Sequence record: OR427838.1 | Source: Escherichia phage fDHCT2 | Reading direction: 5' to 3' (one strand) | DNA length: 64,000 bases | In this document: positions 1 through 64,000 of the stretch, in pieces | Layout of the letters: each line of letters begins with the position of its first letter | Numbering within the stretch: position 1 is the first letter of the stretch | Notes under the pieces: model-generated | The model's database searches: none | The model's input: the letters and a program-made list of their open reading frames with translations, nothing else | Told to the model about the DNA's origin: nothing | Translations under genes and position numbers: made by a program

Positions 1-255
1 GCCTGGCCCGAAGTCACGGCATACAAAACGAGGGTCCAGTTTACCAGGAACCTGTACTTTCCAACGTTCTTTATTACCATTCAGAATATGAGCATCAATC
101 ATGTTGGTAATTAGTTCACGAACTACAGCACGCACCTTATTACTATAAAGGTCTGATGAAAGAATTTTAAAGACCTTAGGCGAGGCCTGGATAGTAAAGC
201 CTGTGGACTTAGCGCCGTTACCAATGATTTGTTCTTTTTCGGTTTCAATAATCAT
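1..255 (-). CDS. rIIA: rIIA, N-terminal fragment (gene continues beyond window start)
   Basis: minus ATG at 255; translation [17 protein letters not shown]...CRDFGPG matches remembered T4 rIIA N-terminus; runs off window. Confidence 0.8.
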
Positions 256-262
256 ATTTTTC

Positions 263-466
263 TCAATTCAGGTTACGTTTAAAAAGGTCTGCTACTTCAA
301 GGAGCTCGTCCTTAGTAGCGATGTCGTTGAGTATTTTATATCTGATTTCTTTAAAGCGTTCTTTAAAATCCTCAGCTGCATTGATATCAAAAAATCGTTG
401 GATTAACCGGAATTCTTTATGGACGGCTTTATCGAACAAATCAATATTCACTTTAAAGTTTGTCAT
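263..466 (-). CDS. hypothetical small protein (rIIA.1 position)
   Basis: 67-aa ORF directly upstream of rIIA. Confidence 0.5.
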
Positions 467-776
467 TTTTAACTACCTCATGTTGAACATATTCTCTGGT
501 AGAACCGAGTTCAGCCAGAATTCTTCTCATAGAACCCATTGTACTTTTGTGCTCTCTGTGGCGATACAATATCTCCAGAACCTTTTCCTGGACAACAGGA
601 GAGAGCGCCTGGTTATCTTTAATCTTTAAGGCAATAGATTTTACAGCCTTAAGATATTCTAGCCCCTTACCGCTTGTAATCACTACTCCTTCATCTTTAC
701 AGTTACGAATAGCGGTTTCCATAAAGGATAAAGCCAGGTTGTCAGTGTTCACTATACTGTTATCTTGCATAATCAT
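453..776 (-). CDS. hypothetical protein
   Basis: ORF track start 803 is GTG inside promoter; ATG at 776 preceded by GAGGTGAGAAT. Confidence 0.5.
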   Translation of the reverse strand: MIMQDNSIVNTDNLALSFMETAIRNCKDEGVVITSGKGLEYLKAVKSIALKIKDNQALSPVVQEKVLEILYRHREHKSTMGSMRRILAELGSTREYVQHEVVKNDKL

Positions 777-793
777 ATTCTCACCTCTAGATA

Positions 794-823
794 ATCCTAT
801 CACAGTTTTGTTATGTTGTAAAC
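794..823 (-). promoter_or_regulatory. T4-type early promoter
   Basis: minus GTTTAC (818-823), 18 nt, TAGGAT (794-799); upstream of ORF 453-776. Confidence 0.55.
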
Positions 824-826
824 CCC

Positions 827-847
827 GAAAAGGGCCTTGCGGCCCTT
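827..847 (-). terminator. intrinsic terminator downstream of gp39
   Basis: minus AAGGGCC-GCAA-GGCCCTTTTC hairpin plus U-tract. Confidence 0.65.
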
Positions 848-1045
848 AATTATTCAATTTTGTAGACTTGTCCTCGAACTTGATAAAATTCGCCTTCCCA
901 GGTTTCTACCATAATGGTCACATACTCTGCGAACAAAGGTCTCTTCTCGGCCCAGAGATATCCAAATTCACCGGTGGCTAGCGTTATCCAGTACTTTCTC
1001 ATAAAGTCTCCTAATTGTATGGCACTCATGTACCATACATATTTA

Positions 1046-2863
1046 TTACGACATCCAGGCCTTACGGAGTTGAGGGTCGTTCCCGAGGAGCATTTCGAAC
1101 TGTTCTTTCCAATCTTCAGGCAATTGAACTACATCAAATTTAGGGTCTTGAATCATTCGACGGTATTCAGCCTTCTCAAGAGAACCTAGTCCTTTGATAT
1201 AACGAATAGAATGTTTTGGTAGAGAGTCCTTAGCTTTGGTATAACTAGGGACATCATAGAACCATTCTTGTTCTTTACCAATCTGAGCAATAATTACAGG
1301 AGTTTTACAGAATCGTACTCGGCCTTGTTCGAATAATTCAGGCCATTGACTAAAGAAGGCTAACAATGACGGATAAATCGAGCCTGTACCATCCACATCG
1401 GCATCAGTCATAATAGCGATATTACGATAGTTAGTTTTATCTGCAGGTTCGCCAATAACCAGTCCAGTGATTGCACAGATATCAAACAATTCTTTGTTCT
1501 TCATGATATCAACTGCAGGCATACCCCAGGTATTCATAACCTTACCACGTAATGGATAACCGCCTTGAAGGTCTTTATTACGTACTTCAATGAAAGGACC
1601 CATTGCTGAATCACCTTCAGTCAAGAACAGAGTTGTATCGGCATCTTTACCATACATATTGGCTTTAATATGCTTATGGACTTTAGCTTTCAAAGCTTTC
1701 TTAGCGGCTTTTGTTTCTGCTGCTTTTTCGGCTGCTAATTTACGTGCTAAAGCAGCTTCGACGATAGGCATAATCAACCCATCGACCTTAAGAATCATCG
1801 ATGCAATTTTCTTAGCATCAATTTGGATATGGCTACGAATCTCGCCAAACGGGGAGGTCAAACGCTCTTTAGTCTGGGAATCAAAACGCATATTACTCAT
1901 ATCACGAATGAACATTACCATCGTAAGGCATTCTTTAACACGAGCCTTAGTTACTTCAATTCCACGATATTTCTTTTTAATACCAGGCAGAAGGTGCTCA
2001 CAAATGTCATCGAATACACATTCAACGTGGTGTCCACCATTCTTGGTATGGATATTATTTACATACGTCAGTTGACGGAACCCATCCGGAGAAGGAGTAA
2101 ATGCCATCGAAACATTATCAGTTTCTTGGATTACAAAGTCATCACCAAATTGCTTAGCATACTTTTTAAAGTTGCCATCTACTTTTTTACCATTAAAAGT
2201 AAATTGGATATCAGGATAAATTACAGCTAGGGTTTTAAGACGATCTAAAGTAATATCCAGATAAATTTGGGTCAAACTATTTTCTTCGAAATGGTTAAAG
2301 TCTGGAGTGAATATAACCGAAGTGCCTTTATCTTTGGATTTCTTAGTAGTCCAACCTTTGTTTTCCATTCCGTTAGAACAGTTAACAGTAATCTCATTCT
2401 CGCCATCAGAGGTGATGCCTGTGAACAAAACAGAGAAGATATTAGTTAAACTACTACCGACACCATTCATGCCGCCTGTCTTACGCTCAGCGTCATCTCC
2501 AAAGTTACCACCAGCCTTTGGAATAGTCCATGCAGCTACAGGACCCGGAATTTGTTCCCTGTTTTGGTCAGTAACCATTGCTTGTGGAATACCACGGCCA
2601 TTATCGGAAACTGAAACCTGATTATTCTTAATTCGGACATCAATTTTGTTTGCGAATTTAAAATTAGTACGAATAGCTTCATCGACAGAGTTATCAATGA
2701 TTTCGTCAATTAATTTAACTAGCCCTGGAACATAGTTCACCTGGGTAAAATTACCAAACAGGAATCGACCGTGAGCTTCATTAGCACTTGAGCCAATATA
2801 CATCCCACTACGTTTTTTGATATGTTCAATGTCGGACAGTACTTTAATTTCATTCTTAATCAT
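1046..2863 (-). CDS. 39: DNA topoisomerase II large subunit, contiguous gp39+gp60
   Basis: 605 aa; MIKNEIKVLSDIEHIKKRSGMYIGS..., C-terminal ...IMTDADVDGTGSIYPSLL...LRKAWMS matches T4 gp39 and gp60 without interruption. Confidence 0.95.
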   Translation of the reverse strand: MIKNEIKVLSDIEHIKKRSGMYIGSSANEAHGRFLFGNFTQVNYVPGLVKLIDEIIDNSVDEAIRTNFKFANKIDVRIKNNQVSVSDNGRGIPQAMVTDQNREQIPGPVAAWTIPKAGGNFGDDAERKTGGMNGVGSSLTNIFSVLFTGITSDGENEITVNCSNGMENKGWTTKKSKDKGTSVIFTPDFNHFEENSLTQIYLDITLDRLKTLAVIYPDIQFTFNGKKVDGNFKKYAKQFGDDFVIQETDNVSMAFTPSPDGFRQLTYVNNIHTKNGGHHVECVFDDICEHLLPGIKKKYRGIEVTKARVKECLTMVMFIRDMSNMRFDSQTKERLTSPFGEIRSHIQIDAKKIASMILKVDGLIMPIVEAALARKLAAEKAAETKAAKKALKAKVHKHIKANMYGKDADTTLFLTEGDSAMGPFIEVRNKDLQGGYPLRGKVMNTWGMPAVDIMKNKELFDICAITGLVIGEPADKTNYRNIAIMTDADVDGTGSIYPSLLAFFSQWPELFEQGRVRFCKTPVIIAQIGKEQEWFYDVPSYTKAKDSLPKHSIRYIKGLGSLEKAEYRRMIQDPKFDVVQLPEDWKEQFEMLLGNDPQLRKAWMS

Positions 2864-2887
2864 GTTATTTCCTCATGTAGTAGGAGA

Positions 2888-2913
2888 ATATTATCCCATT
2901 TCACTTAAAGCAT
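2888..2913 (-). promoter_or_regulatory. putative MotA-dependent middle promoter for gene 39
   Basis: minus aTGCTTTAAg MotA-box-like (2905-2913), 11 nt, TAATAT (2888-2893); about 25 nt upstream of ATG. Confidence 0.45.
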
Positions 2914-2917
2914 AAAA

Positions 2918-2929
2918 GGGCCGAGGCCC
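2918..2929 (-). terminator. short GC hairpin plus U-tract after lipoprotein gene
   Basis: minus GGGCC-tc-GGCCC followed by TTTTAT, directly after stop at 2930. Confidence 0.45.
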
Positions 2930-3190
2930 TTAATCAAATCGAATGGTCGACTTTTTAAAGAATAACCCAGAACAAACTGTTCCTTCAACCCTTTTACCTG
3001 TCGGCCCTACAGCAATAAAGCCTGTACGCTGGAAATCATCTTCAGAACAGCCGAATAAGTTGTATCCTGTGATTTGGATTTGTTCGTAGCCATTTGCATC
3101 CAATACACGGGTAGCATTATCGGCATCAGTACAACCAACCAACGAAACTGCTAGTACAAGAGCCGCAATAGAACGATTAACATATTTCAT
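2930..3190 (-). CDS. small lipoprotein
   Basis: 86 aa; signal peptide with lipobox LAVSLVGC. Confidence 0.6.
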   Translation of the reverse strand: MKYVNRSIAALVLAVSLVGCTDADNATRVLDANGYEQIQITGYNLFGCSEDDFQRTGFIAVGPTGKRVEGTVCSGLFFKKSTIRFD

Positions 3191-3196
3191 AATTTC

Positions 3197-3373
3197 TCAC
3201 TTAGTTAGCAGGTCATAGAACCCGCCGTTAACATGTTTAGGAGCTGAAACTAACCGAACAGCCAGCCGATGGCAATCAGGGCAAACATCATTATCTCTTT
3301 CAGAGATTTTCTTGATTTTTTCGTATTCTTTTGCACAGTCTTCGGATTGGCATTTGTAATCATAAAGTGGCAT
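3197..3373 (-). CDS. FmdB-family zinc-ribbon protein (58 aa, below ORF-track cutoff)
   Basis: hand translation MPLYDYKCQSEDCAKEYEKIKKISERDNDVCPDCHRLAVRLVSAPKH...; RBS AAGGAA. Confidence 0.55.
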   Translation of the reverse strand: MPLYDYKCQSEDCAKEYEKIKKISERDNDVCPDCHRLAVRLVSAPKHVNGGFYDLLTK

Positions 3374-3374
3374 A

Positions 3375-3761
3375 TTATTCCTTAAAGTGGGCTTTCAACA
3401 TCTGGTAAACGGTCCAGGCTTCAGAATTATTGGAGATAGTGATTTTGGTCAAAGGGAATTCGCTTGGCTCAGATGGAGCTGCGTCTTCAGACTGGTCTTC
3501 GTCTTCACTGTCAACTTCAACCATTTCTGTAAAGAATTTACGCTCACTAGCGTATATAACCATATCTTTATTATCGCCGTAAACCAGGTCGAAGTTGATT
3601 ACGCATCCGTTTGAAATTTTAACCGGGGAAAAACCTTCACCTTCAATAATAACATCGGCTACAATATTATTGATATCTCTACGACGGAATTCAGCTTCTG
3701 CCGCATCATCTTTAAAATAGTACCATTTACCTTTTTCAAATTCGAGTTCTTGATTAAGCAT
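3375..3761 (-). CDS. hypothetical acidic protein
   Basis: track ORF 3375-3854 trimmed to internal ATG 3761 (RBS GGAAGGAAA) to remove overlap. Confidence 0.5.
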   Translation of the reverse strand: MLNQELEFEKGKWYYFKDDAAEAEFRRRDINNIVADVIIEGEGFSPVKISNGCVINFDLVYGDNKDMVIYASERKFFTEMVEVDSEDEDQSEDAAPSEPSEFPLTKITISNNSEAWTVYQMLKAHFKE

Positions 3762-3972
3762 TGTAAGTTTCCTTCCAGAAGTCAGTACCTTCAGCAGTGA
3801 TTTCACGGAACACTGCATAGATAGGGTTTTTATCACCTTGATTTTCGTATACATAAACCGACGTTAAATGAGAAAACGTATCAGAATGTTCCTTTTGAAC
3901 CACGATTAAATCAGGGTTGAACAGAACATCTTCAAATTCTTCACGAGTAGAGTTCACAGTAACTTTAGCCAT
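3754..3972 (-). CDS. hypothetical protein (cef position)
   Basis: 72-aa ORF, RBS GAGAGGAAA, early promoter upstream. Confidence 0.5.
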   Translation of the reverse strand: MAKVTVNSTREEFEDVLFNPDLIVVQKEHSDTFSHLTSVYVYENQGDKNPIYAVFREITAEGTDFWKETYNA

Positions 3973-4002
3973 TTTATTTTCCTCTCGTTTGTTGATAGGG
4001 CA

Positions 4003-4032
4003 ATAATATCACTACCCTACCATAGTGTATAC
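4003..4032 (-). promoter_or_regulatory. T4-type early promoter
   Basis: minus GTATAC (4027-4032), 18 nt, TATTAT (4003-4008), then CCCTATCAAC. Confidence 0.55.
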
Positions 4033-4046
4033 TGTTTTTTTAAACT

Positions 4047-4613
4047 TTATGCAAAATGAATATCAGCGTACTCAACGATAAAGCTCTCAGGAACAACCTT
4101 AAAAGTTCCAAGGAACACGATATTATACAATTTGACACCTTCTTCAACCCACTGGTCGGTGATGTAACCGGACATACTAGTGGTTTCATAAGTCGGACCG
4201 TACTTGCATTTGTATTCAAACGGTTTAGGTGAAACGAAAAAGACACCTTTACCTAATTTCCATTTGAAATCAACGCCGACATGAGATTGGTCAATAGTTT
4301 CAACGTCTTGAGCTACTACGCCACGGATATCATTGCTTTCACATACATACCCATCATGGGATTCAACTTCTTCAACTACAGGAGCGATGTATCCGGTAAA
4401 TTCAGTCGATTCCAAGAATTTAGCACGCACATAACCGAATTGAGTTTCAGTCTGGGGATTTTTAGGAATGATACGAACTTTTACTTCATAATTTTCTTCA
4501 CTGACACCTTCTTTAAGTTGGATGCTAACAACTTCAACTAAACTGCCCGCAGCTTTTGAACGAGACTTTTTGGATACACGAACGATACTGCCGATATCGG
4601 AAATAGTAATCAT
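4047..4613 (-). CDS. hypothetical protein, paralog of 4687-5238
   Basis: 188 aa; shared C-terminal ...TDQW(V/I)E(E/D)GV(K/E)L(Y/L)N(I/V)V...VVP(E/R)S... Confidence 0.6.
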   Translation of the reverse strand: MITISDIGSIVRVSKKSRSKAAGSLVEVVSIQLKEGVSEENYEVKVRIIPKNPQTETQFGYVRAKFLESTEFTGYIAPVVEEVESHDGYVCESNDIRGVVAQDVETIDQSHVGVDFKWKLGKGVFFVSPKPFEYKCKYGPTYETTSMSGYITDQWVEEGVKLYNIVFLGTFKVVPESFIVEYADIHFA

Positions 4614-4655
4614 AATTTTTCTCTCTTGGTTAAAGGTTTATAATCCATGAGAGCC

Positions 4656-4684
4656 ATTATAACATGGCTCTCGATAAAGTAAAC
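4656..4684 (-). promoter_or_regulatory. T4-type early promoter
   Basis: minus GTTTAC (4679-4684), 17 nt, TATAAT (4656-4661); -10 in loop of GAGAGCCA/TGGCTCTC repeat. Confidence 0.65.
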
Positions 4685-4686
4685 TA

Positions 4687-5238
4687 TTAATTCAATACAT
4701 TAACCACTGCACTACGAGGTACTACGCTAAAATCACCAGCATGTACAACGTTCAGGAGTTCAACACCATCTTCAATCCACTGGTCTGTTACCCAACCACA
4801 GATAGGATTATCAAAAGGACGACGGATAGCCACTGCAGCACACAGAAGGTCGGTAGGGTCTTGTTCGACTTCGACTTCACGGAAAAGCCCAAATTCAGCT
4901 TCATAGACTAGGATTTTCTCTACTTTGTTATTATCTAACCGGCGGCCATGTATTACGTAAGATTTAGTAAACCAGTCACTTTTGGCGAATTCTTCAACAA
5001 TAAATTCGCCTTCGCCAAAAACATCAGTCAGAGTTTTATAACCGGAAATCAAGGCCTTAGTTTTAATTTCAGGTTCAACCAGTTTGTAGGTTTTGCCGAT
5101 TTCGATAGTCTGAGTAGTCATAGCGGTTTCCTTAATTTCCAGTGGTTTAACAGGGCATACATAAGTGCTTAAAACATCAAAATCAATCAGTTTAGCTGCC
5201 GGATTCGGGGTGTATTTAGGGTTGTAATTAAATTTCAT
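4687..5238 (-). CDS. hypothetical protein, paralog of 4047-4613
   Basis: 183-aa ORF; see paralog. Confidence 0.6.
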   Translation of the reverse strand: MKFNYNPKYTPNPAAKLIDFDVLSTYVCPVKPLEIKETAMTTQTIEIGKTYKLVEPEIKTKALISGYKTLTDVFGEGEFIVEEFAKSDWFTKSYVIHGRRLDNNKVEKILVYEAEFGLFREVEVEQDPTDLLCAAVAIRRPFDNPICGWVTDQWIEDGVELLNVVHAGDFSVVPRSAVVNVLN

Positions 5239-5744
5239 ATTGTTCTCAATTCAATAAAATCTACGAGTTCGGCATAGGATTTGCGGAACATTACTTGGCG
5301 GTCACCAATGACAACCTCATCTTCAGGTATTTCGTAAACAGCAAGATAGAATCCTTTAGAAGATAATTCTTCACGCTCTTCACGAGTGAACCAGCGCATC
5401 ATATCATACTCGCTGGCAAAAGCAAAATGGTAGAGATTAACAAACCAACCTGGAATATAATCATCACAGCCTTCATAATCAGGCTGGTTCCACTTAGTTC
5501 TAATGCTTTTATTAGAATTTTCCACCAACAAATTGTCTTGACCGGGTAGCGGAATATTTTTATTATTGGTATGGTGGTGCCTAAAATTGGGTCTGTCGAA
5601 ACCTACTTCCAATAACCAGCCTTCACTCCATTCGTCAAATGAGCCTCTATACGGTGTTAATTGGCGGCACTGTAGGTGGGTGATTGCTATGACATCGCTG
5701 TTATCTAAGATACTAAACGATGACTCAACTCGATAAATTTTCAT
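5235..5744 (-). CDS. hypothetical protein
   Basis: 169-aa ORF, RBS GAGGAG. Confidence 0.55.
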   Translation of the reverse strand: MKIYRVESSFSILDNSDVIAITHLQCRQLTPYRGSFDEWSEGWLLEVGFDRPNFRHHHTNNKNIPLPGQDNLLVENSNKSIRTKWNQPDYEGCDDYIPGWFVNLYHFAFASEYDMMRWFTREEREELSSKGFYLAVYEIPEDEVVIGDRQVMFRKSYAELVDFIELRTI

Positions 5745-5771
5745 TTTGTTCTCCTCATGTTGATAGGGTAG

Positions 5772-5800
5772 ATAATATCATGTCATGAGGAGAAGTAAAC
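5772..5800 (-). promoter_or_regulatory. T4-type early promoter
   Basis: minus GTTTAC (5795-5800), 17 nt, TATTAT (5772-5777), CTATCAAC; flanked by CTCCTCATG/CATGAGGAG repeat. Confidence 0.65.
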
Positions 5801-5804
5801 ACTT

Positions 5805-6479
5805 TTATCGATTTTTTACACTTAACGGGTCAGGATTCTCAGGGACATCTTCCAGGCCCAAGGCATAACGTTGAGCATATTTCAGCATCAAGATGTCCTT
5901 GGCACAGTCATGGATAGAGTCATGAGCAACAAAGCCATTCAATGTTCCGTTAGGCAGAGGACACATGCTCAATCCGCGAGTCAGTGAATAGGCTTCGATA
6001 GCCGTACGGATATCACGTTGGTTCCAGAATTTAACCGGTTCTAATTTACTGGTATCAATTTCATTCTCAGGAACACCTTCAGAACGATAAGCATCGCGAA
6101 TAAGGTCGACTAAGATAGGAAAGTCAAATGACATTCCACGACACCACATCTGTGATTTCCACTGGTCTACATCATTTTTACGGCAATATTCTAAGAAGTT
6201 GCCGATGCCGATAGAAGTGCTCACATCCATTTCGGACGGCGCCAGGTTTTTACGTGCTTCGGGCCCTTGTTCTTTCCACCACTGTAAAGTGCTTTTAGAA
6301 AACAGTCGTTTATCACGTTGAGAAGCTAGGTCAAATTTAATACGAAGGCCTCGTTGAGTAAGCTCTTCAAACGTTTCTACTACCTCTGGATTTGGGTCGT
6401 AAGCAATTACGGCTAGGTCAATAACCGCCGCATTTTGGGTAGTGGCAAAGGTTTCGAAGTCAATAATTACATCTTTCAT
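5805..6479 (-). CDS. dexA: exonuclease A (DEDD 3'-5' exonuclease)
   Basis: 224 aa; MKDVIIDFETF... exonuclease motif; T4 position upstream of dda. Confidence 0.85.
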   Translation of the reverse strand: MKDVIIDFETFATTQNAAVIDLAVIAYDPNPEVVETFEELTQRGLRIKFDLASQRDKRLFSKSTLQWWKEQGPEARKNLAPSEMDVSTSIGIGNFLEYCRKNDVDQWKSQMWCRGMSFDFPILVDLIRDAYRSEGVPENEIDTSKLEPVKFWNQRDIRTAIEAYSLTRGLSMCPLPNGTLNGFVAHDSIHDCAKDILMLKYAQRYALGLEDVPENPDPLSVKNR

Positions 6480-6715
6480 TTAACGTACCTCATAAGGTCA
6501 CGGATTTGACCAACGGTGTAGTCTTCAATATAAACTGAAGAGATATTGTCGTCCATTAGACGCTGTATTGCGATAAAATCACTTTCAATCTCTTTAAGAG
6601 AATGCAAGACCTTATGAGCCTTGCCACGGATATTTGTATCGTCTTGGTTGACCTTAATAATATATTCTGTTTCAAATTTCAACTTATAAAATTGGTCTTT
6701 AGTTACTTTAATCAT
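6476..6715 (-). CDS. hypothetical small protein
   Basis: track ORF trimmed to ATG 6715 (RBS GAGGAAAAT) to avoid overlap with dda. Confidence 0.45.
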   Translation of the reverse strand: MIKVTKDQFYKLKFETEYIIKVNQDDTNIRGKAHKVLHSLKEIESDFIAIQRLMDDNISSVYIEDYTVGQIRDLMRYVK

Positions 6716-6722
6716 ATTTTCC

Positions 6723-8054
6723 TCAAACATAGTAGGCATCAGTACGAGCACGAGTAATACTAACATAAGCTAGCTGTGAAGCTAAATTCGCATCAGCCAT
6801 GTGCATACATGGGGTATAGATGAAACTGTTCTGGACAGTAAGACCCTGTGATTTATGGACGGTACTCACCGGAAGAGCCCGAACCTTAGTGAACATTCGC
6901 TTGGCTTTCCAGAAATCAGCCCACTTAGGTTTCTTACCTGTTCCACGCATAGCTTTGTACTCTGTAGCAACCTTAGCCAAGAAATAATGGAACTTCTCAA
7001 CTGAAGCCTCATCGATAACCTTTAAATGCTCTACATAGTACTCGTCGTCTTCATCAACAGATTCTACTTGTAGGTCCCAGTAATTAATCATTTGACGAGT
7101 GCCTACGTCCTTAGCAGACAAGAACAATGAGGTATGATTCACATCCAGAATACGAACCATTTGCCCGTTATTAAAAATGGTTTCAGAGAATTTCTTACCG
7201 TCGTATTCGAGCTCCTTCATAAAAGGCTCTTGCATCACGAGGATTTCACCCTTGATATAAGGTGCATCAGTTTCATAAAGCTTTTTACGAATAATGCTAT
7301 TCAGCTTTTCAACCGATTTATTTGTATAAGCAAACATCCTATTTTCAAATAAGGCATCCGCGTCTTTTACGATGGAAAAATAATTCATCATAAAATCTTT
7401 TAAAGCCGTTTGAGATTTAAAACCATGGACCCCGTGACCTTCGAATATACAATCTCGGAACCATCCACCATTACGGATTTCAGTAGCAACCTCAATGATA
7501 GGGGCATTACTACGCATTACTTCAGTAAGGTGCAGCTGTTTAATTTTAGGATGGGTAAAGAATGGAGACAACTGAGGACTACCATCACTTCCTGGTTCTA
7601 CAGGTTGTAACTGTGCTCGGTCGCCAATCCCTAGTACAGTGCACCATGGTGGAACCGACGCTTCGATAATCTTAAACAACTTGCCGTCAATCATCGAGCC
7701 TTCGTCGACCACAAGAACATTACATTTGCTCAAATCAGGAGCTTCACGCTGTTCAAAAATATCCTGGTCTTCGTATGTAGTCGGGTTAATCTTTAAGATT
7801 CGGTGGATTGTTGATGCTTCTTGGCCTGCGAGTTTCGACAATACCTTCTTGGCCGCGTGTGTAGGTGCGGTCAAAATAACTCCGAGTTCGCCATTCTTGA
7901 CTAAGTGGTCAAGAATAAATTTAGTAAGGGTCGTTTTACCTGTACCCGCAGGACCATTCAATGTAATCCATTCACCCTTACGTCGTTTAATAGCTTCAAT
8001 GATTTCTTTAAAGGCCGTCCGTTGCCCAATATTCAAGTCTTCAAATGTAATCAT
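6723..8054 (-). CDS. dda: Dda DNA helicase
   Basis: 443 aa; ...ITLNGPAGTGKTTLTKFI... near-collinear with remembered T4 Dda. Confidence 0.95.
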   Translation of the reverse strand: MITFEDLNIGQRTAFKEIIEAIKRRKGEWITLNGPAGTGKTTLTKFILDHLVKNGELGVILTAPTHAAKKVLSKLAGQEASTIHRILKINPTTYEDQDIFEQREAPDLSKCNVLVVDEGSMIDGKLFKIIEASVPPWCTVLGIGDRAQLQPVEPGSDGSPQLSPFFTHPKIKQLHLTEVMRSNAPIIEVATEIRNGGWFRDCIFEGHGVHGFKSQTALKDFMMNYFSIVKDADALFENRMFAYTNKSVEKLNSIIRKKLYETDAPYIKGEILVMQEPFMKELEYDGKKFSETIFNNGQMVRILDVNHTSLFLSAKDVGTRQMINYWDLQVESVDEDDEYYVEHLKVIDEASVEKFHYFLAKVATEYKAMRGTGKKPKWADFWKAKRMFTKVRALPVSTVHKSQGLTVQNSFIYTPCMHMADANLASQLAYVSITRARTDAYYV

Positions 8055-8350
8055 GCCAATTTTACTCGCTTAACATATAAAGTGTCTAAAACTAATTTCA
8101 ATTCTCGAGCTCGTTCTTCGGTAGGATATACTGTTTTAGTTTCCCACTTATCAAACCACCATTTTCTAGGTGTGCACACCGTTTCAAGGCGTCCAAGCCG
8201 AAGATACCTTTTTGTTGCCATTTCATAAACGGATAGAGCGGTGTCGGCTCCAATCTTTGTCGAATACAAAGTCACTTCACCGGCCTCTTCCAATGGAATT
8301 TCGTACCCGTCTTTGTCCTTGTGAACTAATACGTATGCATAGTACATCAC
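8051..8350 (-). CDS. hypothetical protein (dda.1 position)
   Basis: 99-aa ORF. Confidence 0.5.
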   Translation of the reverse strand: MMYYAYVLVHKDKDGYEIPLEEAGEVTLYSTKIGADTALSVYEMATKRYLRLGRLETVCTPRKWWFDKWETKTVYPTEERARELKLVLDTLYVKRVKLA

Positions 8351-8351
8351 G

Positions 8352-9086
8352 TTAACCTCTAATCAGTGAAAAAATTGAAGCATTCAGCGGAAGACCTTTT
8401 TTCAACTTCATTTTGTCAATAAAAGAAAGGTGTTCTAAACGCTCCAGACCTTGGATAATTTTATCATACATATCGTAACGCGTTTCTGCTTCAGACAATT
8501 TAAACTTGACGCGCCAATCGGGCCCACCAATTAAAGATTTAAGGCCTTTTTCCATAGTACCGATTGAAGCGTTAGAACCGTGGATACGAGCCTTAACCGC
8601 GATGACAGAAGGGGTCTTATCAGTAGCTCCTGATTTAATAAGGTCCTTAAGACGTTTTTCACGCTTTTTAAGGCCTCTTTGAGTATCTTTAATATTTTTA
8701 ACTATTTTACGAATTTTATAATAGTTATCGGGGGTGACTTTAAAACTATTAGGCATTTTAGAACTACCTGAAATACGGACCGCTAAACGGGTTTGTGCAC
8801 GTTTCAATTCGTCTAGAGACAAATCAGCACGTAAGCTGTTGTACTTAACTTTAACCGGGATTACATTACCTTCAATATAACCGATATCATTATTAAAACG
8901 TTCAAATGAAATCTTATCACTAACTGAATTCTCATCAAAGCGCTCGCCTGAATAAGCACACACCTTTTGTTCGAGAAGTCTACGAACATACTTACTAGAC
9001 AGGTTGAAGTCCTTACCACGTTTTTTGGCGGAAGCTTTAGTGTGTTCGCGACGTTTATAAACCTTTAATTCAAATTCAGGGGTCAT
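8352..9086 (-). CDS. hypothetical protein (srd position) with degenerate HNH-like motif
   Basis: 244 aa; CAYSGERF...ISFERFNNDIGYIEGNVIPV. Confidence 0.55.
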   Translation of the reverse strand: MTPEFELKVYKRREHTKASAKKRGKDFNLSSKYVRRLLEQKVCAYSGERFDENSVSDKISFERFNNDIGYIEGNVIPVKVKYNSLRADLSLDELKRAQTRLAVRISGSSKMPNSFKVTPDNYYKIRKIVKNIKDTQRGLKKREKRLKDLIKSGATDKTPSVIAVKARIHGSNASIGTMEKGLKSLIGGPDWRVKFKLSEAETRYDMYDKIIQGLERLEHLSFIDKMKLKKGLPLNASIFSLIRG

Positions 9087-9126
9087 GATATTTTTCTCAT
9101 CTTACGGACGATTAGTTGATATGTCT

Positions 9127-9155
9127 ATAGTATCACGGTACTCGATAAAGTAAAC
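9127..9155 (-). promoter_or_regulatory. T4-type early promoter
   Basis: minus GTTTAC (9150-9155), 17 nt, TGATACTAT, then AGACATATCAAC. Confidence 0.65.
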
Positions 9156-9224
9156 ACTTTTTTGCTTTAAATTTTCGACGGTATAATGAATCAAGGACTT
9201 TGCCTTTCAATTAAACCGGGTGGT

Positions 9225-9839
9225 TCAGTAAGAAAGAACGGAAAGATTCCAAATGGTGTAATTATTCCATTTAGGATTTCTCTCAATAGAGTCTACGCGC
9301 AGCGTAGTTCCCGCAGGGAACATCATCTCATCTTCATCATTGATTAATTGTAAGTTTGCTACACGGGTAGATTCAGGAAATGCGCCTGGGAACTCTTCAG
9401 GGGGCGCAGCACATAACATTTTAAAGATTTCTTCCTGATAATTGTATACAAATGGTGCATCATTAATACAAAAGATATTAAATGTTCCATAGAAGTTATA
9501 AGATGCAAAATTCCTTGCCACGTTGAAGTCTTTAGAGAAGCTCATTACTCGGTCGAATTCAATTACGGCACCTACACACATTGTGGACTCTAGATACTTC
9601 ATAGTCTTTTTAGATATGCCGCGATAGAGCTTATCAGGCACTACAGAAGTCAGGTTCTTACGGATAATTTTGTTCAGGGTTTCTTGGATGCAATCCGGTT
9701 TATTTTCCATACACTGCCAGAGGGTACTCTGTTCTAAATCAGAATACACCTCATCAATTTCTATCTGAGTATTCTCACGGAAATCATCGCATTTAGCGTT
9801 GTTGATAAATTCTGCTAATTTATGGCTTGGATATAACAT
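9225..9839 (-). CDS. Mod-family ADP-ribosyltransferase (modA/modB-like)
   Basis: 204 aa; R (LYRGIS), S-x-S (SFSKD) and E-x-E (EDEMMF) motifs; T4 modA/modB position. Confidence 0.75.
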   Translation of the reverse strand: MLYPSHKLAEFINNAKCDDFRENTQIEIDEVYSDLEQSTLWQCMENKPDCIQETLNKIIRKNLTSVVPDKLYRGISKKTMKYLESTMCVGAVIEFDRVMSFSKDFNVARNFASYNFYGTFNIFCINDAPFVYNYQEEIFKMLCAAPPEEFPGAFPESTRVANLQLINDEDEMMFPAGTTLRVDSIERNPKWNNYTIWNLSVLSY

Positions 9840-9864
9840 ATTATTCTCCTCAGTCGATAGAAAG

Positions 9865-9894
9865 ATAGTACCACAAGCTTCCTTGCCTGTAAAC
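9865..9894 (-). promoter_or_regulatory. T4-type early promoter
   Basis: minus GTTTAC (9889-9894), 18 nt, TACTAT (9865-9870), CTATCGAC. Confidence 0.6.
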
Positions 9895-10463
9895 TAAAAA
9901 TCCAACATTTTTAAATGAATTGTTTTATACTCGATTTCATACGGGTCTCTTTTGACGGTTTCGATTGCAACAATCTCAAATCGCGATTGGCTGGAGACCA
10001 TGAACTCACATTCAGTTTCAACCATATCATAGAGGTCAATACGAGTTTCATCAATTTCAAGTTCATCTACATTCCCTGCAAGAACAAGGTCGATAGCATG
10101 ATTGTAGTAGTCGAAAATGAACGGTGCATTCCTGAGACTTAAAATGGTTTTGGTTCCATATTCCCATGCCCCTGCGAACTGACGAGCCTGAGAGTATTGT
10201 GTACTAAAAGAAGTAACGCGACCAGGAGACCATTGACAACCTACTGAAAGGAGCTCTAATTGCTCAAGTTCTCTGGTGGTAATCCCGCGATAAAGCTCTA
10301 CAGGAACGGCCGAAGTAACATGCTTACGAACCAGTTTATCGAGGTCGTAATGAAAGTTAGGGTCCTTTTTAGCATCCAGACATTTCTCTAACAAGGCTTG
10401 TTCAGATTTTGAAAATTTGGAATTGATTCGGTCTTGATAAAGACATTTTCGTTCGATATTCAT
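9894..10463 (-). CDS. Mod-family ADP-ribosyltransferase (modA/modB-like)
   Basis: 189 aa; LYRGIT, SFSTQ, ECEFMV motifs. Confidence 0.75.
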   Translation of the reverse strand: MNIERKCLYQDRINSKFSKSEQALLEKCLDAKKDPNFHYDLDKLVRKHVTSAVPVELYRGITTRELEQLELLSVGCQWSPGRVTSFSTQYSQARQFAGAWEYGTKTILSLRNAPFIFDYYNHAIDLVLAGNVDELEIDETRIDLYDMVETECEFMVSSQSRFEIVAIETVKRDPYEIEYKTIHLKMLDF

Positions 10464-10487
10464 ATGACCTCCAGTGATTTAGAGGTC

Positions 10488-10516
10488 ATTATAACATGAA
10501 GGGAGGAGGTGTAAAA
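10488..10516 (-). promoter_or_regulatory. T4-type early promoter with RBS-sequestering repeat
   Basis: minus TTTTAC (10511-10516), 17 nt, TATAAT (10488-10493); repeat ATGACCTC/GAGGTCAT (10464-10489) covers the SD. Confidence 0.6.
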
Positions 10517-10518
10517 CT

Positions 10519-10707
10519 TTATTTTACCCAAGGAGCCCAAGGTGGAGGGTCTAAGTAATAAGAAGCTAGGTCACTAAGGACCTCTTTAGGCAACTTAAAA
10601 CCATGCTTCTGTATAATCATATCAAGCTCATTGACGAGGTCAACAGGCGGCTCCTGAGTTGTTTCAGGCTCAGGATCCGGAATGACGAACATATCAAATA
10701 AGTCCAT
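10519..10707 (-). CDS. hypothetical small protein
   Basis: 62-aa ORF. Confidence 0.4.
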   Translation of the reverse strand: MDLFDMFVIPDPEPETTQEPPVDLVNELDMIIQKHGFKLPKEVLSDLASYYLDPPPWAPWVK

Positions 10708-11198
10708 TAGTAACCACCGATAGGGCCGTACTCGTACATACGAGCTCGCACCTTAGCATCACGAATAGCGTCTTCAGTCATGGTAAAGCGCAATCCAATA
10801 TCAAAGTGCTTCCAAATCTGACGTTCAACTTCAGTAAGGTCTTCGATAGTAGAAATCAAATACGTACGGCCTTTAAGACGTTCATTGGACATTCTATCAG
10901 TATCTTTATAGAAAATATCCATGGTTCCTTCGGCATACGGGTCTGCCGGATAACGATAACCCTTGATATGCAATGCTTCAGCCAGGCTAAAAGGACAATC
11001 TTCAGCAACATCAACATTTTTGTTATGGTAAGCCTTCATCATAATATTTTCAGGCAGCTTAATATCTTTTAATCGTGTTTCTAACTGGGTTATAGAATTC
11101 ATACCATTGTCAACAAAGATAAGACACACTGTAGCATCATAAGGACGCGTTTGTCCGGCAGAATCACGAACAAAGAATTCTAGTTCATAAACTTTCAT
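10707..11198 (-). CDS. hypothetical protein (mrh position)
   Basis: 163-aa ORF; position only. Confidence 0.55.
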
Positions 11199-11352
11199 TA
11201 TGTTTTCCTCTTCTTAGTTTACCTACTAAAGGACCATCCGGAATATTATTTTCTCGGATGTATTTCTCGTTTTCTTCCATCATTTTACTACCAATTTTAA
11301 GAAGCAAATCCAATGCCTCTTTAGCTTGTTTTTCGGCCTCTTCAGTAGTCAT
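11185..11352 (-). CDS. hypothetical small protein (55 aa, hand-called)
   Basis: ATG overlaps upstream stop (ATGA); [35 protein letters not shown]... Confidence 0.35.
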
Positions 11353-11549
11353 GATTTATCCCCATAGATGTCACGCATAATTCTAAGAGCTTCGCGTTCT
11401 AATTTCTTTTCGCGTTCTTCACGGATACCTTTAAGAATCCATTCTTCGGAGTCGCGTTTCATTTCTGCATTGGCTTGGTCTAACCACCCGTCATCAAGAT
11501 AATCGCCAGGACGGTCTAGCCAATCTTTAAGCCATGATAAAGGTTTCAT
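11349..11549 (-). CDS. hypothetical small protein
   Basis: 66-aa ORF. Confidence 0.45.
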
Positions 11550-11884
11550 TAATCACACGAGCCGGACGATGAGTCACAGCTTCCTGAGTCATAAGACGAA
11601 TAAGAAGAATCACCAGTCCAAGAACTGACAGCCGCCGCAACCATAATAGGAGTGGTATCAATATGGCTTGTGCGACGAGCTTCTAGATGTTCTTTTAACT
11701 TTTTAGAATTCAATGGAAGAGCGCCAGGCCCCACATTACCTGCTTTTTCAGGTTGACGGATAACTTCTTCCATCATACCATCGCCCACATAAACATATTC
11801 CCTTAACTTAACGTCTGATGGACTAATAGGAACCGGACCTTCGCCTGGGGTAATTTTGAATAAATTCTTAAGCCACTGAATCAT
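11549..11884 (-). CDS. hypothetical protein
   Basis: 111-aa ORF. Confidence 0.5.
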   Translation of the reverse strand: MIQWLKNLFKITPGEGPVPISPSDVKLREYVYVGDGMMEEVIRQPEKAGNVGPGALPLNSKKLKEHLEARRTSHIDTTPIMVAAAVSSWTGDSSYSSYDSGSCDSSSGSCD

Positions 11885-12078
11885 AGGAAACCTCTCACAA
11901 ATTTTACATCGCCATTGTCTAAGCGGATTTCTGCATTAAATTCTACAGAATTATCTTCATACATCATAAAAGAATGCGTAATAACATCGTCATGATACCC
12001 TAACCCGTATTTAAGCGAAACTTCTTGAGCAATCAAAGCACCTACTGCATTATTAGGTTTAATCCAACGATTTAACAT
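11881..12078 (-). CDS. hypothetical small protein
   Basis: track ORF trimmed to ATG 12078 (RBS GAGGAG), downstream of promoter at 12105-12134. Confidence 0.45.
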   Translation of the reverse strand: MLNRWIKPNNAVGALIAQEVSLKYGLGYHDDVITHSFMMYEDNSVEFNAEIRLDNGDVKFVRGFL

Positions 12079-12104
12079 AGTGTTCTCCTCTATAAGATAA
12101 GACC

Positions 12105-12134
12105 ATCTTAACACGGCCTTCCTAGAAAGTAAAC
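12105..12134 (-). promoter_or_regulatory. T4-type early promoter
   Basis: minus GTTTAC (12129-12134), 18 nt, TAAGAT (12105-12110). Confidence 0.5.
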
Positions 12135-12143
12135 CCTTAAAAA

Positions 12144-12170
12144 CCAAAAAAGGAACCCGAAGGTTCCTTA
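12144..12170 (-). terminator. intrinsic terminator downstream of soc
   Basis: minus AAGGAACC-TTCG-GGTTCCTTTTTTGG. Confidence 0.7.
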
Positions 12171-12173
12171 TAA

Positions 12174-12407
12174 TTAAACTACTGGGGTCGGTGTGAACAT
12201 TGCTGCGTTCTTGGTCTTCCAGTCAGCAGCATCAGTCACTACAGTAGTATAGGCTGCAACGGCCGAAGGGAAAGTCTGATAATGAGAATCTGCAATACGG
12301 TGCTCGTTTGAATAAATCTCAAACGGGACAGACACTTCAACACCTTTAACTTCTTTACCTTCACCAGCTGGATGCGTAAAGGTTTTGATATTAACGAAAC
12401 CACCCAT
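12174..12407 (-). CDS. soc: small outer capsid protein Soc
   Basis: 77 aa; ...YVNIKTF...HYQTFPS... resembles remembered T4 Soc; late promoter upstream. Confidence 0.85.
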   Translation of the reverse strand: MGGFVNIKTFTHPAGEGKEVKGVEVSVPFEIYSNEHRIADSHYQTFPSAVAAYTTVVTDAADWKTKNAAMFTPTPVV

Positions 12408-12438
12408 AATAAACTCCTTTGTTGTTTAATTACAGGTG

Positions 12439-12446
12439 TATTTATA
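12439..12446 (-). promoter_or_regulatory. late promoter TATAAATA (soc)
   Basis: minus TATAAATA about 30 nt upstream of soc ATG, then RBS AAGGAG. Confidence 0.65.
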
Positions 12447-12448
12447 AC

Positions 12449-12970
12449 TTAATAACCTCGGTCTTGACGAGCAAAGTTCTCGGCATTTTTCAGATAATAC
12501 AGTTTAAAGATTTCTTCAGCAGTCAGACCAAGACCTTGGAACATATTCAGAACAAAGTGCAGAATATCAATCATTTCGAATTTAATTTCGAGCTGGTCTT
12601 CAGGAGAGAGTTCGTCAATACGACGATTACGGAATTCGGCATGTTGTGCCTTCCACGGCTTCCACACACTGGATGCGGCTTTCTCACCATTACTCATACC
12701 GCCAAGAGAAGTCAGAAGTTCACGGAATTCATCATCAATATAATCTTTCTGGTTGCGAAGCCAATCAACAACTTGACCTGCTGTAGCTAGTTCATCAGGA
12801 TTGGTGTTGAATTCTGATTTTTCAGTAGCCAAACGAACCTGTAATGATTTCTGCATATCAAGCATAACCTGCAGAGGGTCTTTATCTTCGTGAATCAGAG
12901 CATTAAAATAAGCTTCTTCAGCTTTATCAACACCTGCAATAAGTTGTGAGCATTCGTTAAAGTGTGCCAT
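12449..12970 (-). CDS. 56: dCTP pyrophosphatase gp56
   Basis: start at MAHFNEC (12970, RBS AAGGAAAAA); near-collinear with remembered T4 gp56 (...PLQVMLDMQ...DEFRELLTSLG...). Confidence 0.95.
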   Translation of the reverse strand: MAHFNECSQLIAGVDKAEEAYFNALIHEDKDPLQVMLDMQKSLQVRLATEKSEFNTNPDELATAGQVVDWLRNQKDYIDDEFRELLTSLGGMSNGEKAASSVWKPWKAQHAEFRNRRIDELSPEDQLEIKFEMIDILHFVLNMFQGLGLTAEEIFKLYYLKNAENFARQDRGY

Positions 12971-13060
12971 TATATTTTTCCTTTTCAATTCATTAGTAAG
13001 TTAGATAATTATAAACTGTTAGATTAAAGCGAATAAATATTAATTTAACAGGAGGATAAC

Positions 13061-13261
13061 ATGGGTAGTATTTTTTACCAAATCTGGAAATTGTCCGAAA
13101 AGAAAGACAAGAAAATGATGTTAGGTTTTCTTGCGCTAGACGTGTTCCTTTGGAATCTTCTAGTAGTCCCTGTAGCCGCTAGCCAAGGGATAATTTTACC
13201 AGCGGTTACAATGGAACACGTATTAAGCATAATTGGATTCTTTAGCGGAGTTCCTGCCTAA
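13061..13261 (+). CDS. small hydrophobic protein, plus strand
   Basis: 66 aa; canonical RBS ACAGGAGGATAAC-ATG; no convincing minus ORF in this gap. Confidence 0.45.
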   Translation: MGSIFYQIWKLSEKKDKKMMLGFLALDVFLWNLLVVPVAASQGIILPAVTMEHVLSIIGFFSGVPA

Positions 13262-14286
13262 ATTTTGGAATATTTAGAAAGTCTCATTTTGGCCATTAGA
13301 CCTTGGGCTATATTAGCTTTCATATATGTCAGTACATCATTTATATCAGCTTTATCTTTCATAATCATATCATTTATATCTTTAGAAGGCCATGGAGCCT
13401 TGTCCCAGAATAGAACCCTTTCGCCAGCATCAACTAATCGTTGCATACGCTTAATTGTGTCAGGATGGCGGGGTTCATTGTCCATTACCCAGGCACGAGT
13501 TTCTTTACATGGAACTATAGCCAAATCTAACGACCCACCAGTAATTGCTATTGCATTCGGTACGAATAATGAATCGATAGGACCTTCCATTACCCAGACC
13601 AATTGACGTTCGTCGACTGTATCCATTCCATATATTTTTGTAGCTTGGTCATGAGCTTTTATTGTAATATATTTTTGTGGAGCATCTTTACGCAAGGCTC
13701 GACCCTGAAAACTTTCTATTTGTTTATCCTTATTGAAAATAGGAATAACCAAACGAGGCTCAGGCATTTCTTTAGAATAGGTCCCTGGATTCACAGAGTT
13801 CACCAATGCCGGCCATTCTTTAGTAAACCACAGCCGGTTCCATTTGTTTTCAGGAATGCAACGTAGTGTTACATATTTGATAATAGGATGGTCCTTCGGC
13901 ATTCTATCTAATCGTTCACAGAAATTAAGCTTTTCGATGACAGGCATCTTAGCTTTAATTTTTTCAGATATCTCCACCTTAGGTGCAGCTTGTCTCCCGA
14001 ACGATTGCTCTTTATGTTTCTCAAGAATATATTCTCGATATAAATCCGGCTCATATTCGTATAGATACTTCTTAATTCCTGCTGAATAGTCGCAGTTAAA
14101 ACAGTGCAGCATTACGGAGCCATCATTAGCCGGATAGGCCCAAAAACGAGCTTTGTTCTCATCTTTTTGGGAGTCGCCACATACACGACAACGACAGTTT
14201 AATTTAAAATCACTACCAGTTACTTGTCTGAATTTAGGTTGGTAATTCAAGGCACGTACAGCAAATTCTCTATCGACATATGACAT
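13258..14286 (-). CDS. 61: DNA primase gp61
   Basis: 342 aa; zinc ribbon CRCRVCGD...HCFNC; matches remembered T4 gp61 length and motifs. Confidence 0.95.
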   Translation of the reverse strand: MSYVDREFAVRALNYQPKFRQVTGSDFKLNCRCRVCGDSQKDENKARFWAYPANDGSVMLHCFNCDYSAGIKKYLYEYEPDLYREYILEKHKEQSFGRQAAPKVEISEKIKAKMPVIEKLNFCERLDRMPKDHPIIKYVTLRCIPENKWNRLWFTKEWPALVNSVNPGTYSKEMPEPRLVIPIFNKDKQIESFQGRALRKDAPQKYITIKAHDQATKIYGMDTVDERQLVWVMEGPIDSLFVPNAIAITGGSLDLAIVPCKETRAWVMDNEPRHPDTIKRMQRLVDAGERVLFWDKAPWPSKDINDMIMKDKADINDVLTYMKANIAQGLMAKMRLSKYSKI

Positions 14287-14324
14287 TATTTTTCCTTGGG
14301 CTCTAAATTAATAGAGCCATTATA

Positions 14325-14486
14325 TCATTCGTTTTCGGATTTTTCTTTACGCTTTTTAGATGGGATTTGTTCAGGCCCTTTATTGACGACTGCGCCTGAG
14401 GTAGTTCCGGAGGCAATAGCAGTAGGATTACCACCTGCATCGCCTGCGACCATATCTTCGTTCATAACTTCTTTAAAAGATTTCAT
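14325..14486 (-). CDS. small lysine-rich protein (53 aa, hand-called) behind a late promoter
   Basis: MKSFKEVMNEDMVAGDAGGNPTAIASG...KKRKEKSENE; RBS GGAG. Confidence 0.45.
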   Translation of the reverse strand: MKSFKEVMNEDMVAGDAGGNPTAIASGTTSGAVVNKGPEQIPSKKRKEKSENE

Positions 14487-14499
14487 AGGCTCCTGGCCT

Positions 14500-14507
14500 T
14501 ATTTATA
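14500..14507 (-). promoter_or_regulatory. late promoter TATAAATA
   Basis: minus TATAAATA 13 nt upstream of ATG 14486. Confidence 0.5.
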
Positions 14508-14712
14508 TTACGAAAATAGCTTTATCACCATTTGCATCAGTGACTTCATAGGTATCTTCGTGGTAAAGTGGAATAATCCAAGTCACACCATCATCAGCAA
14601 TAATATGGATAGCTTCTTGGTCTTTTGATATGATTTCATATTCTTCGAATAACTCGAATACAGAAATCTTAGAGCCCGTACACATTGCACTCATATTGTT
14701 CCCTTCTTTCAA
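14503..14712 (-). CDS. hypothetical small protein
   Basis: 69-aa ORF. Confidence 0.45.
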   Translation of the reverse strand: MKEGNNMSAMCTGSKISVFELFEEYEIISKDQEAIHIIADDGVTWIIPLYHEDTYEVTDANGDKAIFVI

Positions 14713-14890
14713 TCAGTTGGCGATGGGCCTTTTTAAGTTTACGAAGCTGGCGCTTAGTCGGCCGTGCAACATAAGCTTGAGTAGTTACTCGCCCAAAAAC
14801 ACCGTACTTAGGTGAAGGAGAATCGATAAAGACTTCCCACTGGCAGGAGTAACCATATACCGCTTTAGAGAATTGAGTTAAAACAAACAT
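14669..14890 (-). CDS. small basic protein, PTKRQ-motif family
   Basis: 73 aa; ...RPTKRQLRKLKKAHRQL...; RBS GAGG. Confidence 0.5.
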   Translation of the reverse strand: MFVLTQFSKAVYGYSCQWEVFIDSPSPKYGVFGRVTTQAYVARPTKRQLRKLKKAHRQLIERREQYECNVYGL

Positions 14891-14891
14891 A

Positions 14892-15326
14892 TTAACCTCG
14901 ATTCATAAAGGCATTAAAAATCTGGTCGTCAATTGAATAAACCGGAGCTTCCAGAATTTTCAACAGACTGTTTTTGATATACTTGCTAGGGATATCCATA
15001 TTAACGCGGCCGTTCAATTCGTTGTCCGGGTGGATATCTTTAAATTCAAACCCATCAAACTCAACCTTGTCCGGAAACCCGTCAGCGAAAAAATAAACCA
15101 ATTGGTGCATTGCATTGAGCGAAAATAATTTAGACTTAACAGCAATAAGTTCTTGCCAATGGTTTAATTCTCTGTTAAGAAGTTTATGAGCCATTGTAAT
15201 TCGATCATCGCTATCAACAAGAAAATAACCTAGGTATTGGTGGTCGTCGCTCCAAAACATCCTGTATGCTTGTGCATTCGGATTTTTACAACGAAGCTTT
15301 TTAATAACCAAAGTTCTGTTAATCAT
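14892..15326 (-). CDS. hypothetical protein
   Basis: track ORF trimmed to ATG 15326 (MINRTLV...) to remove overlap with sp. Confidence 0.5.
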   Translation of the reverse strand: MINRTLVIKKLRCKNPNAQAYRMFWSDDHQYLGYFLVDSDDRITMAHKLLNRELNHWQELIAVKSKLFSLNAMHQLVYFFADGFPDKVEFDGFEFKDIHPDNELNGRVNMDIPSKYIKNSLLKILEAPVYSIDDQIFNAFMNRG

Positions 15327-15327
15327 T

Positions 15328-15621
15328 TTACTCACCTGTAACCTCTTTAACGATGTTTTTGTTATCGAAATTAGCGTCACAATACAAAACATAGTTGTAC
15401 TGCATAACACCTGTTGAAGCTAATTGGTCGGACACTTCTTTAACCATGTCAGGACGGTCACGTTTAGTGATGTTCATGATATCGGCATAAATCTGATGTT
15501 CAACATCAGTTTGGTCGGCAGTCATAGACCACTCACAAAGGTCTTTATCCAATCCGGCCGTTACTGGAGCTGTACCACATGATGCTACGGTAAGAATTGC
15601 TGCGATTAATAACTTTTTCAT
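15328..15621 (-). CDS. sp: spackle-like periplasmic protein
   Basis: 97 aa with signal peptide; T4 sp position between 61 and 41. Confidence 0.7.
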   Translation of the reverse strand: MKKLLIAAILTVASCGTAPVTAGLDKDLCEWSMTADQTDVEHQIYADIMNITKRDRPDMVKEVSDQLASTGVMQYNYVLYCDANFDNKNIVKEVTGE

Positions 15622-15649
15622 TTCAATCTCCTCGTTAGTTGATAGGTCT

Positions 15650-15679
15650 ATAGTATCACCACCATAGACCGTTGTAAAC
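15650..15679 (-). promoter_or_regulatory. T4-type early promoter (sp)
   Basis: minus GTTTAC (15674-15679), 18 nt, TGATACTAT, AGACCTATCAAC. Confidence 0.65.
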
Positions 15680-15680
15680 T

Positions 15681-15920
15681 TTATTTTAACGAATCTTCCA
15701 AATAAATTTTACGGAATTTACGTTTTGTCTGACGAATCTGACGTTTAGTAGGCTTCACAGGAAATTCGAAGAACTCCACGTATTCCTGTTCATAATCATT
15801 ATGACCTACTGAAAGAACTAGTTCCCAGCTGCTTACGGTGCGTTGGATAAACATATTATGCTTACCAAAAGATTTATTCCAAAAAGAACTAGGAGTTGGC
15901 TTCATTAGTACAATATTCAT
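15681..15920 (-). CDS. small basic protein, PTKRQ-motif family
   Basis: 79 aa; ...KPTKRQIRQTKRKFRKIY... Confidence 0.5.
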   Translation of the reverse strand: MNIVLMKPTPSSFWNKSFGKHNMFIQRTVSSWELVLSVGHNDYEQEYVEFFEFPVKPTKRQIRQTKRKFRKIYLEDSLK

Positions 15921-16061
15921 TTATTCCTCGCCTTCATGTTTATGAGCAATTTCTTCGAATTCGTTGTCACAGTCTATACAGGTTGCATTGTCCCAAGCAT
16001 CAAATACTGCTTGGTCTTCGCGGACCGAACAACCACATACTACACATTCTACTTCTTCCAT
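15921..16061 (-). CDS. small zinc-ribbon protein (46 aa, hand-called)
   Basis: MEEVECVVCGCSVREDQAVFDAWDNATCIDCDNEFEE...; stop abuts next ATG. Confidence 0.45.
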   Translation of the reverse strand: MEEVECVVCGCSVREDQAVFDAWDNATCIDCDNEFEEIAHKHEGEE

Positions 16062-16265
16062 TTAGATTTCCTCAATGCGGGCATCATATTCAAAAACTTT
16101 ATTGTCATTAACAAAGGCTTTCACCAGTGCATTATTCACTTCTGCATACTGCACTGTAACCCATTCAATCATTTTTTGGTCACTAACATCCAGCGCAGTT
16201 TCTTTGGTAAACATATTACCGTTTTCAAACCAACCAATAAATACTACGATCTCTAATTTAAACAT
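16062..16265 (-). CDS. Dmd-like small protein, copy 1 (tentative)
   Basis: 67 aa; ...FIGWFENGNMFTKE...WVTVQYAEVNNALVKAF...; T4 dmd position; RBS GAGGAAATCTAA-ATG. Confidence 0.6.
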   Translation of the reverse strand: MFKLEIVVFIGWFENGNMFTKETALDVSDQKMIEWVTVQYAEVNNALVKAFVNDNKVFEYDARIEEI

Positions 16266-16460
16266 TTAGATTTCCTCAATACGTGCATCATGTTCATAAA
16301 CTTCTACGTCATCAACATAGGCCTTAACCAAAATACTATTGACTTCGGCGAATTGGGTAGTCACCCACACAATATCATTTTCACGTACTGAAGCTTCTTT
16401 GGTAGTGGTATCACCGTTATTAAAACAGCATACAAATTTTACCTTAACCAATTTAGACAT
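16266..16460 (-). CDS. Dmd-like small protein, copy 2 (tentative)
   Basis: 64 aa; same ...ARIEEI C-terminus; identical RBS/start junction. Confidence 0.55.
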   Translation of the reverse strand: MSKLVKVKFVCCFNNGDTTTKEASVRENDIVWVTTQFAEVNSILVKAYVDDVEVYEHDARIEEI

Positions 16461-16778
16461 TTAGATTTCCTCGCAGAAGGCCCATTCAGCATGATAAACC
16501 GTAGCGCCTTTAGTATCATTTAAACAAACCACATCCACCGGAGCAATTACACGATAAAGACGAGGTTCTCCTCCCACCGAACGAGCAGCTCGTCCAGCAT
16601 AAATCTTAGCCAAACCAATGTCCTCAGTAAAGAACACACGATTCAAGTTTTTCTTACGACCCGTTTCAGACAGAACTCCTGTTTCCTCAGGAGGACAAAG
16701 CATATTACCAATATTAGCAACACTACAACTTCCATGGTAATACACTTTATATTCCGCTTTACAGTCGATGGTTTTCAT
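16461..16778 (-). CDS. hypothetical protein
   Basis: track start 16790 is TTG; ATG 16778 with RBS GGAGAACAAA; motifs YYHGS and RLYRV. Confidence 0.5.
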   Translation of the reverse strand: MKTIDCKAEYKVYYHGSCSVANIGNMLCPPEETGVLSETGRKKNLNRVFFTEDIGLAKIYAGRAARSVGGEPRLYRVIAPVDVVCLNDTKGATVYHAEWAFCEEI

Positions 16779-16802
16779 TTTGTTCTCCAAGTTGATAGGT
16801 CC

Positions 16803-16831
16803 ATAGTATCATGCCTACAGGAGAAGTAAAC
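16803..16831 (-). promoter_or_regulatory. T4-type early promoter
   Basis: minus GTTTAC (16826-16831), 17 nt, TGATACTAT, GGACCTATCAAC. Confidence 0.65.
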
Positions 16832-16840
16832 CATTAAAAC

Positions 16841-16862
16841 AAAAAAGGAGCCGAAGCTCCTT
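16841..16862 (-). terminator. intrinsic terminator downstream of gene 41
   Basis: minus AGGAGC-TTCG-GCTCCTTTTTTG; overlaps gp41 stop. Confidence 0.7.
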
Positions 16863-18300
16863 AAAATTTGATAGATGCTGCTAAATCATCTAAATCGCTT
16901 CTATTAACACGCGACTGGCGATTGACCTCTGCTTGGCGGTTCATTTCACCTGTGGCCTCACGAACGGTGTTCACTGGGCCTGGGTTGGAATCGTCTTCAA
17001 CTTCGTACCAACGTTGATTTCCTTTCTTAACACCAATCTTAAATTTGTTGTAGTAGCTCTTATCACCATAACGAGATTTAAGCTGCTTAACCATCTGCAT
17101 ACCCATCTGAGCAAATTCTTCTGTCTCGACCACACCCAACATGAAGTCTGCGGTATGTGCAATACCAAAGGATTCAGCAATATCAGCCATATCGATTTCG
17201 GCTGCAACGTTCGCGCCACGAGTAGTCTGGGCTGCAGTCCACAGCAATAATTTCTTCTCTACTGCAAGTCCACGTAGTTCTTCAGCAACCATCTTAATCA
17301 ATCCGTAACTGTTTTCAGAGAAAACTTTCGTACGAGACGATGCACAGATGGCCAAGTAGTCAACGATAACGACCTGTGGGACAAAGTTTTGTTTGAGCTT
17401 GTATTCGTTTAATAATGCACGGAATGTATCGGCATTCGCACCGCCGGTAGGATACTGTTTAATCTTTAAACGACCTAAGGTAGCAGTTGAACGCCATTTA
17501 TCCATCTTAGCTTTATATTCAGGCCACGAGACATGACCATCATCGATATCATCCAGTGATACATCCAGAAGGTTGGCATCGATACGCTTAGCACATACTT
17601 CCTCTGCCATCTCCATGGAGATATAAAGAACATCGTAACCCGATTGAAGGTAATCAGCAGCCAATGAACAAAGACCAAGAGACTTACCTACGTTTGTTCC
17701 TGCTAACAATACGTTTTCAGTACCAAACTCGGCGCCGCCCTTGGTAATCTTATTCAGAATATTAAGACGGAATGGAACCTTACGTGCTTTATCGGAATAA
17801 CTTTTGAATCGTTCTTCATAGTCATCCATCCAGTCATGACCTAATTCAGAATCGAAACAAATCGATAATGCATCACGCATGATATCTGGAATAGCACCAA
17901 TACCTGGAAGTTTTCTATTTTGTTGCTCAACCGGAAGGTCGGCATTAGTTTGGATTTCAATGATTTTTGAAGTTGCATTATACATCGCTGCTTTCTGAAC
18001 GTATTTCTCCGTCTCTTTAACCAACCATTCTTGGTCTTCAGGTCCGGCATTCAGCGAACTTAAAAGCTCTTTAGCGCCTTGGTGTTCAACTTCTGAAAGC
18101 GTACTGTTATCTAATGCAATGCTCAGCGCGTTCTTAGAAGGCACTGCATTATATTCATTGACATGTTTTTTAATTTCTTTGAAAAGGGTCTTTGCAGGAC
18201 CCTGGTCAAAATAAGAATCATTCATATAAGGCCAGACCTTAGTGAAATAATCACTATTGCCTAACAGTTGAGCCAAAATAGTTTCTACCACTTCCACCAC
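16861..18300 (-). CDS. 41: replicative DNA helicase gp41
   Basis: 479 aa; Walker A GTNVGKS; DnaB-like; T4 synteny. Confidence 0.95.
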   Translation of the reverse strand: MVEVVETILAQLLGNSDYFTKVWPYMNDSYFDQGPAKTLFKEIKKHVNEYNAVPSKNALSIALDNSTLSEVEHQGAKELLSSLNAGPEDQEWLVKETEKYVQKAAMYNATSKIIEIQTNADLPVEQQNRKLPGIGAIPDIMRDALSICFDSELGHDWMDDYEERFKSYSDKARKVPFRLNILNKITKGGAEFGTENVLLAGTNVGKSLGLCSLAADYLQSGYDVLYISMEMAEEVCAKRIDANLLDVSLDDIDDGHVSWPEYKAKMDKWRSTATLGRLKIKQYPTGGANADTFRALLNEYKLKQNFVPQVVIVDYLAICASSRTKVFSENSYGLIKMVAEELRGLAVEKKLLLWTAAQTTRGANVAAEIDMADIAESFGIAHTADFMLGVVETEEFAQMGMQMVKQLKSRYGDKSYYNKFKIGVKKGNQRWYEVEDDSNPGPVNTVREATGEMNRQAEVNRQSRVNRSDLDDLAASIKF

Positions 18301-18614
18301 CTCTTAGATTTAATTTTATCCAGTTCTTCTTGTATTTGCATTGTAACACATTTTTCTACATGAAGCGCTAGCTCTTCTTTTCGGTCTTCGGAAGGTGTTC
18401 CGAAATCAACCGACACTTTTCCATCTTTCTCAATAACAATATTCATCACATAAACGATGTGAGCAGTGCCATCGGGTAAAGTAAGCATAATTTCCTGCTT
18501 AACCGAACCCATTGACTTACGGATTATATCTAATGATTTCTCATAATAACGAGGGTCACTAGGACCCTCTTCGGTATCTTTAACAAAATTATCTAAATCA
18601 GATAAATCAGTCAT
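18285..18614 (-). CDS. hypothetical protein at gene 40 position
   Basis: 109-aa ORF between uvsX and 41. Confidence 0.55.
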   Translation of the reverse strand: MTDLSDLDNFVKDTEEGPSDPRYYEKSLDIIRKSMGSVKQEIMLTLPDGTAHIVYVMNIVIEKDGKVSVDFGTPSEDRKEELALHVEKCVTMQIQEELDKIKSKRWWKW

Positions 18615-19788
18615 GATCGCTCACAAAATTCATATTTTCTAAATCGTTTTCTATATCAGCGGCGCTTTGGGTATTTCCACCTAATTTAACAGCAACGTTC
18701 TTAGAGACACGAGAGTTAATAAGGTCGTTCACCGCATCGTCAACTTCTTTAATAGAATTAATTGCACCGAGCTTATACTTATTCTCGATTGCTTCACGGA
18801 ACGGAGCATGTTTAAACAGCGGTCCCCAGAACTCGACACAATCGGTAGCTTTAGCACGCCATGATTTTTCTTCTTGAACCATTTCACCTGTGGTTTCGTC
18901 AAGGAATGCACGATTATACCAACCAGCTTTAGGTTTCACAACAAAGCCAATATCAGTAGCCATTTCAAGCAATCCACTGAATGGGTCGATACCACCTTCA
19001 AAGTTCACAGTAATTGGGAACGTTGATTTCTCTTTAACAGTACGAGATTTTTCGGCCTTCAGGGTGAAGTCATAACCAGTGAGCTCGGTGCCATCTTTAA
19101 CCTGACGTTTAGAGATAAAGAATACGGTAGAAGCAGAGTACAGAATACCGGTACCGCCACCCATAATCTCTTTAGGATACATTCCACCAATTTCCATAGC
19201 CGTATGGTTAATTGCTACACAAGGGATATCCTTGATGGTCAGATAAGGTGTTACGATACGGAACAGAGATTTCAGTGACTTAGCACGGGTCATATCACCT
19301 ACAACTTTCTCGTTCAAAGCATCTTCGGTTTCTTTCTTAGAAGCGGTGTTACCGATGGAGTCGATAAAGATAATAACCTTTTCACCACGAGTAATTTCTT
19401 CTAATTGGTTGGTCATGTCAACCTTCAGTTGTTCAACTGACTGGATTGGCGTATGAACCACACGTTCCAGGTCAACACCCATTGAACGGAAATAAGATTC
19501 TGAAGCACCGAACTCAGAGTCATAGAACAAGCAAATTGCGTCTGGATATTTCTTCATATATGCTGCAACCATGGTAAGTCCAAACAATGTTTTAAAGTGT
19601 TTAGATGGAGCAGCAAAGATTGTCAAACCTGATTGTAAGCCTGCATTCAACGCACCACCCAATGCAATATTCAGCATAGGGATACGAGTAGGAACTTCGT
19701 CACGACCATTAAACAATTTGGATTTGGTCAGGTCGGCAGTCATTTTAGAAGTAGAAGCTTTAATCAAACGGGATTTTAAATCAGACAT
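18607..19788 (-). CDS. uvsX: UvsX RecA-like recombinase
   Basis: 393 aa; MSDLKSRLIKASTSK... near-identical to remembered T4 UvsX N-terminus. Confidence 0.95.
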   Translation of the reverse strand: MSDLKSRLIKASTSKMTADLTKSKLFNGRDEVPTRIPMLNIALGGALNAGLQSGLTIFAAPSKHFKTLFGLTMVAAYMKKYPDAICLFYDSEFGASESYFRSMGVDLERVVHTPIQSVEQLKVDMTNQLEEITRGEKVIIFIDSIGNTASKKETEDALNEKVVGDMTRAKSLKSLFRIVTPYLTIKDIPCVAINHTAMEIGGMYPKEIMGGGTGILYSASTVFFISKRQVKDGTELTGYDFTLKAEKSRTVKEKSTFPITVNFEGGIDPFSGLLEMATDIGFVVKPKAGWYNRAFLDETTGEMVQEEKSWRAKATDCVEFWGPLFKHAPFREAIENKYKLGAINSIKEVDDAVNDLINSRVSKNVAVKLGGNTQSAADIENDLENMNFVSDHD

Positions 19789-19840
19789 TATATTTTTCCA
19801 TAGGCATCATTATATTTTACTCACGTTTTAAGATAGGGTA

Positions 19841-19870
19841 ATTATATCACTTCACATTTACAGCGTTAAA
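19841..19870 (-). promoter_or_regulatory. possible weak promoter upstream of uvsX
   Basis: minus GTGATATAAT then TACCCTATCTTAA; -35 only CTTTAA-like. Confidence 0.3.
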
Positions 19871-20759
19871 GGACCACGTCCTCATAACTTGGCATTTCGT
19901 GCTCAGAATGGATATGGGCGCCGAAATAAATGAATTCAGCTAGACCAGGATGGAATACTAAACCTGGGTTCTCATGATAAATGATATGAGGTCTTGATTT
20001 CAGAATCTGATAATATTCAACCTTACTTGGTTTGAATTTAATAATCTCTACATCAGGACGATAGTCTTCACGCTTAAATGAATCATTCGGGTCGGTGATA
20101 TAAAGACGAGCACCTTCAGCCGCAGCTTGGTCTACAACTCTTTCGAATTGATAACACTTATCCGAAATACGGAATGGGTGGAAAATACCATCAATTTTAA
20201 TAGGCGCTAGACCTTCAGAGTAACGCTCAATTACTGCCGGATTAATTACCTTTTGGTCTACAAAAATCTTATCAGAGGACGCACCTCGTGACACCAGGAC
20301 GTCTTTCTGACATTGGTTCAAGACTGTAGTATAAATCGAACGTTCAACTGAAGACACGTCGGTATCAATAAACTCATCGATGTAATAACGAGGAACTTCA
20401 GGGTCCATTGTAATGTTAAAGTTGAATTGTACAGTCTGAGCACCATCATAACCAGTGATATCGGTTACTAATCCCGAGCAGTCATAGTATTCGATTAACG
20501 AATCAACGACAAACTCATTTTCGGACCAAAAATGTTTACGGGTCTCATAAGCATTTTCTTTATACCAAAGCGGCACGAAATTCAGTTCAGGAAATAATTC
20601 AATACATTCTTTGATATCGCTCGAATTTCTAGGATAAGCCAGATAATCACCTGGGCAAGCACGGTTTAAATGGAGTTGGAAATTACCGTCCTTAAGGACG
20701 GCATATTCACCTGTTTCGTAACTACGCATACTGAAAATAGGAACGATAAACAAACTCAT
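19866..20759 (-). CDS. hypothetical protein at the T4 bgt position (candidate transferase)
   Basis: 297 aa; no resemblance to remembered T4 beta-glucosyltransferase; function inferred from context only. Confidence 0.6.
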   Translation of the reverse strand: MSLFIVPIFSMRSYETGEYAVLKDGNFQLHLNRACPGDYLAYPRNSSDIKECIELFPELNFVPLWYKENAYETRKHFWSENEFVVDSLIEYYDCSGLVTDITGYDGAQTVQFNFNITMDPEVPRYYIDEFIDTDVSSVERSIYTTVLNQCQKDVLVSRGASSDKIFVDQKVINPAVIERYSEGLAPIKIDGIFHPFRISDKCYQFERVVDQAAAEGARLYITDPNDSFKREDYRPDVEIIKFKPSKVEYYQILKSRPHIIYHENPGLVFHPGLAEFIYFGAHIHSEHEMPSYEDVVL

Positions 20760-21454
20760 TTCAGGAATCCTCGAACGTAGTCAAAATCACGTTCAAATAC
20801 GTGTGCACTAACCATAGTATGGGAATACGTACCCAGACCAACACCACACTGTTCAGCAATAAAGGCCATCAGTTTACCCTGCAGATAGAAATCCAGCTGC
20901 ATAACGATAGCACAGTTCTGTGAACGCATATGAGTATGTGCATACAGACGTCCATCACGAATATAATATGTTACCGAATCGGTACATGGATATTCTAGGG
21001 ATTCGTCAGAATCAAGGAGGGCTTGGTCTTGTTCTTGGAGAATTTGGAACACAACTCGTCTCGAGTTAGGCTTTTCTTTAAGCTCTTTAAGTAGGGCTGG
21101 GAGTTGGGCCACAATTCGAGGTCCATAGAAAGTGTTGAAGTTTGCAGGCAATACGTCACTTTTCGGCTTATCAATGAACTTAGCAACATTAGGGTATTCC
21201 TTAAATGCTTCGGCAGCGTCAGTACCACCAGAAATCATAAATTTCCAAAAGGATTCGGCATATTCATAACTGATACGATTGATACGTGGGTCGGTGAATT
21301 TATAGGTGCTGGCATCCAGTACTTCTATAGAAGCAGAACCAATTTCATAACAACGTCCGATACGAGAATCAACTGCAAACTGTGGAGCTTCCAGGATTTC
21401 TTCGTTCATTTGTTTAAATGCATTTTCAAAACTAACAGCGGTAATGTGTTTCAT
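20756..21454 (-). CDS. 42: pyrimidine hydroxymethylase, thymidylate-synthase fold (gp42-like)
   Basis: 232 aa; ...PCTDSVTYYIRDGRLYAHTHMRSQN... aligns with T4 gp42 ...MCTNTVQYLIRD...NMRSND... Confidence 0.8.
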   Translation of the reverse strand: MKHITAVSFENAFKQMNEEILEAPQFAVDSRIGRCYEIGSASIEVLDASTYKFTDPRINRISYEYAESFWKFMISGGTDAAEAFKEYPNVAKFIDKPKSDVLPANFNTFYGPRIVAQLPALLKELKEKPNSRRVVFQILQEQDQALLDSDESLEYPCTDSVTYYIRDGRLYAHTHMRSQNCAIVMQLDFYLQGKLMAFIAEQCGVGLGTYSHTMVSAHVFERDFDYVRGFLK

Positions 21455-21987
21455 TTATTCACCTTATTTTCAATATATTCGTTCAGACGTTTTAATTCTA
21501 CCATATCAACATTAAGCAAATTATTATGGCCGTCATGATTTAAGATTTTAAACACGTTTTCAAAACATGTTTCGTATTGCTGGATAGTTAGGTTGAACTC
21601 ATCTTTGGTTAATTTAATAAGGTCATCTTCGAAGTCTTCATCTAATGGATTACGGGTTAAAATAACCTCGATAACGTTAAATTCGGATTTAAACCCTTTC
21701 CAATCTTCCAGTTCTACATAAGGGTCCATTTCACCACGAAGGAATCCTGAGTAAACAATATTACTTGGATAACCACGGTCAAGGATGTAAACGAAATTAG
21801 GGTCTAAAAACTTATACAACGTCTCGACTAAAGCCTTATCATTATCAGTTCCTAATGAAATACACTTGCCATTAATCTTTTTAGGAAAATCAATAAGGCG
21901 GTATTTCTTATTGGATAACAGATTTTTAATTAAAGTGGACTTCCCGGAATTATCTGGGCCGTCTATAACAATGATTTTTGGATTCAT
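21451..21987 (-). CDS. P-loop kinase (thymidylate-kinase-like)
   Basis: 178 aa; Walker A IVIDGPDNSGKSTL. Confidence 0.7.
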   Translation of the reverse strand: MNPKIIVIDGPDNSGKSTLIKNLLSNKKYRLIDFPKKINGKCISLGTDNDKALVETLYKFLDPNFVYILDRGYPSNIVYSGFLRGEMDPYVELEDWKGFKSEFNVIEVILTRNPLDEDFEDDLIKLTKDEFNLTIQQYETCFENVFKILNHDGHNNLLNVDMVELKRLNEYIENKVNK

Positions 21988-22382
21988 GGATGATAGGCCT
22001 TATAACTATCAAGAGTTCCTTCACGAACCAATTCTTTAAAGTGGTCTGGACGGATTGCTCGGTCATCGATGATAAAAGTATAACTCGGCTTGTGTGTAAG
22101 CAAATTGTGATATTTCAATCCAATTTTTTCAAGGTTCTTAACCAATGCAGGAACTACTTCAACCAAGATTCGACCTGGGCCACATGAAGTCATGCCACGG
22201 GCAGTGAATAATGTAATCTCGTACCCTTCATCATAAAGCTTATTAATCATGGACACCATTTCGGTGTCCGGTTTAAAGTTCTCATAATCACGGTCATGGT
22301 TCCAAATCGTGATTGTGTTATCGATATCAAAACATAAATGTGGTTTATTTTCTACTCGATGCGACATTAAATTTTCTTCCAT
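21984..22382 (-). CDS. small HAD-superfamily phosphatase
   Basis: 132 aa; motif I FDIDNTIT. Confidence 0.65.
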   Translation of the reverse strand: MEENLMSHRVENKPHLCFDIDNTITIWNHDRDYENFKPDTEMVSMINKLYDEGYEITLFTARGMTSCGPGRILVEVVPALVKNLEKIGLKYHNLLTHKPSYTFIIDDRAIRPDHFKELVREGTLDSYKAYHP

Positions 22383-24040
22383 TGTTTGTGGAGTTCAGTA
22401 GAACCTGTAGGTTTATATTTTACACCAGTTTCCTGGTCAAGCAAAACCCACTTATCAGGACAACGAGTAATAATTTGAGCCGTGATAGGGTCACGAACTT
22501 CATCGACAAATTCACCAGTAATAAGCTTACGCTTACGAGGATGCCGCTTCAGCAGCACACTCAGTTGGTACAAACCGTTATAATAAGCACCCAGAGCTTT
22601 CAGAGGGTTATTCTTAAAGTAACCTGCCAGCGCCATCCAAATAACAGCAATCCAGAGCTTGTGCTTAAATGTGCACATAGGAATATCGTCTAAAGGCATA
22701 ACCTTTTCAATATCAACGAATACACGAGTTCCATTACGAGTTAATCCACCCCATAGAGGGTCTGAGTTAAATTTGTCATAGCCATCGATAGAATAAAGCA
22801 CCTTAGCTTCATCATAAATCGCAGGGCCTTTAGAACTATTACCGAAATAACCACGTGGGTCGATGATTTTAATATCACCTTCGTCCGACAGCATAATATT
22901 ACTGTAGTGCGGGTCACCATGAATAAGTTGGTACGGTTCTTTATGTTCAGACAGAATTTCTAATGCATGGCGGAGAAGTTTTTCAGGGTCGCCTACTTTG
23001 AAATCGTTGACATGGGTAATGCCCTGTGGAGCAAAGCCTTCAATCAATCCGGCAATAGAAGCATTACGAATAAGGACCTTGTCCAATACTTCTTTCTTAA
23101 CATCGGAATACCATTGTTCATCGGACGGATTATCAATAGTTCCACCAAATGAACGTAATGCACTAATGACCTTATAAACCATGAGGACTTTAGTTTCTTT
23201 GGACATAAACCGGTAGGCATCTGCCATGGTCCGACCAAAGATACGTTCCATTTTAATGAATTCGCCTGGAGAAAAGTCTACAATGCTAGGAACGAATTCA
23301 GAATCAATAGAATTATACCAATTGATTTCTTTAGATTGAATTTCTTTACCTAAATCGTTAGTTGGTACTTTAATAGCCAGATTCTCAGTGAACTCTAATT
23401 TATTAAATTCACGGTTAATTTCAGAATCTTCATGGGCCTTAGCCAGTTTCAATTTGTCACCGACATCAACCACAAAGTCCAGCTTACGTTCAGTCAAATG
23501 GACCATCGAATCCAGGTTGTCTGCAAGGTCTTCGCCATAATTAGAACGGTCGAAACCTGTCCAATTAGCCACCTGATACAAACCAACCACACCACCGCCA
23601 GTACCAATTTCACGCAAGTACGGTTCTTCAAATGTAAAACGACAGTCGGTCCCATAGGTATAACAGTAGTCGTTATCCCACTCAACTTTATGACCTTCAG
23701 GAATAATATCACACCAGTTAAACAAGACATTATGCCCAATGATATCTTCAGCAATGCAATCGATAGCATGAGCTGAACCATTAGCAACATCAACGTTACG
23801 AATAGTGAATTTAGGCTTATCACCAGTAATCATGTTAATGGATTTGATATAGCCTTTAACGAGGTCGTTAAATTTGCTGTGAATAACCAGAATAATTTCA
23901 TCTGATTGGTTACTATACAAATCATACAAATGCTTTAATACCGTATGTTGTTTGTAGTTAACCAATACCTTCGGGATTTCGTTAGTAATTGGATACAACC
24001 GTGAGCCAAGACCCGCGCCTAAAATAACAACCTTTTTCAT
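22367..24040 (-). CDS. bifunctional sugar-1-phosphate nucleotidyltransferase / kinase
   Basis: start at MKKVVILGAGLGSRLYPIT (RBS GAGGAA); C-terminal LIHGDPHYSNIML...IIDPRGY kinase motifs. Confidence 0.8.
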   Translation of the reverse strand: MKKVVILGAGLGSRLYPITNEIPKVLVNYKQHTVLKHLYDLYSNQSDEIILVIHSKFNDLVKGYIKSINMITGDKPKFTIRNVDVANGSAHAIDCIAEDIIGHNVLFNWCDIIPEGHKVEWDNDYCYTYGTDCRFTFEEPYLREIGTGGGVVGLYQVANWTGFDRSNYGEDLADNLDSMVHLTERKLDFVVDVGDKLKLAKAHEDSEINREFNKLEFTENLAIKVPTNDLGKEIQSKEINWYNSIDSEFVPSIVDFSPGEFIKMERIFGRTMADAYRFMSKETKVLMVYKVISALRSFGGTIDNPSDEQWYSDVKKEVLDKVLIRNASIAGLIEGFAPQGITHVNDFKVGDPEKLLRHALEILSEHKEPYQLIHGDPHYSNIMLSDEGDIKIIDPRGYFGNSSKGPAIYDEAKVLYSIDGYDKFNSDPLWGGLTRNGTRVFVDIEKVMPLDDIPMCTFKHKLWIAVIWMALAGYFKNNPLKALGAYYNGLYQLSVLLKRHPRKRKLITGEFVDEVRDPITAQIITRCPDKWVLLDQETGVKYKPTGSTELHKQWKKI

Positions 24041-24100
24041 TATCTGTTCCTCAAGTGAATGTAGGTACATTATACACTATTTTTAATAAATTGGTATTGC

Positions 24101-24601
24101 TTAAATCTTATCTTTACCGATTTCAATACACTGTTCTATTGCCGCCGGTACTTTGGTCTTGAGCTTATCGATTTGTTTCTTATAATCACGAGCTTTACCG
24201 AAGCTCTCGGTTTCGAGCATTTCGTAATAACGAGCCTCGTGGATGGAAATCTGTAGATTGATATGGTTTACGCACATCGCATACAGTTTCTGCTTTTTGT
24301 ACAAATCATCTTGACGCTTCATTTCTGCCTGGTGTTTGGCTAGTACCGCTTCACGCTTAGACTCTTGTTCACGTTGGAATTCGATTTCCCTTTGAGCATA
24401 TTTTGCACAGTTATTACCGCATTGATTATTAGCTCGGGTATACACAAGTCCGGAACCAGCACGGAATTTCATTTCGCCATCGAATTGTTTCTGTTCAGCT
24501 GCGATACGAGCTTTACCAACTTCATCAGCCGAAACTGCATCGCCATATTGGACCGCGCAACCTGATAGGAGCATACTCATTGCGATAATTAACTTTTTCA
24601 T
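24101..24601 (-). CDS. lipoprotein
   Basis: 166 aa; MKKLIIAMSMLLSGC lipobox. Confidence 0.6.
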   Translation of the reverse strand: MKKLIIAMSMLLSGCAVQYGDAVSADEVGKARIAAEQKQFDGEMKFRAGSGLVYTRANNQCGNNCAKYAQREIEFQREQESKREAVLAKHQAEMKRQDDLYKKQKLYAMCVNHINLQISIHEARYYEMLETESFGKARDYKKQIDKLKTKVPAAIEQCIEIGKDKI

Positions 24602-24608
24602 AATATCC

Positions 24609-24746
24609 TCAATTAAAACAGTTATACTTAATTTGTGCTATAAGAATAATCCATCCAATGATGAGTGTCGGAATCATTGGTGGAATTGCCACTGCCCAAT
24701 AAACGGTAAAGGCAGCCATTATAAGAAATAAAATAATTATCTTCAT
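24609..24746 (-). CDS. small membrane peptide (45 aa, hand-called)
   Basis: MKIIILFLIMAAFTVYWAVAIPPMIPTLIIGWIILIAQ...; ATG overlaps imm stop. Confidence 0.4.
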   Translation of the reverse strand: MKIIILFLIMAAFTVYWAVAIPPMIPTLIIGWIILIAQIKYNCFN

Positions 24747-24979
24747 TGTTTAACGATAATGATTTGTGCGTTTGATTTACGTTCAGCGACGATAGCCCAG
24801 ATTAAAGCCACTACCCAACCAATCATCGTCCACCCTAACAGGAGATTAAGGAAGAAAATTCCTACATTACTACGAGTGCCTCGCAGAAGGGCTAAAATCC
24901 ATGGTAAAAAGTAACCGATGAACATAATAACCAGAGAACCAAATCCTAAAACACCAGCACTAACGATTAAAGCTTCCAT
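24743..24979 (-). CDS. imm: superinfection immunity protein Imm
   Basis: 78 aa, two TM helices, ...LLLGWTMIGWVVALIWA...; T4 position before gene 43. Confidence 0.7.
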   Translation of the reverse strand: MEALIVSAGVLGFGSLVIMFIGYFLPWILALLRGTRSNVGIFFLNLLLGWTMIGWVVALIWAIVAERKSNAQIIIVKQ

Positions 24980-25009
24980 TGTAATTTCCTCATGTAGTTG
25001 ATAGGAAGG

Positions 25010-25039
25010 ATACTACCACGTTCCTTGTGGTATGTAAAC
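25010..25039 (-). promoter_or_regulatory. T4-type early promoter (imm)
   Basis: minus GTTTAC (25034-25039), 18 nt, TAGTAT, CTATCAAC. Confidence 0.6.
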
Positions 25040-25041
25040 AC

Positions 25042-27753
25042 TTAAAAGTCGAACATATCAAATAATGTTGCTTTTTTCTCGTAGTCGATTTTAGCAGACT
25101 CAGTAAAACCAGTCAGAGGCTTGATAAAGGTCTTTTGGAACAGTACGTTGTAGTCCATCCAACGGAGGACTTGGTCACGAATCTGAATCGGAAGTTCAAT
25201 ACCTGACGGCCACGCCATACAAGCTTCACCAAAAGGGTTGCCTTCTTTAAGCGGCAGCACATATACCTTTTCACCATCAACGATACGAGGCATGGTCAAA
25301 TCACCTGCAGAAGCACGCATGTAAGCTAAGCAACCTTTGATGTGATACGGACATTTAGAACCAGGGAAACCGCCTTCATTATATTTCTCGATGTTGTTAG
25401 CACTGGATACTGCAGCAATGCTTACATAGTTTAGTTCGTTAAATTCCTTATTAAACTGTTTGAAATACTCTTGCAAAGAGGCCTCGCCTTCTTGAAGCAT
25501 ACGACGGATACATTCTTTCAGTGCTTTCTGAACTGCTTTAGGTGTACTTGATTTCTGGGTTTCGAGGCCCATGATTTTCAAGTGTGGTTCGGCATAACGA
25601 GTACCTTCCATGTCCCAAACGTTCAGTGCATAACGTTTCTTGCCTGTCCAGAATCCACCAAGACCTTTAGAACCAAGTGGAGGACCAGCGATAGCTTCTC
25701 GGTCCATGAACATCAAGTGCTGTTTATTGTTCATGTATTCGCACATCTCACGGAAGCCTGCATCAATAGCCGGTTCCATACGTTCACGTGCAAATTTATC
25801 TAAGAAATCAACCCAGTGGTTAGTATCACGGAATTTATCTTCGCCTACTTTATTGATGATTGCGTCAGCCTTAACATAAATGGAGTCAGTATCACCATAG
25901 AGCACGAACTTCTGGTTTTCAGTCTTGCACACACCATTCAGATATTCGTTAACCTTACGTTCAATCCATTGGAGGGCCATTTGACCAAACAATGTGATTG
26001 CAGTCGCGTTCCTGAGGTCATAGTAACGGAACCATACGTTACCAAGTGCACCATAAAGGGAGTTGATAAGCAACTTACGGTTAATCTGAGCAGTCATACC
26101 TGCGACTTCAGTACGTTCGGCTTTGAACAACATTTCTTTTAAAGAAGATGCTGACAATTTTTTAATCTGAGCTTTGATTTCGTCAGAGAAGTCGAAACGA
26201 TAATCGATATCCAGTGGGCTATCAACAGACGGATTAGGATTTTCTAATGCTTCCTTAATTAACTCACCATTACGTTGAGCTGCAAGCATATAACCTTTAT
26301 GTTCTTTACGCTGTAAGAACACCTTCGTGATTTCTGTAGGAATCACGCCATCACGGTCTTTATAGTACATCATGCCGTTAGGAGAGCAACTGTAGGTGTC
26401 GCTAGGACGCGGAGCAGTTCCGGCAATATATTCATGTATCGGTGCGTTAGCGAATGTCCCTGCGATGGTCTCTGGGCTTATATTCACTTGTCGAATGATA
26501 CTCGGGTACAGAGATGTAAGGTCGAAACTCATTACATATTTGTACGCGTTAGGAATAGGTTCCTTAACGAAAGCACCTGGATAAGGTTGAACCGCATGCG
26601 ATTTGGCCTGAGGAATAACTTTACCCTGTTCTTTAAGGCTATTAAAGATAATAGCGTCCCAAGTCTTAATTGGACTGAACACCGACTGAATCTGCATCTT
26701 GGCATAGTAACCCATGTCCAGACTAAGAAGAATGAACTGGCGTTTCATATCAATCTGCACAACACGATATACGTCGATAATGTTATAGGAAATATATCGT
26801 TGGTGGTTCGTCTCACGTAACTTGGAGATAGGACCATCATATTTCAACTTACCTACTTTCAATTCATATTCAGAAACATAATCCAGAGAATAAGAAGGCT
26901 GGTTGGTAAAGCTGAATTTTTTATAAAGGTCGATATAATCCAGAACAGAGATACCGAACAGTGTAATAATTTCACGAACACCGTACATATTCTCGATAAC
27001 TTTAACACGAGTCTTACGATGCGGGCTTAATCGCTTAGCAGTGTTCTCACCAAACAGATTTTTCAGACGGTTATAAACGTATGGCACGTCAAATGATTCA
27101 ACGTTCCATCCAGTCAAAATCACAGGAGTTTTCTGTTGCCAGAAATTCAGATACTCAAGCATCATTTCTTCTTCAGAATTAAACGGAAGATAAACGATTT
27201 TGTCAATGATTTCTTGTGGAACTTCGTCACCACCTTCGTCTTGGAGTTTCTCAGCGATTTTAATCGACCACTCTTCGACCGTACCATAAGGTGAAACTAA
27301 AAGGTCAAATACATAGAATTTATCATCAATCGAGTCGTAGTGAGTAATGGCATCGATAGGATGTTTAGCCTGAGCAGGTTCAGGGAATCCATCAGGGGAT
27401 GTTACCTCGATGTCGAAGTTAGCAATACGAATCTTGGAAGAATCATACTTGATTTCTTTACGATAGGTATCAGACAAATAGGCTAATTTATAGTCGTCCA
27501 TACCAAGGGCTTCGAGACCCATATCGTCCATGCGCTTCATCCACTGAGAAGCATCGCGCATTGAATTGAATTCTTTCTTAACACAGCCCTTACCGTAGAT
27601 GTCAATATATTTTACGGCTTGCTCTGGGTTAGCATGCATAAACATTGTAGGCTTGTATGGAACTTCACGACTACGTTCGTTACCATTTTTATCGATGTAA
27701 CGTTCGAGAATATTATCACCGATTTGTTCGACTGTCAAATAGAATTCTTGCAT
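25042..27753 (-). CDS. 43: DNA polymerase gp43
   Basis: start at MQEFYLTVEQ (27753, RBS AAGGAAA); collinear with remembered T4 gp43 to ...LFDMFDF. Confidence 0.97.
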   Translation of the reverse strand: MQEFYLTVEQIGDNILERYIDKNGNERSREVPYKPTMFMHANPEQAVKYIDIYGKGCVKKEFNSMRDASQWMKRMDDMGLEALGMDDYKLAYLSDTYRKEIKYDSSKIRIANFDIEVTSPDGFPEPAQAKHPIDAITHYDSIDDKFYVFDLLVSPYGTVEEWSIKIAEKLQDEGGDEVPQEIIDKIVYLPFNSEEEMMLEYLNFWQQKTPVILTGWNVESFDVPYVYNRLKNLFGENTAKRLSPHRKTRVKVIENMYGVREIITLFGISVLDYIDLYKKFSFTNQPSYSLDYVSEYELKVGKLKYDGPISKLRETNHQRYISYNIIDVYRVVQIDMKRQFILLSLDMGYYAKMQIQSVFSPIKTWDAIIFNSLKEQGKVIPQAKSHAVQPYPGAFVKEPIPNAYKYVMSFDLTSLYPSIIRQVNISPETIAGTFANAPIHEYIAGTAPRPSDTYSCSPNGMMYYKDRDGVIPTEITKVFLQRKEHKGYMLAAQRNGELIKEALENPNPSVDSPLDIDYRFDFSDEIKAQIKKLSASSLKEMLFKAERTEVAGMTAQINRKLLINSLYGALGNVWFRYYDLRNATAITLFGQMALQWIERKVNEYLNGVCKTENQKFVLYGDTDSIYVKADAIINKVGEDKFRDTNHWVDFLDKFARERMEPAIDAGFREMCEYMNNKQHLMFMDREAIAGPPLGSKGLGGFWTGKKRYALNVWDMEGTRYAEPHLKIMGLETQKSSTPKAVQKALKECIRRMLQEGEASLQEYFKQFNKEFNELNYVSIAAVSSANNIEKYNEGGFPGSKCPYHIKGCLAYMRASAGDLTMPRIVDGEKVYVLPLKEGNPFGEACMAWPSGIELPIQIRDQVLRWMDYNVLFQKTFIKPLTGFTESAKIDYEKKATLFDMFDF

Positions 27754-27811
27754 TTCATTTCCTTTATAGACGAGTGATTGTCTTTTGTTTGTTGATGAAT
27801 CATTATACTCC

Positions 27812-27833
27812 AAAAAGGGACCGAAGTCCCTTT
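27812..27833 (-). terminator. hairpin terminator upstream of gene 43
   Basis: minus AAAGGGAC-TTCG-GTCCCTTTTT, followed by GGAGTATAATG. Confidence 0.6.
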
Positions 27834-27835
27834 GC

Positions 27836-28051
27836 TTAAATTTCTATTGTTTGACGTTTAATGGTTGAATTACCATCTTCGTCTTTAGTTTTAATCATAG
27901 CCTGGAAGACTTTCTGACCTGGATGTAGCAACTTATGGAGTTCTTTTTGAAATTCTATTTGGAGCTCTTCGGAAAGGTCAAAAACAGTTTGAGTTGGTGA
28001 AAGTCCGTATACCTCTTTAAGACGTTCACACATTTCAATTTCAAGAATCAT
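27836..28051 (-). CDS. hypothetical small protein
   Basis: track ORF trimmed to ATG 28051 to avoid overlap with regA; weak RBS. Confidence 0.4.
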   Translation of the reverse strand: MILEIEMCERLKEVYGLSPTQTVFDLSEELQIEFQKELHKLLHPGQKVFQAMIKTKDEDGNSTIKRQTIEI

Positions 28052-28052
28052 A

Positions 28053-28415
28053 TTAATTACCGATGGTATACTTAGACAGTAGTTCCCAGTCATTTTTCTG
28101 CTTAAAGGAAATGACACGGAAATTATTAGTGATTTCGAACAGCTCAGAGTCGTCTACGATATCAATCAGTCCCCAGTCCTTAAGAAGCTGGGCGATAGAA
28201 TCACGGCGTTGGTAGTCTTCACCATCGATATCTACCTGGCGACCGTCCATACGCAACATCTCTTTAAAGTGGACAATATAATACCGTCCTTGCTTTTGCA
28301 AAATGTGGCAGGATTGATATAGTTTCTTTTCTTTATTATTAGCGATACCCATACGAGTCAGGGTCTCTTTCACTTTTAGGAAGTCTTCAGGTTGCTTCAG
28401 AGTAATTTCAATCAT
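28053..28415 (-). CDS. regA: translational repressor RegA
   Basis: 120 aa; MIEITLKQPEDFLKVKETLTRMGIANNKEK... near-identical to remembered T4 RegA. Confidence 0.95.
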   Translation of the reverse strand: MIEITLKQPEDFLKVKETLTRMGIANNKEKKLYQSCHILQKQGRYYIVHFKEMLRMDGRQVDIDGEDYQRRDSIAQLLKDWGLIDIVDDSELFEITNNFRVISFKQKNDWELLSKYTIGN

Positions 28416-28421
28416 TTTAAT

Positions 28422-28994
28422 TTACCATTCCAATGCTTTCTTTTTCAAGTCTTTTTGTTCTTTCACATTTTTAGTTACGGATTTCAGGAACTCGTCCGTA
28501 ACCAACCCTTTCATCTTCTTAAGCATCGCCGGAAGATGGCCTTTAATTTTATAAGTCTCGAGATAACGATAAGCGTCATCATTATTAATTGAATGGTATT
28601 TCATCAATAAACGAGTAATAAAAACTACACTAACTTCATCATCATGGGCCTTAGCCCATTTACCAAATCTCTTACCCTTAGGAACAGCATGTAAAAGATA
28701 GTTGAAGTGACTTTGGTCGTCAAGTTTAAGACAGTTAACCATCGCGGCTTGCATAATGCAATCTACGTGTTGGCTCAAACTATTATCTAGCCAAAATTGA
28801 TTATAGTTTTCTGATTGAGCCAAGTTACGTTGGTTCTTACCATACGTGATGTCGTTCATAATGGCAAACAGTTCGTTTTCAGCCTTTTCTTTAAATGAAT
28901 CGGCTAAGGCTTGAATAGCAGCGTCGTTACGTTGTTTCCAAGCAACTTCATGTTCATTCAGTTCAACGTCATCATCAAAAAGACTTATAGCCAT
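28422..28994 (-). CDS. 62: clamp loader small subunit gp62
   Basis: 190 aa; T4 synteny regA-62-44-45. Confidence 0.9.
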   Translation of the reverse strand: MAISLFDDDVELNEHEVAWKQRNDAAIQALADSFKEKAENELFAIMNDITYGKNQRNLAQSENYNQFWLDNSLSQHVDCIMQAAMVNCLKLDDQSHFNYLLHAVPKGKRFGKWAKAHDDEVSVVFITRLLMKYHSINNDDAYRYLETYKIKGHLPAMLKKMKGLVTDEFLKSVTKNVKEQKDLKKKALEW

Positions 28995-29944
28995 TGGAGC
29001 TCCAGAGCAAGTTGGATAAACAGATAAGTCAGGTGAATTTCTGGGTTAGCAGCAATACCGTGGTATTGGTTATTTTCACCGACAATTTCGTACATTCTAA
29101 CAATGCTTGGCCCAGGCAATTTACCATAGAGTTCGTTAGCCAGCGACATAATAAAGTTGGAATAATCATTGACATGACGTGGAGCTAATGCACGGAGTTC
29201 TTTAAAGTTTTTATCTTTCAGTGCGGCCACTACTTCATCAATAGGCGAATTGGTATTCATTACAATACTCAAAATGCCTGTATCGATTTTACCACTTGAG
29301 GAATAACGGTCTAGTTGGTTAATTGTTTTACGGAAGTCAGGGAAGTTTTGTTTAACTAAAGCAGCAATAACTTTAAGGTCTTCGACTTCGATATTTTCGT
29401 TTTTACAAATTGCTACTGCACGATGAATCATTTCTTTCATCATGGCAGTTTGGTCAGCTGGAGTGGCTTCACCAAATTTAATTACACGGCAACGAGATTG
29501 AAGTGGACCGATAATACCATCAATATTGTTTGCTGTAATAATTACAGAACAGTTTGAGGAATAGGCCTCTAAGAATGAACGAAGGTGGCGTTGAGCTTCA
29601 GCAACACCAGCACGGTCGAATTCGTCAATAACAATTACCTTACGTTTACCTTCGATAGATTTAGAAGATGCAAAACGAGTAAGTTCGTTACGAACGAAAT
29701 CAATACGGCAGTCAGAACCGTTAACAAACAACATGTCTGAATTTGTATCAGCACACAATGCTTTAGCTACGGTAGTTTTACCTGTGCCTGGTGAAGCAGA
29801 GACTAGGATAATGTTAGGGATTAGGCCCTTATTAACAATTGCTTGGAGAGTTTCTTTATCATGAGCAGGCAGAATACATTCAGATAAAGTACCTGGACGA
29901 TATTTCTGTTCGAACATGAATTCATTATTATTTACTGTAAGCAT
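28985..29944 (-). CDS. 44: clamp loader ATPase gp44
   Basis: 319 aa; Walker A SASPGTGKTT, Walker B VIVIDEFD. Confidence 0.95.
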   Translation of the reverse strand: MLTVNNNEFMFEQKYRPGTLSECILPAHDKETLQAIVNKGLIPNIILVSASPGTGKTTVAKALCADTNSDMLFVNGSDCRIDFVRNELTRFASSKSIEGKRKVIVIDEFDRAGVAEAQRHLRSFLEAYSSNCSVIITANNIDGIIGPLQSRCRVIKFGEATPADQTAMMKEMIHRAVAICKNENIEVEDLKVIAALVKQNFPDFRKTINQLDRYSSSGKIDTGILSIVMNTNSPIDEVVAALKDKNFKELRALAPRHVNDYSNFIMSLANELYGKLPGPSIVRMYEIVGENNQYHGIAANPEIHLTYLFIQLALELQWL

Positions 29945-29981
29945 ATTAATTTCCTCAGGTTTGTTTTTACATTATACTCCA

Positions 29982-30000
29982 AGGGAGGAATATCCTCCCT
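29982..30000 (-). promoter_or_regulatory. stem-loop between genes 45 and 44
   Basis: AGGGAGGA-ata-TCCTCCCT 8-bp stem; minus strand continues TTGGAGTATAATG. Confidence 0.4.
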
Positions 30001-30005
30001 ATGCT

Positions 30006-30704
30006 TTAGAACGAGTGGCTTGAGCCTGCTTCCATGGCCAATACATAAGAAGCTTGTGAACCTTCAAACTTAGCTGCAAAACGAGCATCCTGACCTTCAC
30101 CGCGGGCCCATAACAACACATGATAATCGGCTGGCATCATTTTCATATTGGTTTTGTTAATGATGAACTTAAAGTCAGGACCATCATGGTCAGCTACTAC
30201 CAAAGAATACAGTGGACGAGTTAATTCTTTATCGTCGACTTGTTTATAACCGTTGATAACAATTTTACCATCGTCTACAGTGATTGCAAATGTATCAATA
30301 CTCAGACCAGAGGACACTCGCATCAGCTGCTGGTAATCTTCGGCTTTAAGGTCGAAAATAACTTCAGCCACAGGGAACGGGATAGCTTTGCTTGGGAATG
30401 CGATTGTGCTTGGGTCAGCAATAGGCCACTTAATTGTTGAACGTTGGTCTTTAATAATTAATGTGGTTTGGTCTTCACTTACCGAAACTTCAGCACTTTC
30501 CGATACCAAAGACAGAATACTTAAGAAGCCATTCAAATCATAGATTGCTGCTTCGATATCGAAGGTGTCGCTTACAGTGGCTTCACCATAACTTGCACCG
30601 GTAACAGATCGGGTCAGAATGGTGTTACCTGGTTTAAGCATAATGCCTGGGTTAATACCGGAGAAGTTTTTAAGAATGTTCAGGGTTTCTTTAGAGAATT
30701 TCAT
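30006..30704 (-). CDS. 45: sliding clamp gp45
   Basis: 232 aa; collinear with remembered T4 gp45. Confidence 0.95.
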   Translation of the reverse strand: MKFSKETLNILKNFSGINPGIMLKPGNTILTRSVTGASYGEATVSDTFDIEAAIYDLNGFLSILSLVSESAEVSVSEDQTTLIIKDQRSTIKWPIADPSTIAFPSKAIPFPVAEVIFDLKAEDYQQLMRVSSGLSIDTFAITVDDGKIVINGYKQVDDKELTRPLYSLVVADHDGPDFKFIINKTNMKMMPADYHVLLWARGEGQDARFAAKFEGSQASYVLAMEAGSSHSF

Positions 30705-30728
30705 AATGTTTCCTTATCAAGTCAAAAA

Positions 30729-31142
30729 TTAAGCAATAACGATCATTTGTTTACGGATTGATTCAGGCAGAGATTCAATATACTCTGGAATCTGGGAAGC
30801 AACAATAGCGCCGGCTTCAAGCAACTGCTCATCAGGGTCGACGCAATAATCATCTTCTAAACGTTCAGAACCGTCGCGGTCGATAACAAGTTTAGCACCT
30901 GCAGCCAGTGAATCATTATAATGGCGACGCATAATTTCTACCCACTTATCAGATACGTCGTTATCAATAATACCGTAGAGCATGAACTTAGTTTCTTGTG
31001 GAAGAGACTGCAATCGACGTGCGGAGTTGGTATCAATATTCAGTACCCATGATTTACGGATACGGTTCTGATTATGTGGGTTGGAATCAGTACGGATTGT
31101 TTTAACTTGGATATCTTTAACGGTAATAGCGTTAGCAAACAT
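30729..31142 (-). CDS. rpbA: RNA polymerase binding protein RpbA (by position)
   Basis: start chosen at MFANAITV (31142); T4 synteny 45-rpbA-46. Confidence 0.6.
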   Translation of the reverse strand: MFANAITVKDIQVKTIRTDSNPHNQNRIRKSWVLNIDTNSARRLQSLPQETKFMLYGIIDNDVSDKWVEIMRRHYNDSLAAGAKLVIDRDGSERLEDDYCVDPDEQLLEAGAIVASQIPEYIESLPESIRKQMIVIA

Positions 31143-31172
31143 AATATTTTCTCTCATTTGGTTGGTAGATGT

Positions 31173-31196
31173 ATTATAAATCAATATTTTAAAGCA
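31173..31196 (-). promoter_or_regulatory. putative MotA-dependent middle promoter
   Basis: minus gTGCTTTAa (31190-31196), 11 nt, TATAAT (31173-31178). Confidence 0.5.
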
Positions 31197-31202
31197 CTTA
31201 AT

Positions 31203-31394
31203 TTAATCAAAGTATTCATAAACGAACCAGGCAGGGTTCCTGTTCGACATGATTCTATCATACTCTGACTTGAAAGCATTTCGGAGATAATCTTCAGTAA
31301 CAAGATGTTCGTCACCAGAGAAGTTATTAACTAAAACATACCGCTTTAGTTCAGGAACGGCCAACAAATGCTGGCCTGTTATAAAATCACTCAT
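31203..31394 (-). CDS. hypothetical small protein (45.2 position)
   Basis: 63-aa ORF. Confidence 0.45.
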   Translation of the reverse strand: MSDFITGQHLLAVPELKRYVLVNNFSGDEHLVTEDYLRNAFKSEYDRIMSNRNPAWFVYEYFD

Positions 31395-33073
31395 TCCATC
31401 ACCGTGAATCGTCCAACTTTCTTCATTTGAAGATGCTGGCCATAAGCTTGTGGGTCATGGTCTCGGTGAGAGATAATGAACACGTTCGTATCCTCAAGGC
31501 TATTCAAGATGGTTGCAATGGTCTTAACGCCTTCAGCGTCAGTAGCGCTGTCAAAAACTTCATCAAGAATTAACGTGCTGATATTAACACCTGATACCTT
31601 AGAAGCAATATCACGCCATGTAAAAAGTAGTGCGATATCAATACGTGCTTTCTCACCCTGTGAAAATGAAGCATAACTAAAGTCTTCACGTCCACGTGAT
31701 TTAATCGTCTCATTGAACTCTTCGTCTAGGGTAAAGACGTAGTCGGCTTCCATAATCTTCAAATAAGAATTTATTTGCTTATTAAAGATAGGAATGTATT
31801 TCTTAATAATGGAACCTTTAATACCTGTATCCTTCAACATTTCTGTCAGAATTCCACGATGATATTTTTCCATTACCAATGACGATTTAGTAGAGACGAT
31901 TTTATCAAGCTCTGCTTGAAGCGCGGCAATCTCTTCGGCATTACTTACGAACTCAGCAGCGGCTTGGTCGATTAATACTTTAACCTTTTTAGCTTTCTCT
32001 ACGGCAGTAATGGCTTGCTGCTTATGAGTAGCTATCTGAGATTTAATACTCAATGCTTTATTACGTTGTTCGGTTACTTGGTCCTTAATGAGCTTGAGTT
32101 CTTGGTACTGCTCGTTAATCTTATCTAAAGATTTTTGAAGCTCAAAGTTCTTATCCTTAATTTTAGTAAGGATATTTCCGTGCTCTTCTAGCCCTTGCAT
32201 ACATGTAGGACAGCTGCCACCAGTTTCGTATAATTTCACGACCTTAGTAAAGGTTGCCATATCATTCTTGATTGCAAATCCTTTATTGCTCAGGTCACTC
32301 ATGGAGTTGCTAGGGTCATCATCGACGACGACATTGAGTAATTCATCAGTTAGTTTTTCTATATTGCCCTTCGCAGTCCTGGCTTCTTTAACGAGCTCGT
32401 CATACATTACTTGTAGTCTTGCTGCGTTCTCGCCAGATAATTTACGTTGACGTTCTTCGTTGTCATTATAAATTTTAATCTGTTGGGTAATAGAATCCTG
32501 TTTAACGTCTATCACCTGGATTTGGCTATTAGTCTCACGAATCAGAGATTTGTTCAACTTATCCATATCCGCTAGTACAGAAACCTCTAAAAGGTCTTCC
32601 ACCAGCTTTCGACGCGCTGGGGTTGACAAACCCATGAAGGGGGTATACCCTGCCGTGCCAAGAACGACAATCTGTTTGAAGCTTGCATAGGACATTCCGA
32701 TAAGCTGTTCAAATTCTGCTTGGAAGTCTTTACTGCTGGCAGATTCATCAAGACGTTCACCGCCACAAGAGATTTCAAAAACGTTCGGTTTTTGCCCACG
32801 TTTGATGTAGTATTCTTTGCCATCATATTCCATCCACAGTTCGACCAAAAGGTCTTTCTTGTTACTTGAATTAATCAACTGCCCTTTCTTAACATCGCGA
32901 AAAGGCTTACCAAACAGAGCAAATGTTACGGCTTCAAGGAATGTTGATTTCCCTGCACCATTTTTACCAGTGACTAAGGTCTTTTGGACCTTATCAAGTT
33001 GGATTGTAATAGGTTGCTGGCCTACCGACATAATATTTTTATACGTTACTTTCTTTAACTTAAACGTTTTCAT
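31391..33073 (-). CDS. 46: recombination nuclease subunit gp46 (Rad50/SbcC-like)
   Basis: 560 aa; Walker A TGKNGAGKST; coiled-coil middle. Confidence 0.95.
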   Translation of the reverse strand: MKTFKLKKVTYKNIMSVGQQPITIQLDKVQKTLVTGKNGAGKSTFLEAVTFALFGKPFRDVKKGQLINSSNKKDLLVELWMEYDGKEYYIKRGQKPNVFEISCGGERLDESASSKDFQAEFEQLIGMSYASFKQIVVLGTAGYTPFMGLSTPARRKLVEDLLEVSVLADMDKLNKSLIRETNSQIQVIDVKQDSITQQIKIYNDNEERQRKLSGENAARLQVMYDELVKEARTAKGNIEKLTDELLNVVVDDDPSNSMSDLSNKGFAIKNDMATFTKVVKLYETGGSCPTCMQGLEEHGNILTKIKDKNFELQKSLDKINEQYQELKLIKDQVTEQRNKALSIKSQIATHKQQAITAVEKAKKVKVLIDQAAAEFVSNAEEIAALQAELDKIVSTKSSLVMEKYHRGILTEMLKDTGIKGSIIKKYIPIFNKQINSYLKIMEADYVFTLDEEFNETIKSRGREDFSYASFSQGEKARIDIALLFTWRDIASKVSGVNISTLILDEVFDSATDAEGVKTIATILNSLEDTNVFIISHRDHDPQAYGQHLQMKKVGRFTVME

Positions 33074-33294
33074 GTATTGTTCTCACGAATTGTTTGTTCA
33101 GCATATTCTAGCATTTCTTCGGAAGAAGCAAACACGTCGTCAAGTTCCATGGCCCATGAAACACCTTCAGAATATTCAGAAGTGACATACATAGTTCCGG
33201 TATACCAAGAACCATCCACGTCCCATTCTACATTACCGAACCAGCCATCGCCAATATGAAAATCATGTTTATACATTTTCATCATTATAAGCAT
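33070..33294 (-). CDS. hypothetical small protein
   Basis: 74-aa ORF. Confidence 0.5.
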   Translation of the reverse strand: MLIMMKMYKHDFHIGDGWFGNVEWDVDGSWYTGTMYVTSEYSEGVSWAMELDDVFASSEEMLEYAEQTIRENNT

Positions 33295-33532
33295 CCTTGA
33301 TGCATGATTCAGCCATATGGATTAATGTTTCTGGAGTATCATCTACCATTACATTAAAGCTAAATTCCACAGCCCAATCGGTAGCAACATAAACTTTAAT
33401 AAGCTCGTTGGTATCACGAGTGCTCACCGCTTCAAACCAGAACTTAATTGTATTCGGTTCGTTATCATCATCTAGAACCAGGCAGTCATGCTCAAGCTCA
33501 AGACCCGATTTTTTGAATTCATCTAATGTCAT
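33269..33532 (-). CDS. hypothetical small protein
   Basis: 87-aa ORF. Confidence 0.5.
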   Translation of the reverse strand: MTLDEFKKSGLELEHDCLVLDDDNEPNTIKFWFEAVSTRDTNELIKVYVATDWAVEFSFNVMVDDTPETLIHMAESCIKDAYNDENV

Positions 33533-34551
33533 CGCGTAACCTCATTATAAAGTTGTGCAGCCATGGTTTTGAGGGCCTTAACGTCATCTTCGGTATGTCC
33601 ATCTGGTAAAGCATCGATATAATCATACATCATATCCAAGAGGGACTTAACTTCATCTTCCTCTTCAGAATCATCGATATCAACGCTGTTATCTACCTTA
33701 GACACAATACGTAAAGAGTGAACAACCTTTTCAAGCTCTGATTCGAACTTAGTAAGACCGTCATCGATTTTATCGACTATAACACGAACTGCGATATTTG
33801 TAAAATCTTTGTAATCGATAGTCGCGTTAGGATAATGAATCTTACGATGCCAACAGGTTTCATTAATGATGAAATCCATTTTATGAGTTTCGGTATCGAA
33901 AATCCAGAAACCACGAGGGTCGTTCTCATCACCTGCAGTCAGGGTCCATGGAGTACCAATGTACTTAACGTTTGCTGCATCAGAAATAGTGTGGAAGTGG
34001 CCTGACCAAACTTGCTTATACTTTTTAAGGAAATCAGGTTCTAAACCATGGGATTTCATTCCTTTATAGAAATAGAAACCATTTAATTCCCAATGCCCAA
34101 TACAGAAATCTGCTGTGGTATTTTTGATATGGTCCATGATATCGGTCGTGTTTTCTTCACACATCCATGGAATCAAATCAATTTCGGTGCCATCAAAGTT
34201 AACCGTAGTAGGTTTTTCAATAACCTTGATATGGTCATATTTACCCAGAACTTCAGAAGCAGCATTAGGAGTCAAGGTATTTTTGTAGTGCATATCATGA
34301 TTACCAACAACGGTATACATGGTAATGCCATTAGCTTTAAGCAAATCAGAGATTTCGCGAGCGAATTCCATGCACTTGTGGGTAATTGCTTTACGAACAT
34401 CAAAGATATCACCGTATTGAATCCATACAGTAATGCCATTTGCTTTAGAATAATCAATAGCGTCTTGGATACCTTGACGTTGGATATTTTGTACCCACAC
34501 ATCATCAGCCTTAACTCCAAGGTGCCAGTCACCGGTGTTTAATATTTTCAT
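33529..34551 (-). CDS. 47: recombination nuclease subunit gp47 (Mre11/SbcD-like)
   Basis: start at MKILNTGDWHLG (34551); phosphoesterase motifs; collinear with remembered T4 gp47. Confidence 0.95.
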   Translation of the reverse strand: MKILNTGDWHLGVKADDVWVQNIQRQGIQDAIDYSKANGITVWIQYGDIFDVRKAITHKCMEFAREISDLLKANGITMYTVVGNHDMHYKNTLTPNAASEVLGKYDHIKVIEKPTTVNFDGTEIDLIPWMCEENTTDIMDHIKNTTADFCIGHWELNGFYFYKGMKSHGLEPDFLKKYKQVWSGHFHTISDAANVKYIGTPWTLTAGDENDPRGFWIFDTETHKMDFIINETCWHRKIHYPNATIDYKDFTNIAVRVIVDKIDDGLTKFESELEKVVHSLRIVSKVDNSVDIDDSEEEDEVKSLLDMMYDYIDALPDGHTEDDVKALKTMAAQLYNEVTR

Positions 34552-34691
34552 AAGCCAAGCGCCGTTATCGAAATACAAAATAAAATTATTGAAATGAACC
34601 CGTCAGAAGTGGAAAAGAATCCTATCCAACAAGCTCTTGTGAATGTGTAGAATGCCATGAATAACACGACATATCCTAAAAATAATTCCAT
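34548..34691 (-). CDS. small membrane peptide (47 aa, hand-called), coupled to gene 47
   Basis: MELFLGYVVLFMAFYTFTRACWIGFFSTSDGFISIILFCISITALGL; RBS GAGGAGAACAT; stop overlaps gp47 ATG. Confidence 0.45.
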   Translation of the reverse strand: MELFLGYVVLFMAFYTFTRACWIGFFSTSDGFISIILFCISITALGL

Positions 34692-34734
34692 ATGTTCTCC
34701 TCAGTTGGTTCATTTTATCATCCGAATATAAAGC

Positions 34735-34757
34735 AAAAAAGGAGCCTAAGCTCCTTT
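34735..34757 (-). terminator. intrinsic terminator
   Basis: minus AAAGGAGC-TTAG-GCTCCTTTTTTGC. Confidence 0.65.
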
Positions 34758-34977
34758 ACCAATTAATACACCGTACAGAGGTTCGTGATTAGACCTGAAC
34801 TTGATAGGCTTATAGGTAATAGTACCTTCATTTTCCGCTTTAATACGAGCAGCTTCAAATTTAAGTATCATCTCATTTTTGTCAGATTTAATCTTATCAA
34901 AATCCGTCGAATTCGTCATTCATAAAACCTCTTAAACTTTTTCGTATTCGTCATTCATTAGCCTGCAGTCCATGTTA

Positions 34978-35178
34978 TCATCGCTGCCACCATTTCTTAA
35001 GTTGATGAGAATCTACCCAAACCTTGGCTACAGGTTCAATCTGAAAAATTCCATCAGAATACTGACCAACCATTTTGTATTCGGTTTCGGACTGCTTAAT
35101 ACAGATATTACCGTATGAGCGAAGTCTGAAAGCGGCTCCAACAAGAAGCCGTTTAAAGGGTTTATTTACTAAGGCCAT
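34978..35178 (-). CDS. hypothetical small protein
   Basis: 66-aa ORF. Confidence 0.45.
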   Translation of the reverse strand: MALVNKPFKRLLVGAAFRLRSYGNICIKQSETEYKMVGQYSDGIFQIEPVAKVWVDSHQLKKWWQR

Positions 35179-35473
35179 TGACGATTTCCCAAATTTGTTT
35201 GCGGGTAGATTCCCACATCAATTGAACAAGTTCATCAGTAACAGGTTGACGGTAAATACCGCGTAATTTAATTAAAGCGTACTTATATGCTTCAAAGTTG
35301 TTTTCAAGTACAGCGCCTTGGGCATGGAGATTTAAACGACGGATTTCACGAGCATTCTTCTTAAGAATCTTAGCCGCTTGCGAATTAGCTTCTTTAATAT
35401 TGTGCTCTTCTAAACGTTGCTGGGCTTCTTCAATTTGCTCATCAGTCAATTGAGAAATGTCATGGCTTTGCAT
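35162..35473 (-). CDS. hypothetical protein
   Basis: 103-aa ORF. Confidence 0.5.
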   Translation of the reverse strand: MQSHDISQLTDEQIEEAQQRLEEHNIKEANSQAAKILKKNAREIRRLNLHAQGAVLENNFEAYKYALIKLRGIYRQPVTDELVQLMWESTRKQIWEIVNGLSK

Positions 35474-35474
35474 A

Positions 35475-35741
35475 TTAATCCTTTGGAGTCAATTCGATAG
35501 TGAAGTAGAAATTAGCGTTCTCAACATGATAACGATAATCTACGTTATTGTCAGGAGAAGTGAATTCAATATTCCTGACGTTAAGTGGGTCAATATCAAT
35601 AGGAAGGCCTTTAACATCCCGTAATATCAATTTAATAAAATAAGGGAGTGCTTCGAAGTCTTCCATTCCATCTAAAAGTGGAGTGATATTAATCTGATGT
35701 TCCATATAAAAAATCCAGTTCGCCAACTTTAGGTTCGGCAC
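35475..35741 (-). CDS. hypothetical protein
   Basis: 88-aa ORF. Confidence 0.5.
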
Positions 35742-36246
35742 TCTTATCAGACCCTGGTGCTTTAGTTAAAGAGGTTTCATACTGTGTCATTTTATCGTAG
35801 ATATCTTGGATAAAGGTTTCATCTGCAATACCTACCATATCGTCATCATTACTGTCATAGACATTATGGACGAAGTAGCTGTATTTCTTTGCCATTTCTT
35901 TACGTTCTTTCTTGATACGCTGAACAAAGGCATTAAAACAAGCCATAGTGATATATGCATGTGGGTTGTCGTATTTTGTTTCGTCGAAGTTGTGAAGACC
36001 TTTAATAGAAGCTTCGATTCCATCAGCAATCATTTCTTGCTTCCAGGATTGGGTATACCCGGAGAAGTTGAAACGCTTAGAAAGGCCTTCAGCAATGAGC
36101 ATAATAGCCAAGCCGATAACATCGTTCTGACGAACTATTTTATTAGGATCGGTATTTTCTCGGAGCTCTGTTTTCCACTGGGTAATGGCTTTCAGAAGCT
36201 CCTTATTATTTACATAGTTATTTTTAGTCAGTTTAATTTCGGTCAT
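35689..36246 (-). CDS. 55: late sigma factor gp55
   Basis: 185 aa; ...YVNNKELL...KTEL...[56 protein letters not shown]... near-identical to remembered T4 gp55. Confidence 0.95.
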
Positions 36247-36277
36247 TGTTACCTCAGATAACTCAAATCATAGGTCT

Positions 36278-36312
36278 ATTATATCATAGTATTTGAAGAC
36301 CCGTTTAAAGCA
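36278..36312 (-). promoter_or_regulatory. putative promoter region upstream of gene 55
   Basis: minus aTGCTTTAa (36306-36312), 14 nt, TACTAT; overlapping TATAAT (36278-36283) then AGACCTATGATT. Confidence 0.4.
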
Positions 36313-36576
36313 TCAACGGAGTAAGCAATAAGCCTGAAATACTGTTTCAAGAATTTTTTTGAACTCTTCAAAGGAAGGGGCCCCTTCAAACCCTTGGCTT
36401 TGAATGTAAAGGCAGAATTGTTGGTAAAGAACCAAATATTCGGATTGATTATATTTGGAAATATGAGACTTCCACACTTCAGAAGTCTCTCCGCAAATAA
36501 ACTCAACATTCATATAGTTATCTATTAAGAAAAATCCTAAGCCTTCATAAGCTAATGTTATGGATACAGGCGTCAT
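36313..36576 (-). CDS. hypothetical protein
   Basis: 87-aa ORF. Confidence 0.45.
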   Translation of the reverse strand: MTPVSITLAYEGLGFFLIDNYMNVEFICGETSEVWKSHISKYNQSEYLVLYQQFCLYIQSQGFEGAPSFEEFKKILETVFQAYCLLR

Positions 36577-36839
36577 TGTAGGAATCTGGCTCCTTCTAGT
36601 GCATCATCAAGATTATCAAACTCATCAACGTAATCAATACCGCCGACCTCATCTTTAGCGTATAGCCAGTACTGTTTAAATTCATATTCAATAATAAAGT
36701 GGTCACCCTCAATCTGGAGAACCCCATCACTATTAAATTGAACTGCATAACCGGTAAAGCGGACATCATTCAAGAGTTCTTCTTTCATAGCAATCATTTC
36801 CAAGTTTTTATCGTAATTAGAGAGTTTTATTTTAATCAT
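36573..36839 (-). CDS. hypothetical protein
   Basis: 88-aa ORF. Confidence 0.5.
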   Translation of the reverse strand: MIKIKLSNYDKNLEMIAMKEELLNDVRFTGYAVQFNSDGVLQIEGDHFIIEYEFKQYWLYAKDEVGGIDYVDEFDNLDDALEGARFLQ

Positions 36840-37080
36840 TTAAATAATCCTCAAATTCATTTAATGTCATGCCTTCGTCCCAAGCTATTTTAGGATCGGG
36901 CATTTTCATATAAGTGGTCTTAGAGCTTATAGGAAATATCCTGAAATCGCGATGACTTCCACTTAACATATTAGCCGCTTTTATAATAGTTTCACTATTA
37001 TTCATCATAGGGGTACGTTGGAAACCGGCTAAAGCTTTAAGGACTATTATAACCGATACATCTTCAGGCAAATTACTCAT
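36832..37080 (-). CDS. hypothetical protein
   Basis: 82-aa ORF. Confidence 0.5.
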   Translation of the reverse strand: MSNLPEDVSVIIVLKALAGFQRTPMMNNSETIIKAANMLSGSHRDFRIFPISSKTTYMKMPDPKIAWDEGMTLNEFEDYLND

Positions 37081-37406
37081 TTCGCAGCCTTAACAATTTT
37101 CAGGTCAACGAATTTTTTCTTACGTTGATTCTTCATACGACGGATGGTTTTGTCTGTGATTTCACCTGGCTGCCAAGCTTTAGATTCAACACCAAAGGCG
37201 GCCACATCAAACTCGTCGAGAATATATTGAACCAGGATTTCACGAATACCGTTCTTACCAATTTTTTGGTCTTTAGAGTGCATGATTGGTAACAGTTCAG
37301 CAACCCATTGGTCAAGAACCTGAGGAGTTACAAAGCCGGTTTTCATCAGTTCGTTAACTTTATCGAAAGCGAAAGAGTTCAGTACGTTTTTAATAGCTTG
37401 TGACAT
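37077..37406 (-). CDS. hypothetical protein
   Basis: 109-aa ORF behind early promoter. Confidence 0.5.
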   Translation of the reverse strand: MSQAIKNVLNSFAFDKVNELMKTGFVTPQVLDQWVAELLPIMHSKDQKIGKNGIREILVQYILDEFDVAAFGVESKAWQPGEITDKTIRRMKNQRKKKFVDLKIVKAAK

Positions 37407-37445
37407 AATAATTTCCTCAGTTTAAAATTTATAATCCATGGGACC

Positions 37446-37475
37446 ATTATACTCGGGTCCCAAGAGTTTGTAAAC
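37446..37475 (-). promoter_or_regulatory. T4-type early promoter
   Basis: minus GTTTAC (37470-37475), 18 nt, GAGTATAAT; -10 in loop of GGGACC/GGTCCC repeat. Confidence 0.6.
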
Positions 37476-37675
37476 TATTTTTGTGCTAATGCGCCTTTCC
37501 AACCTTCATACATCATTGCGGCCGATATTAATATTGCTCCTGAGCATTTTGAATATTTGTTATTCCAAAACCAGTTTAGAAAAACTTCATCATCAATACC
37601 TTGGGCTATCATATTTTCAAAGAACTGACGTCGAGATTCAGCAATTCGCTGTGATAATTTAGATTCAGGATTCAT
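37475..37675 (-). CDS. hypothetical small protein
   Basis: 66-aa ORF. Confidence 0.45.
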   Translation of the reverse strand: MNPESKLSQRIAESRRQFFENMIAQGIDDEVFLNWFWNNKYSKCSGAILISAAMMYEGWKGALAQK

Positions 37676-37807
37676 TTAAATTTTCCAGTTACCGTGTTTA
37701 TCAATGAATTTAATCCAGTCATTTACTGACCACGTGGTTGTATCGCCCTTTGGACTGACATTTAAAGTGTATAGTCCTTGCTTAAAAAGCATCCGTTTGA
37801 TATTCAT
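37676..37807 (-). CDS. hypothetical small protein
   Basis: track ORF trimmed to ATG 37807 (RBS GAGGAAAAT). Confidence 0.35.
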   Translation of the reverse strand: MNIKRMLFKQGLYTLNVSPKGDTTTWSVNDWIKFIDKHGNWKI

Positions 37808-37814
37808 ATTTTCC

Positions 37815-38108
37815 TCAGCTGTAACGATAGCATTCGTTTGATTTACGTTTTGCAACTTGATGAGAAGTATTGTAATCAGGTTCATCGTCGTTGTAAACAT
37901 CTTTTTTCAGCTTTCTCACTTCTTTACGAAGCTGGCGATTCATTTCATTCTTAACTTCAGAATCAACACCGCGCATACGTTTCCACTTGTCGGAACGGAA
38001 GATATTTTCTTCAACTCGTTCCTGACTTACGCCGTCTGGTGCTTTACGGCGTCCGGAATAATAAAAATCTTTTACAGACAATTCTTTACGACGGATAGTT
38101 TTACCCAT
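37815..38108 (-). CDS. hypothetical basic protein
   Basis: 97-aa ORF. Confidence 0.45.
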   Translation of the reverse strand: MGKTIRRKELSVKDFYYSGRRKAPDGVSQERVEENIFRSDKWKRMRGVDSEVKNEMNRQLRKEVRKLKKDVYNDDEPDYNTSHQVAKRKSNECYRYS

Positions 38109-38110
38109 AG

Positions 38111-38365
38111 TTACCTCAACAGTTTGTATCCAATAAGATTTTTAATGTACTGGATGTCTTTGACATCCAAATCCAACTTAATATCTTTCAAGCGCTCAGC
38201 CAGAGTAAGAAATGTTACTCGCTTCCAATTCTTAACCGGACAGCAATAAGTTTTCGGCCCGTTAGCGATTTCAATATTTTTATCTGTGGCGGTGATAAAA
38301 ATCAAACGTTCATCATCAAGATTAAGGGTGATGACATTTTTCATTGAATGTAATTTCAGGCTCAT
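38111..38365 (-). CDS. hypothetical protein
   Basis: 84-aa ORF. Confidence 0.5.
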   Translation of the reverse strand: MSLKLHSMKNVITLNLDDERLIFITATDKNIEIANGPKTYCCPVKNWKRVTFLTLAERLKDIKLDLDVKDIQYIKNLIGYKLLR

Positions 38366-38544
38366 AATTTAATTTCCTTGGCTATCGAACAAAACAAACT
38401 ACGGTCACATACCATCATTGGAATATTTCTATGGTCCAGTACACGATACCATACGTCTGAATCGCTAGCAGCAATTACACGAACCGCACGCCCGTTTACC
38501 AAATAATACTGGTCGGCTTTAATTTCTTTATCTTGGATAGTCAT
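38362..38544 (-). CDS. hypothetical small protein
   Basis: 60-aa ORF behind early promoter. Confidence 0.45.
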   Translation of the reverse strand: MTIQDKEIKADQYYLVNGRAVRVIAASDSDVWYRVLDHRNIPMMVCDRSLFCSIAKEIKL

Positions 38545-38573
38545 AATGTTCTCCTCATGTGTTGATAGGATAG

Positions 38574-38602
38574 ACTATAACACGTGAGGAGAGGAAGTAA
38601 AC
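38574..38602 (-). promoter_or_regulatory. T4-type early promoter
   Basis: minus GTTTAC (38597-38602), 17 nt, TATAGT, CTATCCTATCAAC; flanked by CTCCTCATGTG/CACGTGAGGAG repeat. Confidence 0.6.
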
Positions 38603-38603
38603 A

Positions 38604-38921
38604 CTAATCTTCAATTAAATCTCGGTCATAACCAAGTTCAATCAAAAGTGCTTTAAAAGCAGGAATATTTTCTATTTTCTTATTATCAACAAAGATGACA
38701 GGATAGCGTATAGCTAAGCTCTTGAAGCCGGCCCGTTTGGCCAATGATACTATAAGAGGCTTGTCATATACTGCGCCTGACAGCGTCCGGTTAATCACAG
38801 GATAGAAAGTATGTGGGATAGAAAGGGAATTTAGGAGCGATAGAACAGCAATGCACCCTGGACAGCGCATGACTGTCTCAGGGATACCGTAAATCTCAAT
38901 TTTAGTTAACTTTTGGTCCAC
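38604..38921 (-). CDS. thioredoxin/glutaredoxin-fold protein
   Basis: 105 aa; CPGC redox motif. Confidence 0.55.
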   Translation of the reverse strand: MDQKLTKIEIYGIPETVMRCPGCIAVLSLLNSLSIPHTFYPVINRTLSGAVYDKPLIVSLAKRAGFKSLAIRYPVIFVDNKKIENIPAFKALLIELGYDRDLIED

Positions 38922-39198
38922 AGGAAATAACTCCTTGGTAGTCCCAAGTTTTTAGAACTTCGTCTTCATTAGTTCCATATGGGACGTAAATCTGGATAAG
39001 GAACCCAGTATCATCAAAAGAGAAGTAGACAGTAGGTTTAATACCATGAATCTCTGACAGAGCATAGATGTCCTTGAGGTCGTCTTCCTTACCTTTAAAG
39101 AATTCAGGGTTCAGGTCACAGTCATGGAAGTACCAATCATCACCAAACTTGTCCCATGCGGTCCAATTCAAAGCTACATATTCTTCAAAACGTTTCAT
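38902..39198 (-). CDS. hypothetical protein
   Basis: 98-aa ORF. Confidence 0.5.
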   Translation of the reverse strand: MKRFEEYVALNWTAWDKFGDDWYFHDCDLNPEFFKGKEDDLKDIYALSEIHGIKPTVYFSFDDTGFLIQIYVPYGTNEDEVLKTWDYQGVISCGPKVN

Positions 39199-39410
39199 TC
39201 TTTCACCTTCATCATTTTTGCTATAACACTATGAACAGCCTGGATTCGTTTGTTGAACTCAGACCCTTCAAGACCTTTTTCAGTACTCAGCGCACCAATA
39301 ATAACGAACAGCAATCCAAATGGGATGGCCAGGATTAAAAGGCACACGATAAACAGAACTAATGTAATATTGGCCAGGATATCAGAAACAGCATTACGAA
39401 ATTTATTCAT
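39195..39410 (-). CDS. small membrane protein
   Basis: track start 39422 is GTG; ATG 39410 (MNKFRNAVSD...); one TM segment. Confidence 0.5.
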   Translation of the reverse strand: MNKFRNAVSDILANITLVLFIVCLLILAIPFGLLFVIIGALSTEKGLEGSEFNKRIQAVHSVIAKMMKVKE

Positions 39411-39535
39411 TAAAGAACCCACATATTAGTTACAACAAATAACCATTGAGCAGGATACTCAACACCCATAATACGCACTGCATCGTTCAGAGATTCAGCT
39501 AGAGCATAGAATGTGTAGCCATAAAAATTAATCAT
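39410..39535 (-). CDS. hypothetical small protein (41 aa, hand-called)
   Basis: MINFYGYTFYALAESLNDAVRIMGVEYPAQWLFVVTNMWVL; ATG overlaps gp49 stop. Confidence 0.35.
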   Translation of the reverse strand: MINFYGYTFYALAESLNDAVRIMGVEYPAQWLFVVTNMWVL

Positions 39536-40005
39536 TTAAGCGATTTCCTCAGTTGTTTTTTAAATGAATCGACCATTTGTTTCTTTGTGTCAGATTCATT
39601 ATAAGTCATTCCATGTGAAAGCATTTCAGCAATCATTTCTTCCTTACCTAATCTACTGAACTCTTTGGTTTTATCAGGAACGAAATTAGGATGGATATTG
39701 TTTTCAGTGTAATCAGATTTCAGATAGACCAGCAAATTCTCTAACCATTCGAGGTAGTCAACGTTTTGACCTTTAAGACCAGAACGGTTGAACTTATGCT
39801 TCATTTGTCCTTCTGCAGCATTGCACAGGTTACATAGTAAACCACGAACCTTACCGGCTTTCGGCCCATTCAATTCATGGTCGTGGTCAAGGTGGTTACT
39901 TTGAACATCAGGGTTTAATTCACGTTTACAAATCAAACACTTACCATGTTGTACATCATAAAGTTTTTGTTTTTCTTCTTTGTATAGTTTGCCAGTCAAC
40001 AACAT
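39532..40005 (-). CDS. 49: endonuclease VII gp49 (Holliday junction resolvase)
   Basis: 157 aa; MLLTGKLYKEEKQK...CLICKRELNPDVQSNHLDHDHELNGPKAGKVRGLLCNLCN... near-identical to remembered T4 gp49. Confidence 0.95.
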   Translation of the reverse strand: MLLTGKLYKEEKQKLYDVQHGKCLICKRELNPDVQSNHLDHDHELNGPKAGKVRGLLCNLCNAAEGQMKHKFNRSGLKGQNVDYLEWLENLLVYLKSDYTENNIHPNFVPDKTKEFSRLGKEEMIAEMLSHGMTYNESDTKKQMVDSFKKQLRKSLK

Positions 40006-40006
40006 A

Positions 40007-40040
40007 ATAAACCCTTACCATTATTAGATAAGGGTATTTA
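40007..40040 (-). promoter_or_regulatory. hairpin at gene 49 start, possibly with late-promoter-like AATAAATA
   Basis: imperfect repeat AAACCCTTA / TAAGGGTATTT immediately upstream of ATG. Confidence 0.35.
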
Positions 40041-40134
40041 TTAATATCCTAATAGTTTAGCAGTGCAACTTAGCACTAACAACAATCCGAATAAAACGAC
40101 TCCGACCCAAAATACCGTAATAAGATCATCCATA

Positions 40135-40311
40135 TCAGACCCCGTAGAACGAGCGATGTAACCGTTTAAATTGACGAATCATCTTTTTGGTAGGACGGGT
40201 GTATAACCCTACACAGGTGGCCATAAACTGGTCAGTAGGACTTCCTTTGATAAGAAGTTTCCAGACCTTGTCACCATTTAACTTTTCAGTATAGACTAAT
40301 ACAGTTTTCAT
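40135..40311 (-). CDS. small basic protein, PTKRQ-motif family (58 aa, hand-called)
   Basis: MKTVLVYTEKLNGDKVWKLL...YTRPTKKMIRQFKRLHRSFYGV. Confidence 0.4.
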   Translation of the reverse strand: MKTVLVYTEKLNGDKVWKLLIKGSPTDQFMATCVGLYTRPTKKMIRQFKRLHRSFYGV

Positions 40312-40484
40312 CAGAACGCCTTATCAGCAAAGCGAAGTTGGGCTTCAAGCCAATGGATATAATCCGCTGCAGCAGAAATCAAAGCAGATTCTTCATCAGG
40401 TAACTTACGAGAATCCGACAACTCGTAAAGCGAATGTTCAATCAGACGGCCTTTATGACGGCCGATTTCAATTTTGGTACTCAT
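40311..40484 (-). CDS. hypothetical small protein (57 aa, hand-called)
   Basis: MSTKIEIGRHKGRLIEHSLYELSD...; early promoter upstream. Confidence 0.4.
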   Translation of the reverse strand: MSTKIEIGRHKGRLIEHSLYELSDSRKLPDEESALISAAADYIHWLEAQLRFADKAF

Positions 40485-40524
40485 ATCCAAACCCCATATC
40501 GATTAAATCATTGTTTGAAGGTTC

Positions 40525-40554
40525 ATTATACTCTATTTCGGAATCGTTGTAAAC
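40525..40554 (-). promoter_or_regulatory. T4-type early promoter
   Basis: minus GTTTAC (40549-40554), 18 nt, GAGTATAAT (40525-40530). Confidence 0.6.
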
Positions 40555-40600
40555 CGGTTCCTCTGGCTCGGTAGTTTTCCACCGAGCGACATACCATGGC

Positions 40601-40978
40601 TTAACGGTCACACCACCAACTACTTACTTCAAAATCAGGTTCACCGTGTTCCCAGTACCAAGGGCCGACTGGGTGCCAATCGCCATGTTCATCTTCTTCA
40701 AATTCTTCAGATTCAAGCCCAACATATTGCCATTGGACTTCATAAGCAGTACCACCGATTACAACGGTGTTCTCGCCATATGGGTGAGCTACAGCAAAGT
40801 CTATACCTTCTGCTTTAGCCAGCCAAACCATATATTCGTATAGTTTATATTCCAGGTCATCTTCGATGCCATCACCTAGAAAAATGGTTTGTTCGTTTAA
40901 TTCAATCATTTGAAGTTCCAGAATGAAGCACCAACCAGAAATAAAGGCCAACAAATCATAGACGTCAGCCACCAACAA
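40601..40978 (-). CDS. hypothetical protein
   Basis: 125-aa ORF. Confidence 0.5.
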   Translation of the reverse strand: MLVADVYDLLAFISGWCFILELQMIELNEQTIFLGDGIEDDLEYKLYEYMVWLAKAEGIDFAVAHPYGENTVVIGGTAYEVQWQYVGLESEEFEEDEHGDWHPVGPWYWEHGEPDFEVSSWWCDR

Positions 40979-41063
40979 AAATCACCGGAATCATCTAATT
41001 TAGCTAGGGTCTTAGCATAACCAATACCGATGATAAGATATAAAACAACCAACATTAATTCAA

Positions 41064-41327
41064 TCATTTGAAATAAGCTCGCAGTTGGTCAAAGCCACCA
41101 ATATGACTTCCATCCGGAGCAAATACCTGAGGCATAGTCAAACCCACCTGAGATTCGCGACCAAGAGCAGTCAAGAGTTCAGCAATCTTCTCATCATCAA
41201 ATACACCTTTTTCAGGCATCACGTTAATGAATTCGTAAGGTTGTTTCTTAACATCAAGCAGACGTTTGGCATTATCACAGAAAACACAGCGGTGAATATT
41301 TGAATCGTAACCATAAACTTTAAACAT
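41064..41327 (-). CDS. nrdC: thioredoxin NrdC
   Basis: 87 aa; MFKVYGYDSNIHRCVFCDNAKRLL... near-identical to remembered T4 NrdC. Confidence 0.9.
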   Translation of the reverse strand: MFKVYGYDSNIHRCVFCDNAKRLLDVKKQPYEFINVMPEKGVFDDEKIAELLTALGRESQVGLTMPQVFAPDGSHIGGFDQLRAYFK

Positions 41328-41328
41328 T

Positions 41329-41580
41329 TTAAATTCCTAATATTTGTTTGAATGCTTCAGAACGGTCGAGTTCTGTTCCATATTTTTCCATGTGCTCATA
41401 TTTTAAATCATACACATCAGACAGTATATTATTATACGAACGAGTTAAAGCAGATTTTAAAACTGAATAACTGTCCGGAAATTTACCATGCTCTTTATAA
41501 TAAGCTAGAGTAAGTTCGCGGACTGCCTTATCGGCAGCCTCTACATATTCTTTACGCTTTGCCATTTTCGTCTCGCTCAA
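41329..41580 (-). CDS. hypothetical protein
   Basis: 83-aa ORF. Confidence 0.5.
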
Positions 41581-41773
41581 ATCGGTGTTTACAATGACGG
41601 CATTTGTACTGAAGCGGATTGTGTCGCCAACAAGTCAATTGGACCTGTTCAGTTCCACATTCAGGACAGTTTGGAACATTCTTAGAAGCTCGTTCGCGAC
41701 GTTCTACAATTTTAATAATTTGATTCCAATCAGGAATAGTTTGGTCGATATCATCGGCTAATTGGTATTTCAT
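41552..41773 (-). CDS. small zinc-ribbon protein
   Basis: 73 aa; CPECG...CRHCKH. Confidence 0.5.
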
Positions 41774-42780
41774 TTCAACAGCTCCAGAGCTTGTTCAAGA
41801 CGGTCTAAACGATTGGTAGACTCTTCCCAAAGTTTCTTGGCGGCGGTATATTGCCCGGTCAGTTTTTTGTTAATAGCAAGGGCATCTTTATATGCTTTTT
41901 CTAAGGCAACGACTTCCGGTAACTTGGATTTAGTAATTGGTGTAGGGGCCATGATAGGGCTGTTCAAGTCGTTAATCAAGTCTTCTAATGTAGCAGGCTC
42001 TTTATCAGTGTTCACAATTTCCTCACATTTTTCTTGGTAAATTTCAGCATCAGTTTTTGGAACGGGGCATTTGATTTCGCGAACTGTTACCAAAACTTCA
42101 TATCCTTTCCAGCCTAAGTGGTGTTTAACTTCTTGGGTCTCATATTTCTCTACTGTATCCATCAAAGCTAAGGCTTGTTCGATAGTATTCAAGGTATCGT
42201 AAGCAATATCTTGATACTTTACAACTTCCGCATCATCTTTAGGTTTCCTATTAGGTGACCAAATAACAGAAATAATAGCTTTTCCTTTATAACTATTTGT
42301 TTTAATCATGCAATTAGCCATCGGGTGAATAGTACGACAATCACCGGAAACTATAGTTTTAGAGGCCGCTTTGAGAATTAATGCAGAGTTAGCCTTGAAT
42401 TCGGTAACCCAACGTTGCGGAAATAAACTACTAGGGTCCATACCTTTAATTTTGATATAACTTTTTATGGTATCACCAAACCATTTGTAGCTAACAGCAT
42501 GGCTAGAACCCGGATATTTCTCTTTACCGAACTCAGAAAGGATGTCCTTATTGACCAGTCGAGAAAGCAGTCGAGAACCTTTAAATGTATCTACGATATC
42601 AGGAATAAACAAACGACCCGCTATCTTTTCGATTTCAGCTTTGAAACAGCGCGATAATGCATCATCAATTTGGTCGACCCATTTATTGATATTAGAAACT
42701 ATTACCACATATGGGGTTAATGGAGGGGTATTGGCAGTGATATACGTAGTAAAGGCATTGATGTATTCAGTACGGGTCAT
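41770..42780 (-). CDS. hypothetical protein
   Basis: track ORF trimmed to ATG 42780 (RBS GAGGAG) because early promoter occupies 42809-42838. Confidence 0.55.
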   Translation of the reverse strand: MTRTEYINAFTTYITANTPPLTPYVVIVSNINKWVDQIDDALSRCFKAEIEKIAGRLFIPDIVDTFKGSRLLSRLVNKDILSEFGKEKYPGSSHAVSYKWFGDTIKSYIKIKGMDPSSLFPQRWVTEFKANSALILKAASKTIVSGDCRTIHPMANCMIKTNSYKGKAIISVIWSPNRKPKDDAEVVKYQDIAYDTLNTIEQALALMDTVEKYETQEVKHHLGWKGYEVLVTVREIKCPVPKTDAEIYQEKCEEIVNTDKEPATLEDLINDLNSPIMAPTPITKSKLPEVVALEKAYKDALAINKKLTGQYTAAKKLWEESTNRLDRLEQALELLK

Positions 42781-42808
42781 GATATTCTCCTCAGCAGTTG
42801 ATAAAAGG

Positions 42809-42838
42809 ATTATACTCCATCCGTCCTTGGATGTAAAC
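42809..42838 (-). promoter_or_regulatory. T4-type early promoter
   Basis: minus GTTTAC (42833-42838), 18 nt, GGAGTATAAT, CCTTTTATCAAC. Confidence 0.65.
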
Positions 42839-42839
42839 A

Positions 42840-43733
42840 TTATTTTAGAGCTAATACTGCCGCGCGAAGCTTGTCACGCTGGATTTCCATATTCTTGATG
42901 CGAATCAATACGTCTTGAATACTCTTTTTCTCATCTTCGATCTGACCATTTAAACGGTGGATTGATTCCTGGAGGTGGTCCTCATGATACTTCTCGATAG
43001 GTTTCATCGTAGGGTTAGTAACAACCAAAGAATTATCAGGTTTAATTTTCCAATGATACGGTTCTGAATTGAATGGACTCGGCACAGCCGTGGTTTTGAA
43101 TTTGTCATAAGTAGCATACTGGCCTACAGGCCCATATGACGCGGTGGAGATTCGACGTTCCATTTGTGGGTCCTTTTGTTGTGGTTGATAAGGCGCATAA
43201 GACAAAAGATATTCACGAGTTAGTTTAACATTAAAATACACTGCATCAGGCCGCCCGGAACAATCAGCATATTCATCTGTTGTAACCTTATATGATTCTA
43301 CTGCCTTAATACGAGTCATTGCCTCTCTGAATAAGGTTTCGAATGCTTCACGAAGGGCCTTATTGCCTTTTGAGGTGGGACGGAAACGAACTTGAATACC
43401 GTCAGGCAGAATATTAATGACCAGGTTACGAGCCGTAAAATTAATATTTTTGATATTAACAGGAACCGTAGAAATACGTCCTGCAGTAGCCAAGAGGTCT
43501 TTAATATTAGCTCGTAATGTCGCGCCAAATAAATGAGCTGGGCTACGGCAATAATCGTTCAAAGAACTAATATAAGTTCCTTTACGGCCTACGCCGTAAG
43601 TGTAGTTACCATTACGAATCTGACCAAAGTCTGCTAACCGGTCAATAGCGATACGACGAGTAGTGTCATGGTCGTATATAGAGTATTCTTTACGCGTTTT
43701 AATGTTCATATTAAAGTCCAAATAATTTTTCAT
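42840..43733 (-). CDS. hypothetical protein
   Basis: 297-aa ORF. Confidence 0.55.
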   Translation of the reverse strand: MKNYLDFNMNIKTRKEYSIYDHDTTRRIAIDRLADFGQIRNGNYTYGVGRKGTYISSLNDYCRSPAHLFGATLRANIKDLLATAGRISTVPVNIKNINFTARNLVINILPDGIQVRFRPTSKGNKALREAFETLFREAMTRIKAVESYKVTTDEYADCSGRPDAVYFNVKLTREYLLSYAPYQPQQKDPQMERRISTASYGPVGQYATYDKFKTTAVPSPFNSEPYHWKIKPDNSLVVTNPTMKPIEKYHEDHLQESIHRLNGQIEDEKKSIQDVLIRIKNMEIQRDKLRAAVLALK

Positions 43734-43911
43734 AGAGTTTAGCTAAAGGCCAAGTCACAATAGAAACTATTCCAAATAAAGCAAGCACCGGCCAAATAAA
43801 GGTAGCGAATACTGCTTCGCCACCTGAGCTAATTTCCATATGTTTGCGGCCAATCAGAACAGTAATGAATCCTAATGCAAGGTACAGAAGAATAAAACCT
43901 GCGATTTCCAT
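43711..43911 (-). CDS. small membrane protein
   Basis: 66 aa, two hydrophobic segments. Confidence 0.45.
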   Translation of the reverse strand: MEIAGFILLYLALGFITVLIGRKHMEISSGGEAVFATFIWPVLALFGIVSIVTWPLAKLYEKLFGL

Positions 43912-43913
43912 AA

Positions 43914-44753
43914 TTAATCCTTAAGAAGATTTAGGATATCGATATATTTCTGACGTTCGGCCTTAGCTTTAGCATTCAGACCAGAGAGTCGGAAAATCTC
44001 ATCATCTTGTTGCTGAATTGTAACATTCAAGCAAGTAAGCAAATTGCTAAAATACTCGATTTGAGCTTGATGTTTCTCATTGCTGCGCACTGGTACAGGT
44101 TCTGGTTTAGGAGCTTCTGGGTGCTCTTCAGCCAGGTCTTTAATTTTATAAAGTTTAATACGCTGACCTGCTCCAGTTTCGGCATCACCAAAACTAAGAA
44201 CACCGCGGCATTCCAGTACAGACAACGCCAAACGAAGATGGAATTTCCAGTTTTCGTATTGACATCCACTAAAAGAAGAAATACTGTATTCACCTTCATT
44301 TTGACCTTTAATAACATTAAATAGTTTATAATCTAAAGAATTATTGGTTTTAAATGTCATTTGTTTATCAAGACCTTTTGCAAGTCGAGCACCAAGAGCC
44401 AGTAGACGTCGTTGGTTGGCATGAAGGTCTTGAACAACTTCGTCAAATGACATCACCGGGATTAAACGACCATAAAGGTCGTAGCCTTTGTTATAATTTT
44501 TAAGAATAATTTTGGCATTAGCACGAGACAACATACCCGTTTTACGAAGAGTTTTCATGACTCGGTCTTCTAACGTAAACGAACCTTTAGTCTTGTCAAA
44601 GATTTTAGTGAAGTCATCTTTAACAGTACAAACGTTGAACTTGTCCCACATCATATATAGAACCTTTTCAACTACTTCTTTAGAACTCGGAATACGACCA
44701 AATTTAACAACTTTTTTAACTTCAGAACGAATTTGATTAATTGCCTGTGACAT
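43914..44753 (-). CDS. hypothetical protein
   Basis: 279-aa ORF; RBS GAGGAAA. Confidence 0.55.
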   Translation of the reverse strand: MSQAINQIRSEVKKVVKFGRIPSSKEVVEKVLYMMWDKFNVCTVKDDFTKIFDKTKGSFTLEDRVMKTLRKTGMLSRANAKIILKNYNKGYDLYGRLIPVMSFDEVVQDLHANQRRLLALGARLAKGLDKQMTFKTNNSLDYKLFNVIKGQNEGEYSISSFSGCQYENWKFHLRLALSVLECRGVLSFGDAETGAGQRIKLYKIKDLAEEHPEAPKPEPVPVRSNEKHQAQIEYFSNLLTCLNVTIQQQDDEIFRLSGLNAKAKAERQKYIDILNLLKD

Positions 44754-44790
44754 AATAATTTCCTCAGTAAGTAATTAAGAACCTAGAACC

Positions 44791-44812
44791 ATTATACCAT
44801 CCTTGGTATAAA
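44791..44812 (-). promoter_or_regulatory. possible promoter: -10 inside TTATACCA/TGGTATAA repeat
   Basis: minus GGTATAATGG; no GTTTAC -35. Confidence 0.3.
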
Positions 44813-44816
44813 GCGT

Positions 44817-45341
44817 TTATGCGAGAACCGTCTTTAAACGCTCTTCAAATTTCTGAAGCAGAGCTTGGCGTTCAGCTCGTTGTGATTTGTACTGCTCGAT
44901 ACGACCTGAAGTGAGGGCGTACTGTTCGTTTACTGATTCCCGCATGAATTCAGGAATCTCTTTACAAGCTTTGATTTCGTCAAACTTATCAATAACAGCT
45001 TGTTGTTCAGCAATCAGATTATCGAAATAAGCGATATCAGATTTAACGTTTGCCAGGTCGGATTCAGTAGGCATTAAACGTTTGTTACGTTCAGCTTGAT
45101 AAGCTTGATTGTTTTCACGACTCCAGTGAAGAGTACGTTTTTTGTTAGTGTTTTTATAGAGCTCTACAATACCAACTGAATCGATGACTGCAATCCAGTT
45201 CCAATGGCTTTTGTAAATCTCTCCTCCAGATACGGTAATCTCATTACCACAAGCAACATCGTTAAAGAACTTGCTTTGTTTTTCAGATTTGAAATTACCG
45301 TTGTTGAAATTAATCAGTGAAAAAATATCTTTAGCGTTCAT
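44817..45341 (-). CDS. hypothetical protein
   Basis: 174-aa ORF. Confidence 0.55.
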   Translation of the reverse strand: MNAKDIFSLINFNNGNFKSEKQSKFFNDVACGNEITVSGGEIYKSHWNWIAVIDSVGIVELYKNTNKKRTLHWSRENNQAYQAERNKRLMPTESDLANVKSDIAYFDNLIAEQQAVIDKFDEIKACKEIPEFMRESVNEQYALTSGRIEQYKSQRAERQALLQKFEERLKTVLA

Positions 45342-45367
45342 GATAACCTCCAGTAGTTGATAGGTCT

Positions 45368-45396
45368 ATAGTATCATTTCTACTGGAGATGTAAAC
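45368..45396 (-). promoter_or_regulatory. T4-type early promoter
   Basis: minus GTTTAC (45391-45396), 17 nt, TGATACTAT, AGACCTATCAAC; flanked by CCTCCAGTAG/CTACTGGAG repeat. Confidence 0.65.
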
Positions 45397-45398
45397 AA

Positions 45399-45740
45399 CT
45401 AATAAAAACTTTTTTCACCTGCTTGCCCACTAAACCATGCGGATTGAGTGTTCTCTTTCCGTTGGTGTTTAATACGAATAAGGTATTCGTTCCTGATGGC
45501 GCAGAGTTCATCTCTGAAGTCGACTGCCAACTTAACCTGCTTACGGTCTAGATTTATTAAGGCCTGGGTCTTCGCGGCCAAGGCCAGTCTCTTGTAGTCT
45601 CCTTCTTCACAATCGGTTTTGTAAACCTTCTCGGCGAATTGGTGTTTAAATTCATTATCATAGTCTTCAATAGACTGTTTCATGGCATTAGAGTATTTCA
45701 ACTCTGCTTTTATAAGGTCATAACTAAATTGTTCGAACAT
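45399..45740 (-). CDS. hypothetical protein
   Basis: 113-aa ORF. Confidence 0.5.
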   Translation of the reverse strand: MFEQFSYDLIKAELKYSNAMKQSIEDYDNEFKHQFAEKVYKTDCEEGDYKRLALAAKTQALINLDRKQVKLAVDFRDELCAIRNEYLIRIKHQRKENTQSAWFSGQAGEKSFY

Positions 45741-45750
45741 AATTTCACCT

Positions 45751-46731
45751 TTATTTCAGAAGTGTAACTTCAGCGATTTCGCTCCAGTCATTTTTATCGG
45801 TGGCAATGAAGTCCGCCAGATAAAGAGCCGTACGTAATGATACGTTACGAAGACGAGATACATTGGCCTTCATCCATGCTAGAGCTTGATAAGTCTCAGC
45901 ATCAGTCAGACCTCGGTTTTGCATCATATCAGTGGACAGGATAACGTCTTCAACACGAACCATAATCTCTTCATTCGAGTGAACTCCGAGGTCTAAGTAA
46001 ACTGAACGAGATACTAAAGCCTGGAGGTGTGGAGCAAGTTTAGTGCCACGTTCTAATTCACGGTCAATATCAACGTTGGTGATGAACACGATGGTGCCTT
46101 CATATTCGAATTCTTTATCGATATTTTTATCATCGAGGTAAGAACTTGAAGTGCTCCAGCACACCTTACGTTTTTCACCGGTATCCAATGCCGCTTTTAA
46201 CAGGTTCAGGATATCCATATCAGAGAATACATCGACATCATCGATAAGAAGAACACTATTAGGGCCGCGGTTATTCCAAAGCTGCTCGTAAAGACCGATT
46301 CCACTAATCTTTCCGTTGATTGATTTATATTCGATAGTTTCATTTTCGTGGGCATTCTGTAATGCTTTATCCAAAGAATACGTTTTACCAATACCTGCGG
46401 CACCAGAGATGATAAGGGAACGAATTTTACCATCGATGATTCCGTTAGTCATCATGTTCATTACTTTAAAACGTTTGTTGATGCGGTGTTTCATTTCTTC
46501 AGCGGATTCAGTAACCACTACAGGAGCTTCAGCACCTTCCATTTCAACATCACATTTGAACACCCATATACCACGTTCAACACCATCAATCTGTACGAAT
46601 ACCTTACCATCACCGAGGTGAGCTTCGGATTCATGAATTTTGTTAGGGAACCAGGTTTTACCTGAACTCATGAACGTACCAGAGATTTCATTACCGCGAT
46701 AGATACCTTTGTTGATTTTGATAGTTAACAT
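45751..46731 (-). CDS. P-loop ATPase
   Basis: start ATG 46731 (RBS GGAG); Walker A SGAAGIGKTY, Walker B LLIDDVD. Confidence 0.6.
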   Translation of the reverse strand: MLTIKINKGIYRGNEISGTFMSSGKTWFPNKIHESEAHLGDGKVFVQIDGVERGIWVFKCDVEMEGAEAPVVVTESAEEMKHRINKRFKVMNMMTNGIIDGKIRSLIISGAAGIGKTYSLDKALQNAHENETIEYKSINGKISGIGLYEQLWNNRGPNSVLLIDDVDVFSDMDILNLLKAALDTGEKRKVCWSTSSSYLDDKNIDKEFEYEGTIVFITNVDIDRELERGTKLAPHLQALVSRSVYLDLGVHSNEEIMVRVEDVILSTDMMQNRGLTDAETYQALAWMKANVSRLRNVSLRTALYLADFIATDKNDWSEIAEVTLLK

Positions 46732-46768
46732 TATATTCTCCGTTTCACTCAGTAGATTTGATAGGTCC

Positions 46769-46797
46769 ATAATAACATGCTCTACGAGGTTGTAAAC
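46769..46797 (-). promoter_or_regulatory. T4-type early promoter
   Basis: minus GTTTAC (46792-46797), 17 nt, TATTAT, GGACCTATCAAA. Confidence 0.65.
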
Positions 46798-46812
46798 ACT
46801 TTTTTGCACTAA

Positions 46813-46840
46813 ACCCAAAAAAGGACCCCGAAGGGTCCTA
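46813..46840 (-). terminator. intrinsic terminator
   Basis: minus AGGACCC-TTCG-GGGTCCTTTTTTGGG. Confidence 0.65.
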
Positions 46841-47062
46841 AATTGCGCTCCAATAATTATGGAAGCGGATATTATTGATAGCCCAGTTAATACAACGTCT
46901 TATCTGCTTAGTCGTAGGCTTGCATACGTACTTGAAATTGATTCTTCTACCGGTTTCTCTACAAACTACTTCAAGATACCAACGACAGGTTTTATGAGGT
47001 CTTCCATATGACAGGAAAACCTTGATTTCTTCTTTAACGGTAATAAGAGTTGTGGTTGTCAA
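46838..47062 (-). CDS. hypothetical small protein
   Basis: 74-aa ORF. Confidence 0.45.
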   Translation of the reverse strand: MTTTTLITVKEEIKVFLSYGRPHKTCRWYLEVVCRETGRRINFKYVCKPTTKQIRRCINWAINNIRFHNYWSAI

Positions 47063-48074
47063 GATACACCTCTTCGACGAACTTGTCCCAGAACTTCATG
47101 TCCACCTTCGCAGGCATACCGTTCTTAGCAGCCCAGATGGCATTAGTTTCGACTTCATCAACTATAGCTTCAAGTTCAGCCTGCACATCTTTAAAAGCAT
47201 GTAACCCCTGTTTGATTTCAAGGATAAATGGCGCAGTACGTAAAGGGTATTGAAGGTCACCAGTTTGATAGATTTCCTTCAACTGGTATCCGGCCCTATA
47301 AGCATGACTCAGAGCTTTCCAGTCAATACCTTCATTGGCTTCTGCCTTACGAGCACGTTCACCATATTCGGCGTCAAGCTTATTCAGAGATTGCTTGAGC
47401 TCGATTAATGACAAAGTAGTCTGATATTTACGTCCGAGAACAGTATAGAACGTTTGTGGGCCTGTTTTCTCATGGTTATGGAATACCCATTCACAGAATT
47501 CGTTTTCAGGGAGTCGATGTTTGATATCTTCTACCTTAGTGCGACGTTGTTTAGTGGAACCATCTTCTTGATAATCGACCCACTGTTCAGGAATCTGGTT
47601 AACAATTGCCAGTACACCACGTAAAGCGGCCAGACGAGAACCTTTAACACCATATTTAGAAGCTTGCTTACGGACGTACCCTAAATAGGCTTTCATGTTG
47701 GTTGTATAGAAACGCGAACGGTTGTCTTGGATAAATTTCCATACGTCAGGTAAATCAGATTTAACCACCATTTCAGGTGGGGTGTGGAGCATATCCAGAG
47801 CAACGGTTTCGCCATCAGCAGCCAGTTTAAAGAAATATTTCAGGCTATAAAGCTCATGGTCAACATCATCTTTAGTGTTTTTGGAAGCAGTGTTATTCGT
47901 GTTCAGGTTGGTATGGTTCATAGCCGTACCTAACAGAATATCACGCGGATGTGGAACAAAGATTTCTTTAAAATCGATATCAGATTCCGGAGTACTTGTT
48001 CCATAAAGGTGGCTACCGAAGTAGCCTTTCATAACTGTTCTCATTCTTTGTTCTCGAAGTGGATTACAGGACAC
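47034..48074 (-). CDS. nucleotidyltransferase-fold protein
   Basis: 346 aa; GSHLYGTSTPESDIDF (G-S...D-x-D NTase signature); start uncertain. Confidence 0.6.
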   Translation of the reverse strand: MSCNPLREQRMRTVMKGYFGSHLYGTSTPESDIDFKEIFVPHPRDILLGTAMNHTNLNTNNTASKNTKDDVDHELYSLKYFFKLAADGETVALDMLHTPPEMVVKSDLPDVWKFIQDNRSRFYTTNMKAYLGYVRKQASKYGVKGSRLAALRGVLAIVNQIPEQWVDYQEDGSTKQRRTKVEDIKHRLPENEFCEWVFHNHEKTGPQTFYTVLGRKYQTTLSLIELKQSLNKLDAEYGERARKAEANEGIDWKALSHAYRAGYQLKEIYQTGDLQYPLRTAPFILEIKQGLHAFKDVQAELEAIVDEVETNAIWAAKNGMPAKVDMKFWDKFVEEVYLDNHNSYYR

Positions 48075-48493
48075 ATCTTAGATTTACGAGCTTTAATGTA
48101 TTGAATAACGATATTTTCTTTAGTTTCTCGGCCTTCACGCTCAGCTTGAATACGTTGCCATTCCTTTTCTTCTCTACGGGCATCATACCATGCGTGTAAA
48201 TTCATCGCACCAAATGCCAAACCAATGGATAGCGCAATAATAAGAGCTATTGCAATCAACCCTAAAACAAACCCTAGACTCAACAGAACAGGAGTACTTA
48301 ATACAAAGAAATGCTCTAATACACCAGCTCCTGCAACAGTTAATCCAAAAAGCGTACTACCTGCAACAACAGCACAAGCAAAACAAGCCCAAATCATTTT
48401 CCAGAAATATGCACATAAAGAGTGTGGTCGAGAATGGCTGTCATAAAAATGGTCGTGTAATTTAACGTGCCAAGAGTTTGAATTGATAATCAT
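48041..48493 (-). CDS. membrane protein
   Basis: 150 aa, multiple hydrophobic segments. Confidence 0.5.
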   Translation of the reverse strand: MIINSNSWHVKLHDHFYDSHSRPHSLCAYFWKMIWACFACAVVAGSTLFGLTVAGAGVLEHFFVLSTPVLLSLGFVLGLIAIALIIALSIGLAFGAMNLHAWYDARREEKEWQRIQAEREGRETKENIVIQYIKARKSKMCPVIHFENKE

Positions 48494-48503
48494 AATATTT
48501 TCC

Positions 48504-49064
48504 TTAAGAGTTCATAGTTGGGATAACAGAGTTCAGATAAGAGACTAAAACTTTTAGCTCGTCTTTAGTAAATACAACTTCACTTTCACCGTCATGTCTT
48601 TGGACAATGGACAACAAATCACGACCCTGATGTTGATACACGGATAATTCGGTATCATAATCCAGTTCTTCTTCATCACCTTCAAATGTTTCACTAGAAC
48701 GAATTACAGCATCTTGTCCAGGGACTTTCCATTCAACTTCTGGCTTGCATTCTTCCTGGAAGAGTTTGAAAATACATTTAAAGAAATTACTAGAATCGCT
48801 AATGCTTAGGCATTCCGTATCAGTTTCGATATTAAACCCGTTGTCATGGTTATAAATCTGGGCCCACATATCATCATTAATATCAAATACACCTCTAAAA
48901 CTACCATTAAGATATTCGTGTTTGTCCAAAACCTTTAAATCGTAAAGTGGTTTGATATCTTGGATAGTCAGTACGATTTTATCGTCTTCTTGTGAAAGCA
49001 CAATTGCATTATCAACTACTTCAGCGGTCAGGTCACCAAACAGCCCAGATGTTTCAATAATCAT
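48504..49064 (-). CDS. hypothetical acidic protein
   Basis: 186-aa ORF. Confidence 0.55.
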   Translation of the reverse strand: MIIETSGLFGDLTAEVVDNAIVLSQEDDKIVLTIQDIKPLYDLKVLDKHEYLNGSFRGVFDINDDMWAQIYNHDNGFNIETDTECLSISDSSNFFKCIFKLFQEECKPEVEWKVPGQDAVIRSSETFEGDEEELDYDTELSVYQHQGRDLLSIVQRHDGESEVVFTKDELKVLVSYLNSVIPTMNS

Positions 49065-49074
49065 TTTCCGTTCC

Positions 49075-49257
49075 TCATTTCACATTTTGTTTAATAAAAT
49101 TTAACAACTCTTTAAGAGCTTCATCTTCTTCTTTAGAAAGCCTGCTGCATTCACTAGCTGGGTAATCATTGCAAAACGCAGTTTCAAATCTAGCAACTGT
49201 ACCTGCATAGGCCTCGATAAGCTCTTCAAGCTTTAAATGTTTTTCTTCGGTTTTCAT
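49075..49257 (-). CDS. hypothetical small protein
   Basis: 60-aa ORF. Confidence 0.45.
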   Translation of the reverse strand: MKTEEKHLKLEELIEAYAGTVARFETAFCNDYPASECSRLSKEEDEALKELLNFIKQNVK

Positions 49258-49260
49258 AAA

Positions 49261-49458
49261 TCACCGGTTATGTTTTAAAATACTATAAAGCTCTTCGACC
49301 TGGCTCGCATTCAGACAAATCATATCATTTTCTTGTTGGAGCGTAATTCCACCTTTTTCTTCCCAATCTTTAACAAAGATGTCATCGTCAGATTCTTCAA
49401 CATCTGCCAAGAGGACAATAATACCGTCTTCAGAATTACCACTTGGGTCGTATAACAT
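49261..49458 (-). CDS. hypothetical small protein
   Basis: track ORF trimmed to ATG 49458 (RBS GAGGAAA). Confidence 0.45.
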   Translation of the reverse strand: MLYDPSGNSEDGIIVLLADVEESDDDIFVKDWEEKGGITLQQENDMICLNASQVEELYSILKHNR

Positions 49459-49577
49459 TACAGTTTCCTCGCTAACCATGAAAAGAATAAACCAATTAAA
49501 ACAGGCCCTATAAGCATTGTTAACCAAGCCCAGGGTTCTAAGTAATAAATCATCTCATACTCCTGTGCCATCAGCCA

Positions 49578-49760
49578 TTATGCTTTCAACTCATTAAGAT
49601 ACTCAACCAATGCAGCTTTAGAATTAGCCAAATCTCGTTTACACTGCTCTATTCCGGAATATGAATAGCCTTCACAATATTCAACGGCCAGGTCATTGGA
49701 TGCGTTTTCAATGTGCTGGGCGAGTTTAAGGATTTGTTCAATCTGTTCAGTAGTTAACAT
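49578..49760 (-). CDS. hypothetical small protein
   Basis: 60-aa ORF. Confidence 0.45.
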   Translation of the reverse strand: MLTTEQIEQILKLAQHIENASNDLAVEYCEGYSYSGIEQCKRDLANSKAALVEYLNELKA

Positions 49761-49764
49761 AATA

Positions 49765-50001
49765 TCACCAGTATTTGTTGATAGTAGAAATTAATTCTTG
49801 GGCTTGGGTGGTTTTCAGTTTACATCCACAACCCTTTAATGTGTCTTTAAGGAGCCACGGTTCCTTGAGCTCGCCCTTTTCTAGACGAATTCTGTATCCT
49901 CGATAATCAGCGAAGATACTTCGGTCGTCGAATATCTTAATCTCAAGGATACGACCGTTGATTTCATATTCTAATGAAACCGTAGTACTTGTAAGTTTCA
50001 C
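49765..50001 (-). CDS. hypothetical small protein (GTG start)
   Basis: 78 aa; GTG 5 nt after GAGGAG; early promoter upstream. Confidence 0.45.
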   Translation of the reverse strand: MKLTSTTVSLEYEINGRILEIKIFDDRSIFADYRGYRIRLEKGELKEPWLLKDTLKGCGCKLKTTQAQELISTINKYW

Positions 50002-50029
50002 ACCGTTCTCCTCATTAGTTGATAGGTCT

Positions 50030-50058
50030 ATAGTATCACGTTCCTAGAGGATGTAAAT
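50030..50058 (-). promoter_or_regulatory. T4-type early promoter
   Basis: minus ATTTAC (50053-50058), 17 nt, TGATACTAT, AGACCTATCAAC. Confidence 0.6.
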
Positions 50059-50065
50059 ACCTAAA

Positions 50066-50096
50066 CGAAAAAAGGTCCCACCGAAGTGAGACCTTT
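50066..50096 (-). terminator. intrinsic terminator
   Basis: minus GGTCTCAC-TTCG-GTGGGACC (one G-U pair) then TTTTTTCG. Confidence 0.7.
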
Positions 50097-50098
50097 GA

Positions 50099-50482
50099 TT
50101 ATTCTAACGTTAACAAATATTTAGTCTGGTAAAAGACCCCAGTGATATCGTCCAAAGTCGACTGGATGGCCTTAGGAAGGGTAACATAGATTTTATCAGA
50201 TGCTTTAAGAAGCTCGTCAAGGAAATCTACAGGGTCCTTAGGCAAGTCTGAAGCAGACGGTAATGATGCTTTATATTCTTTGCCACTGAATCCAAGATAT
50301 TGCTCACTAAATTGGTCCAGCGGTCCTTGAACTTCTACATAATAGAAGTCATACGCTTTGTGTCTTGCATAGCTTTTGGTTTCTAAATGGGCTGACTTAA
50401 AATAGGCTAAAGAAACCAGTAGCCAACCAATATAAGAATCCACTTCAGACCCTCGACCGGGTACGAAATCATTGAACTTCAT
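50099..50482 (-). CDS. hypothetical protein
   Basis: 127-aa ORF. Confidence 0.5.
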   Translation of the reverse strand: MKFNDFVPGRGSEVDSYIGWLLVSLAYFKSAHLETKSYARHKAYDFYYVEVQGPLDQFSEQYLGFSGKEYKASLPSASDLPKDPVDFLDELLKASDKIYVTLPKAIQSTLDDITGVFYQTKYLLTLE

Positions 50483-50762
50483 CTTCCACCTTCATTAGTT
50501 TTGCATAACGCTCTCCGATGGCACGACCCTCAATTGAGCACGCTTCTATAGTCCGACAACTTGATATCTTCCAAGAAGCCGTAACATAGGCCCAATAGTC
50601 TTCGGAGGCCTTTATGCTAGGTCTACTCATTTGCGCATAAACAGGCATCGCACTACTAGCAAATGCATCCATCAATTTATCGTGAGTATTATTTGCTAGT
50701 GAAACTGTAGGGCTTAAACATCCTGCCATAAGGATACAAGCCGCTGTACGGAAAATATCCAT
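50469..50762 (-). CDS. putative lipoprotein
   Basis: 97 aa; ...ILMAGC lipobox-like. Confidence 0.5.
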   Translation of the reverse strand: MDIFRTAACILMAGCLSPTVSLANNTHDKLMDAFASSAMPVYAQMSRPSIKASEDYWAYVTASWKISSCRTIEACSIEGRAIGERYAKLMKVEDEVQ

Positions 50763-50854
50763 ACAAAAGTCCTTTGTTGTTTTATACTATTTGCCTTTCG
50801 GCCTTAACCGATAGCGATTACCAAAAGCTAAAGCTCTACGGTTAGTATTATTAT

Positions 50855-51133
50855 TTATAGCTTTTTAAGCTTACGACAATAAGAATAGAACACGTCGTTA
50901 AAATTATGCTCAACCCAATTCCTCTGTATAGGCGAGGTAATGGAAAGCATATAATGGGCTTTAATTAAATCCATCCCATTTTTATTAGGACATTCTTTAT
51001 TATTAGCATTATACGTCGCCGCTACAACCTCTATCTCTCTTTTGTAAGCCACATCATCCATGATAGGCGAAAGAACAATATAAGAAATAGCCACAGCGAA
51101 CGCTAGAATTAAAATCTTTGAATTTAGGTCCAT
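50855..51133 (-). CDS. small membrane protein
   Basis: 92 aa, N-terminal TM. Confidence 0.5.
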   Translation of the reverse strand: MDLNSKILILAFAVAISYIVLSPIMDDVAYKREIEVVAATYNANNKECPNKNGMDLIKAHYMLSITSPIQRNWVEHNFNDVFYSYCRKLKKL

Positions 51134-51140
51134 AGTACCC

Positions 51141-51713
51141 TCAACTCGTTATTTCTATCCAGTGCTTCCTGCACAATGACACGTAAGAATCGTTGCCACC
51201 TATAGAAACTTGGGCTCCGTCCTTAATTGCGACACCATCTTGGACCCTAGCAGTCATAGTAGCTTTACGGCCGCAATGGCACACACCTTTGTACTCAACG
51301 AGTTTATCTGCCGTAGCGAGTAATTCAGCAGAACCAGGAAACAGTTTACCCTGAAAATCAGTTCTTAGCCCATAGCACATAACTGGAACATTATAATTGT
51401 CTACTATCTTTGCCAGTTGTTTTATCTGTGCAGGTTCTAAGAACTGCGCTTCATCCACAAATACACAGTGGATATCTTTTTGAGATTCAGCCCAACGATA
51501 GAACTCGTATAGGTCCATATCCGGAGTCACTGCATTAGCCTCTTGACTAATCCCTATACGAGACGAAATGGTATGGCTTGATTCTCTATTGTCTATCGCA
51601 GGCTTTAAAAGGAGCACGCCCATACCACGTTCTTTGTAGTTATGAGCTGCCGTTAGCAATGAAGCGGTCTTACCTGAGTTCATTGCCGCATAGTGAAACA
51701 TCAAACTTGCCAT
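51141..51713 (-). CDS. tk: thymidine kinase
   Basis: 190 aa; MASLMFHYAAMNSGKTASLL... near-identical to remembered T4 Tk. Confidence 0.95.
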   Translation of the reverse strand: MASLMFHYAAMNSGKTASLLTAAHNYKERGMGVLLLKPAIDNRESSHTISSRIGISQEANAVTPDMDLYEFYRWAESQKDIHCVFVDEAQFLEPAQIKQLAKIVDNYNVPVMCYGLRTDFQGKLFPGSAELLATADKLVEYKGVCHCGRKATMTARVQDGVAIKDGAQVSIGGNDSYVSLCRKHWIEITS

Positions 51714-51722
51714 ATCACCTTC

Positions 51723-51929
51723 TTAAAGCGTATTCACATAAGCAATTAATTCGTTTTCTTTCTCATCAAATCTATTAGCAAATTCTTCCAGATGTTCGGC
51801 ATCTATCGGGCCATATTCATCGTAAAAAGCGTTTGCTTCTGTATGCTCATCCAAAAGCTCATGGATAAGCTCAAACAATTTATCTTTCTGTTCTTTACTC
51901 AGACTCATAACCATTGCACCTTTAAGCAA
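51723..51929 (-). CDS. hypothetical small protein
   Basis: 68-aa ORF. Confidence 0.45.
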   Translation of the reverse strand: MLKGAMVMSLSKEQKDKLFELIHELLDEHTEANAFYDEYGPIDAEHLEEFANRFDEKENELIAYVNTL

Positions 51930-52117
51930 TATTCTTCTACATGCTGTTTACGTTTATTTTTATCTATAAAAGTATATTCAACATATTCACCGATATACCA
52001 TTTATCAGTGTTGTGTTGACTTTTTATAGGGCATTTAGTTACTCGGGTTTCGGTCCAGCGCCGAATAATTTCAGCTTTATTTTTAGGGTCAAATGGATGC
52101 GGGTAATGTGCTTTCAT
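51905..52117 (-). CDS. hypothetical small protein
   Basis: 70-aa ORF. Confidence 0.45.
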   Translation of the reverse strand: MKAHYPHPFDPKNKAEIIRRWTETRVTKCPIKSQHNTDKWYIGEYVEYTFIDKNKRKQHVEEYCLKVQWL

Positions 52118-52568
52118 AATCCACCACTATTAAATCAATATCAGGAGTAAACATGTCGATTAATTTAGAAACCTTGTCCCAATCGCCGCCAGCAATACCA
52201 CAACCTATGCGCGGAATATAAATTCTTGGTTTAAACAAAAGGGTTTCTGCTTGTAGATTTAATTCTATCATACAGTTTACTAAAGCACCGTAATCAAGAT
52301 TAGGGCCTGGTTCGTATTGTGTGTATAAATTATAGCACATTGCAAATCCATTAGGCTTATGTTTAAAAGCAATAGACATATCACCCAATTTATCTCGAGA
52401 GCCGTATTCGGTAGTAGTCTTATCAATTTCTAAAATTTTAGGATAAGCCTTAGCCAATTGTCCAGCTACACCTGAACCCATAGTGTGAAAACAATTACAC
52501 CCATGTGCAATAATATTACCTTGGAGAAACAGGGCGACGATATCGCCCTTAATATAATCAATAATCAT
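52089..52568 (-). CDS. macro-domain (ADP-ribose binding/processing) protein
   Basis: 159 aa; ...NIIAHGCNCFHTMGSGVAGQLAKAYP... typical macro signature. Confidence 0.7.
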   Translation of the reverse strand: MIIDYIKGDIVALFLQGNIIAHGCNCFHTMGSGVAGQLAKAYPKILEIDKTTTEYGSRDKLGDMSIAFKHKPNGFAMCYNLYTQYEPGPNLDYGALVNCMIELNLQAETLLFKPRIYIPRIGCGIAGGDWDKVSKLIDMFTPDIDLIVVDYESTLPASI

Positions 52569-52921
52569 TTAGAGTTTAGCCCTCGATTGTAAGAGTCAAC
52601 GAGTCTGTCTACCATAGACGCGCACATTTCTTTGTACTTTTTATCAGACGGAACACATTCAGTAACGTTTAGACGTTGCTCGTATCTTTTAGAAAGAGTT
52701 TTCTCTTTCATTCGGCGATGCTCGACGTCGTTCTGTCCATCTTTAAAAGCAGCTGTTATTTTTGAACTGAATTCAATAATACATTCAGTATTACTAGGAT
52801 GACAATAATCTTTTGCTGTACGGGTAGCATACTCGACAATTGAATTATTGCTATCATCAACTTGTGACGCTAATACTCCCGGAGCGATCAACATAAGCGC
52901 TATAGTCATCTGTTTAATCAT
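52565..52921 (-). CDS. secreted hypothetical protein
   Basis: 118 aa; signal peptide. Confidence 0.5.
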   Translation of the reverse strand: MIKQMTIALMLIAPGVLASQVDDSNNSIVEYATRTAKDYCHPSNTECIIEFSSKITAAFKDGQNDVEHRRMKEKTLSKRYEQRLNVTECVPSDKKYKEMCASMVDRLVDSYNRGLNSK

Positions 52922-53461
52922 TTAATATACCGCCTCAAACATCTTTTTAGATTTTAGGTAATTGGCCTTTTCTAGAACTTCAGAAGCATATTTACTGCCT
53001 GCTTTGACGTCCCAGCCCGCATTATAAGAAGCAATCGCTTTTCTCAGGTCACCTTTGTGAACACCAATCCAATAAGACAGTTCAATGTAGGCCCAAGAGG
53101 CACTGTTCTGTCGTTTTTGGACCATACGGATTATTTCTTTATCAGACATCTTCCAACCTACCTGTTGAACACGACTTCTTAACGTAGGCAAGTAATTTTG
53201 GAACATGCCATAAGCATGGTGCTTATCTTTATTTAAACCCTGATTAATTCCGGCGGATGATTCCTGCCATAGTAATCCGGCCATGATATATCCTAATCCT
53301 TTTTGATTAGGGTTTTCTTTGAACTTTCCCGACTTTTGGTATTGTTCACCGAAAGCATACGCATAATGTAAATTATCGAGTTGTTCATTACTGAAAGTAG
53401 GCTCTACGCTATGGGCAGACATACTAACTGTCAATAGTAAAGTGGCTAATACTTTTTTCAT
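52922..53461 (-). CDS. lytic-transglycosylase-domain protein with signal peptide
   Basis: 179 aa; WQESSAG, GMFQ and ASYNAGW motifs. Confidence 0.65.
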   Translation of the reverse strand: MKKVLATLLLTVSMSAHSVEPTFSNEQLDNLHYAYAFGEQYQKSGKFKENPNQKGLGYIMAGLLWQESSAGINQGLNKDKHHAYGMFQNYLPTLRSRVQQVGWKMSDKEIIRMVQKRQNSASWAYIELSYWIGVHKGDLRKAIASYNAGWDVKAGSKYASEVLEKANYLKSKKMFEAVY

Positions 53462-53473
53462 GAGACCTCATTA

Positions 53474-53932
53474 TTAAAGATAGATTACTTTCGTGCTGGT
53501 TTTACCTTCTAAACGTTTAGAGTTAACAAATGCCATACGACATTTTAATGAATATCCTTTATCAGGATGTTTACGATCTACGGTCATACCTAGCCATAAG
53601 GTTTTATCGGTAATTTCGAGACGCAATGGACGATACACTTTACCAGGGACAATTTCGGATTCTACATCAGGCAGAGGTTCCTGGATTAAGAATTCATGGA
53701 TTTCTTTAACATGGTTATGGAGTTGCTTGAATAAAGCAAAAACGTATTTTTCGTCGATTTCACGTTGGATAGCACGGTCCAACAAGTGATTAGAGTACTT
53801 AATAAAGAAAGCTGGGACACCGCTCTTGATGGCGGCTTTTTTGATGGACGCGTTAAGTTCACGAAATTCGGTTTCGAACTGACGACGTAATTTGTTGCGG
53901 CGGATGAATACTTCTGAATTAATTTCTGACAT
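53474..53932 (-). CDS. regB: endoribonuclease RegB
   Basis: start at MSEINSEVFIRRNKLRR (53932, RBS AGGAGA); collinear with remembered T4 RegB. Confidence 0.9.
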   Translation of the reverse strand: MSEINSEVFIRRNKLRRQFETEFRELNASIKKAAIKSGVPAFFIKYSNHLLDRAIQREIDEKYVFALFKQLHNHVKEIHEFLIQEPLPDVESEIVPGKVYRPLRLEITDKTLWLGMTVDRKHPDKGYSLKCRMAFVNSKRLEGKTSTKVIYL

Positions 53933-53960
53933 TTTGTAATCTCCTGTAGTTGATAGGTTT

Positions 53961-53989
53961 ATAGTATCATGTCTACAGGAGATGTAAAC
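53961..53989 (-). promoter_or_regulatory. T4-type early promoter (regB) with RBS-sequestering repeat
   Basis: minus GTTTAC (53984-53989), 17 nt, TGATACTAT, AAACCTATCAAC; perfect 11-bp repeat ATCTCCTGTAG (53939-53949) / CTACAGGAGAT (53973-53983). Confidence 0.7.
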
Positions 53990-53993
53990 AGCT

Positions 53994-54272
53994 TTAGTAC
54001 TTTTCTTCCGGTTGGAACACGGAACGACAAGCCCACATACTAGCTTCTTTAAGACGGTCAATTGCATTACGAATCTGGGTAATGCGTTCATGAGCCTGGT
54101 CTAGTTCTTGTTCAGAAACCTCTTCGGTATCTAAGTTCATATAATAGGTAACATGTTCTTCTTCTAGAGCTTTAAACATCAGCCCTAACCGAACTTCAGC
54201 ATCTTTAATGGCATTCACTTTACCGATTTTATCGTCGGTATGTGGCTTGTAACCTTTGATATCTTCAATCAT
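53994..54272 (-). CDS. hypothetical protein
   Basis: 92-aa ORF. Confidence 0.5.
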   Translation of the reverse strand: MIEDIKGYKPHTDDKIGKVNAIKDAEVRLGLMFKALEEEHVTYYMNLDTEEVSEQELDQAHERITQIRNAIDRLKEASMWACRSVFQPEEKY

Positions 54273-54487
54273 TTCACTTCCTCATCAGATGCAATATCAT
54301 ATTCTACAAAACGAAGGCCATCGTATCCACCACTAACAGAGATATACGTAGTCGGGTAAACAATTTCTTTACCATTCCATTGGCCGCCGTCCCAACATTC
54401 CAAAAAGCCTTGTTCGCCTTGTTCGTGGAACCAATCAACAAACATCTTCAGAGCTTCATCAGAGCCTTCAATTGCCAATTTAGACAT
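54269..54487 (-). CDS. hypothetical small protein
   Basis: 72-aa ORF. Confidence 0.45.
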   Translation of the reverse strand: MSKLAIEGSDEALKMFVDWFHEQGEQGFLECWDGGQWNGKEIVYPTTYISVSGGYDGLRFVEYDIASDEEVK

Positions 54488-54776
54488 ATTTCTTCCAGCC
54501 AGAAATCATATGAATCTCTTGGTCGTATGTCAAGAGACTACGAGTTATAATACCCTTACAAGGCCCTGAGATGAACTCGAGAGTGAAGTAAGGAACCTGT
54601 TTCATTAATCGGATACTAGGAGCATGACATCTAAAACGAGAGCCCTTAAAGGGCCCTGACATGAATACATATTCTAATGGATAGAAATAAGCATATTCGA
54701 AATTTGCAGTAAGGTCCTCTCTTCGAACCTTACGTGAGAAATAACAGAACTCAAAAAGTTCTTCATCAGTCATCAT
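54480..54776 (-). CDS. hypothetical protein
   Basis: 98-aa ORF. Confidence 0.5.
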   Translation of the reverse strand: MMTDEELFEFCYFSRKVRREDLTANFEYAYFYPLEYVFMSGPFKGSRFRCHAPSIRLMKQVPYFTLEFISGPCKGIITRSLLTYDQEIHMISGWKKYV

Positions 54777-55300
54777 TGCATTCCTATCACAAAGAACAGC
54801 GGCAGAGGTTTAGAACCCTGGCACATAAATTTGTTAATCATTACCTGGTAAGCTTCATAGAACTTATCCATCGATGGAAGGCGCATTGGCTCTTCGATAA
54901 TAATCAATAATCGAGTAACTGATAGACCACGATACTTATGGAAGTTATCTTCGTCTAAAAATGATCGCACGGTATCATATACAATAAACCCAGGACCTTC
55001 TACTTGAAGATGTGGATGAGCCTTAGAAACCCTTTTTATTACATTACAGATTTCGCGTGACCGGTGCGAAGAACTCGACATAACAATCACATCATTACCC
55101 TTGGAAACCCAATCAGCTGCGAACTGGGCAAGGGCACTTGTTTTACCTGTTTGGCGCCCGCCGTCAAGTCGAAGAGTACCAAACTCTTGCATTCTTGAAG
55201 TAGGTTCGTACCAGGTGTATTGGTTTGAGTCTAAACGTTCAATGGCGCGTTCAGCGAAGGCGTGCATTAAGGTTAGATAAATGGGAGTTAAAAATTTCAT
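54773..55300 (-). CDS. hypothetical protein with P-loop-like motif
   Basis: 175 aa; GGRQTGKTS. Confidence 0.55.
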   Translation of the reverse strand: MKFLTPIYLTLMHAFAERAIERLDSNQYTWYEPTSRMQEFGTLRLDGGRQTGKTSALAQFAADWVSKGNDVIVMSSSSHRSREICNVIKRVSKAHPHLQVEGPGFIVYDTVRSFLDEDNFHKYRGLSVTRLLIIIEEPMRLPSMDKFYEAYQVMINKFMCQGSKPLPLFFVIGMQ

Positions 55301-55460
55301 AGTGGTCTCTTAGTTGTGGGGCCATTCCTTGGCACATAATTCATCCATGTATCCGTATGTAAACCCTTTACCGCACTTGGGCTCGACCTTATTACAGGTA
55401 GGGAAAGGTCCATCACTCAGAGGACGCGACGTTCATGAGGAGAGGGCCGGCTTGCCTTTA

Positions 55461-55760
55461 TTAGAAAGAACCAGAACCTCTAATTGTGTTCTGGCGACCT
55501 TTATTTTCCAATTCGGAATGGTCGATTTCGTAGGCTTGTGCTACACCAAAAGCCTTTTTAACTTTAGCTAAAGAGCCTTTAGATGTAACAATATTAAAAG
55601 TATTACCTTTGGTAAAATCAACCAAATCCACTTGTACACCTTGTTTACCGAGGCTTGCTACAATAGCATCAACATATTCTTGGTCTAAGGTGCCTTGGAC
55701 GCCTATTTGGAATGCTTTAGGAGCTTTGGCTTCTGTAATAAATTCTTGATAAGTTTTCAT
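55461..55760 (-). CDS. internal protein with capsid-targeting N-terminus
   Basis: 99 aa; N-terminal MKTYQEFITEA shared with the two IP genes below. Confidence 0.6.
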   Translation of the reverse strand: MKTYQEFITEAKAPKAFQIGVQGTLDQEYVDAIVASLGKQGVQVDLVDFTKGNTFNIVTSKGSLAKVKKAFGVAQAYEIDHSELENKGRQNTIRGSGSF

Positions 55761-55784
55761 ATTATTCCTTAAGTTGATAGAAGT

Positions 55785-55814
55785 ATTCTACCACGGATTT
55801 AATTAAGCGTAAAT
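55785..55814 (-). promoter_or_regulatory. T4-type early promoter
   Basis: minus ATTTAC (55809-55814), 18 nt, TAGAAT, ACTTCTATCAAC. Confidence 0.55.
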
Positions 55815-56219
55815 AGCCTTGCCATAGTGTTTGTACCAGGTAGGACGTTGTGCAATTTTTTCATCCAAACGGGCTTGTGAAATAGCGATAGAAGCTTCGT
55901 GAGGAACATAATCACCACGGAATTCCTGAGGAATATCACTAATGTCCTGGACTGTAGTATCCTTGATATTAAAGCCACGTTTTAAACATTCGGTTATAAG
56001 CTCGATTTGACGCTTACGTAAAAATTCAAGCTTATCGTAAAAGAATGTAACATGGCCTGTACCAAGGATAAAAGTAGGGCTGATTTTAAAATCACGAACG
56101 CGTTTACCGTTAGCAACATGCTTACGAACTGCACCGAAAACACGTGGTAATTCACGATATTCAGCCATTAAGTGTTGGTCAGCCAATTCAGATACTAAGG
56201 TAAGGTTGATACGAGTCAT
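55803..56219 (-). CDS. denV: endonuclease V (pyrimidine dimer glycosylase) DenV
   Basis: 138 aa; [34 protein letters not shown]... near-identical to remembered T4 DenV. Confidence 0.97.
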
Positions 56220-56248
56220 TTTAGTGTTCTCCGTGTTTGTATGAGAAC

Positions 56249-56277
56249 ACTATATCACAGCTATCGTAAAAGTAAAC
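56249..56277 (-). promoter_or_regulatory. T4-type early promoter (denV)
   Basis: minus GTTTAC (56272-56277), 17 nt, TGATATAGT; GTTCTC/GAGAAC repeat covers SD GGAGAAC. Confidence 0.6.
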
Positions 56278-56279
56278 TA

Positions 56280-56582
56280 TTATTTACCTTTAATTGCTTT
56301 AGCTGCTTCGGTAGCCGCTTGCTGAAGGTCATCCATAGTCATGCCGAACTTAGAAGCAAAGTTATCAATTTTCTTTTCGACAGAATTCAAAGGCTTGGCC
56401 TGTTTACCTTCATTAGCGCCAGGAAGAGCGAGAATACGCTCTTTGTCAATATAAAGGCTTACAAGTTTCTTACGGTCTTTATCGGACAAATCATGAAATG
56501 AATGAGCCTTTTTATTTATAGCGGCTTCTAATTTACCCGCAGTTACGCGGGCTTCAGTGATAAATTCTTGATAGGTTTTCAT
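56280..56582 (-). CDS. internal protein (IPII-like) with capsid-targeting N-terminus
   Basis: 100 aa; MKTYQEFITEARV...; T4 ipII position. Confidence 0.7.
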   Translation of the reverse strand: MKTYQEFITEARVTAGKLEAAINKKAHSFHDLSDKDRKKLVSLYIDKERILALPGANEGKQAKPLNSVEKKIDNFASKFGMTMDDLQQAATEAAKAIKGK

Positions 56583-56623
56583 ATGTTTCCTTTAAATGTA
56601 AATAGGCCTAAGTATCGGCCTTA

Positions 56624-57220
56624 TTAATTACCACGGGCTGCATTAGCAACGGCGTAAGCGTACTGAATATTAGCGTCTTTAAACGTACCTTTAGAGGTAT
56701 CTATTTCTGCCTTAAAGCCGCCTTTAGCCATAACATCGGCAAATTCTTTACGGAAAGCCATTGCATCAAGACCTTTCCATGATGATTTGTGCTTGGCAAA
56801 TTCAAGACCAGCGAAGTTGACAGCCTTAGCCAATTTATTATCAATAGTCCATTTACCTGCTTTAGGTACAACTACCGGGCCTTTTTGTTTAGAGAACAGT
56901 TTTAAATTCCAGCGACGAAGGTCGCCGTCAGCTTTAACAAAAGCTGCGTCCAAGTTACTAGCAACAACATCCTGAATATGGCCAAATTTAAGCCCATCAG
57001 CTTCAATATTTAGGTCGTTACGCCAGCGAAGTCCTTCCCAGGCGAAAGCTTTAAAGTCAGAAGCTTTTGTAGCTAAATACCGTTCAATAGGAGCTGTTTT
57101 AGCGTCAAAACCATTTCCTGGGTTGTCAACGCCGTTTCCTCGGTAGGTCCACTCATCTTTATTAATGCCTTGGACCTTTCCTACAGAAGCTTCGGCGATA
57201 AATTCTTTATACGTTTTCAT
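56624..57220 (-). CDS. ipIII: internal protein IPIII-like
   Basis: 198 aa; MKTYKEFIAEA...; size and position match T4 IPIII. Confidence 0.75.
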   Translation of the reverse strand: MKTYKEFIAEASVGKVQGINKDEWTYRGNGVDNPGNGFDAKTAPIERYLATKASDFKAFAWEGLRWRNDLNIEADGLKFGHIQDVVASNLDAAFVKADGDLRRWNLKLFSKQKGPVVVPKAGKWTIDNKLAKAVNFAGLEFAKHKSSWKGLDAMAFRKEFADVMAKGGFKAEIDTSKGTFKDANIQYAYAVANAARGN

Positions 57221-57273
57221 ACGGGTTCCTTAAAGGTAAATATTTTAATTAGTCTGTTCAAGTAACTGTATAT

Positions 57274-57302
57274 ATACTATCACAATTCTAGGAGATGTAA
57301 AC
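57274..57302 (-). promoter_or_regulatory. T4-type early promoter (IPIII)
   Basis: minus GTTTAC (57297-57302), 17 nt, TGATAGTAT. Confidence 0.6.
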
Positions 57303-57306
57303 TGCT

Positions 57307-57795
57307 TTATCTATAAGCAGCCCAAGTACCTGTTTTAAATGTTGAAATCACGCGCTTAGCACGATTAGGAGTTTGTTTATACCAACGGGATTGAGCCAGG
57401 TTAACTGCGGCATCATCCCAACGTTTCTGTTGGAGCATACGCAGAGAGTTGGTAAATCCTGCTACACCAGCTTCGCCCATTTGGAAGACCATGTTAATTA
57501 AAGCACAACGACGAACTTCGTCCAGCACATCATAAACAGGTTTCAATTTAGGATTACGCAGAATAGCTCTACGAGCATTATCAACCGACCGGTTAAAGAG
57601 TTGTTCTGCTTCAGCCATAGTAATACGACCATTACAAACTCGACCCATAAGCTTATCAAGTTCAGCGCGGGCAACATCTTTAGATGGGTTCTTGGTAACT
57701 AACTGGCCAATACCAATAGTCCAATAACCTTCAGTGTCTTTATAAAGATTTAAATCAAGACCTTCGTCTTGACGTAACATATCAAAAATATCCAT
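57307..57795 (-). CDS. e: lysozyme (endolysin) e
   Basis: 162 aa; ...DEGL(D/R)[13 protein letters not shown]...; catalytic Glu/Asp/Thr context conserved with remembered T4 lysozyme. Confidence 0.97.
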
Positions 57796-57797
57796 AA

Positions 57798-57825
57798 TAC
57801 CTCCTGAGTATAGGAGGTATTTATA
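57798..57825 (-). promoter_or_regulatory. late promoter TATAAATA plus RBS-sequestering hairpin of gene e
   Basis: minus TATAAATA (57818-57825); repeat TACCTCCT/AGGAGGTA (57798-57819) pairs SD in transcripts from upstream. Confidence 0.7.
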
Positions 57826-58275
57826 TCAAAAGAGCGAATCTAAAACCTTAAACATCGACGGGCCCATGACATATTTCCATTGTGGACGTTTAATCAAGGC
57901 AAAAGCATCGAATTCAGGAATCGTACGACCATCAGGGAACGTATGGTAAGCTGTACATTTGCAATCCTTGAACTGCTCGTGTTCGACAGGCACAGTATAT
58001 AAGAACAGGTGTAGATTCTTATTGCTAGAATATTTGAACTCACCTAGGTCTTTCAGGAATGCAGGATCGTATGCCGTGAATCCAATCTCTTCTTCGGTTT
58101 CACGCATTGCGGCTTGAATAGGCTCTTCGCCTGGTTCTACATGACCTTTAGGAATGTCCCATTTATGACGCATGTTCTCTGGATTACGAGAGCCTGTTAC
58201 ACGACCCATAACTAGTTCTTTATCAACGGTCATGAACAAAATACCGGCAGATAGTTCTTTCACTTTCTTACTCAT
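57826..58275 (-). CDS. nudE: Nudix hydrolase NudE
   Basis: start at MSKKVKELSAG (58275); Nudix box GHVEPGEEPIQAAMRETEEEIG. Confidence 0.85.
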   Translation of the reverse strand: MSKKVKELSAGILFMTVDKELVMGRVTGSRNPENMRHKWDIPKGHVEPGEEPIQAAMRETEEEIGFTAYDPAFLKDLGEFKYSSNKNLHLFLYTVPVEHEQFKDCKCTAYHTFPDGRTIPEFDAFALIKRPQWKYVMGPSMFKVLDSLF

Positions 58276-58504
58276 CGTCTCGTTTCCATGATTGGTTAAA
58301 AATATCTTGCATAATAATTTGAAGTCTATTTTCTGATGATGGACTTTCACTATCAGACACTTGAAGCATATAGTCACCAATAGGACAGAACATATCCATA
58401 TCGCTTTCTAAGTCTTCTTTAATTTTCTCTTCTGATGTTCCGGTGTCATAGGAATACAGATAAGAATCACATGACTCAGATTTAATATAAATTGCAATAC
58501 TCAT
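58268..58504 (-). CDS. hypothetical small protein
   Basis: 78-aa ORF. Confidence 0.45.
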   Translation of the reverse strand: MSIAIYIKSESCDSYLYSYDTGTSEEKIKEDLESDMDMFCPIGDYMLQVSDSESPSSENRLQIIMQDIFNQSWKRDDE

Positions 58505-59094
58505 TTACGGCATTCCTTAATAAACTCATTTAAATTATGTTTGTTTTTACCTTCGTCGTAAAGACGTTGTTGACGACGTAAACGCCATGGCATTTCAATA
58601 GCCAAGCACCAAATACTTAAAGCAGCGCCAGCTGTGAAAAGATTCATTAATCCGGCGCCAATAATAGTTCGTTCTAGCGCATCATTCCAGTTAGCATCGA
58701 TTAAAAATGAACTCAACACTAACATTGGAAGTAAAGTAATAAAATACGCTACAACATATCGTCCGAACGTAAGCCATTCAGTATCGATGAGCTTAGCCTT
58801 TCCATCTTGGAGACAAATATACTTATCGTCAGTGCGGGTGATTTTCTTTACCGGTTGCCAACCATTTACGATATAACCCATTCTGAACTCCTCAATTAAA
58901 AGCTGTTTCATTTCGGCAGTACAACCTGACCAATCTATTGTACTGGCTGAAATTCCTTCATCACCGTCATCGATATTTCGCCAGGACTTTTTAATAATCA
59001 TAGTCTCACCACTTGGGATAATAATTCCGGCATTTTCCGACCGACGGATGAAGTTTGTATCAATACCCATACAACCAGGTTCATAAAGGGCCAT
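58501..59094 (-). CDS. membrane protein
   Basis: 197 aa; TM segments. Confidence 0.5.
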   Translation of the reverse strand: MALYEPGCMGIDTNFIRRSENAGIIIPSGETMIIKKSWRNIDDGDEGISASTIDWSGCTAEMKQLLIEEFRMGYIVNGWQPVKKITRTDDKYICLQDGKAKLIDTEWLTFGRYVVAYFITLLPMLVLSSFLIDANWNDALERTIIGAGLMNLFTAGAALSIWCLAIEMPWRLRRQQRLYDEGKNKHNLNEFIKECRK

Positions 59095-59780
59095 TACCAG
59101 CCCTCCATAGGAAATTCCAGATATACTTGAGCATTAACGCGGATTTCATTTGTAATCTTTTTAACACGGTCGGTATTACGAGACACACGACCAAACCAGC
59201 GCCACCCGTTACTTACTGCACGAGAACCTGTATGCCATGTTTGCCAATCAAACTGGAGTAACGTGCGGTCAGGAGCATCCCACTTGGTTAATTCATTGGA
59301 CTCAATTTTTTCCAGAACTTCTTTATGCCACTGGCGATAGATAAGTTCGCCTTCAGGAATCTGACTGAACTGTGCAGTTCCGGTTGCAAAATGAGTAGGA
59401 CACACATCAGCATTAACAAGACCAAGAATATGTTCAGAATGGTATCGAGGATTATCATAATCAGGTTGCCCTGCGGTAATAAAGTGTTGACCCACCGGAA
59501 TATCTGGACGTGGTACATCATCATGGTGGAAGCCTGGAATTGCAGGGTACCAGCCGGGCATTAACATGTGTACACGGGAATCAAATACGCATTCAACGGC
59601 TTTCCACTCATCAGGGAGATTAGTAATAAAGCTACGAGTAATAGGACCACCATTTTGTGCAGCAAAATTCAAATCACAGTTAAAGAACATAGGCTCGTTT
59701 TTAATATCATCATTAGAAATATGACCTGCAAAACCACCTACTGCACGAGCTTTAGAATTAAAAGTTTTTGGACCGTTCAT
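59094..59780 (-). CDS. hypothetical protein
   Basis: 228-aa ORF. Confidence 0.55.
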   Translation of the reverse strand: MNGPKTFNSKARAVGGFAGHISNDDIKNEPMFFNCDLNFAAQNGGPITRSFITNLPDEWKAVECVFDSRVHMLMPGWYPAIPGFHHDDVPRPDIPVGQHFITAGQPDYDNPRYHSEHILGLVNADVCPTHFATGTAQFSQIPEGELIYRQWHKEVLEKIESNELTKWDAPDRTLLQFDWQTWHTGSRAVSNGWRWFGRVSRNTDRVKKITNEIRVNAQVYLEFPMEGW

Positions 59781-59794
59781 AATATTTTCCTCAC

Positions 59795-60007
59795 TTACTT
59801 TTTATTGAAAAAGTACATTTTACCTTTAGGAGATAAGGATACACGAAGGGCGTTACCAATACCAACTGAACATTTAACCAGGTCAGCAGATTTCAATTCA
59901 CCAAATGCTTGACGAAGGTCTCCATCACGAGTGTTAACCATCAGGCATTTAGCACCAGCTGCACGAACTTCGTTTAACATGTTGATTGCTTGGTTAGAAA
60001 GTTTCAT
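59795..60007 (-). CDS. hypothetical small protein
   Basis: track ORF trimmed to ATG 60007 (RBS GGAG), downstream of promoter 60045-60073. Confidence 0.45.
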   Translation of the reverse strand: MKLSNQAINMLNEVRAAGAKCLMVNTRDGDLRQAFGELKSADLVKCSVGIGNALRVSLSPKGKMYFFNKK

Positions 60008-60044
60008 TTTATTCTCCATTTCACTCTGTTGTTTTGATAGGTCT

Positions 60045-60073
60045 ATAGTATCACACCTATAGACCTTGTACAC
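60045..60073 (-). promoter_or_regulatory. T4-type early promoter; -10 inside a 10-bp palindrome
   Basis: minus GTGTAC (60068-60073), 17 nt, TGATACTAT; AGGTCTATAG/CTATAGACCT (60039-60066). Confidence 0.55.
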
Positions 60074-60085
60074 TGTTTTGTGCAA

Positions 60086-61045
60086 TTATTTTTCGAAAGG
60101 ACGAATTAAATGATGGTTATCTTGGAAACGCTTGATGTAGTCGTTTTCACCTAAAGTCTTATACATATTCACTACAGCTTGGTAGTTTTCCCAGGCGTAC
60201 TCGCGGAACCAACCTGAAGTGATTGAGGTACACACTTTCTCAAGAGCCATATAAAAACTTAATGATGGTGAAATATTGAAGTCATTAGGAACCTGTGAAC
60301 GTTCTAGTGCCAGGACACAAGTTTCTTCATATACACCAGCCAGTTTAATAGCTTCAGGCAAAGCCTCGAACTTCTCACGAGAGGTCATGACTTCAGAACC
60401 TTCCTTCATATAAAAGGTATATGCAGGGCGTCCAGCCAATGCTACTGCTTCATGAATAGAGTCATGGTCCAGCGTATAAATGGTATCATTAAAGAACGAT
60501 GATTTGTTTACGTCCAATTTAGGGTGAGAATAGCTCAACGTTTCTTTTTGACGTTGCAACATAATTTCCCGGAGTTCTTCGTTCAGGGTGATACCTTTAT
60601 TACGAAGGTATTTGATGTGGGACATAGTTTTCAAGAAGAACGGATTATTCTTCAGGAAACGATGAGAGGTTTTGATAGCCAGACAGATATCAGGGGTTGC
60701 CCAATAGAAACCAGTAAGACGGTCCTTTTTAATATGATTTTCAGCATATTTCAGGAGACGATAACTTGAAGTGAAATCTTCGTCTTGAAGCTCGCCAGTA
60801 ATTTCTCGTACGTTAGTCAGAGCACGGACAATATAAGCTTCAAAATAGGTTTCTTTACCATTGTACATACATTTAAAGGCCTGGACATCAGGGTTATCCA
60901 CAGGAACATGAGCGCCGAACATCCGGGCTTTAAAGTGATTCCATGAGCCTTGGTCGGCAATGAAATCCCAATCAGAATTTTCGATATGCTTACTTTCAAT
61001 CAGACCAGCGTGGTGCAGTGCACGAGAACCAATAACTAGCATCAT
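60086..61045 (-). CDS. hypothetical protein
   Basis: 319-aa ORF; RBS GAGGAAAAT. Confidence 0.55.
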   Translation of the reverse strand: MMLVIGSRALHHAGLIESKHIENSDWDFIADQGSWNHFKARMFGAHVPVDNPDVQAFKCMYNGKETYFEAYIVRALTNVREITGELQDEDFTSSYRLLKYAENHIKKDRLTGFYWATPDICLAIKTSHRFLKNNPFFLKTMSHIKYLRNKGITLNEELREIMLQRQKETLSYSHPKLDVNKSSFFNDTIYTLDHDSIHEAVALAGRPAYTFYMKEGSEVMTSREKFEALPEAIKLAGVYEETCVLALERSQVPNDFNISPSLSFYMALEKVCTSITSGWFREYAWENYQAVVNMYKTLGENDYIKRFQDNHHLIRPFEK

Positions 61046-61058
61046 AATATTTTCCTCA

Positions 61059-61226
61059 TTAATAAAGACGAGTTACTTCATATTTACCCAGTTCAGATTT
61101 TTTTGCTTCAATACGCGTTGCGGCTAGATTAGCAGCCTCTAGTGAAGAAAATTGGACCACTTGGGAAGTATTCTGCCTTACGCCACCTTGTGGGTGAGTA
61201 ACAAAAACAATAAGAACATTATACAT
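61059..61226 (-). CDS. hypothetical small protein (55 aa, hand-called)
   Basis: MYNVLIVFVTHPQGGVRQNTSQVVQFSS...; RBS GAGGAAAA. Confidence 0.4.
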   Translation of the reverse strand: MYNVLIVFVTHPQGGVRQNTSQVVQFSSLEAANLAATRIEAKKSELGKYEVTRLY

Positions 61227-61247
61227 AATATTTTCCTCAGAGTAAAC

Positions 61248-61487
61248 TTAAATTTCAGCAACGTAATCGTTATGCAATTCCCACATATCATCAGAATTAT
61301 TCTTAATGATAGGAATTATCTCATTAGAGATTTCTTCTGCATAAGGGTCATTGATACAGTGGGCATCTTCAAAACGAACACCGTAATCAGACTTCTTATA
61401 GGCAAAGCCATAAATCTTTTTAAACTTGGCACGACTAATTCGTACCGGCTCATCAGACTTATCAGACAATGGAGAGTAATACCACAT
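61248..61487 (-). CDS. hypothetical small protein
   Basis: 79-aa ORF; RBS GAGGAG. Confidence 0.5.
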   Translation of the reverse strand: MWYYSPLSDKSDEPVRISRAKFKKIYGFAYKKSDYGVRFEDAHCINDPYAEEISNEIIPIIKNNSDDMWELHNDYVAEI

Positions 61488-61514
61488 ATGTTCTCCTCAT
61501 GTTTGTGTAGGGTA

Positions 61515-61544
61515 ATAGTAACACAAGTTTTTAGAGTTGTACAT
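61515..61544 (-). promoter_or_regulatory. T4-type early promoter
   Basis: minus ATGTAC (61539-61544), 18 nt, TACTAT (61515-61520). Confidence 0.5.
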
Positions 61545-61860
61545 CACTTCTGCAATATTCTAAAAATAATTTATCGTTGTCTACGGTATCCCAACGACGC
61601 CAAGATGGGTTCCAGACCAAAGCGTTGTCACCACAATCATTGAGCTTAAAATGGTCGTAGTACATAGCTATGCGTCTAGTCTCGTCACCGGAGAACCCTA
61701 GTATAGGCTCGCCGTGGGTATGATACATATGATGGTGCATTGAGAGGTCACATTTATAAAACATCTCACGTTTACCACGGACGAACAAGAAAGCTTGCCC
61801 ATTCATATAGAATTCTTTATCCGTTTTCAAAAGATATTTGAATACCGAATCTTTGTGCAT
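61531..61860 (-). CDS. hypothetical protein
   Basis: track ORF trimmed to ATG 61860 (RBS AGGAGG). Confidence 0.5.
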   Translation of the reverse strand: MHKDSVFKYLLKTDKEFYMNGQAFLFVRGKREMFYKCDLSMHHHMYHTHGEPILGFSGDETRRIAMYYDHFKLNDCGDNALVWNPSWRRWDTVDNDKLFLEYCRSDVQL

Positions 61861-61890
61861 AAGTCCTCCTACCACATCCATGTGATTAAA

Positions 61891-62118
61891 TTATTTTCCT
61901 AACGAAATACGGGTAGGTTTTTTACCAAAATAGTCTTCATAAGAACCATCTAAACGACCTGCTTTAGACCGACAATATGAATCGTACTTTTTGTAATAAG
62001 TCATCTCAGTATTATAACGCGGGTGTCTATCAGCCATAATAATACTTAATGGCCAACCTTTGGCATAATCGCGAAGACTGTTTATTTTACGAATGTATCT
62101 TTTCTTTAATTTTAGCAT
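61891..62118 (-). CDS. hypothetical small basic protein
   Basis: 75-aa ORF. Confidence 0.45.
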   Translation of the reverse strand: MLKLKKRYIRKINSLRDYAKGWPLSIIMADRHPRYNTEMTYYKKYDSYCRSKAGRLDGSYEDYFGKKPTRISLGK

Positions 62119-62336
62119 GAGCTCGGATACCAGATTTTACCATCAGAACGAGCAACGAAGGTTCTGCCGGCTTCTTCGCCGTAACAAGAGCTATTCAGCC
62201 AATCTTCAAGACGAACTTCACCATCATAATCATCAAGCTCAACACCAAAATCTTGTGCAGAAGCCATATCTTTTACTTTCTTATACAGCGCAGCCAGTTC
62301 AAGAGCAGCTTTTTCTAATTCATTAATATCAGACAT
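62112..62336 (-). CDS. tandem small-protein family member 5 (C-terminal ...WYPSSC)
   Basis: 74 aa; RBS AAGGAAA. Confidence 0.55.
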   Translation of the reverse strand: MSDINELEKAALELAALYKKVKDMASAQDFGVELDDYDGEVRLEDWLNSSCYGEEAGRTFVARSDGKIWYPSSC

Positions 62337-62345
62337 TTTATTTCC

Positions 62346-62576
62346 TTAGCAAGACATAGAGGAGTTAAACCAGAAACCCTGGCCATCATTGATACCGTAA
62401 TCACTGCGAATCCAGTCATATTCTTCGTATTCTTCGCTAGAAGCCGGAATATAACGCTGGAAACGGTCTGCGGCGTGTAAATTAAAAATTTCGCCGGTTT
62501 TATCGGCCAGCTGCTCACCTTCACAGATTAGTGCACGGATTTGGTCTTCGATTTCTTTAACAGTTTTAGAAGTCAT
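62346..62576 (-). CDS. tandem small-protein family member 4 (C-terminal ...WFNSSMSC)
   Basis: 76-aa ORF. Confidence 0.55.
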   Translation of the reverse strand: MTSKTVKEIEDQIRALICEGEQLADKTGEIFNLHAADRFQRYIPASSEEYEEYDWIRSDYGINDGQGFWFNSSMSC

Positions 62577-62585
62577 TTTATTACC

Positions 62586-62783
62586 TTAGCATTCGTAAGA
62601 GGAGGACACCCAAGAGGTACCACTAATTGTAATACAACCATTATAAAGCGTGATATGACGTTCCAGGTCACGAACACCGTCGATATAGATATCAGCTTCT
62701 TCGCGTTCTTCTTTACAAATCTGGATAACGTTTTCAATAGCTGCGGCTGCAGTACGGATTGCACAATCTAGTTCACGAGACAT
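62586..62783 (-). CDS. tandem small-protein family member 3 (C-terminal ...WVSSSYEC)
   Basis: 65-aa ORF. Confidence 0.55.
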   Translation of the reverse strand: MSRELDCAIRTAAAAIENVIQICKEEREEADIYIDGVRDLERHITLYNGCITISGTSWVSSSYEC

Positions 62784-62792
62784 AATAATTCC

Positions 62793-63074
62793 TTAACATT
62801 CAGAAGAAGAGGATACCCATCCACCATTTTCTAGGCTGGTAGTGTAATCATGTTGGTTTACAATAGCGTACTGAGCTTCACCGTATTCTTCCCAGTGGGC
62901 CAGGTCAGCTTTCAAGGCGCCAGGAGAATAATAGTCACCGCCCATACCGCGAGCAGGGTATATATTAAAATGAGTCTCATATTTGTTGGCAATTTCCTCG
63001 GCACGACGAATAGCTTTATGGATATCATTTACTGCAGCAGCCAGCTCTTTATTTTTACGGTAATCATTCATCAT
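62793..63074 (-). CDS. tandem small-protein family member 2 (C-terminal ...WVSSSSEC)
   Basis: 93-aa ORF. Confidence 0.55.
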   Translation of the reverse strand: MMNDYRKNKELAAAVNDIHKAIRRAEEIANKYETHFNIYPARGMGGDYYSPGALKADLAHWEEYGEAQYAIVNQHDYTTSLENGGWVSSSSEC

Positions 63075-63083
63075 AGCGTTTCC

Positions 63084-63374
63084 TTAGCACATTGCCGAAG
63101 AGGAGACCCAAGCACCAACTGTAACGACGCCATTTTCAACTTCACCACCATTGTTTTCAATTTCATCTTTAAACCACTGGGAGCATTCATAACCAACAGG
63201 GTAGTATGTACGTCCTGAGCCATAATCACCTGTTCCGAATTGAATACCGTACTTATCGGCAATAGCTTCACATTTGGATTCGATGGTATCCACTTTATTC
63301 AGAAGAGCATAGATAGCCTTTTCTGCAGATTTCTCGTCATTGTATTCAGGGATTTCAATTTCAATTTTATTCAT
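63084..63374 (-). CDS. tandem small-protein family member 1 (C-terminal ...WVSSSAMC)
   Basis: 96-aa ORF. Confidence 0.55.
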   Translation of the reverse strand: MNKIEIEIPEYNDEKSAEKAIYALLNKVDTIESKCEAIADKYGIQFGTGDYGSGRTYYPVGYECSQWFKDEIENNGGEVENGVVTVGAWVSSSAMC

Positions 63375-63757
63375 GATTTACATTCCTTAATAAAGGTTTC
63401 AAGGTCATTACGTTTGGTTTGTTTTACATACTCATTATAATTAGCCATCTCTAAAGCATATCTCTTTTTACGTGGCTTGTTTATCCTATTGGTGTTGATA
63501 ATATCCAAGACCAGAGGGATAAAGTATCCTATTAAAGCTGGAACCCAAATCCAGGCAAGGTTCAATTCAAATAGGTTTTGTGTCGTATCATTAACGACTC
63601 CACCAGCAATTAGTCCAACAAATCCGGCAATCGTACCAGTGACAAGTCCAGCGAATAAAGAAATAGCGATATCATAATCTGCTAATGCGTAACCAGGGTC
63701 GGTTTTACTAGGCTTATACATTTTGGACCTCTTTGGCGTATTCGCGGCATTCAGCAA
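63371..63757 (-). CDS. membrane protein
   Basis: 128 aa; TM segments. Confidence 0.5.
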   Translation of the reverse strand: MLNAANTPKRSKMYKPSKTDPGYALADYDIAISLFAGLVTGTIAGFVGLIAGGVVNDTTQNLFELNLAWIWVPALIGYFIPLVLDIINTNRINKPRKKRYALEMANYNEYVKQTKRNDLETFIKECKS

Positions 63758-63953
63758 TAAAACGATTAAGCTTACGTTGTTGTTTACGACTTTCTAATGT
63801 GTATTCGTTGGCTAAAATAATAAGCTCATCTTTATCGTAGTTTTTGATATCCGAATAACTCGGACGGCGGTCGACCATTCCAAATACATCACCATTTTCT
63901 AAAGCTACATAGCATACTAAATGGTAATCATCGTCTGCCATATTAAGAAGCAC
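63714..63953 (-). CDS. hypothetical small protein
   Basis: 79-aa ORF. Confidence 0.45.
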   Translation of the reverse strand: MLLNMADDDYHLVCYVALENGDVFGMVDRRPSYSDIKNYDKDELIILANEYTLESRKQQRKLNRFIAECREYAKEVQNV

Positions 63954-64000
63954 ACAATCAGCGCTCTCGTTTAAAGAATATACTGAATAACGTAGTCCGG

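Follow-up and report, generated by a model that had tools for sequence, protein, structure and literature searches.

A predicted AfhE-type kinase-pyrophosphorylase fusion in an apparently reduced cytosine arabinosylation module of a Dhakavirus

The DNA of phage RB69 contains arabinosylated 5-hydroxycytosine, and UDP-arabinofuranose (UDP-Araf) is the sugar donor in vitro (PMC13326640). In the same source, RB69 gp48 is a flavin-dependent 5-hydroxy-dCMP synthase, with activity shown experimentally; gp47:46 is given the arabinosyltransferase role; and gp51 is equated with the phosphatase AfhF. RB69 gp53:52 and IME08 gp43, the latter named as a full-length homolog, were earlier proposed as UDP-arabinose synthesis enzymes by Thomas et al. 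(2018; PMC6024577), who found no T4 homologs of the module. Lee et al. (2026; PMC13326640) equate gp53:52 with HY126 AfhE, for which they cite He et al. [quoted passage not shown] The role of this family was therefore hypothesised in 2018 and by 2026, according to that secondary account, had been characterised in a related phage by biochemical means.

The window analysed here is a 64,000-nt stretch of Escherichia phage fDHCT2 (OR427838.1). It comes from a Dhakavirus (Tevenvirinae), about 96% identical to JS98/JS10, in agreement with its recognition as a T4-like phage from the sequence alone. The module of interest lies between gene 43 and uvsX, the same genomic slot as in RB69, where the fusion gene is likewise accompanied by a HAD phosphatase, a 5-hydroxy-dCMP (5hodCMP) synthase, a glycosyltransferase (GT), and a P-loop kinase. 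Its features are:

19866..20759, minus strand: predicted DNA arabinosyltransferase 1 (65-70% identity to RB69 gp47 and gp46)
20756..21454, minus strand: thymidylate-synthase homolog, predicted 5-hydroxy-dCMP synthase (79% identity to RB69 gp48)
21451..21987, minus strand: P-loop nucleotide kinase, thymidylate-kinase-like (38% identity to RB69 gp45; P-loop GPDNSGKS)
21984..22382, minus strand: HAD-type phosphatase, AfhF-like (62% identity to RB69 gp51; motifs FDIDNT, FTAR, HKP, IIDD)
22367..24040, minus strand: AfhE-like bifunctional gene, predicted sugar-phosphate 1-kinase plus NDP-sugar pyrophosphorylase (557 aa plus stop; from the ORF, Pfam, homology and an AF2 model)
22370..22540, minus strand: C-terminal tail of the fusion protein, about 57 aa, small beta hairpins (secondary structure; pLDDT 81-92)
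22541..23413, minus strand: APH/choline-kinase-fold kinase domain, approximately residues 210-500 (K224, E238, HGDxxxxN 374-381, IDPRG 393-397)
23426..24040, minus strand: N-terminal nucleotidyltransferase domain, approximately residues 1-205 (GAGLGSRL 8-15, PK 23-24, WCD 109-111, DVGD 192-195, K198)
24041..24100, minus strand: intergenic region upstream of the fusion gene (GAGGAA ribosome-binding site and TGTATAAT element, read from sequence)

The fusion ORF, on the minus strand, has possible starts at 24070 and 24040 and a stop at 22367-22369, and its 3' end is overlapped by the HAD-phosphatase gene. ATG 24040 is most likely the true start, because a GAGGAA Shine-Dalgarno sequence lies 7 nt upstream, because the resulting 557-aa frame is also the one annotated for JS98 gp042, and because the upstream ATG 24070 falls within the TGTATAAT extended -10-like element at 24076-24069, a candidate promoter. 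The longer 567-aa ORF was rejected on these grounds: its ATG sits in the -10-like TATAAT box, while ATG 24040 has a proper Shine-Dalgarno sequence and agrees with the annotations. The sequence-only reading had the same limits, 22367-24040, with no strand given. Positions 19700-25100 were also scanned for generic sigma-70 promoters and terminators; sites were no more frequent there than in shuffled sequence, and no operon structure is therefore claimed from the scan.

At the protein level, the combination of kinase and pyrophosphorylase first recognised from motifs is borne out by Pfam, with both domains above the curated cut-offs (NTP_transferase, 33.9 bits vs. 21.2; APH, 25.3 bits vs. 23.2). 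All three motifs originally noted are present: the pyrophosphorylase signature G-x-G-x-R-L as G-L-G-S-R-L at residues 10-15, H-G-D...N as H-G-D-P-H-Y-S-N at 374-381, and D-x-x-G as D-P-R-G at 394-397. The catalytic residues of both domains (G10, R14, K24, D111, D192, D195 and K198; K224, E238, H374, D376, N381 and D394) are invariant over 58 homologs, to ~30% identity, as are D313/E317/K321/R325, K413 and K481 in the kinase domain and many non-catalytic residues family-wide. Homologs from Straboviridae share the C-terminal tail, and distant ones, at 87-89% query coverage, lack it. An AF2 model (pLDDT 93.3) recovers both folds, with MurU (4y7t), LicC (1jyk/1jyl), LicA, and APH (3ham) as structural neighbours; MurU, LicC, and APH are also reported for RB69 gp53:52 (PMC13326640). 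When the fusion sequence was searched against the PDB, no AfhE-like structure came up, and the top match, LicC, is marginal (E=1e-3).

The fusion protein is 99% identical to IME08 gp43. Identity is at least 98% within Dhakavirus, 80% to Klebsiella Marfa-like homologs, 71% to those of Providencia, 48% to the Serratia phage 92A1 homolog, and 42% to RB69 gp53:52, the last over 100% coverage (E 1e-106 to 1e-124). It has the architecture of the AfhE family, a single polypeptide of ~545-573 aa with an N-terminal nucleotidyltransferase and a C-terminal APH-fold kinase (557 aa here, 561 in RB69), as well as full-length homology, intact catalytic residues in both domains, and a location in a cytosine-arabinosylation cluster. 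By these comparisons the gene is the apparent full-length Dhakavirus ortholog of AfhE and RB69 gp53:52, although of a lineage divergent from that of RB69. The fusion is a correct observation but not a new one, because the family had already been described as UDP-arabinose makers for cytosine decoration in phage DNA; T4 itself has no such enzyme, in line with the sequence-only reading and with the lack of T4 homologs of the module in Thomas et al. (PMC6024577).

The gene had also been suggested, from its neighbourhood, to make the donor for DNA modification, and here orthology and phyletic distribution agree. AfhE-like genes and the cytosine-modifying ThyA homolog co-occur almost perfectly across ~350 phage genomes; counts of AfhE-like vs. 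5hodCMP-synthase-like genes in the phage collection are 176/176 for Escherichia, 57/57 for Acinetobacter, and 25/26 for Klebsiella. Lee et al. count the Dhakaviruses among the cluster carriers, in their arabinosylation synteny group (PMC13326640).

The neighbour itself needs a different name. Initially taken for a hydroxymethylase, the ThyA homolog is closest to the 5-hydroxy-dCMP synthase RB69 gp48, and a T4 gp42-type dCMP hydroxymethylase was rejected on the difference in match (E=6e-6 to T4 gp42, 1b49, vs. 3e-126 to PDB 9iqu/9iqc). It has Cys157 (in PC), a Glu at the equivalent of ThyA L143, and an Asp at the equivalent of N177. RB69 gp48 and PDB 9iqu, the latter taken here as the enzyme of HY126, differ at 3 of 231 positions, and from this near-identity HY126 would itself appear to be RB69-like. 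Neither the HAD-like protein (weak HAD matches only) nor the GT has a significant Pfam match, so that these two assignments rest on RB69 homology and, for the former, on the visible HAD motifs, of which all four are present.

We consider it very probable that the fusion gene is the Dhakavirus AfhE ortholog within a phage UDP-D-arabinofuranose pathway, providing the sugar donor for 5-hydroxycytosine glycosylation. In the proposed route, the C-terminal APH-fold kinase would phosphorylate D-arabinose 5-phosphate (Ara5P), probably from host KdsD/GutQ, at the anomeric C1, yielding arabinose 1,5-bisphosphate; the HAD phosphatase (21984-22382) would strip the 5-phosphate to leave Araf-1-P; the N-terminal nucleotidyltransferase domain would convert this with UTP to UDP-Araf; and the GT (19866-20759) would move the arabinose onto 5-hydroxycytosine in DNA, a base presumably derived from 5-hydroxy-dCMP, the predicted product of the ThyA homolog (20756-21454). 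The fusion gene would be the committed sugar-activation step. The present analysis itself establishes the folds of the domains, the conservation of their catalytic residues, orthology, synteny, and co-occurrence across phages; the substrates, step order, and nucleotide specificity are carried over from published work on RB69, DLP3, and HY126.

The order of the first two steps is presented in two ways in PMC13326640. In the text, which cites HY126 AfhE/AfhF biochemistry, Araf5P is the kinase substrate and Araf1,5P its product, and the phosphatase follows. By this secondary account the salvage of a free sugar in two steps, as in the sequence-only reading, would not hold, the reported route having a C1 kinase on Ara5P and a separate HAD phosphatase before nucleotidyl transfer. 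Table 1 of the same paper gives the alternative order, phosphatase first and then kinase on free arabinose: RB69 gp51 “dephosphorylates Araf5p to Ara,” and the C-terminal domain “Phosphorylates Ara to Araf1p.” The HAD phosphatase would then free D-arabinose from Ara5P for phosphorylation at C1 and conversion to UDP-Ara, a genuine salvage in two steps, by kinase and then pyrophosphorylase, as with AmgK/MurU or NahK-type anomeric kinases. This order also fits the kinase domain's structural neighbours, whose substrates are unphosphorylated (choline, glucosamine, maltose, aminoglycosides). It is nonetheless unlikely, given the sequence of steps in the text and a set of invariant basic residues (K321, R325, R396, K413, K481) that could suit a phosphosugar substrate.

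The kinase-first route is identical in logic to the GmhA/HldE/GmhB pathway to ADP-heptose, in which a SIS isomerase is followed by a bifunctional C1 kinase producing a bisphosphate, a HAD enzyme removing the distal phosphate, and the second domain adding the nucleotide. HldE, however, joins a ribokinase-fold kinase to a cytidylyltransferase-fold adenylyltransferase, and is not among the top structural matches of the fusion protein; the resemblance is convergent, not homologous. AmgK/MurU (anomeric MurNAc kinase and MurNAc-1-P uridylyltransferase) and LicA/LicC (choline kinase and CTP:phosphocholine cytidylyltransferase) share the fold pairing, an APH/choline-kinase-fold kinase and then a small GT-A-like nucleotidyltransferase, and the logic of phosphorylation followed by nucleotidylation, but they are separate proteins, acting on unphosphorylated substrates in cell-wall or teichoic-acid chemistry, with no phosphatase step between. 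FKP, the L-fucokinase/GDP-fucose pyrophosphorylase, also unites in one polypeptide a sugar kinase and an NDP-sugar pyrophosphorylase that has the same GT-A-like fold, but it salvages a free sugar, and its kinase has the GHMP fold where that of the phage protein matches APH/choline kinase. An FKP-type enzyme was rejected for this reason, and membership in the HldE or LicA/LicC groups on domain or fold grounds. GmhB is a structural match for the HAD partner (PMC13326640).

Relative to RB69, the Dhakavirus module appears reduced. By tblastn, neither the window nor the whole JS98 genome has homologs of RB69 gp55 (the arabinose-5-phosphate isomerase, with a SIS domain), the U32-like gp50, gp49, or the second arabinosyltransferase gp3, and the GT at 19866..20759 is the only arabinosyltransferase homolog found in either. 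Without a phage SIS isomerase, there is no complete RB69-type pathway from Ru5P to UDP-Araf, and the module is therefore not a complete copy of that of RB69. Among phage records, 276 contain the isomerase vs. 367 with the AfhE-like gene. E. coli produces Ara5P via KdsD/GutQ for Kdo synthesis, which would make a phage isomerase dispensable. These host enzymes also come up in PMC6024577. A modest new point is thus that the reduced module implies host-supplied Ara5P, probably from KdsD/GutQ since the phage isomerase is absent, and, with the U32-like gene and second GT also lacking, that Dhakavirus DNA is probably mono-arabinosylated. The apparent dependence of the lineage on its host for Ara5P is testable.

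The missing genes could also be read as a change of substrate. If the Dhakavirus enzyme used another sugar or nucleotide than the Mosigvirus one, the DNA would contain a non-arabinose glycosyl-5-hydroxycytosine; identity to RB69 gp53:52 is only 42%, the isomerase, gp50, gp49, and gp3 are all missing, and no chemical analysis of Dhakavirus DNA, nor any Dhakavirus enzymology, was found in the literature searched. The HAD partner and GT are, however, close to the RB69 arabinose enzymes (62 and 65-70% identity), catalytic and many non-catalytic residues of the fusion protein do not vary across the family, host Ara5P would make a phage isomerase dispensable, and Lee et al. group the Dhakaviruses with the arabinosylating phages (PMC13326640), all of which make such a switch very unlikely. 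In a broader form, Dhakavirus and Marfavirus-type phages would have a stripped-down pathway in which AfhE has been turned to some other host sugar phosphate or nucleotide, generating an undescribed glycosyl-5-hydroxycytosine, a proposal we regard as distinctly unlikely; more modestly, the DNA might be strictly mono-arabinosylated and wholly dependent on host KdsD/GutQ.

Phage DNA with arabinosylated 5-hydroxycytosine resists restriction enzymes as well as some CRISPR and other defence systems, and also becomes a target of type IV systems. The modification therefore matters for the choice and engineering of therapeutic coliphages, for which many Dhakaviruses are candidates. In most records the fusion gene and those around it go by “hypothetical,” “GlmU,” “phosphoheptose isomerase,” or “thymidylate synthase,” and they could be re-annotated.

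Such labels bear on one further interpretation, that the protein is a LicA/LicC- or GlmU-like enzyme for host cell-surface, capsule, or LPS chemistry, unrelated to DNA. GenBank entries for some homologs read “GlmU,” “capsule biosynthesis protein,” or “capsular polysaccharide biosynthesis protein”; the structural neighbours include LicC and LicA; and the four-domain fusion P0068 adjoins large glycosyltransferase genes, probably for glycan synthesis. The best homologs, though, are phage DNA-modification genes rather than capsule or LPS enzymes. The phage gene is embedded in a replication and nucleotide-metabolism region, AfhE-like genes accompany the 5hodCMP synthase from genome to genome, and GlmU was rejected because a kinase fold occupies the C-terminal half and there is no left-handed beta-helix (LbetaH) acetyltransferase domain. 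A surface role is accordingly extremely improbable. Metagenomic four-domain proteins with the order HAD-SIS-NTP_transferase-APH were counted as fusion evidence, and a SIS gene adjoins distant homologs of the fusion gene in a jumbo-phage-like contig and in phage PAU.

The fusion gene (22367-24040, minus strand) is one continuous ORF in the ORF list of the window. The mechanical ORF list sets its upstream limit at ATG 24070, which was rejected as a start since it falls within a TGTATAAT extended -10-like element (24069-24076, minus strand), 29 nt 5' of the start codon. No -35 or MotA box is recognisable with this element, and a generic promoter scan left it unflagged. ATG 24040 has GAGGAA upstream at the correct spacing, as read from the sequence, and the same 557-aa frame is annotated for JS98 gp042; the coordinates of the sequence-only reading are therefore exact. 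Its central observation, a kinase-pyrophosphorylase fusion, is confirmed: the motifs it quoted are present in this single ORF (G-L-G-S-R-L, residues 10-15; H-G-D-x4-N, 374-381; D-P-R-G, 394-397), and both Pfam domains score above cut-off (NTP_transferase, residues 13-110, 33.9 bits vs. 21.2; APH, residues 356-427, 25.3 bits vs. 23.2). Nucleotidyltransferase residues G10, R14, K24, D111, D192, D195, and K198 and kinase residues K224, E238, H374, D376, N381, and D394 are invariant among 58 homologs, down to ~30% identity. The C-terminal ~57 residues form small hairpins, a tail that the most distant homologs do not have.

The region has 95-96% DNA identity to Dhakavirus genomes such as JS98, JS10, EcWhh-1, and IME281, Tevenvirinae of E. 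coli. The genes from DNA polymerase to uvsX are all on the minus strand; the RB69 module lying between gene 43 and uvsX has no T4 counterpart (Thomas et al., 2018, PMC6024577). The gene order is:

Gene 43, minus strand: DNA polymerase
imm, minus strand
24612-24719, minus strand: 36-aa hydrophobic ORF, 56% identical to RB69 gp54
24101-24601, minus strand: 166-aa ORF with lipoprotein-like signal MKKLIIAMSMLLSGC, equivalent to JS98 orf43
22367-24040, minus strand: fusion gene
21984-22382, minus strand: HAD-like gene (132 aa) that overlaps the fusion gene at the latter's 3' end
21451-21987, minus strand: P-loop kinase, thymidylate-kinase-like, RB69 gp45 homolog (38% identity)
20756-21454, minus strand: thymidylate-synthase (ThyA) homolog, 232 aa
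19866-20759, minus strand: 297-aa ORF, predicted arabinosyltransferase
uvsX, minus strand

In both genera (those of fDHCT2 and RB69), the 36-aa ORF is conserved immediately 5' of the region with the AfhE-like gene; the P-loop kinase gene is within the module, but placed differently than RB69 gp45. In RB69, phosphorylation of 5-hydroxy-dCMP (5hodCMP) has been shown for the gp1-type dNMP kinase.

The feature is already known. In RB69, ORF053c and ORF052c proved to be parts of a single gene, ORF53_52c, whose product was proposed to help make UDP-arabinose, and IME08 gp43 was named as its full-length homolog (Thomas et al., 2018, PMC6024577); the fDHCT2 protein shares 99% identity with its counterparts in JS98, IME08, and KIT01. 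By 2026 the family had an assigned function: RB69 DNA contains arabinofuranosylated 5-hydroxycytosine, not arabinosyl-hmC; UDP-D-arabinofuranose (UDP-Araf) serves as donor in vitro; the ThyA homolog gp48 acts as a flavin-associated 5hodCMP synthase; gp51 is equated with AfhF, a Mg-dependent phosphatase, and gp52:53 with AfhE of phage HY126, which is cited there from He et al. as a bifunctional D-arabinose-5-phosphate 1-kinase and UDP-arabinose pyrophosphorylase; and carriers of the syntenic cluster include Dhakaviruses (Lee et al., 2026, PMC13326640).

With RB69 proteins as queries, local tblastn on the window gave, besides the identities listed above for gp54 and gp45, 44% (gp53), 41% (gp52), 62% (gp51, HAD), 79% (gp48), 70% (gp47), and 64% (gp46), supporting orthology of the RB69 module as a whole. 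Beyond its closest relatives, the identity of the fusion protein falls to 80% with Klebsiella Marfa-type proteins and 71% with a Providencia phage protein; full-length identity is 42-48% with its homologs in Mosigvirus (RB69), Serratia 92A1, Acinetobacter, Enterobacter, and Shewanella Thanatos phages. There are homologs in 367 phage records, and close homologs of the ThyA-like gene in 345; counts by genus (ThyA-like/fusion) almost mirror each other (Escherichia 176/176, Acinetobacter 57/57, Shigella 15/15, Klebsiella 26/25, Serratia 9/9).

The ThyA-like neighbor had been taken for a hydroxymethylase, which does not hold: it matches T4 dCMP hydroxymethylase (1b49) at only E = 6e-6, vs. 3e-126 for PDB 9iqu, 9iqc, and 9ir2. 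When these chains are compared with RB69 gp48, 3 of 231 positions differ; they probably represent the enzyme of HY126 to which Lee et al. refer, which the PDB titles do not say. The window protein retains the catalytic Cys (PC at 156-157) and has substitutions equivalent to L143E and N177D, as described for 5hodCMP synthases (PMC13326640).

In the best-supported scheme, the APH-fold domain would phosphorylate C1 of D-arabinose 5-phosphate (Ara5P), the adjacent HAD phosphatase would take off the 5-phosphate, the N-terminal domain would convert Araf-1-P and UTP to UDP-Araf, and the glycosyltransferase (19866-20759) would arabinosylate 5-hydroxycytosine in DNA. The logic parallels the established GmhA/HldE/GmhB ADP-heptose pathway, although the folds are unrelated; AmgK/MurU and LicA/LicC have the same fold pairing as the fusion protein. 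The kinase-then-phosphatase order follows a secondary citation in PMC13326640, Table 1 of which still gives the opposite order, with the phosphatase first and the kinase acting on free arabinose; we consider this improbable. The two-step salvage scheme proposed from the sequence alone does not hold, since the reported route has a phosphatase step between kinase and nucleotidyl transfer. The broader proposal, donor synthesis for DNA modification, is right and is supported by module orthology, invariant catalytic residues, co-occurrence with the ThyA-like gene, and gene fusions.

These fusions are in metagenomic proteins P0068, P0074, and P0092 (922-946 aa; locus L009, 8001-10775), single chains with HAD, SIS, NTP_transferase, and APH-like kinase domains, which by domain content would put a complete ribulose-5-P to NDP-arabinose route in one protein. 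A SIS-domain gene is immediately 5' of a 32%-identical AfhE-like gene in locus L008 (7297-11359; jumbo-phage-like contig GCA_013565635.1, 315 kb), and in Sphingomonas phage PAU isomerase gp212 is next to the homolog gp215. Such Rosetta-stone fusions and SIS adjacency support the predicted pathway role. The P0068 gene, possibly from a giant virus, adjoins a gene for a multi-glycosyltransferase of 1164 aa, and this setting suggests that the target is a glycan rather than DNA. In L008, a Fapy-DNA glycosylase gene lies ~800 bp downstream.

The Dhakavirus lineage appears to depend on its host for Ara5P. Neither the window nor the complete JS98 genome has a homolog of RB69 gp55 (arabinose-5-P isomerase), gp50 (U32-like), gp49, or gp3 (second arabinosyltransferase). 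In the phage collection the isomerase is in fewer records (276) than the fusion gene, with Klebsiella not among the genera listed for it; the Dhakavirus/Marfavirus-type lineage thus has a reduced module. Most simply, the host would supply Ara5P through its Kdo-pathway isomerases, KdsD/GutQ, and the DNA, given a single glycosyltransferase, would be mono-arabinosylated, by analogy to Thanatos, for which one such enzyme and mono-arabinosylated DNA are reported (PMC13326640); the searchable literature yielded no chemical analysis of Dhakavirus DNA. The slot of gp55 is filled by the 166-aa ORF, for which Pfam gave no informative match, and that of gp3, between rIIA.1 and gene 39, has two ORFs (453-803, 116 aa, and 850-1029, 59 aa; both minus strand).

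Public records do not annotate the module consistently. Names given to the fusion gene include GlmU, UDP-glucose dehydrogenase, capsule biosynthesis protein, capsid and scaffold protein, and mannose-1-P guanyltransferase; its HAD partner appears as "phosphoheptose isomerase", and the 5hodCMP synthase as thymidylate synthase or dCMP hydroxymethylase.

Follow-up and report, generated by a model that had tools for sequence, protein, structure and literature searches.

Intercistronic hairpins followed by a shared -10-like motif upstream of genes 43 and 44 in a JS98-like Dhakavirus

Two intergenic elements in the replication gene cluster of a JS98-like Dhakavirus, each with a strong hairpin followed by the 10-mer GGAGTATAAT, are probably this phage's versions of the intercistronic control signals of the T4 replication cluster 45-44-62-regA-43. 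The element upstream of gene 43 (site 1) is best read as one of a known kind, a Dhakavirus counterpart of the T4 P43 promoter and the hairpin that precedes it; this module is thus already known T4 biology and is not new. The element between genes 45 and 44 (site 2) consists of the hairpin conserved at that junction and, behind it, a -10-like copy restricted to certain lineages. The sequences, orthology, conservation and covariation, and terminator scores given below were computed, and the position of the T4 P43 start is taken from the literature; we infer the start site in the present phage, the efficiency of termination, MotA dependence, and the stabilising role of the site 2 hairpin.

Organization of the replication gene cluster

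The DNA analysed is a single 64-kb stretch (the window), of which the 27000-31000 region is 97% identical to JS98-type phages (Dhakavirus, Tevenvirinae), identifying its source as a JS98-like Dhakavirus and a T4-type phage. The minus strand carries, in order, genes 46, 45.2, rpbA, 45, 44, 62, regA, an orf47-like ORF and 43, of which the following border the two elements or lie between them:

30006-30704, minus strand: gene 45
28985-29944, minus strand: gene 44, with its ATG at 29944
28053-28415, minus strand: regA
27836-28051, minus strand: small orf47-like ORF between regA and 43
25042-27753, minus strand: gene 43, with its ATG at 27753

This gene order, together with the identity to JS98, places the two elements at the orf47-43 and 45-44 junctions of the T4-type replication cluster. 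Genes motA and asiA are annotated in JS98 (97% identical over the region) and both lie outside the window, and regB is within it (53932-53477), with a product 98.7% identical to JS98 RegB.

Two hairpins followed by the same 13-mer

The initial annotation had described a hairpin joined to GGAGTATAAT upstream of both gene 43 and gene 44, and the sequences are exactly as it gave them. The features of site 1, all on the minus strand, are:

27838-27836, minus strand: stop codon TAA of the orf47-like ORF, read from the sequence
27833-27814, minus strand: hairpin AAAGGGAC (27833-27826) / TTCG (27825-27822) / GTCCCTTT (27821-27814); as RNA, AAAGGGAC / UUCG tetraloop / GUCCCUUU
27811-27802, minus strand: GGAGTATAAT, preceded by TT and consisting of GGAG (27811-27808) and TATAAT (27807-27802), with G at 27801
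27797-27795, minus strand: predicted gene 43 transcription start, placed by the T4 P43 start and a normal -10 to +1 spacing
27783-27768, minus strand: gp43 translational-operator hairpin (AGAC / AAUCACUC / GUCU), in the leader of the predicted P43 transcript
27764-27760, minus strand: Shine-Dalgarno sequence AAGGA of gene 43, between the operator hairpin and the ATG at 27753

Those of site 2 are:

30008-30006, minus strand: stop codon TAA of gene 45, read from the sequence
30000-29982, minus strand: hairpin AGGGAGGA (30000-29993) / TAT / TCCTCCCT (29989-29982), 5 nt past the gene 45 stop; as RNA, AGGGAGGA / UAU / UCCUCCCU
29980-29971, minus strand: GGAGTATAAT, preceded by T and consisting of GGAG (29980-29977) and TATAAT (29976-29971), with G at 29970

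The sequence GGAGTATAATG accordingly occupies 27811-27801 at site 1, after the hairpin and TT, and 29980-29970 at site 2. The 13-mer TTGGAGTATAATG occurs twice in the window as an exact copy, compared with 0.07 copies expected even with one mismatch allowed, and each copy lies 1-2 nt past a strong hairpin. The shorter GGAGTATAAT has three exact copies in the window, all on the minus strand; with one mismatch it has nine, compared with 5.2 expected, which is not significant. The best hairpins have energies of -10.9 kcal/mol (site 1) and -12.5 kcal/mol (site 2), neither of which was matched in 150 junction shuffles, a control that applies to the window's two junctions alone. A search of Rfam assigned no family, all matches having E > 1 and lying far below the gathering thresholds.

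The third exact copy of the 10-mer belongs to one of three early-type promoters with the common form GTTTACA, 17 nt, (G/A/C)GAGTATAAT:

42814: early-type promoter, GTTTACA-17-GGAGTATAAT
40530: early-type promoter, GTTTACA-17-AGAGTATAAT
37451: early-type promoter, GTTTACA, 17 nt, CGAGTATAAT

The promoters at 42814 and 40530 had been cited at the outset as early promoters that also carry the motif, and both are real in form, with GTTTACA 17 nt from the -10. GAG precedes TATAAT at 5 of the 70 TATAAT sites, all on the coding strand: the three early promoters and sites 1 and 2. The motif is not the extended -10 that it had been taken for; TGn is absent at both sites, where the bases at -15/-14 are GA, and GAGTATAAT is merely a common -10 context of T4-type early and middle promoters. 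Both hairpins do cover the place of a -35, as had been proposed. No -35 is present at 16-18 bp at either site, and a sigma-70 consensus scan of the window for this reason lists neither.

The hairpin upstream of gene 43

A stable tetraloop hairpin is found at the position of site 1 in all lineages compared, with loops that are mostly of the UNCG type (TTCG, TACG, TCCG; the exceptions are TTAG, GAAA and ACAG). Across 16 lineages 94.5% of stem cells are paired (72.6% in shuffles), seven of the eight pairs show double (compensatory) changes, and the covariation score is 0.618 compared with 0.199 for shuffles, none of 500 of which reaches the observed value; slid controls score at most 0.20. Counts of this kind, here and at site 2, favour structure, because each hairpin was picked by folding.

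The GC core is followed by UUUUU, giving a marginal terminator prediction (T-score 3.8, d = +3.9) by the d'Aubenton-Carafa T-score and decision score d, which are approximate as applied here with Vienna energies. TransTerm did not call a regA-43 terminator in RB69 (the supplementary file mentions regA once, for RB43), and a consensus terminator scan of the window reports site 1 in the plus-strand reading only. The site 1 hairpin is probably a weak intrinsic terminator or attenuator and a 3'-end stabiliser of upstream transcripts. A MotA-box-like TTTGCTTAAA on the reverse strand at 27831-27840 has no -10 at a suitable spacing and is taken as a chance occurrence, and neither site matches the late promoter TATAAATA, both as judged from sequence.

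A predicted gene 43 promoter

The hexamer at site 1 is TATAAT or TAAAAT in 16 of 16 lineages, representing about 10 genera, and in the lineages compared it is always followed by the operator hairpin, a Shine-Dalgarno sequence and the ATG. The gp43 translational operator has been described (PMC3014915), and its GACnAAUnACUCGUC-type hairpin is conserved across all Tevenvirinae loci compared. In T4 the regA-43 junction reads TAAGC-AAGGGGC-TTCG-GCCCCTT-ATTT-GGAGTATAAT-ATATCAA, and then continues into the gp43 operator hairpin. The middle promoter P43 has its start at 29933 in Hinton's table of mapped T4 middle promoters, and base 29933 in the T4 record lies 4 nt past the TATAAT of GGAGTATAAT. Of the other five starts mapped at the same locus, four sit 6 nt after their -10 and that of P46 about 7 nt, and these spacings calibrate the T4 start coordinates. 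The TATAAT at 27807-27802 is thus best read as the -10 of a predicted gene 43 promoter orthologous to T4 P43. The suggestion of a combined terminator and promoter is borne out to this extent at site 1, where the T4 regA-43 orthologue has a mapped P43 start and the hairpin has a marginal terminator score.

RNA-seq of a T4 motA mutant places genes 45, 44/62 and 43 in a strongly MotA-dependent stretch, downstream of Pe35.3, the last early promoter. The MotA box consensus is (a/t)(a/t)(a/t)TGCTTtA, located 12+/-1 bp upstream of the -10; background scores have a mean of 3.2 and a 95th percentile of 6.0. Site 1 has no canonical MotA box, its best score at 11-13 bp being 3.5. The sole MotA-box-like core is in the hairpin loop, AGGGACTTCG (core ACTTCG), which lies 14 bp from the -10 and scores 5.5, below the 95th percentile of background. 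T4 P43 has GCTTCG at 15 bp, though it is classed as a middle promoter.

Comparison of the lineages reveals two layouts. In the compact layout (T4, Dhakavirus, Mosigvirus, Gaprivervirus, CHI14, L019 and L022) the gap between the hairpin and the -10 is 5-9 nt, and most of these lineages have a CTT core in the loop alone, as (G/A)CTTCG, which is 13-15 bp from the -10 and scores 5.5-6.5; the loops of CHI14 and L022 have no CTT core. In the extended layout (Jiaodavirus, Karamvirus, MHG19, L037 and L026) 18-21 nt separate the end of the hairpin from the -10, and the intervening DNA contains MotA boxes at 11-13 bp, namely TTTTACTTTA, CATTGCTTTA, TTCTGCTAT(C/T) and TCATGCTATT, with scores of 6.5-9.0. 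Because the window junction is compact, the hairpin DNA overlies the -30/-35 region of the gene 43 promoter. T4 P43 is itself of the compact class, is mapped, and belongs to the MotA class, and site 1 is therefore best read as the same promoter. MotA dependence would then be expected in the window phage too, and the DNA of the UUCG loop may act as the MotA box in the compact layout.

Under this arrangement, the UUCG-tetraloop hairpin with its U5 would, as RNA, end or attenuate the upstream transcripts (45-44-62-regA-orf47) and shield their 3' ends, and in the DNA the TATAAT located 6 bp further on would be the -10 of the gene 43 promoter. P43-type transcripts would have their 5' ends at about 27797-27795 and the gp43 operator hairpin as their first element, so that polymerase synthesis would have its own promoter and its own translational feedback.

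The 45-44 junction

A hairpin is located a few nucleotides past the gene 45 stop in 18 of 18 distinct junctions tabulated, and its stems are wholly different among lineages (GGGAGGA, GGGAGC, GGAGAC, GGGGC, GAGGGC, GGATGGTC and others); within Dhakavirus the stem is fixed and the loop alone varies (TAT, AAT, GAT, AAA). Paired cells make up 86.8% of the stem across the 18 lineages (60.4% in shuffles), double changes are seen at all eight of its eight pairs, and the covariation score of 0.735 (0.237 shuffled) was reached in none of 500 shuffles. The hairpin in the window is not terminator-like, being followed by UU only (T = 1.9, d = -21). The hairpins at this junction have T-scores of 3.4-4.0 in CHI14, JEP8 and AS-gz, which are terminator-like, and of 1.0-1.7 in T4. 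Since it has no U-tract, the site 2 hairpin most likely works at the RNA level, and from its position and conservation its most likely role is that of an mRNA 3'-end stabiliser or attenuator separating 45 from 44-62-regA. It would form a 3'-end barrier or weak attenuator, such that gene 45 mRNA outlasts or outnumbers the 44-62-regA portion. Switching of its 3' arm, as an anti-Shine-Dalgarno sequence, onto the gene 44 Shine-Dalgarno sequence when a terminating ribosome blocks the 5' arm was considered and rejected, the alternative pairings being inconsistent among lineages.

The -10-like hexamer at this junction has a much narrower distribution. A perfect TATAAT is restricted to Dhakavirus and the T4-likes, in the latter within a different context and with no GGAG. 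The nearest lineages read GGAGTATTAAG (L019, L022-24), GGAGTACAAAG (SP18) and GGAGTATTGAG (L040), in all of which GGAGTA is kept and the essential T at -7 is lost. No MotA box is found at site 2 (score 3.5, background level), and the 58 mapped T4 middle promoters in Hinton's table include none for gene 44. The entire 45-44 module is absent from L018, a close (Dhakavirus-level) relative, which has in its place some 480 nt of coding sequence in which a weak NUMOD3 motif suggests a homing endonuclease; L020 has a similar insertion. The comparison thus does not support a promoter at site 2, given the decay of the hexamer, the lack of a MotA box, -35 and TGn, the lack of a T4 gene 44 promoter, and the loss of the module in L018, and the same grounds leave the proposal of a combined terminator and promoter unsupported here. 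The comparison with T4 that had been suggested for both junctions likewise yields a mapped start, that of P43, at regA-43 and no mapped counterpart at 45-44. The GGAGTATAATG behind the site 2 hairpin is a lineage-specific feature and a candidate promoter element, and its GGAGTATAAT may serve either as a weak promoter inside the cluster, for 44-62-regA, or as a GGAG signal acting in the RNA.

Alternative explanations

A genuine second promoter at site 2, 'P44', with the architecture of P43 (hairpin DNA across the -30 region, GGAGTATAAT as the -10), would permit transcription of 44-62-regA independently of gene 45. The 13-mer here is identical to that at the orthologue of a mapped promoter and has equal geometry, GAGTATAAT is promoter-associated both in the window phage and in T4 P45.2, and the T4-likes independently retain a perfect TATAAT straight after the 45-44 hairpin; its presence in both the T4-likes and Dhakavirus could mean a real, unmapped promoter. 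The reading is nevertheless doubtful, with no -35, TGn, or MotA box above the background score, the loss of T(-7) in L019, L022-24, SP18 and L040, the absence of the module from L018, no gene 44 entry in the T4 list of 58 mapped middle promoters, and a lack of early promoters in this region of T4. Stability or processing of the mRNA, the latter raised at the outset as the alternative reading, is more likely at site 2 than a promoter, possibly with RegB cutting at the GGAG. In its full form, which applies to both sites and which we consider unlikely, this alternative has RegB and S1 cutting the unpaired GGAGUAUAAUG 3' of each hairpin, between G and A, in read-through RNA, so that a protective hairpin would close the upstream message and a 5'-OH would open the downstream one, and the dosage of 45 relative to 44/62 and of regA relative to 43 would be set in this way; on this view the -10-like hexamer, at any rate that of site 2, would be coincidental or of secondary importance. 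Such cleavage is compatible with the intercistronic control signals favoured here and is not exclusive of them. Strong RegB/S1 sites, as given in the account of Durand et al. (2006; PMC1702504), have the form GG*AGRAYARAA on single-stranded RNA, with A6, A8 and A11 the most conserved, and the rules applied here were a single-stranded GGA with G or U at 4 and, over the next 7 nt, A at 6, 8, 10 and 11, Y at 7, and no C at 5, 6 or 9. The window encodes regB, and each hairpin has, 1-2 nt to its 3' side, a GGAG that the minimum free energy folds leave unpaired; at both sites this GGAG is followed by UAUAAUG, such that the unpaired GGA, G4, A6, Y7, A8 and R9 are right, although U10 and G11 are wrong. 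The resulting score of GGAGUAUAAUG is 4.5/7, which is mid-rank among the 44 non-coding GGA[GT] motifs of the window, where canonical RegB-type Shine-Dalgarno sites read GGAGAACAAAA. The T4 orthologue GGAGUAUAAUA also carries A11, a stimulating effect of RegB processing on gp43 synthesis has been reported, and the hairpin at site 2, having no U-tract, would need a nuclease for 3' ends to arise there. Most GGAGs of T4 middle transcripts are, however, reported to be resistant. The study of Durand et al. covered every intergenic GGAG of T4. Conservation bears on the two sites differently. At site 1 conservation of the GGA falls short of that of the -10: Gaprivervirus has GTAG, CHI14 has GGGG, and L026 lacks the motif. 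The promoter is therefore the main constraint on this site. At site 2 the clade of Dhakavirus, L019, L022-24 and Gaprivervirus retains GGAGTA while the -10 decays and the stems change completely, and this outlasting of the -10 by the GGA is the main argument for an RNA-level function of GGAG in the clade, although GGAG is missing at 45-44 in T4 and most genera.

Two other readings concern the origin and the coding of the modules. In phages RB49 and phi1, PeSLs combine an early promoter with a stem-loop, which in some classes overlaps the -35, and the JS98 g43 locus has been said to contain PeSL-like sequences (Arbiol et al. 2010, PMC2839356). If the present modules were PeSL-type recombination cassettes, their main significance as promoter and stem-loop repeats would be as homology patches for shuffling or gene conversion, and the common 13-mer would be a product of conversion and not of functional selection. 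Besides these published precedents, close relatives differ in whether they have the small ORF upstream of site 1, homing-endonuclease-like insertions are found at 45-44 in L018 and L020, and a stem-loop lies between the upstream stop and the downstream Shine-Dalgarno sequence at both sites. Similarity of the modules within a genome is also slightly greater than across genomes (8.29 vs 7.10), but the difference is not significant (permutation p = 0.087), leaving concerted evolution of the two modules, or gene conversion between them, unsupported. Neither site has a strong sigma-70-like early promoter with a -35, a -10 and an AT-rich upstream (UP) region, the modules sit in the conserved replication core, outside any hyperplastic region, and a crossover between the direct repeats would remove the essential genes 44 and 62, all of which make this reading very unlikely. 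The idea that GGAG-N4-AUG serves as ribosome binding site for a very short upstream ORF, through which translation of the next gene is coupled or gated, is scarcely credible and largely refuted, as the start codon is not conserved: JS98 has ATT for ATG at site 1, and T4, Mosigvirus, L019 and Gaprivervirus have no ATG there. The spacing of GGAGTATAATG does suit a Shine-Dalgarno sequence and AUG, and RegB sites at putative Shine-Dalgarno sequences of very small ORFs figure in the account of Durand et al. (PMC1702504), but the two 'ORFs' are alike in their start codon alone; site 2 reads AUG-UAA (29972-29967), and site 1 opens a 22-codon ORF that overlaps the gene 43 start.

A bolder reading, which is quite improbable as a whole, treats each site as a dual-coded 35-nt module. 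As DNA it would consist of a -10 and the loop (G/A)CTTCG, which replaces the MotA box in the compact junction, and as RNA it would be a signal for 3'-end formation or processing, made up of the hairpin and the unpaired GGAGUA and acting through termination at site 1 and through RegB/S1 cleavage 2-5 nt past the U-tract-less hairpin at site 2. The stoichiometries of clamp to clamp loader and of RegA to polymerase would be set in this way, and in the clade of Dhakavirus and Gaprivervirus RegB cleavage would have replaced the intrinsic termination used by other genera at 45-44.

Relationship to known systems

The closest counterpart of site 1 is T4 P43 with the regA-43 C(UUCG)G hairpin, which occupies the same place, after regA or the small ORF and before 43, and has the same order of stop codon, UUCG hairpin, T-run, GGAGTATAAT, about 20 nt, operator hairpin, Shine-Dalgarno sequence and ATG. 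The 10-mer is identical and the differences in the stem are compensatory (AAGGGGC in T4 compared with AAAGGGAC in the window). The window has a spacer shorter by 1-2 nt, ACTTCG in place of GCTTCG as its loop core, and the extra small ORF between regA and the hairpin. The T4 start is mapped, and that of the window phage is predicted from it.

Site 2 resembles the T4 45-44 UUCG hairpin in its position past the gene 45 stop and in having TATAAT directly after it; it differs in its stem, GGGAGGA/UCCUCCC with a 3-nt loop in place of the T4 UUCG tetraloop, and in its GGAG, which T4 lacks. RB43 and Aeh1 have TransTerm-predicted '44<--45' terminators, whereas the 45-44 hairpin of the window has no U-tract. 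The PeSLs of RB49 and phi1 (PMC2839356) are alike in being intergenic units between a stop codon and a Shine-Dalgarno sequence, with a stem-loop terminator and a sigma-70 -10, but the window sites have no -35 or AT-rich upstream region and are in the replication core; moreover, PeSLs are early promoters, and the T4 orthologue of site 1 is a MotA-dependent middle promoter. RegB/S1 targets (PMC1702504) share with the two sites an unpaired GGAG and an A/U-rich stretch fitting positions 6-9, and regB is in the window. The sites differ from them at positions 10-11, are not Shine-Dalgarno sequences, and are located in a cluster of middle genes; GGAGs in such a setting are for the most part reported to resist RegB.

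For annotation of JS98-type phages, the comparison places a predicted gene 43 promoter, a terminator-like hairpin and the gp43 operator, and across T4-like genera the gene 43 promoter has two layouts, one compact with the hairpin over -30 and one extended with a separate MotA box. Because the 45-44 copy is not conserved as a -10, caution is warranted in reading every hairpin followed by TATAAT as a promoter. RNA processing at site 2, if true, would mean that the ratio of clamp to clamp loader is tuned without a terminator, which would be of interest to T4 specialists and would introduce no new principle.

A further hairpin in the same gene cluster of the window abuts a canonical MotA box:

34757-34712, minus strand: hairpin AAAGGAGC-TTAG-GCTCCTTT, MotA box TTTTGCTTTA, 11 nt, TAAAAT (P47-like)

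This shows that the arrangement of a hairpin followed by a middle promoter recurs in the gene cluster.

The regA–43 junction

The following minus-strand features lie around the site 1 hairpin (27814–27833) upstream of gene 43:

27836–28051, minus strand: small orf47-like ORF between regA and the hairpin
27768–27783, minus strand: gp43 translational-operator hairpin, AGAC/AAUCACUC/GUCU
27760–27764 and 27751–27753, minus strand: Shine-Dalgarno sequence (SD) and ATG of gene 43
27738–27803, minus strand: 22-codon ORF opening at site 1 and overlapping the gene 43 start

The operator hairpin, located ~12 nt downstream of the predicted start of the middle promoter P43, is retained in every Tevenvirinae locus examined, and its loop in the window differs by a single base from the UAAC-type loop of T4 and RB69. 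The orf47-like ORF varies in presence even among Dhakavirus-level relatives and is missing from L017. The sequence directly 5′ of the hairpin nonetheless ends in AAGCAA with or without this ORF (the window, T4 and the related loci L017, L024, L040 and L043), and in most lineages the end is A(A/T)TTAAGCAA; this common end suggests that recombination at the junction inserted or deleted the ORF.

The 45–44 junction

29967–29972, minus strand: start-stop mini-ORF at site 2, GGAG-N4-ATG-TAA
L018 3021–3503: inserted ORF, in frame with gene 44
L020 2906–3496: inserted ORF

The mini-ORFs of both sites are probably incidental, as the site 1 ATG is ATT in JS98. Many 45–44 hairpins (window 29982–30000, Mosigvirus, L019, L022, MHG19 and JEP8) resemble an SD in their 5′ arm (GGAGG/GGGAG) and an anti-SD in their 3′ arm (CCUCC/CUCCC). 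If the 5′ arm is blocked, the 3′ arm finds another partner, which is the GGAGUA further downstream in the window and L019 and the gene 44 SD in L022, and this alternative pairing has no consistent pattern across the lineages compared.

This junction is a hot spot for insertions: in relatives, its intergenic module is replaced by an ORF of 161 aa (L018) or displaced by one of 196 aa (L020). A weak NUMOD3 motif in each (E ~0.006–0.008, below the Pfam cutoff) suggests that these are homing-endonuclease genes.

Other promoters and hairpins

The T4 middle promoter P45.2 (around record position 33257) contains ATGCTTTA, 11 nt, and TATAAT preceded by AGAG; GAGTATAAT is therefore also present in a canonical MotA-dependent promoter. 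Four features of this kind are located in the window:

37446–37480, minus strand: T4-type early promoter, inverted repeat around the -10
4656–4690, minus strand: T4-type early promoter, inverted repeat around the -10
34712–34757, minus strand: hairpin AAAGGAGC-TTAG-GCTCCTTT and P47-like promoter
~12146–12174, minus strand: predicted intrinsic terminator, GGAACC-UUCG-GGUUCC and U6

Both early promoters contain GTTTAC(A/T), 16–17 nt, and TATAAT, with -10 regions flanked by the repeats GGGACC..GGTCCC and GAGAGCCAT..ATGGCTCTC, and each is followed directly by GGATTATAAA. They fit one class of RB49/phi1 promoter-early stem-loop (PeSL) cassettes, that with a stem-loop overlapping the -10 (Arbiol et al. 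2010, PMC2839356). The 34712–34757 hairpin abuts a canonical MotA box (TTTTGCTTTA) followed by 11 nt and TAAAAT and is, judging from its sequence, a textbook junction of terminator and middle promoter. The ~12146–12174 hairpin with its U6 is a clean predicted intrinsic terminator on the minus strand; read on the plus strand, it is followed directly by TATAAT.

Follow-up and report, generated by a model that had tools for sequence, protein, structure and literature searches.

A direct repeat between a-gt.3 and a-gt.2 of a Dhakavirus is the common start of two eight-codon cistrons, one of which belongs to a family of acidic micro-ORFs

Very short phage ORFs are known from the bar minigenes of lambda, and TnaC, ErmCL, and SpeFL are regulatory leader or arrest peptides. 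The C-terminus of the T4 and RB69 DNA polymerases binds the gp45 clamp. Minigenes of 3-8 codons have been described (PMC2490762), and the axe-txe minigene modulates translation of the adjoining gene (PMC8708949). Overlapping dual start sites are known in the forms AUGUG and GUGUG (PMC9841429). Modular shuffling in T4-type genomes is mediated by mobile promoter-terminator cassettes, the PeSL (PMC2839356, PMC4122927). Finally, the DDDIPF terminus of SSB (SSB-Ct) is an acidic, Phe-ended C-terminal docking tip (PMC5872125, PMC3632105).

The DNA analyzed here is a 64-kb stretch (64,000 nucleotides, "the window") of Escherichia phage fDHCT2, a Dhakavirus (OR427838.1). It contains exactly two copies of the 13-bp sequence ATTCGTCATTCAT, at 34911-34923 and 34946-34958 (plus strand), with a start-to-start distance of 35 bp, as the first-pass annotation had reported. 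No other exact 13-mer in the window recurs directly within 13-60 nt, and first-order Markov simulations gave a mean of 0.08 such repeats, with at least one in 6 of 100 simulations. A chance origin of the pair was rejected because it is the sole one of its kind in the window and is conserved among relatives. On the minus strand each copy opens an eight-codon ORF, likewise as first described: the distal copy (ATGAATGACGAAT on this strand) starts MNDEYEKV-stop (34958-34932; "Y-type"), and the proximal copy starts MNDEFDGF-stop (34923-34897; "F-type"). Two tandem minus-strand eight-codon cistrons share the repeat as their 5' end (ATG AAT GAC GAA T, Met-Asn-Asp-Glu).

The genomic setting differs from the one initially assumed, a gp47-gp55 gap where T4 carries its alpha-glucosyltransferase. 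The interval from gp55 to gp47 holds four genes (a-gt.5, a-gt.4, a-gt.3, and a-gt.2) plus 47.1, with the repeat in the 58-nt spacer that separates a-gt.3 from a-gt.2. Where phages have the alpha-glucosyltransferase gene (agt), it sits downstream of a-gt.2 and away from the repeat, and nothing in the gap is agt-like; a remnant of agt was therefore rejected. Upstream of the gap, a-gt.3 (34978-35178, minus strand, 66 aa), found in the ORF list and annotated in WG01, JS98, and SP18, stops with TGA and then TAA. Downstream, the supposed 41-aa ORF without a ribosome-binding site is really the part of the 57-aa a-gt.2 (34919-34746, minus strand) that follows an internal Met (MILKFEAAR...). This ORF, also in the ORF list, is a-gt.2 by annotation in all relatives and matches the Pfam family DUF5486 (E = 3e-19). 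Its ATG (34919-34917), hereafter ATG2, is the start from which a-gt.2 of the relatives is annotated, and it sits within the proximal repeat copy (ATGAATGACG), which also holds the micro-ORF start ATG1 (34923); a-gt.2 thus starts 4 nt past ATG1 in the +1 frame. A terminator search placed an intrinsic hairpin at 34757-34738 (minus strand), overlapping the end of a-gt.2, in agreement with the terminator proposed earlier. It is the only terminator and is located about 140 nt downstream, beyond a-gt.2. A protein search with the extended open frame matched 18 close relatives only, and a literature search on a-gt.2 and the motif strings found nothing relevant, nor did it find a ribosome-profiling study of T4.

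The spacer contains a third short ORF, mini-ORF 0 (MITWTAG-stop, 34958-34981, minus strand), whose ATG overlaps the stop of a-gt.3 (ATGA) and whose TAA overlaps the next ATG (TAATG); four of its five variable columns in relatives are wobble positions. The TAA of the distal eight-codon ORF in turn overlaps a Shine-Dalgarno motif, GAGG (34931-34928, minus strand), located 4 nt ahead of ATG1 and 8 nt ahead of ATG2, and every relative with a Dhakavirus-type a-gt.2 retains TAAG(A/G)GG. The spacing of 4 nt to ATG1 is short and counts against translation of the micro-ORF. Chained by such overlapping signals, the cistrons may form a relay that leads from the ATGA of a-gt.3 through MITWTAG (TAATG) and MNDEYEKV (TAAGAGG-N4-ATG) to MNDEFDGF/a-gt.2, so that ribosomes could pass along the 58-nt spacer. 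A ribosome loading at the common GAGG would produce either the octapeptide or a-gt.2.

The substitution pattern of the proximal unit follows codon phase. In 38 loci (24 haplotypes, no locus excluded) all four variable columns within MNDEFDGF-stop are wobble positions of this ORF. These positions are second positions of a-gt.2 codons, and the changes alter a-gt.2 (T2M, N3S, S4L, T5M). Beyond the micro-ORF stop, wobble positions of a-gt.2 account for 20 of the 35 variable columns (hypergeometric p about 0.009). With JD18 and the Kuraviruses added, which were retrieved via DNA similarity and independently of the DEFDGF motif, six of six wobble positions of DEFDGF are variable and none of the 12 other positions. 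The unbiased tests of selection comprise about 40 related T-even loci with few variable columns. The wobble-only variation, the simultaneous residue changes in a-gt.2, and the recurrence of the module in many viral contigs make it very probable that the proximal micro-ORF is translated and that its peptide is under selection.

This ORF is a member of an M-x-DEFDGF-stop/DEHPDF-stop family of acidic micro-ORFs, defined here as ORFs of 8 to about 40 codons that hold DEFDGF or DEHPDF, with a stop directly after and wobble-only substitution. The proximal ORF holds the hexapeptide directly before its stop (TGA, 34899-34897), and its substitutions are confined to wobble positions. IMG/VR was sampled with peptide-defined patterns, which alone are no proof of selection; ATGNNNGAYGARTTYGAYGGNTTY has at least 120 matches in at least 119 loci, and the reversed control pattern has one. 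Among the matches listed, the enrichment over a composition-matched control exceeds 100-fold, and the module is immediately followed by a stop in 86 of 120 (72%, vs 4.7% expected). These 86 listed members comprise 24 distinct synonymous codings. A clear Shine-Dalgarno 4-mer is present in only 15 of them, which counts against the reading as a micro-gene; in 67, a NAT at codon 2 creates ATG2. Among phages of Enterobacterales the family has members in T-even myoviruses and in Kuravirus and epsilon15-like podoviruses. It also occurs in other large myovirus-sized contigs and in enterobacterial prophages, and bacterial genomes yielded eight matches, six of them in Enterobacterales. Sister modules are DEHPDF-stop, DERPDL-stop, and EENWGF-stop. 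In Tequatro-, Mosig-, Dhaka-, and Gapriverviruses MxDEHPDF-stop occurs as 16 nucleotide haplotypes with an invariant peptide, drawing on all four Pro codons, on both codons for each of His, Asp, and Phe, and on TAA as well as TGA as stops. The modules also occur within peptides of 14-39 aa, such as MKDEFDGFDEHPDF-stop and MKDEFDGFIGYGEGIR..DEHPDF-stop, many with a clear Shine-Dalgarno motif. Pfam gave no match for the small peptides, and the sole PHROGs match was phrog_6828, hit by the MKDEFDGFIGYGEGIR..DEHPDF peptide; this profile is also matched by relatives of 39 aa (3e-21), 30 aa (2e-7), and 24 aa (2e-6). The literature search found no mention of the DEFDGF or DEHPDF motifs.

Among relatives, the a-gt.3/a-gt.2 spacer is 58, 81, 88, 93, or about 155 nt long. 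It consists of units made up of ATGAAnGACGAA and either tail Y (TACGAAAAAGTTTAA) or tail H (CAYCCNGATTTTTAA), arranged as Y-F, H-F, H-Y-F, or Y-(28-aa ORF ending in H)-F. This copy-number polymorphism, with one to three units per relative in variable order, points to recombination between short repeats, and exchange between the repeated modules (ATGAAnGAyGAA ... TTTAAGAGG) would produce the differences in unit number and order. Scans of metagenomes and IMG/VR with the a-gt.2 and a-gt.3 proteins added few further T-even junctions. The micro-ORF has also been lost: PhAPEC2 carries MHDE-stop instead, ESCO47 lacks the whole gene, and 1-nt deletions have fused the micro-ORF to a-gt.2 in T4 and in one metagenome phage. 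Since some lineages do without it, the micro-ORF is dispensable.

The distal unit behaves differently. Its ORF contains neither DEFDGF nor DEHPDF. The Y pattern was found in five Dhakavirus contigs and no others in the IMG/VR scan, and among GenBank relatives in Gaprivervirus and a few Mosigvirus genomes. Besides synonymous changes, D>Y, E>K, TAC>TAA, and ATG>TTG occur in the unit. With three non-wobble changes and one nonsense change (the latter from a record marked 'UNVERIFIED'), it departs from wobble-only variation. Its restriction to close relatives and its missense, nonsense, and start-codon changes mark the distal unit as a decaying duplicate, a relic. It is probably a duplicated pseudo-start, in which the same first 13 nt are followed by a 10-nt block in place of the DEHPDF-type tail seen at the matching position in VR20-like phages. 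The distal unit is also similar to the DYEKV start that other alleles of a-gt.2 have. The remnant considered in the first-pass annotation thus finds a counterpart in the distal copy, not in agt.

On balance, it is probable that the proximal unit is a selected micro-gene which shares its Shine-Dalgarno motif with a-gt.2, that the distal unit is a relic, and that the peptide may act in trans. The favored role is that of a free acidic peptide ending in Phe-COOH, which would work in trans, either as a motif for docking or as a decoy; the octapeptide may, however, be too short-lived for such action. A more specific proposal would regard MNDEFDGF, MxDEHPDF, MKDEFDGFDEHPDF, and the 39-aa phrog_6828 peptides as Phe-COOH mimics of the C-terminal docking tips on which hubs of replication and recombination rely, namely the SSB-Ct DDDIPF and the clamp-binding polymerase tail ...FDMFDF. 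Phages of Enterobacterales would make them to plug such a pocket of a phage or host protein, or to compete for it. This proposal is rather speculative and its odds appear poor. A RecT that ends in ...RFDEHPDF-stop was initially taken as strong support for a docking tip and was downgraded to weak support, as its 120 homologues end in the looser GP[DNT]F and, by a rough estimate, about 10 matches to the DEHPDF pattern are expected by chance.

The main rival to a peptide acting in trans is a cis-acting leader. A ribosome on ...DEFDGF, or paused at the stop, would occlude ATG2 and tune the translation of a-gt.2, and the released peptide would be functionless; in other phages the ribosome would mask a terminator hairpin that starts a few nucleotides past the stop. 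Such a role would fit the position of the hexapeptide, which usually directly precedes the stop as in arrest peptides (the 86 of 120 matches listed). A single Shine-Dalgarno motif also serves both ATG1 and ATG2 at this locus as well as in Kuravirus, JD18, and the epsilon15-like phages, and NAT is frequent at codon 2 among the members listed. In the epsilon15-like phages the terminator stem begins 5 nt past the micro-ORF stop, just upstream of terS, and minigenes that modulate translation of a neighboring gene are already known (PMC8708949). However, some longer peptides carry DEFDGF at the N-terminus or internally, well away from the stop codon (MKDEFDGFIGYGEGIR..., MFDEFDGFDEHPDF-stop), an eight-residue chain hardly reaches into the exit tunnel, and in phiEco32 a-gt.2 was lost and the micro-ORF retained. 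Of the features expected of a leader-peptide attenuator, the locus has the short overlapping upstream ORF (the ATG of a-gt.2 comes 4 nt after ATG1), but neither mutually exclusive RNA structures nor a position-controlled terminator. For 34880-34995 the predicted RNA structure is weak (z = -1.85 at -20 kcal/mol, with 9 of 200 shuffles equally good) and indicates no significant alternative structure across the gap. A cis-acting leader is thus possible but unlikely. A leader-peptide regulator had also been among the first suggestions for this locus; its short ORF, in the proximal copy, is probably translated, as suggested by the wobble-only variation and the family. Its regulatory part is conjectural, and the same micro-ORF is also present where no gene comes after.

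Both units could instead be functionless recombination scars at gene boundaries, with mini-ORFs that arose by accident from duplicated start and stop signals and a repeat that persists for want of time. The spacer is indeed a hot spot of length polymorphism, the distal unit is drifting, the proximal type has been lost or fused in several lineages, and in T4-type genomes short conserved motifs are known sites of module shuffling (PMC2839356, PMC4122927). Yet DEFDGF and DEHPDF vary at wobble positions only, while the overlapped a-gt.2 codons change their amino acids, and neither the more than 100-fold enrichment over the composition-matched control nor the immediate stop after most of the matches listed would be expected of scars. 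In epsilon15-like loci, moreover, the 12-nt spacer adjoining the ORF is highly diverged and the peptide is retained. It is improbable that both units are scars.

Ribosomes that start at ATG1 could also undergo a programmed +1 frameshift, in which they would slip from one UUU to the overlapping one at U UUU UGA (34902-34897), a 'shifty stop', and go on in the frame of a-gt.2. The product would be MNDEFDGF-DKIKSDK..., an isoform of a-gt.2 whose N-terminus is conserved. All 38 Dhaka/Gapriver-type loci have GGA TTT TGA without variation, the +1 frame past the T-run is that of a-gt.2, and natural 1-nt deletions create matching in-frame fusions in T4, contig L060, and nine epsilon15-like loci. As in prfB, a P-site codon that can re-pair adjoins an in-frame stop (GGA UUU UGA, a run of four U). 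The slippery site is not conserved, however: the units of JD18 and of Tequatro- and Mosigviruses end in TTC TAA or TTC TGA, where re-pairing is impossible, and in one contig (L051) the unit lies 10 nt upstream of a-gt.2 in a different frame. An SD-like (GGAGG-like) stimulator 3 nt upstream is also lacking, unlike in prfB. With double coding already accounting for the invariance, and ATG2 having a well-spaced Shine-Dalgarno motif, frameshifting is unnecessary and very improbable. A pair of protein-binding DNA or RNA sites 35 bp apart (operator-like, iteron-like, or for a translational repressor), which had also been considered, agrees with the exact direct repeat and with a core, ATGAAnGACGAA, present two to four times in relatives, but can practically be dismissed: conservation is not frame-independent, as substitutions keep a strict three-base phase that preserves the peptide, copy number, order, and spacing differ among close relatives, the gap lacks a promoter-like site, and elsewhere the peptide is encoded by 24 nucleotide versions among the matches listed. 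As a whole, the initial observation is partly confirmed and its interpretation partly supported.

Eight-codon ORFs are overlooked by gene callers; the proximal ORF nonetheless behaves like a coding unit under purifying selection. If translated, it would represent either a class of ultra-short phage genes that is new or a cis regulator specific for its peptide, and also a simple case of two products from a single ribosome-binding site (AUGAAUG). If the peptides are docking mimics, they would rank with the smallest known gene products of phages. The locus further documents how mini-cistrons at a T4-type gene boundary may be gained, lost, and reordered through short coding repeats, and the annotation of the a-gt.3/a-gt.2 junction is corrected, including the fused start of T4 a-gt.2.

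Compared with the systems described, the spacer resembles PeSL in being a short conserved boundary sequence in a plastic T4-like region, with motif-flanked units that are gained, lost, and reordered. Unlike PeSL, the repeat unit has neither an early promoter nor a stem-loop, its motif is a coding one that comprises a start, four codons, and a stop with the Shine-Dalgarno motif, and it recurs beyond T4-like phages. No promoter-like or terminator-like site, and hence no early sigma-70 promoter joined to a stem-loop terminator, was found within 34920-34977; a promoter or PeSL cassette in the gap was therefore rejected. Like AUGUG and GUGUG, AUGAAUG places two starts in two frames a few nucleotides apart under one Shine-Dalgarno motif, but here the offset is 4 nt, and the upstream frame holds a conserved ORF of eight codons instead of an N-terminal isoform. 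With peptides of the TnaC, ErmCL, and SpeFL type, the proximal ORF shares conserved residues just before the stop and a location near a start site or terminator. It differs from them in its chain of eight residues, in showing no evident alternative RNA structure or ligand logic, and in a module that is also N-terminal in longer peptides and found at operon ends with nothing after it.

The termini D-E-F-D-G-F-COOH and D-E-H-P-D-F-COOH share with SSB-Ct and the clamp-binding tails an acidic run, a terminal aromatic residue, and a free carboxylate. An FDxF and DF-COOH look is common to the micro-peptides and gp43 of the same phage, which ends in ...ATLFDMFDF-stop in the window; of its hydrophobic pattern L-F-D-M-F-D-F, only FDxF and DF are shared. 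Unlike in SSB-Ct, Pro is absent at -2 (Gly in MNDEFDGF; Pro at -3 in the H-type), and the motif is the entire predicted gene product with no folded protein attached. Members of phrog_6828, phage peptides of 40 aa with the pattern MKDEFDGF-IGYGEGIR-xxEDVDFF-VGFGEGI-xxDEHPDF-stop, begin with the octapeptide sequence of the window and end with the sister module, whereas the window ORF consists of the first module and a stop only and is too short for profile scoring. Like the proximal ORF, minigenes have up to eight codons, are located in an operon beside or overlapping the initiation region of another gene, and are expected to use up initiating ribosomes. However, the known minigenes act via peptidyl-tRNA drop-off or ribosome traffic and their peptides are unconserved, whereas DEFDGF and DEHPDF are conserved across phage families with synonymous variation.

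The 13-bp direct repeat described in the first-pass annotation is real. The window contains exactly two copies of ATTCGTCATTCAT, at 34911-34923 and 34946-34958, and within the 64 kb it is the sole exact 13-mer in direct repeat at 13-60 nt (Markov simulations: mean 0.08 such pairs per window, at least one pair in 6/100). Each copy, ATGAATGACGAAT on the minus strand, starts an eight-codon ORF there, as also claimed: MNDEYEKV-stop at 34958-34932 (distal, Y-type) and MNDEFDGF-stop at 34923-34897 (proximal, F-type). The window is from a Dhakavirus (97% identity to PSD2002 and WG01 across the stretch), with the minus-strand gene order gp55, a-gt.5, a-gt.4, a-gt.3 (35178-34978), a 58-nt spacer, a-gt.2 (34919-34746), a terminator (34757-34738) 3' of a-gt.2, 47.1 and gp47. 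Thus the repeat, formerly assigned to a gp47-gp55 gap, sits in the a-gt.3/a-gt.2 spacer. Nor is it at the agt position of T4, because the alpha-glucosyltransferase gene, where present, lies downstream of a-gt.2. What had been taken for a 41-aa ORF with no RBS is the portion of a-gt.2 past an internal Met; the full ORF has 57 aa and a GAGG Shine-Dalgarno (34931-34928, minus strand), matches DUF5486 in Pfam (E = 3e-19) and has homologues in 759 phage records, the relatives' annotation using the same ATG. The product names of some GenBank homologues ('head maturation protease', 'prohead core protein protease', 'hemolysin', 'anti-restriction nuclease') are at odds with a DUF5486 protein of 57 aa and look like annotation errors.

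The proximal repeat copy includes the a-gt.2 start (ATG2, 34919), in the sequence TAAGAGGTTTTATGAATGACG, where ATG1 (34923) opens the mini-ORF and ATG2 opens a-gt.2 in the +1 frame; GAGG precedes ATG1 by 4 nt and ATG2 by 8 nt. A third mini-ORF, MITWTAG-stop (34958-34981, minus strand), bridges the a-gt.3 stop and the distal unit. Its ATG overlaps that stop (ATGA; a-gt.3 ends in CGA TGA) and its TAA overlaps the next ATG (TAATG), while the TAA of MNDEYEKV-stop is part of TAAGAGG, with ATG1 4 nt later and ATG2 4 more. These overlapping signals (ATGA, TAATG, TAAGAGG-ATG) would hand ribosomes along the tiled spacer cistrons and, because the cistrons are so linked, could deliver them to one ribosome-binding site with two starts. 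Initiation at ATG1 would yield the octapeptide, with ribosomes on this ORF covering ATG2, and initiation at ATG2, at the better Shine-Dalgarno distance, would yield a-gt.2. In relatives, wobble positions make up 4/5 variable columns of MITWTAG-stop (ACN, GSN, GGY); a 1-nt insertion in SP18 joins its frame to the next unit, and in OLB35 it has recombined with the Mosigvirus counterpart to give MITWTGGFF-stop.

The proximal copy is probably a translated short ORF, to judge from codon phase. Across all 38 loci with a Dhakavirus-type a-gt.2, none left out, the mini-ORF varies at wobble positions only (4/4 variable columns); in a-gt.2 the same nucleotides are second codon positions, and their variation alters residues 2-5 of that protein (T/M, N/S, S/L, T/M). 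Past the mini-ORF stop, variation shifts to the a-gt.2 wobble phase (20/35 columns; hypergeometric p ~0.009). Jiaodavirus JD18, which also carries the micro-ORF, and the Kuraviruses, both found through DNA similarity independently of the DEFDGF motif, add GGA/GGT/GGG and TTT/TTC; with them the wobble positions of DEFDGF are variable in 6/6 cases and the other positions in 0/12. Over these 27 nt, the pattern of variation indicates selection on the mini-ORF frame. The sister H-type unit, DEHPDF-stop, varies likewise: with up to 6 substitutions allowed, 16/16 nucleotide haplotypes encode DEHPDF and a stop, differing at wobble positions only (GAT/GAC, CAT/CAC, all four CCN, GAT/GAC, TTT/TTC) and in TAA/TGA. 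All 5/5 variable columns fall on the 6 wobble positions of 18 (probability ~7e-4 under uniform placement). The distal Y-type unit shows D>Y (Mizar), E>K (ESh27), ATG>TTG (VR7 group), three synonymous changes and, in the unverified record of TH57, the nonsense change TAC>TAA; a collection-wide scan returned five Dhakavirus contigs only. Its tail EYEKV-stop is similar to the sequence D[YF]xK[IV][KR] with which the DUF5486 core begins in other alleles (e.g., PDYEKVR in the T-even-like locus L061), and we read the unit as a drifting pseudo-start. The initial set of options (remnant, leader-peptide regulator, protein-binding site pair) was half right: the drifting distal copy is a remnant, and the proximal copy is probably a translated short ORF.

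With the flanking proteins as anchors, junctions from the a-gt.3 stop to the a-gt.2 start were collected from ~70 loci (GenBank phages, IMG/VR, metagenomes). The spacer measures 58, 81, 88, 93 or ~155 nt in Dhaka-, Gapriver- and some Mosigviruses, and its units all start with ATGAAnGACGAA. Tail Y (TACGAAAAAGTTTAA) encodes M[NK]DEYEKV-stop, tail H (CAYCCNGATTTTTAA) encodes M[KN]DEHPDF-stop, and F, the a-gt.2 start itself (TTCGAYGGATTTTGA), encodes MNDEFDGF-stop. The units are ordered Y-F in this window and WG01; H-F in VR20 and VR5; H-Y-F in JS98, VR7 and Mizar; a 13-aa ORF ending in H, then Y-F, in RZ and CJ20; and Y, a 28-aa ORF ending in H, then F, in SP18 and Esco_phi_B-01. In 58-nt spacers Y and H sit at the identical place and differ by a 10-nt block. 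We infer that the repeat originated by recombination between short direct repeats, which would explain both its origin and the pattern of units. The units are older than the lineage of the window. In Tequatroviruses ATG AAA GAT GAA CAC CCA GAC TTC TGA (MKDEHPDF-stop) directly follows the a-gt.3 stop, with the a-gt.2 ATG 7 nt inside; Mosigviruses have ATG CAT GAC GAA CAT CCC GAC TTC TGA (MHDEHPDF-stop), with ATG2 at +4. Independent 1-nt deletions in T4 (L012, ~871-915) and metagenome phage L060 put the ancestral MKDEHPDF-stop in frame with a-gt.2, the fusion products beginning VKDEHPTSEIDYNK and MKDEHQTSEIDYNK, respectively. Because the relatives' ATG is out of frame in T4, its a-gt.2 must start at the GTG overlapping the a-gt.3 stop. 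In PhAPEC2 the mini-ORF is shortened to MHDE-stop. ESCO47 (L070) lacks a-gt.2 entirely, with a terminator directly 3' of a-gt.3, and metagenome contig OBCQ01000004.1 (L051) combines a Dhakavirus-type a-gt.3 and MNDEHPDF-stop with a different, single-start a-gt.2 allele (MDIDFNKIR...). Distant T-even-like loci (L015, L044, L046, L047, Marfavirus-like L062, L061, JD18 at L111, and L075, a 180,500-bp contig) carry, at this junction or close by, an acidic ORF of 26-30 aa, such as MVREPDSSEYFIHDVDDLGVVETKVGFGEG and MVNEENWGFIDLDEHPDFITSEENWDV, each followed by a stop; these share the modules EDVDxF, GFGEG, EENWGF and DEHPDF.

Both motifs extend beyond this junction. A degenerate DNA pattern for DEHPDF-stop matched 39 IMG/VR stretches, with ~10 expected by chance on our rough estimate. 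Matches beyond T-even phages include short ORFs, many of them preceded by a clear Shine-Dalgarno motif (MKDEFDGFDEHPDF, MFDEFDGFDEHPDF, MPDEFDGFDEHPDF and MIRNFRFSDEHPDF, each before a stop), and a 30-aa peptide (MFDEFDGFVGWGEGIRSAEDVDFFDEHPDF-stop). Peptides of 39 aa, MKDEFDGFIGYGEGIRQxEDVDxFVGFGEGIxSDEHPDF-stop, match phrog_6828 (unknown function; E = 3e-21) and align as modules MxDEFDGF, [IV]G[YW]GEGIR, xxEDVDFF, VGFGEGI and xxDEHPDF-stop, of which the octapeptide of the window is the first alone. The pattern M-x-DEFDGF had at least 120 matches in at least 119 IMG/VR loci versus 1 for a reversed, composition-matched control. Among the matches listed, a stop codon follows directly in 86/120 (4.7% expected), these 86 copies use 24 different synonymous codings, and codon 2 is CAT, TAT or AAT, placing ATG2 at +4, in 67/86. 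Kuravirus NJ01 (L112, 450-680) carries a 30-aa ORF ending ...GCFEDEHPDF-stop, then MYDEFDGF-stop overlapping an a-gt.2 homologue, and phiEco32 (L110, 550-680) has lost the a-gt.2 body and kept micro-ORF and terminator. The 41-nt Kuravirus segment of Shine-Dalgarno and micro-ORF shares ~95% identity with Klebsiella T4-like phages, suggesting that this cassette, common to a podophage and T-even phages, has moved horizontally. In epsilon15-like phages (L117-L127 and others from IMG/VR; TL-2011b, O157 typing phages 9 and 10) the micro-ORF lies directly upstream of terS, in the layout palindrome GTGACATGTCAC, a variable, highly diverged 12-nt spacer, M[HTLR]DEFDGF-stop, 5 nt and a terminator hairpin. 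There ATG2 at +4 starts a Tyr-rich 36-aa ORF running through the hairpin, and a 1-nt deletion fuses both ORFs in nine loci. Among 185,579 species-representative bacterial genomes there were 8 matches, 6/8 in Enterobacterales. A literature search for the motif strings found no paper using them in a relevant sense; this eight-codon family with its conserved sequence seems not to have been described.

A role for the peptide itself is favored, because its sequence is conserved, the module is N-terminal in longer stand-alone peptides, and it is present where no gene follows. The main rival is a role in cis, as a nascent or leader peptide, which would account for the conserved residues adjoining the stop, the start site common to mini-ORF and a-gt.2, and the terminators adjoining the micro-ORF in other phages. 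In this lineage UUU UGA could support a +1 frameshift, but the family as a whole does not conserve the site. As for the favored peptide role, the gp43 (DNA polymerase) ORF of the window (25042-27813, minus strand) ends in ...KKATLFDMFDF-stop, and we take ...ATLFDMFDF to be the clamp-binding tail of a T4/RB69-type DNA polymerase. As a separate observation, of 120 Clostridia-associated RecT-family proteins (P0019-P0138, homologues of L089) almost all end in ...GP[DNT]F or ...DGMDF after a long low-complexity linker, suggestive of a C-terminal tip conserved in a single-strand annealing protein.

Compared with known systems, the arrangement lacks the defining features of a PeSL cassette (there is neither promoter nor stem-loop), of an attenuator (there is no significant alternative RNA structure) and of the pair of protein-binding sites suggested at first. 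In its acidic character and Phe-COOH end the micro-ORF peptide resembles the gp43 tail (FDxF / DF-COOH) and the SSB docking tip DDDIPF (PMC5872125). The arrangement would work like a minigene or an upstream ORF overlapping a start site (PMC2490762, PMC8708949, PMC9841429), and its evolution resembles the short-motif-mediated shuffling in T4-type genomes (PMC2839356, PMC4122927).
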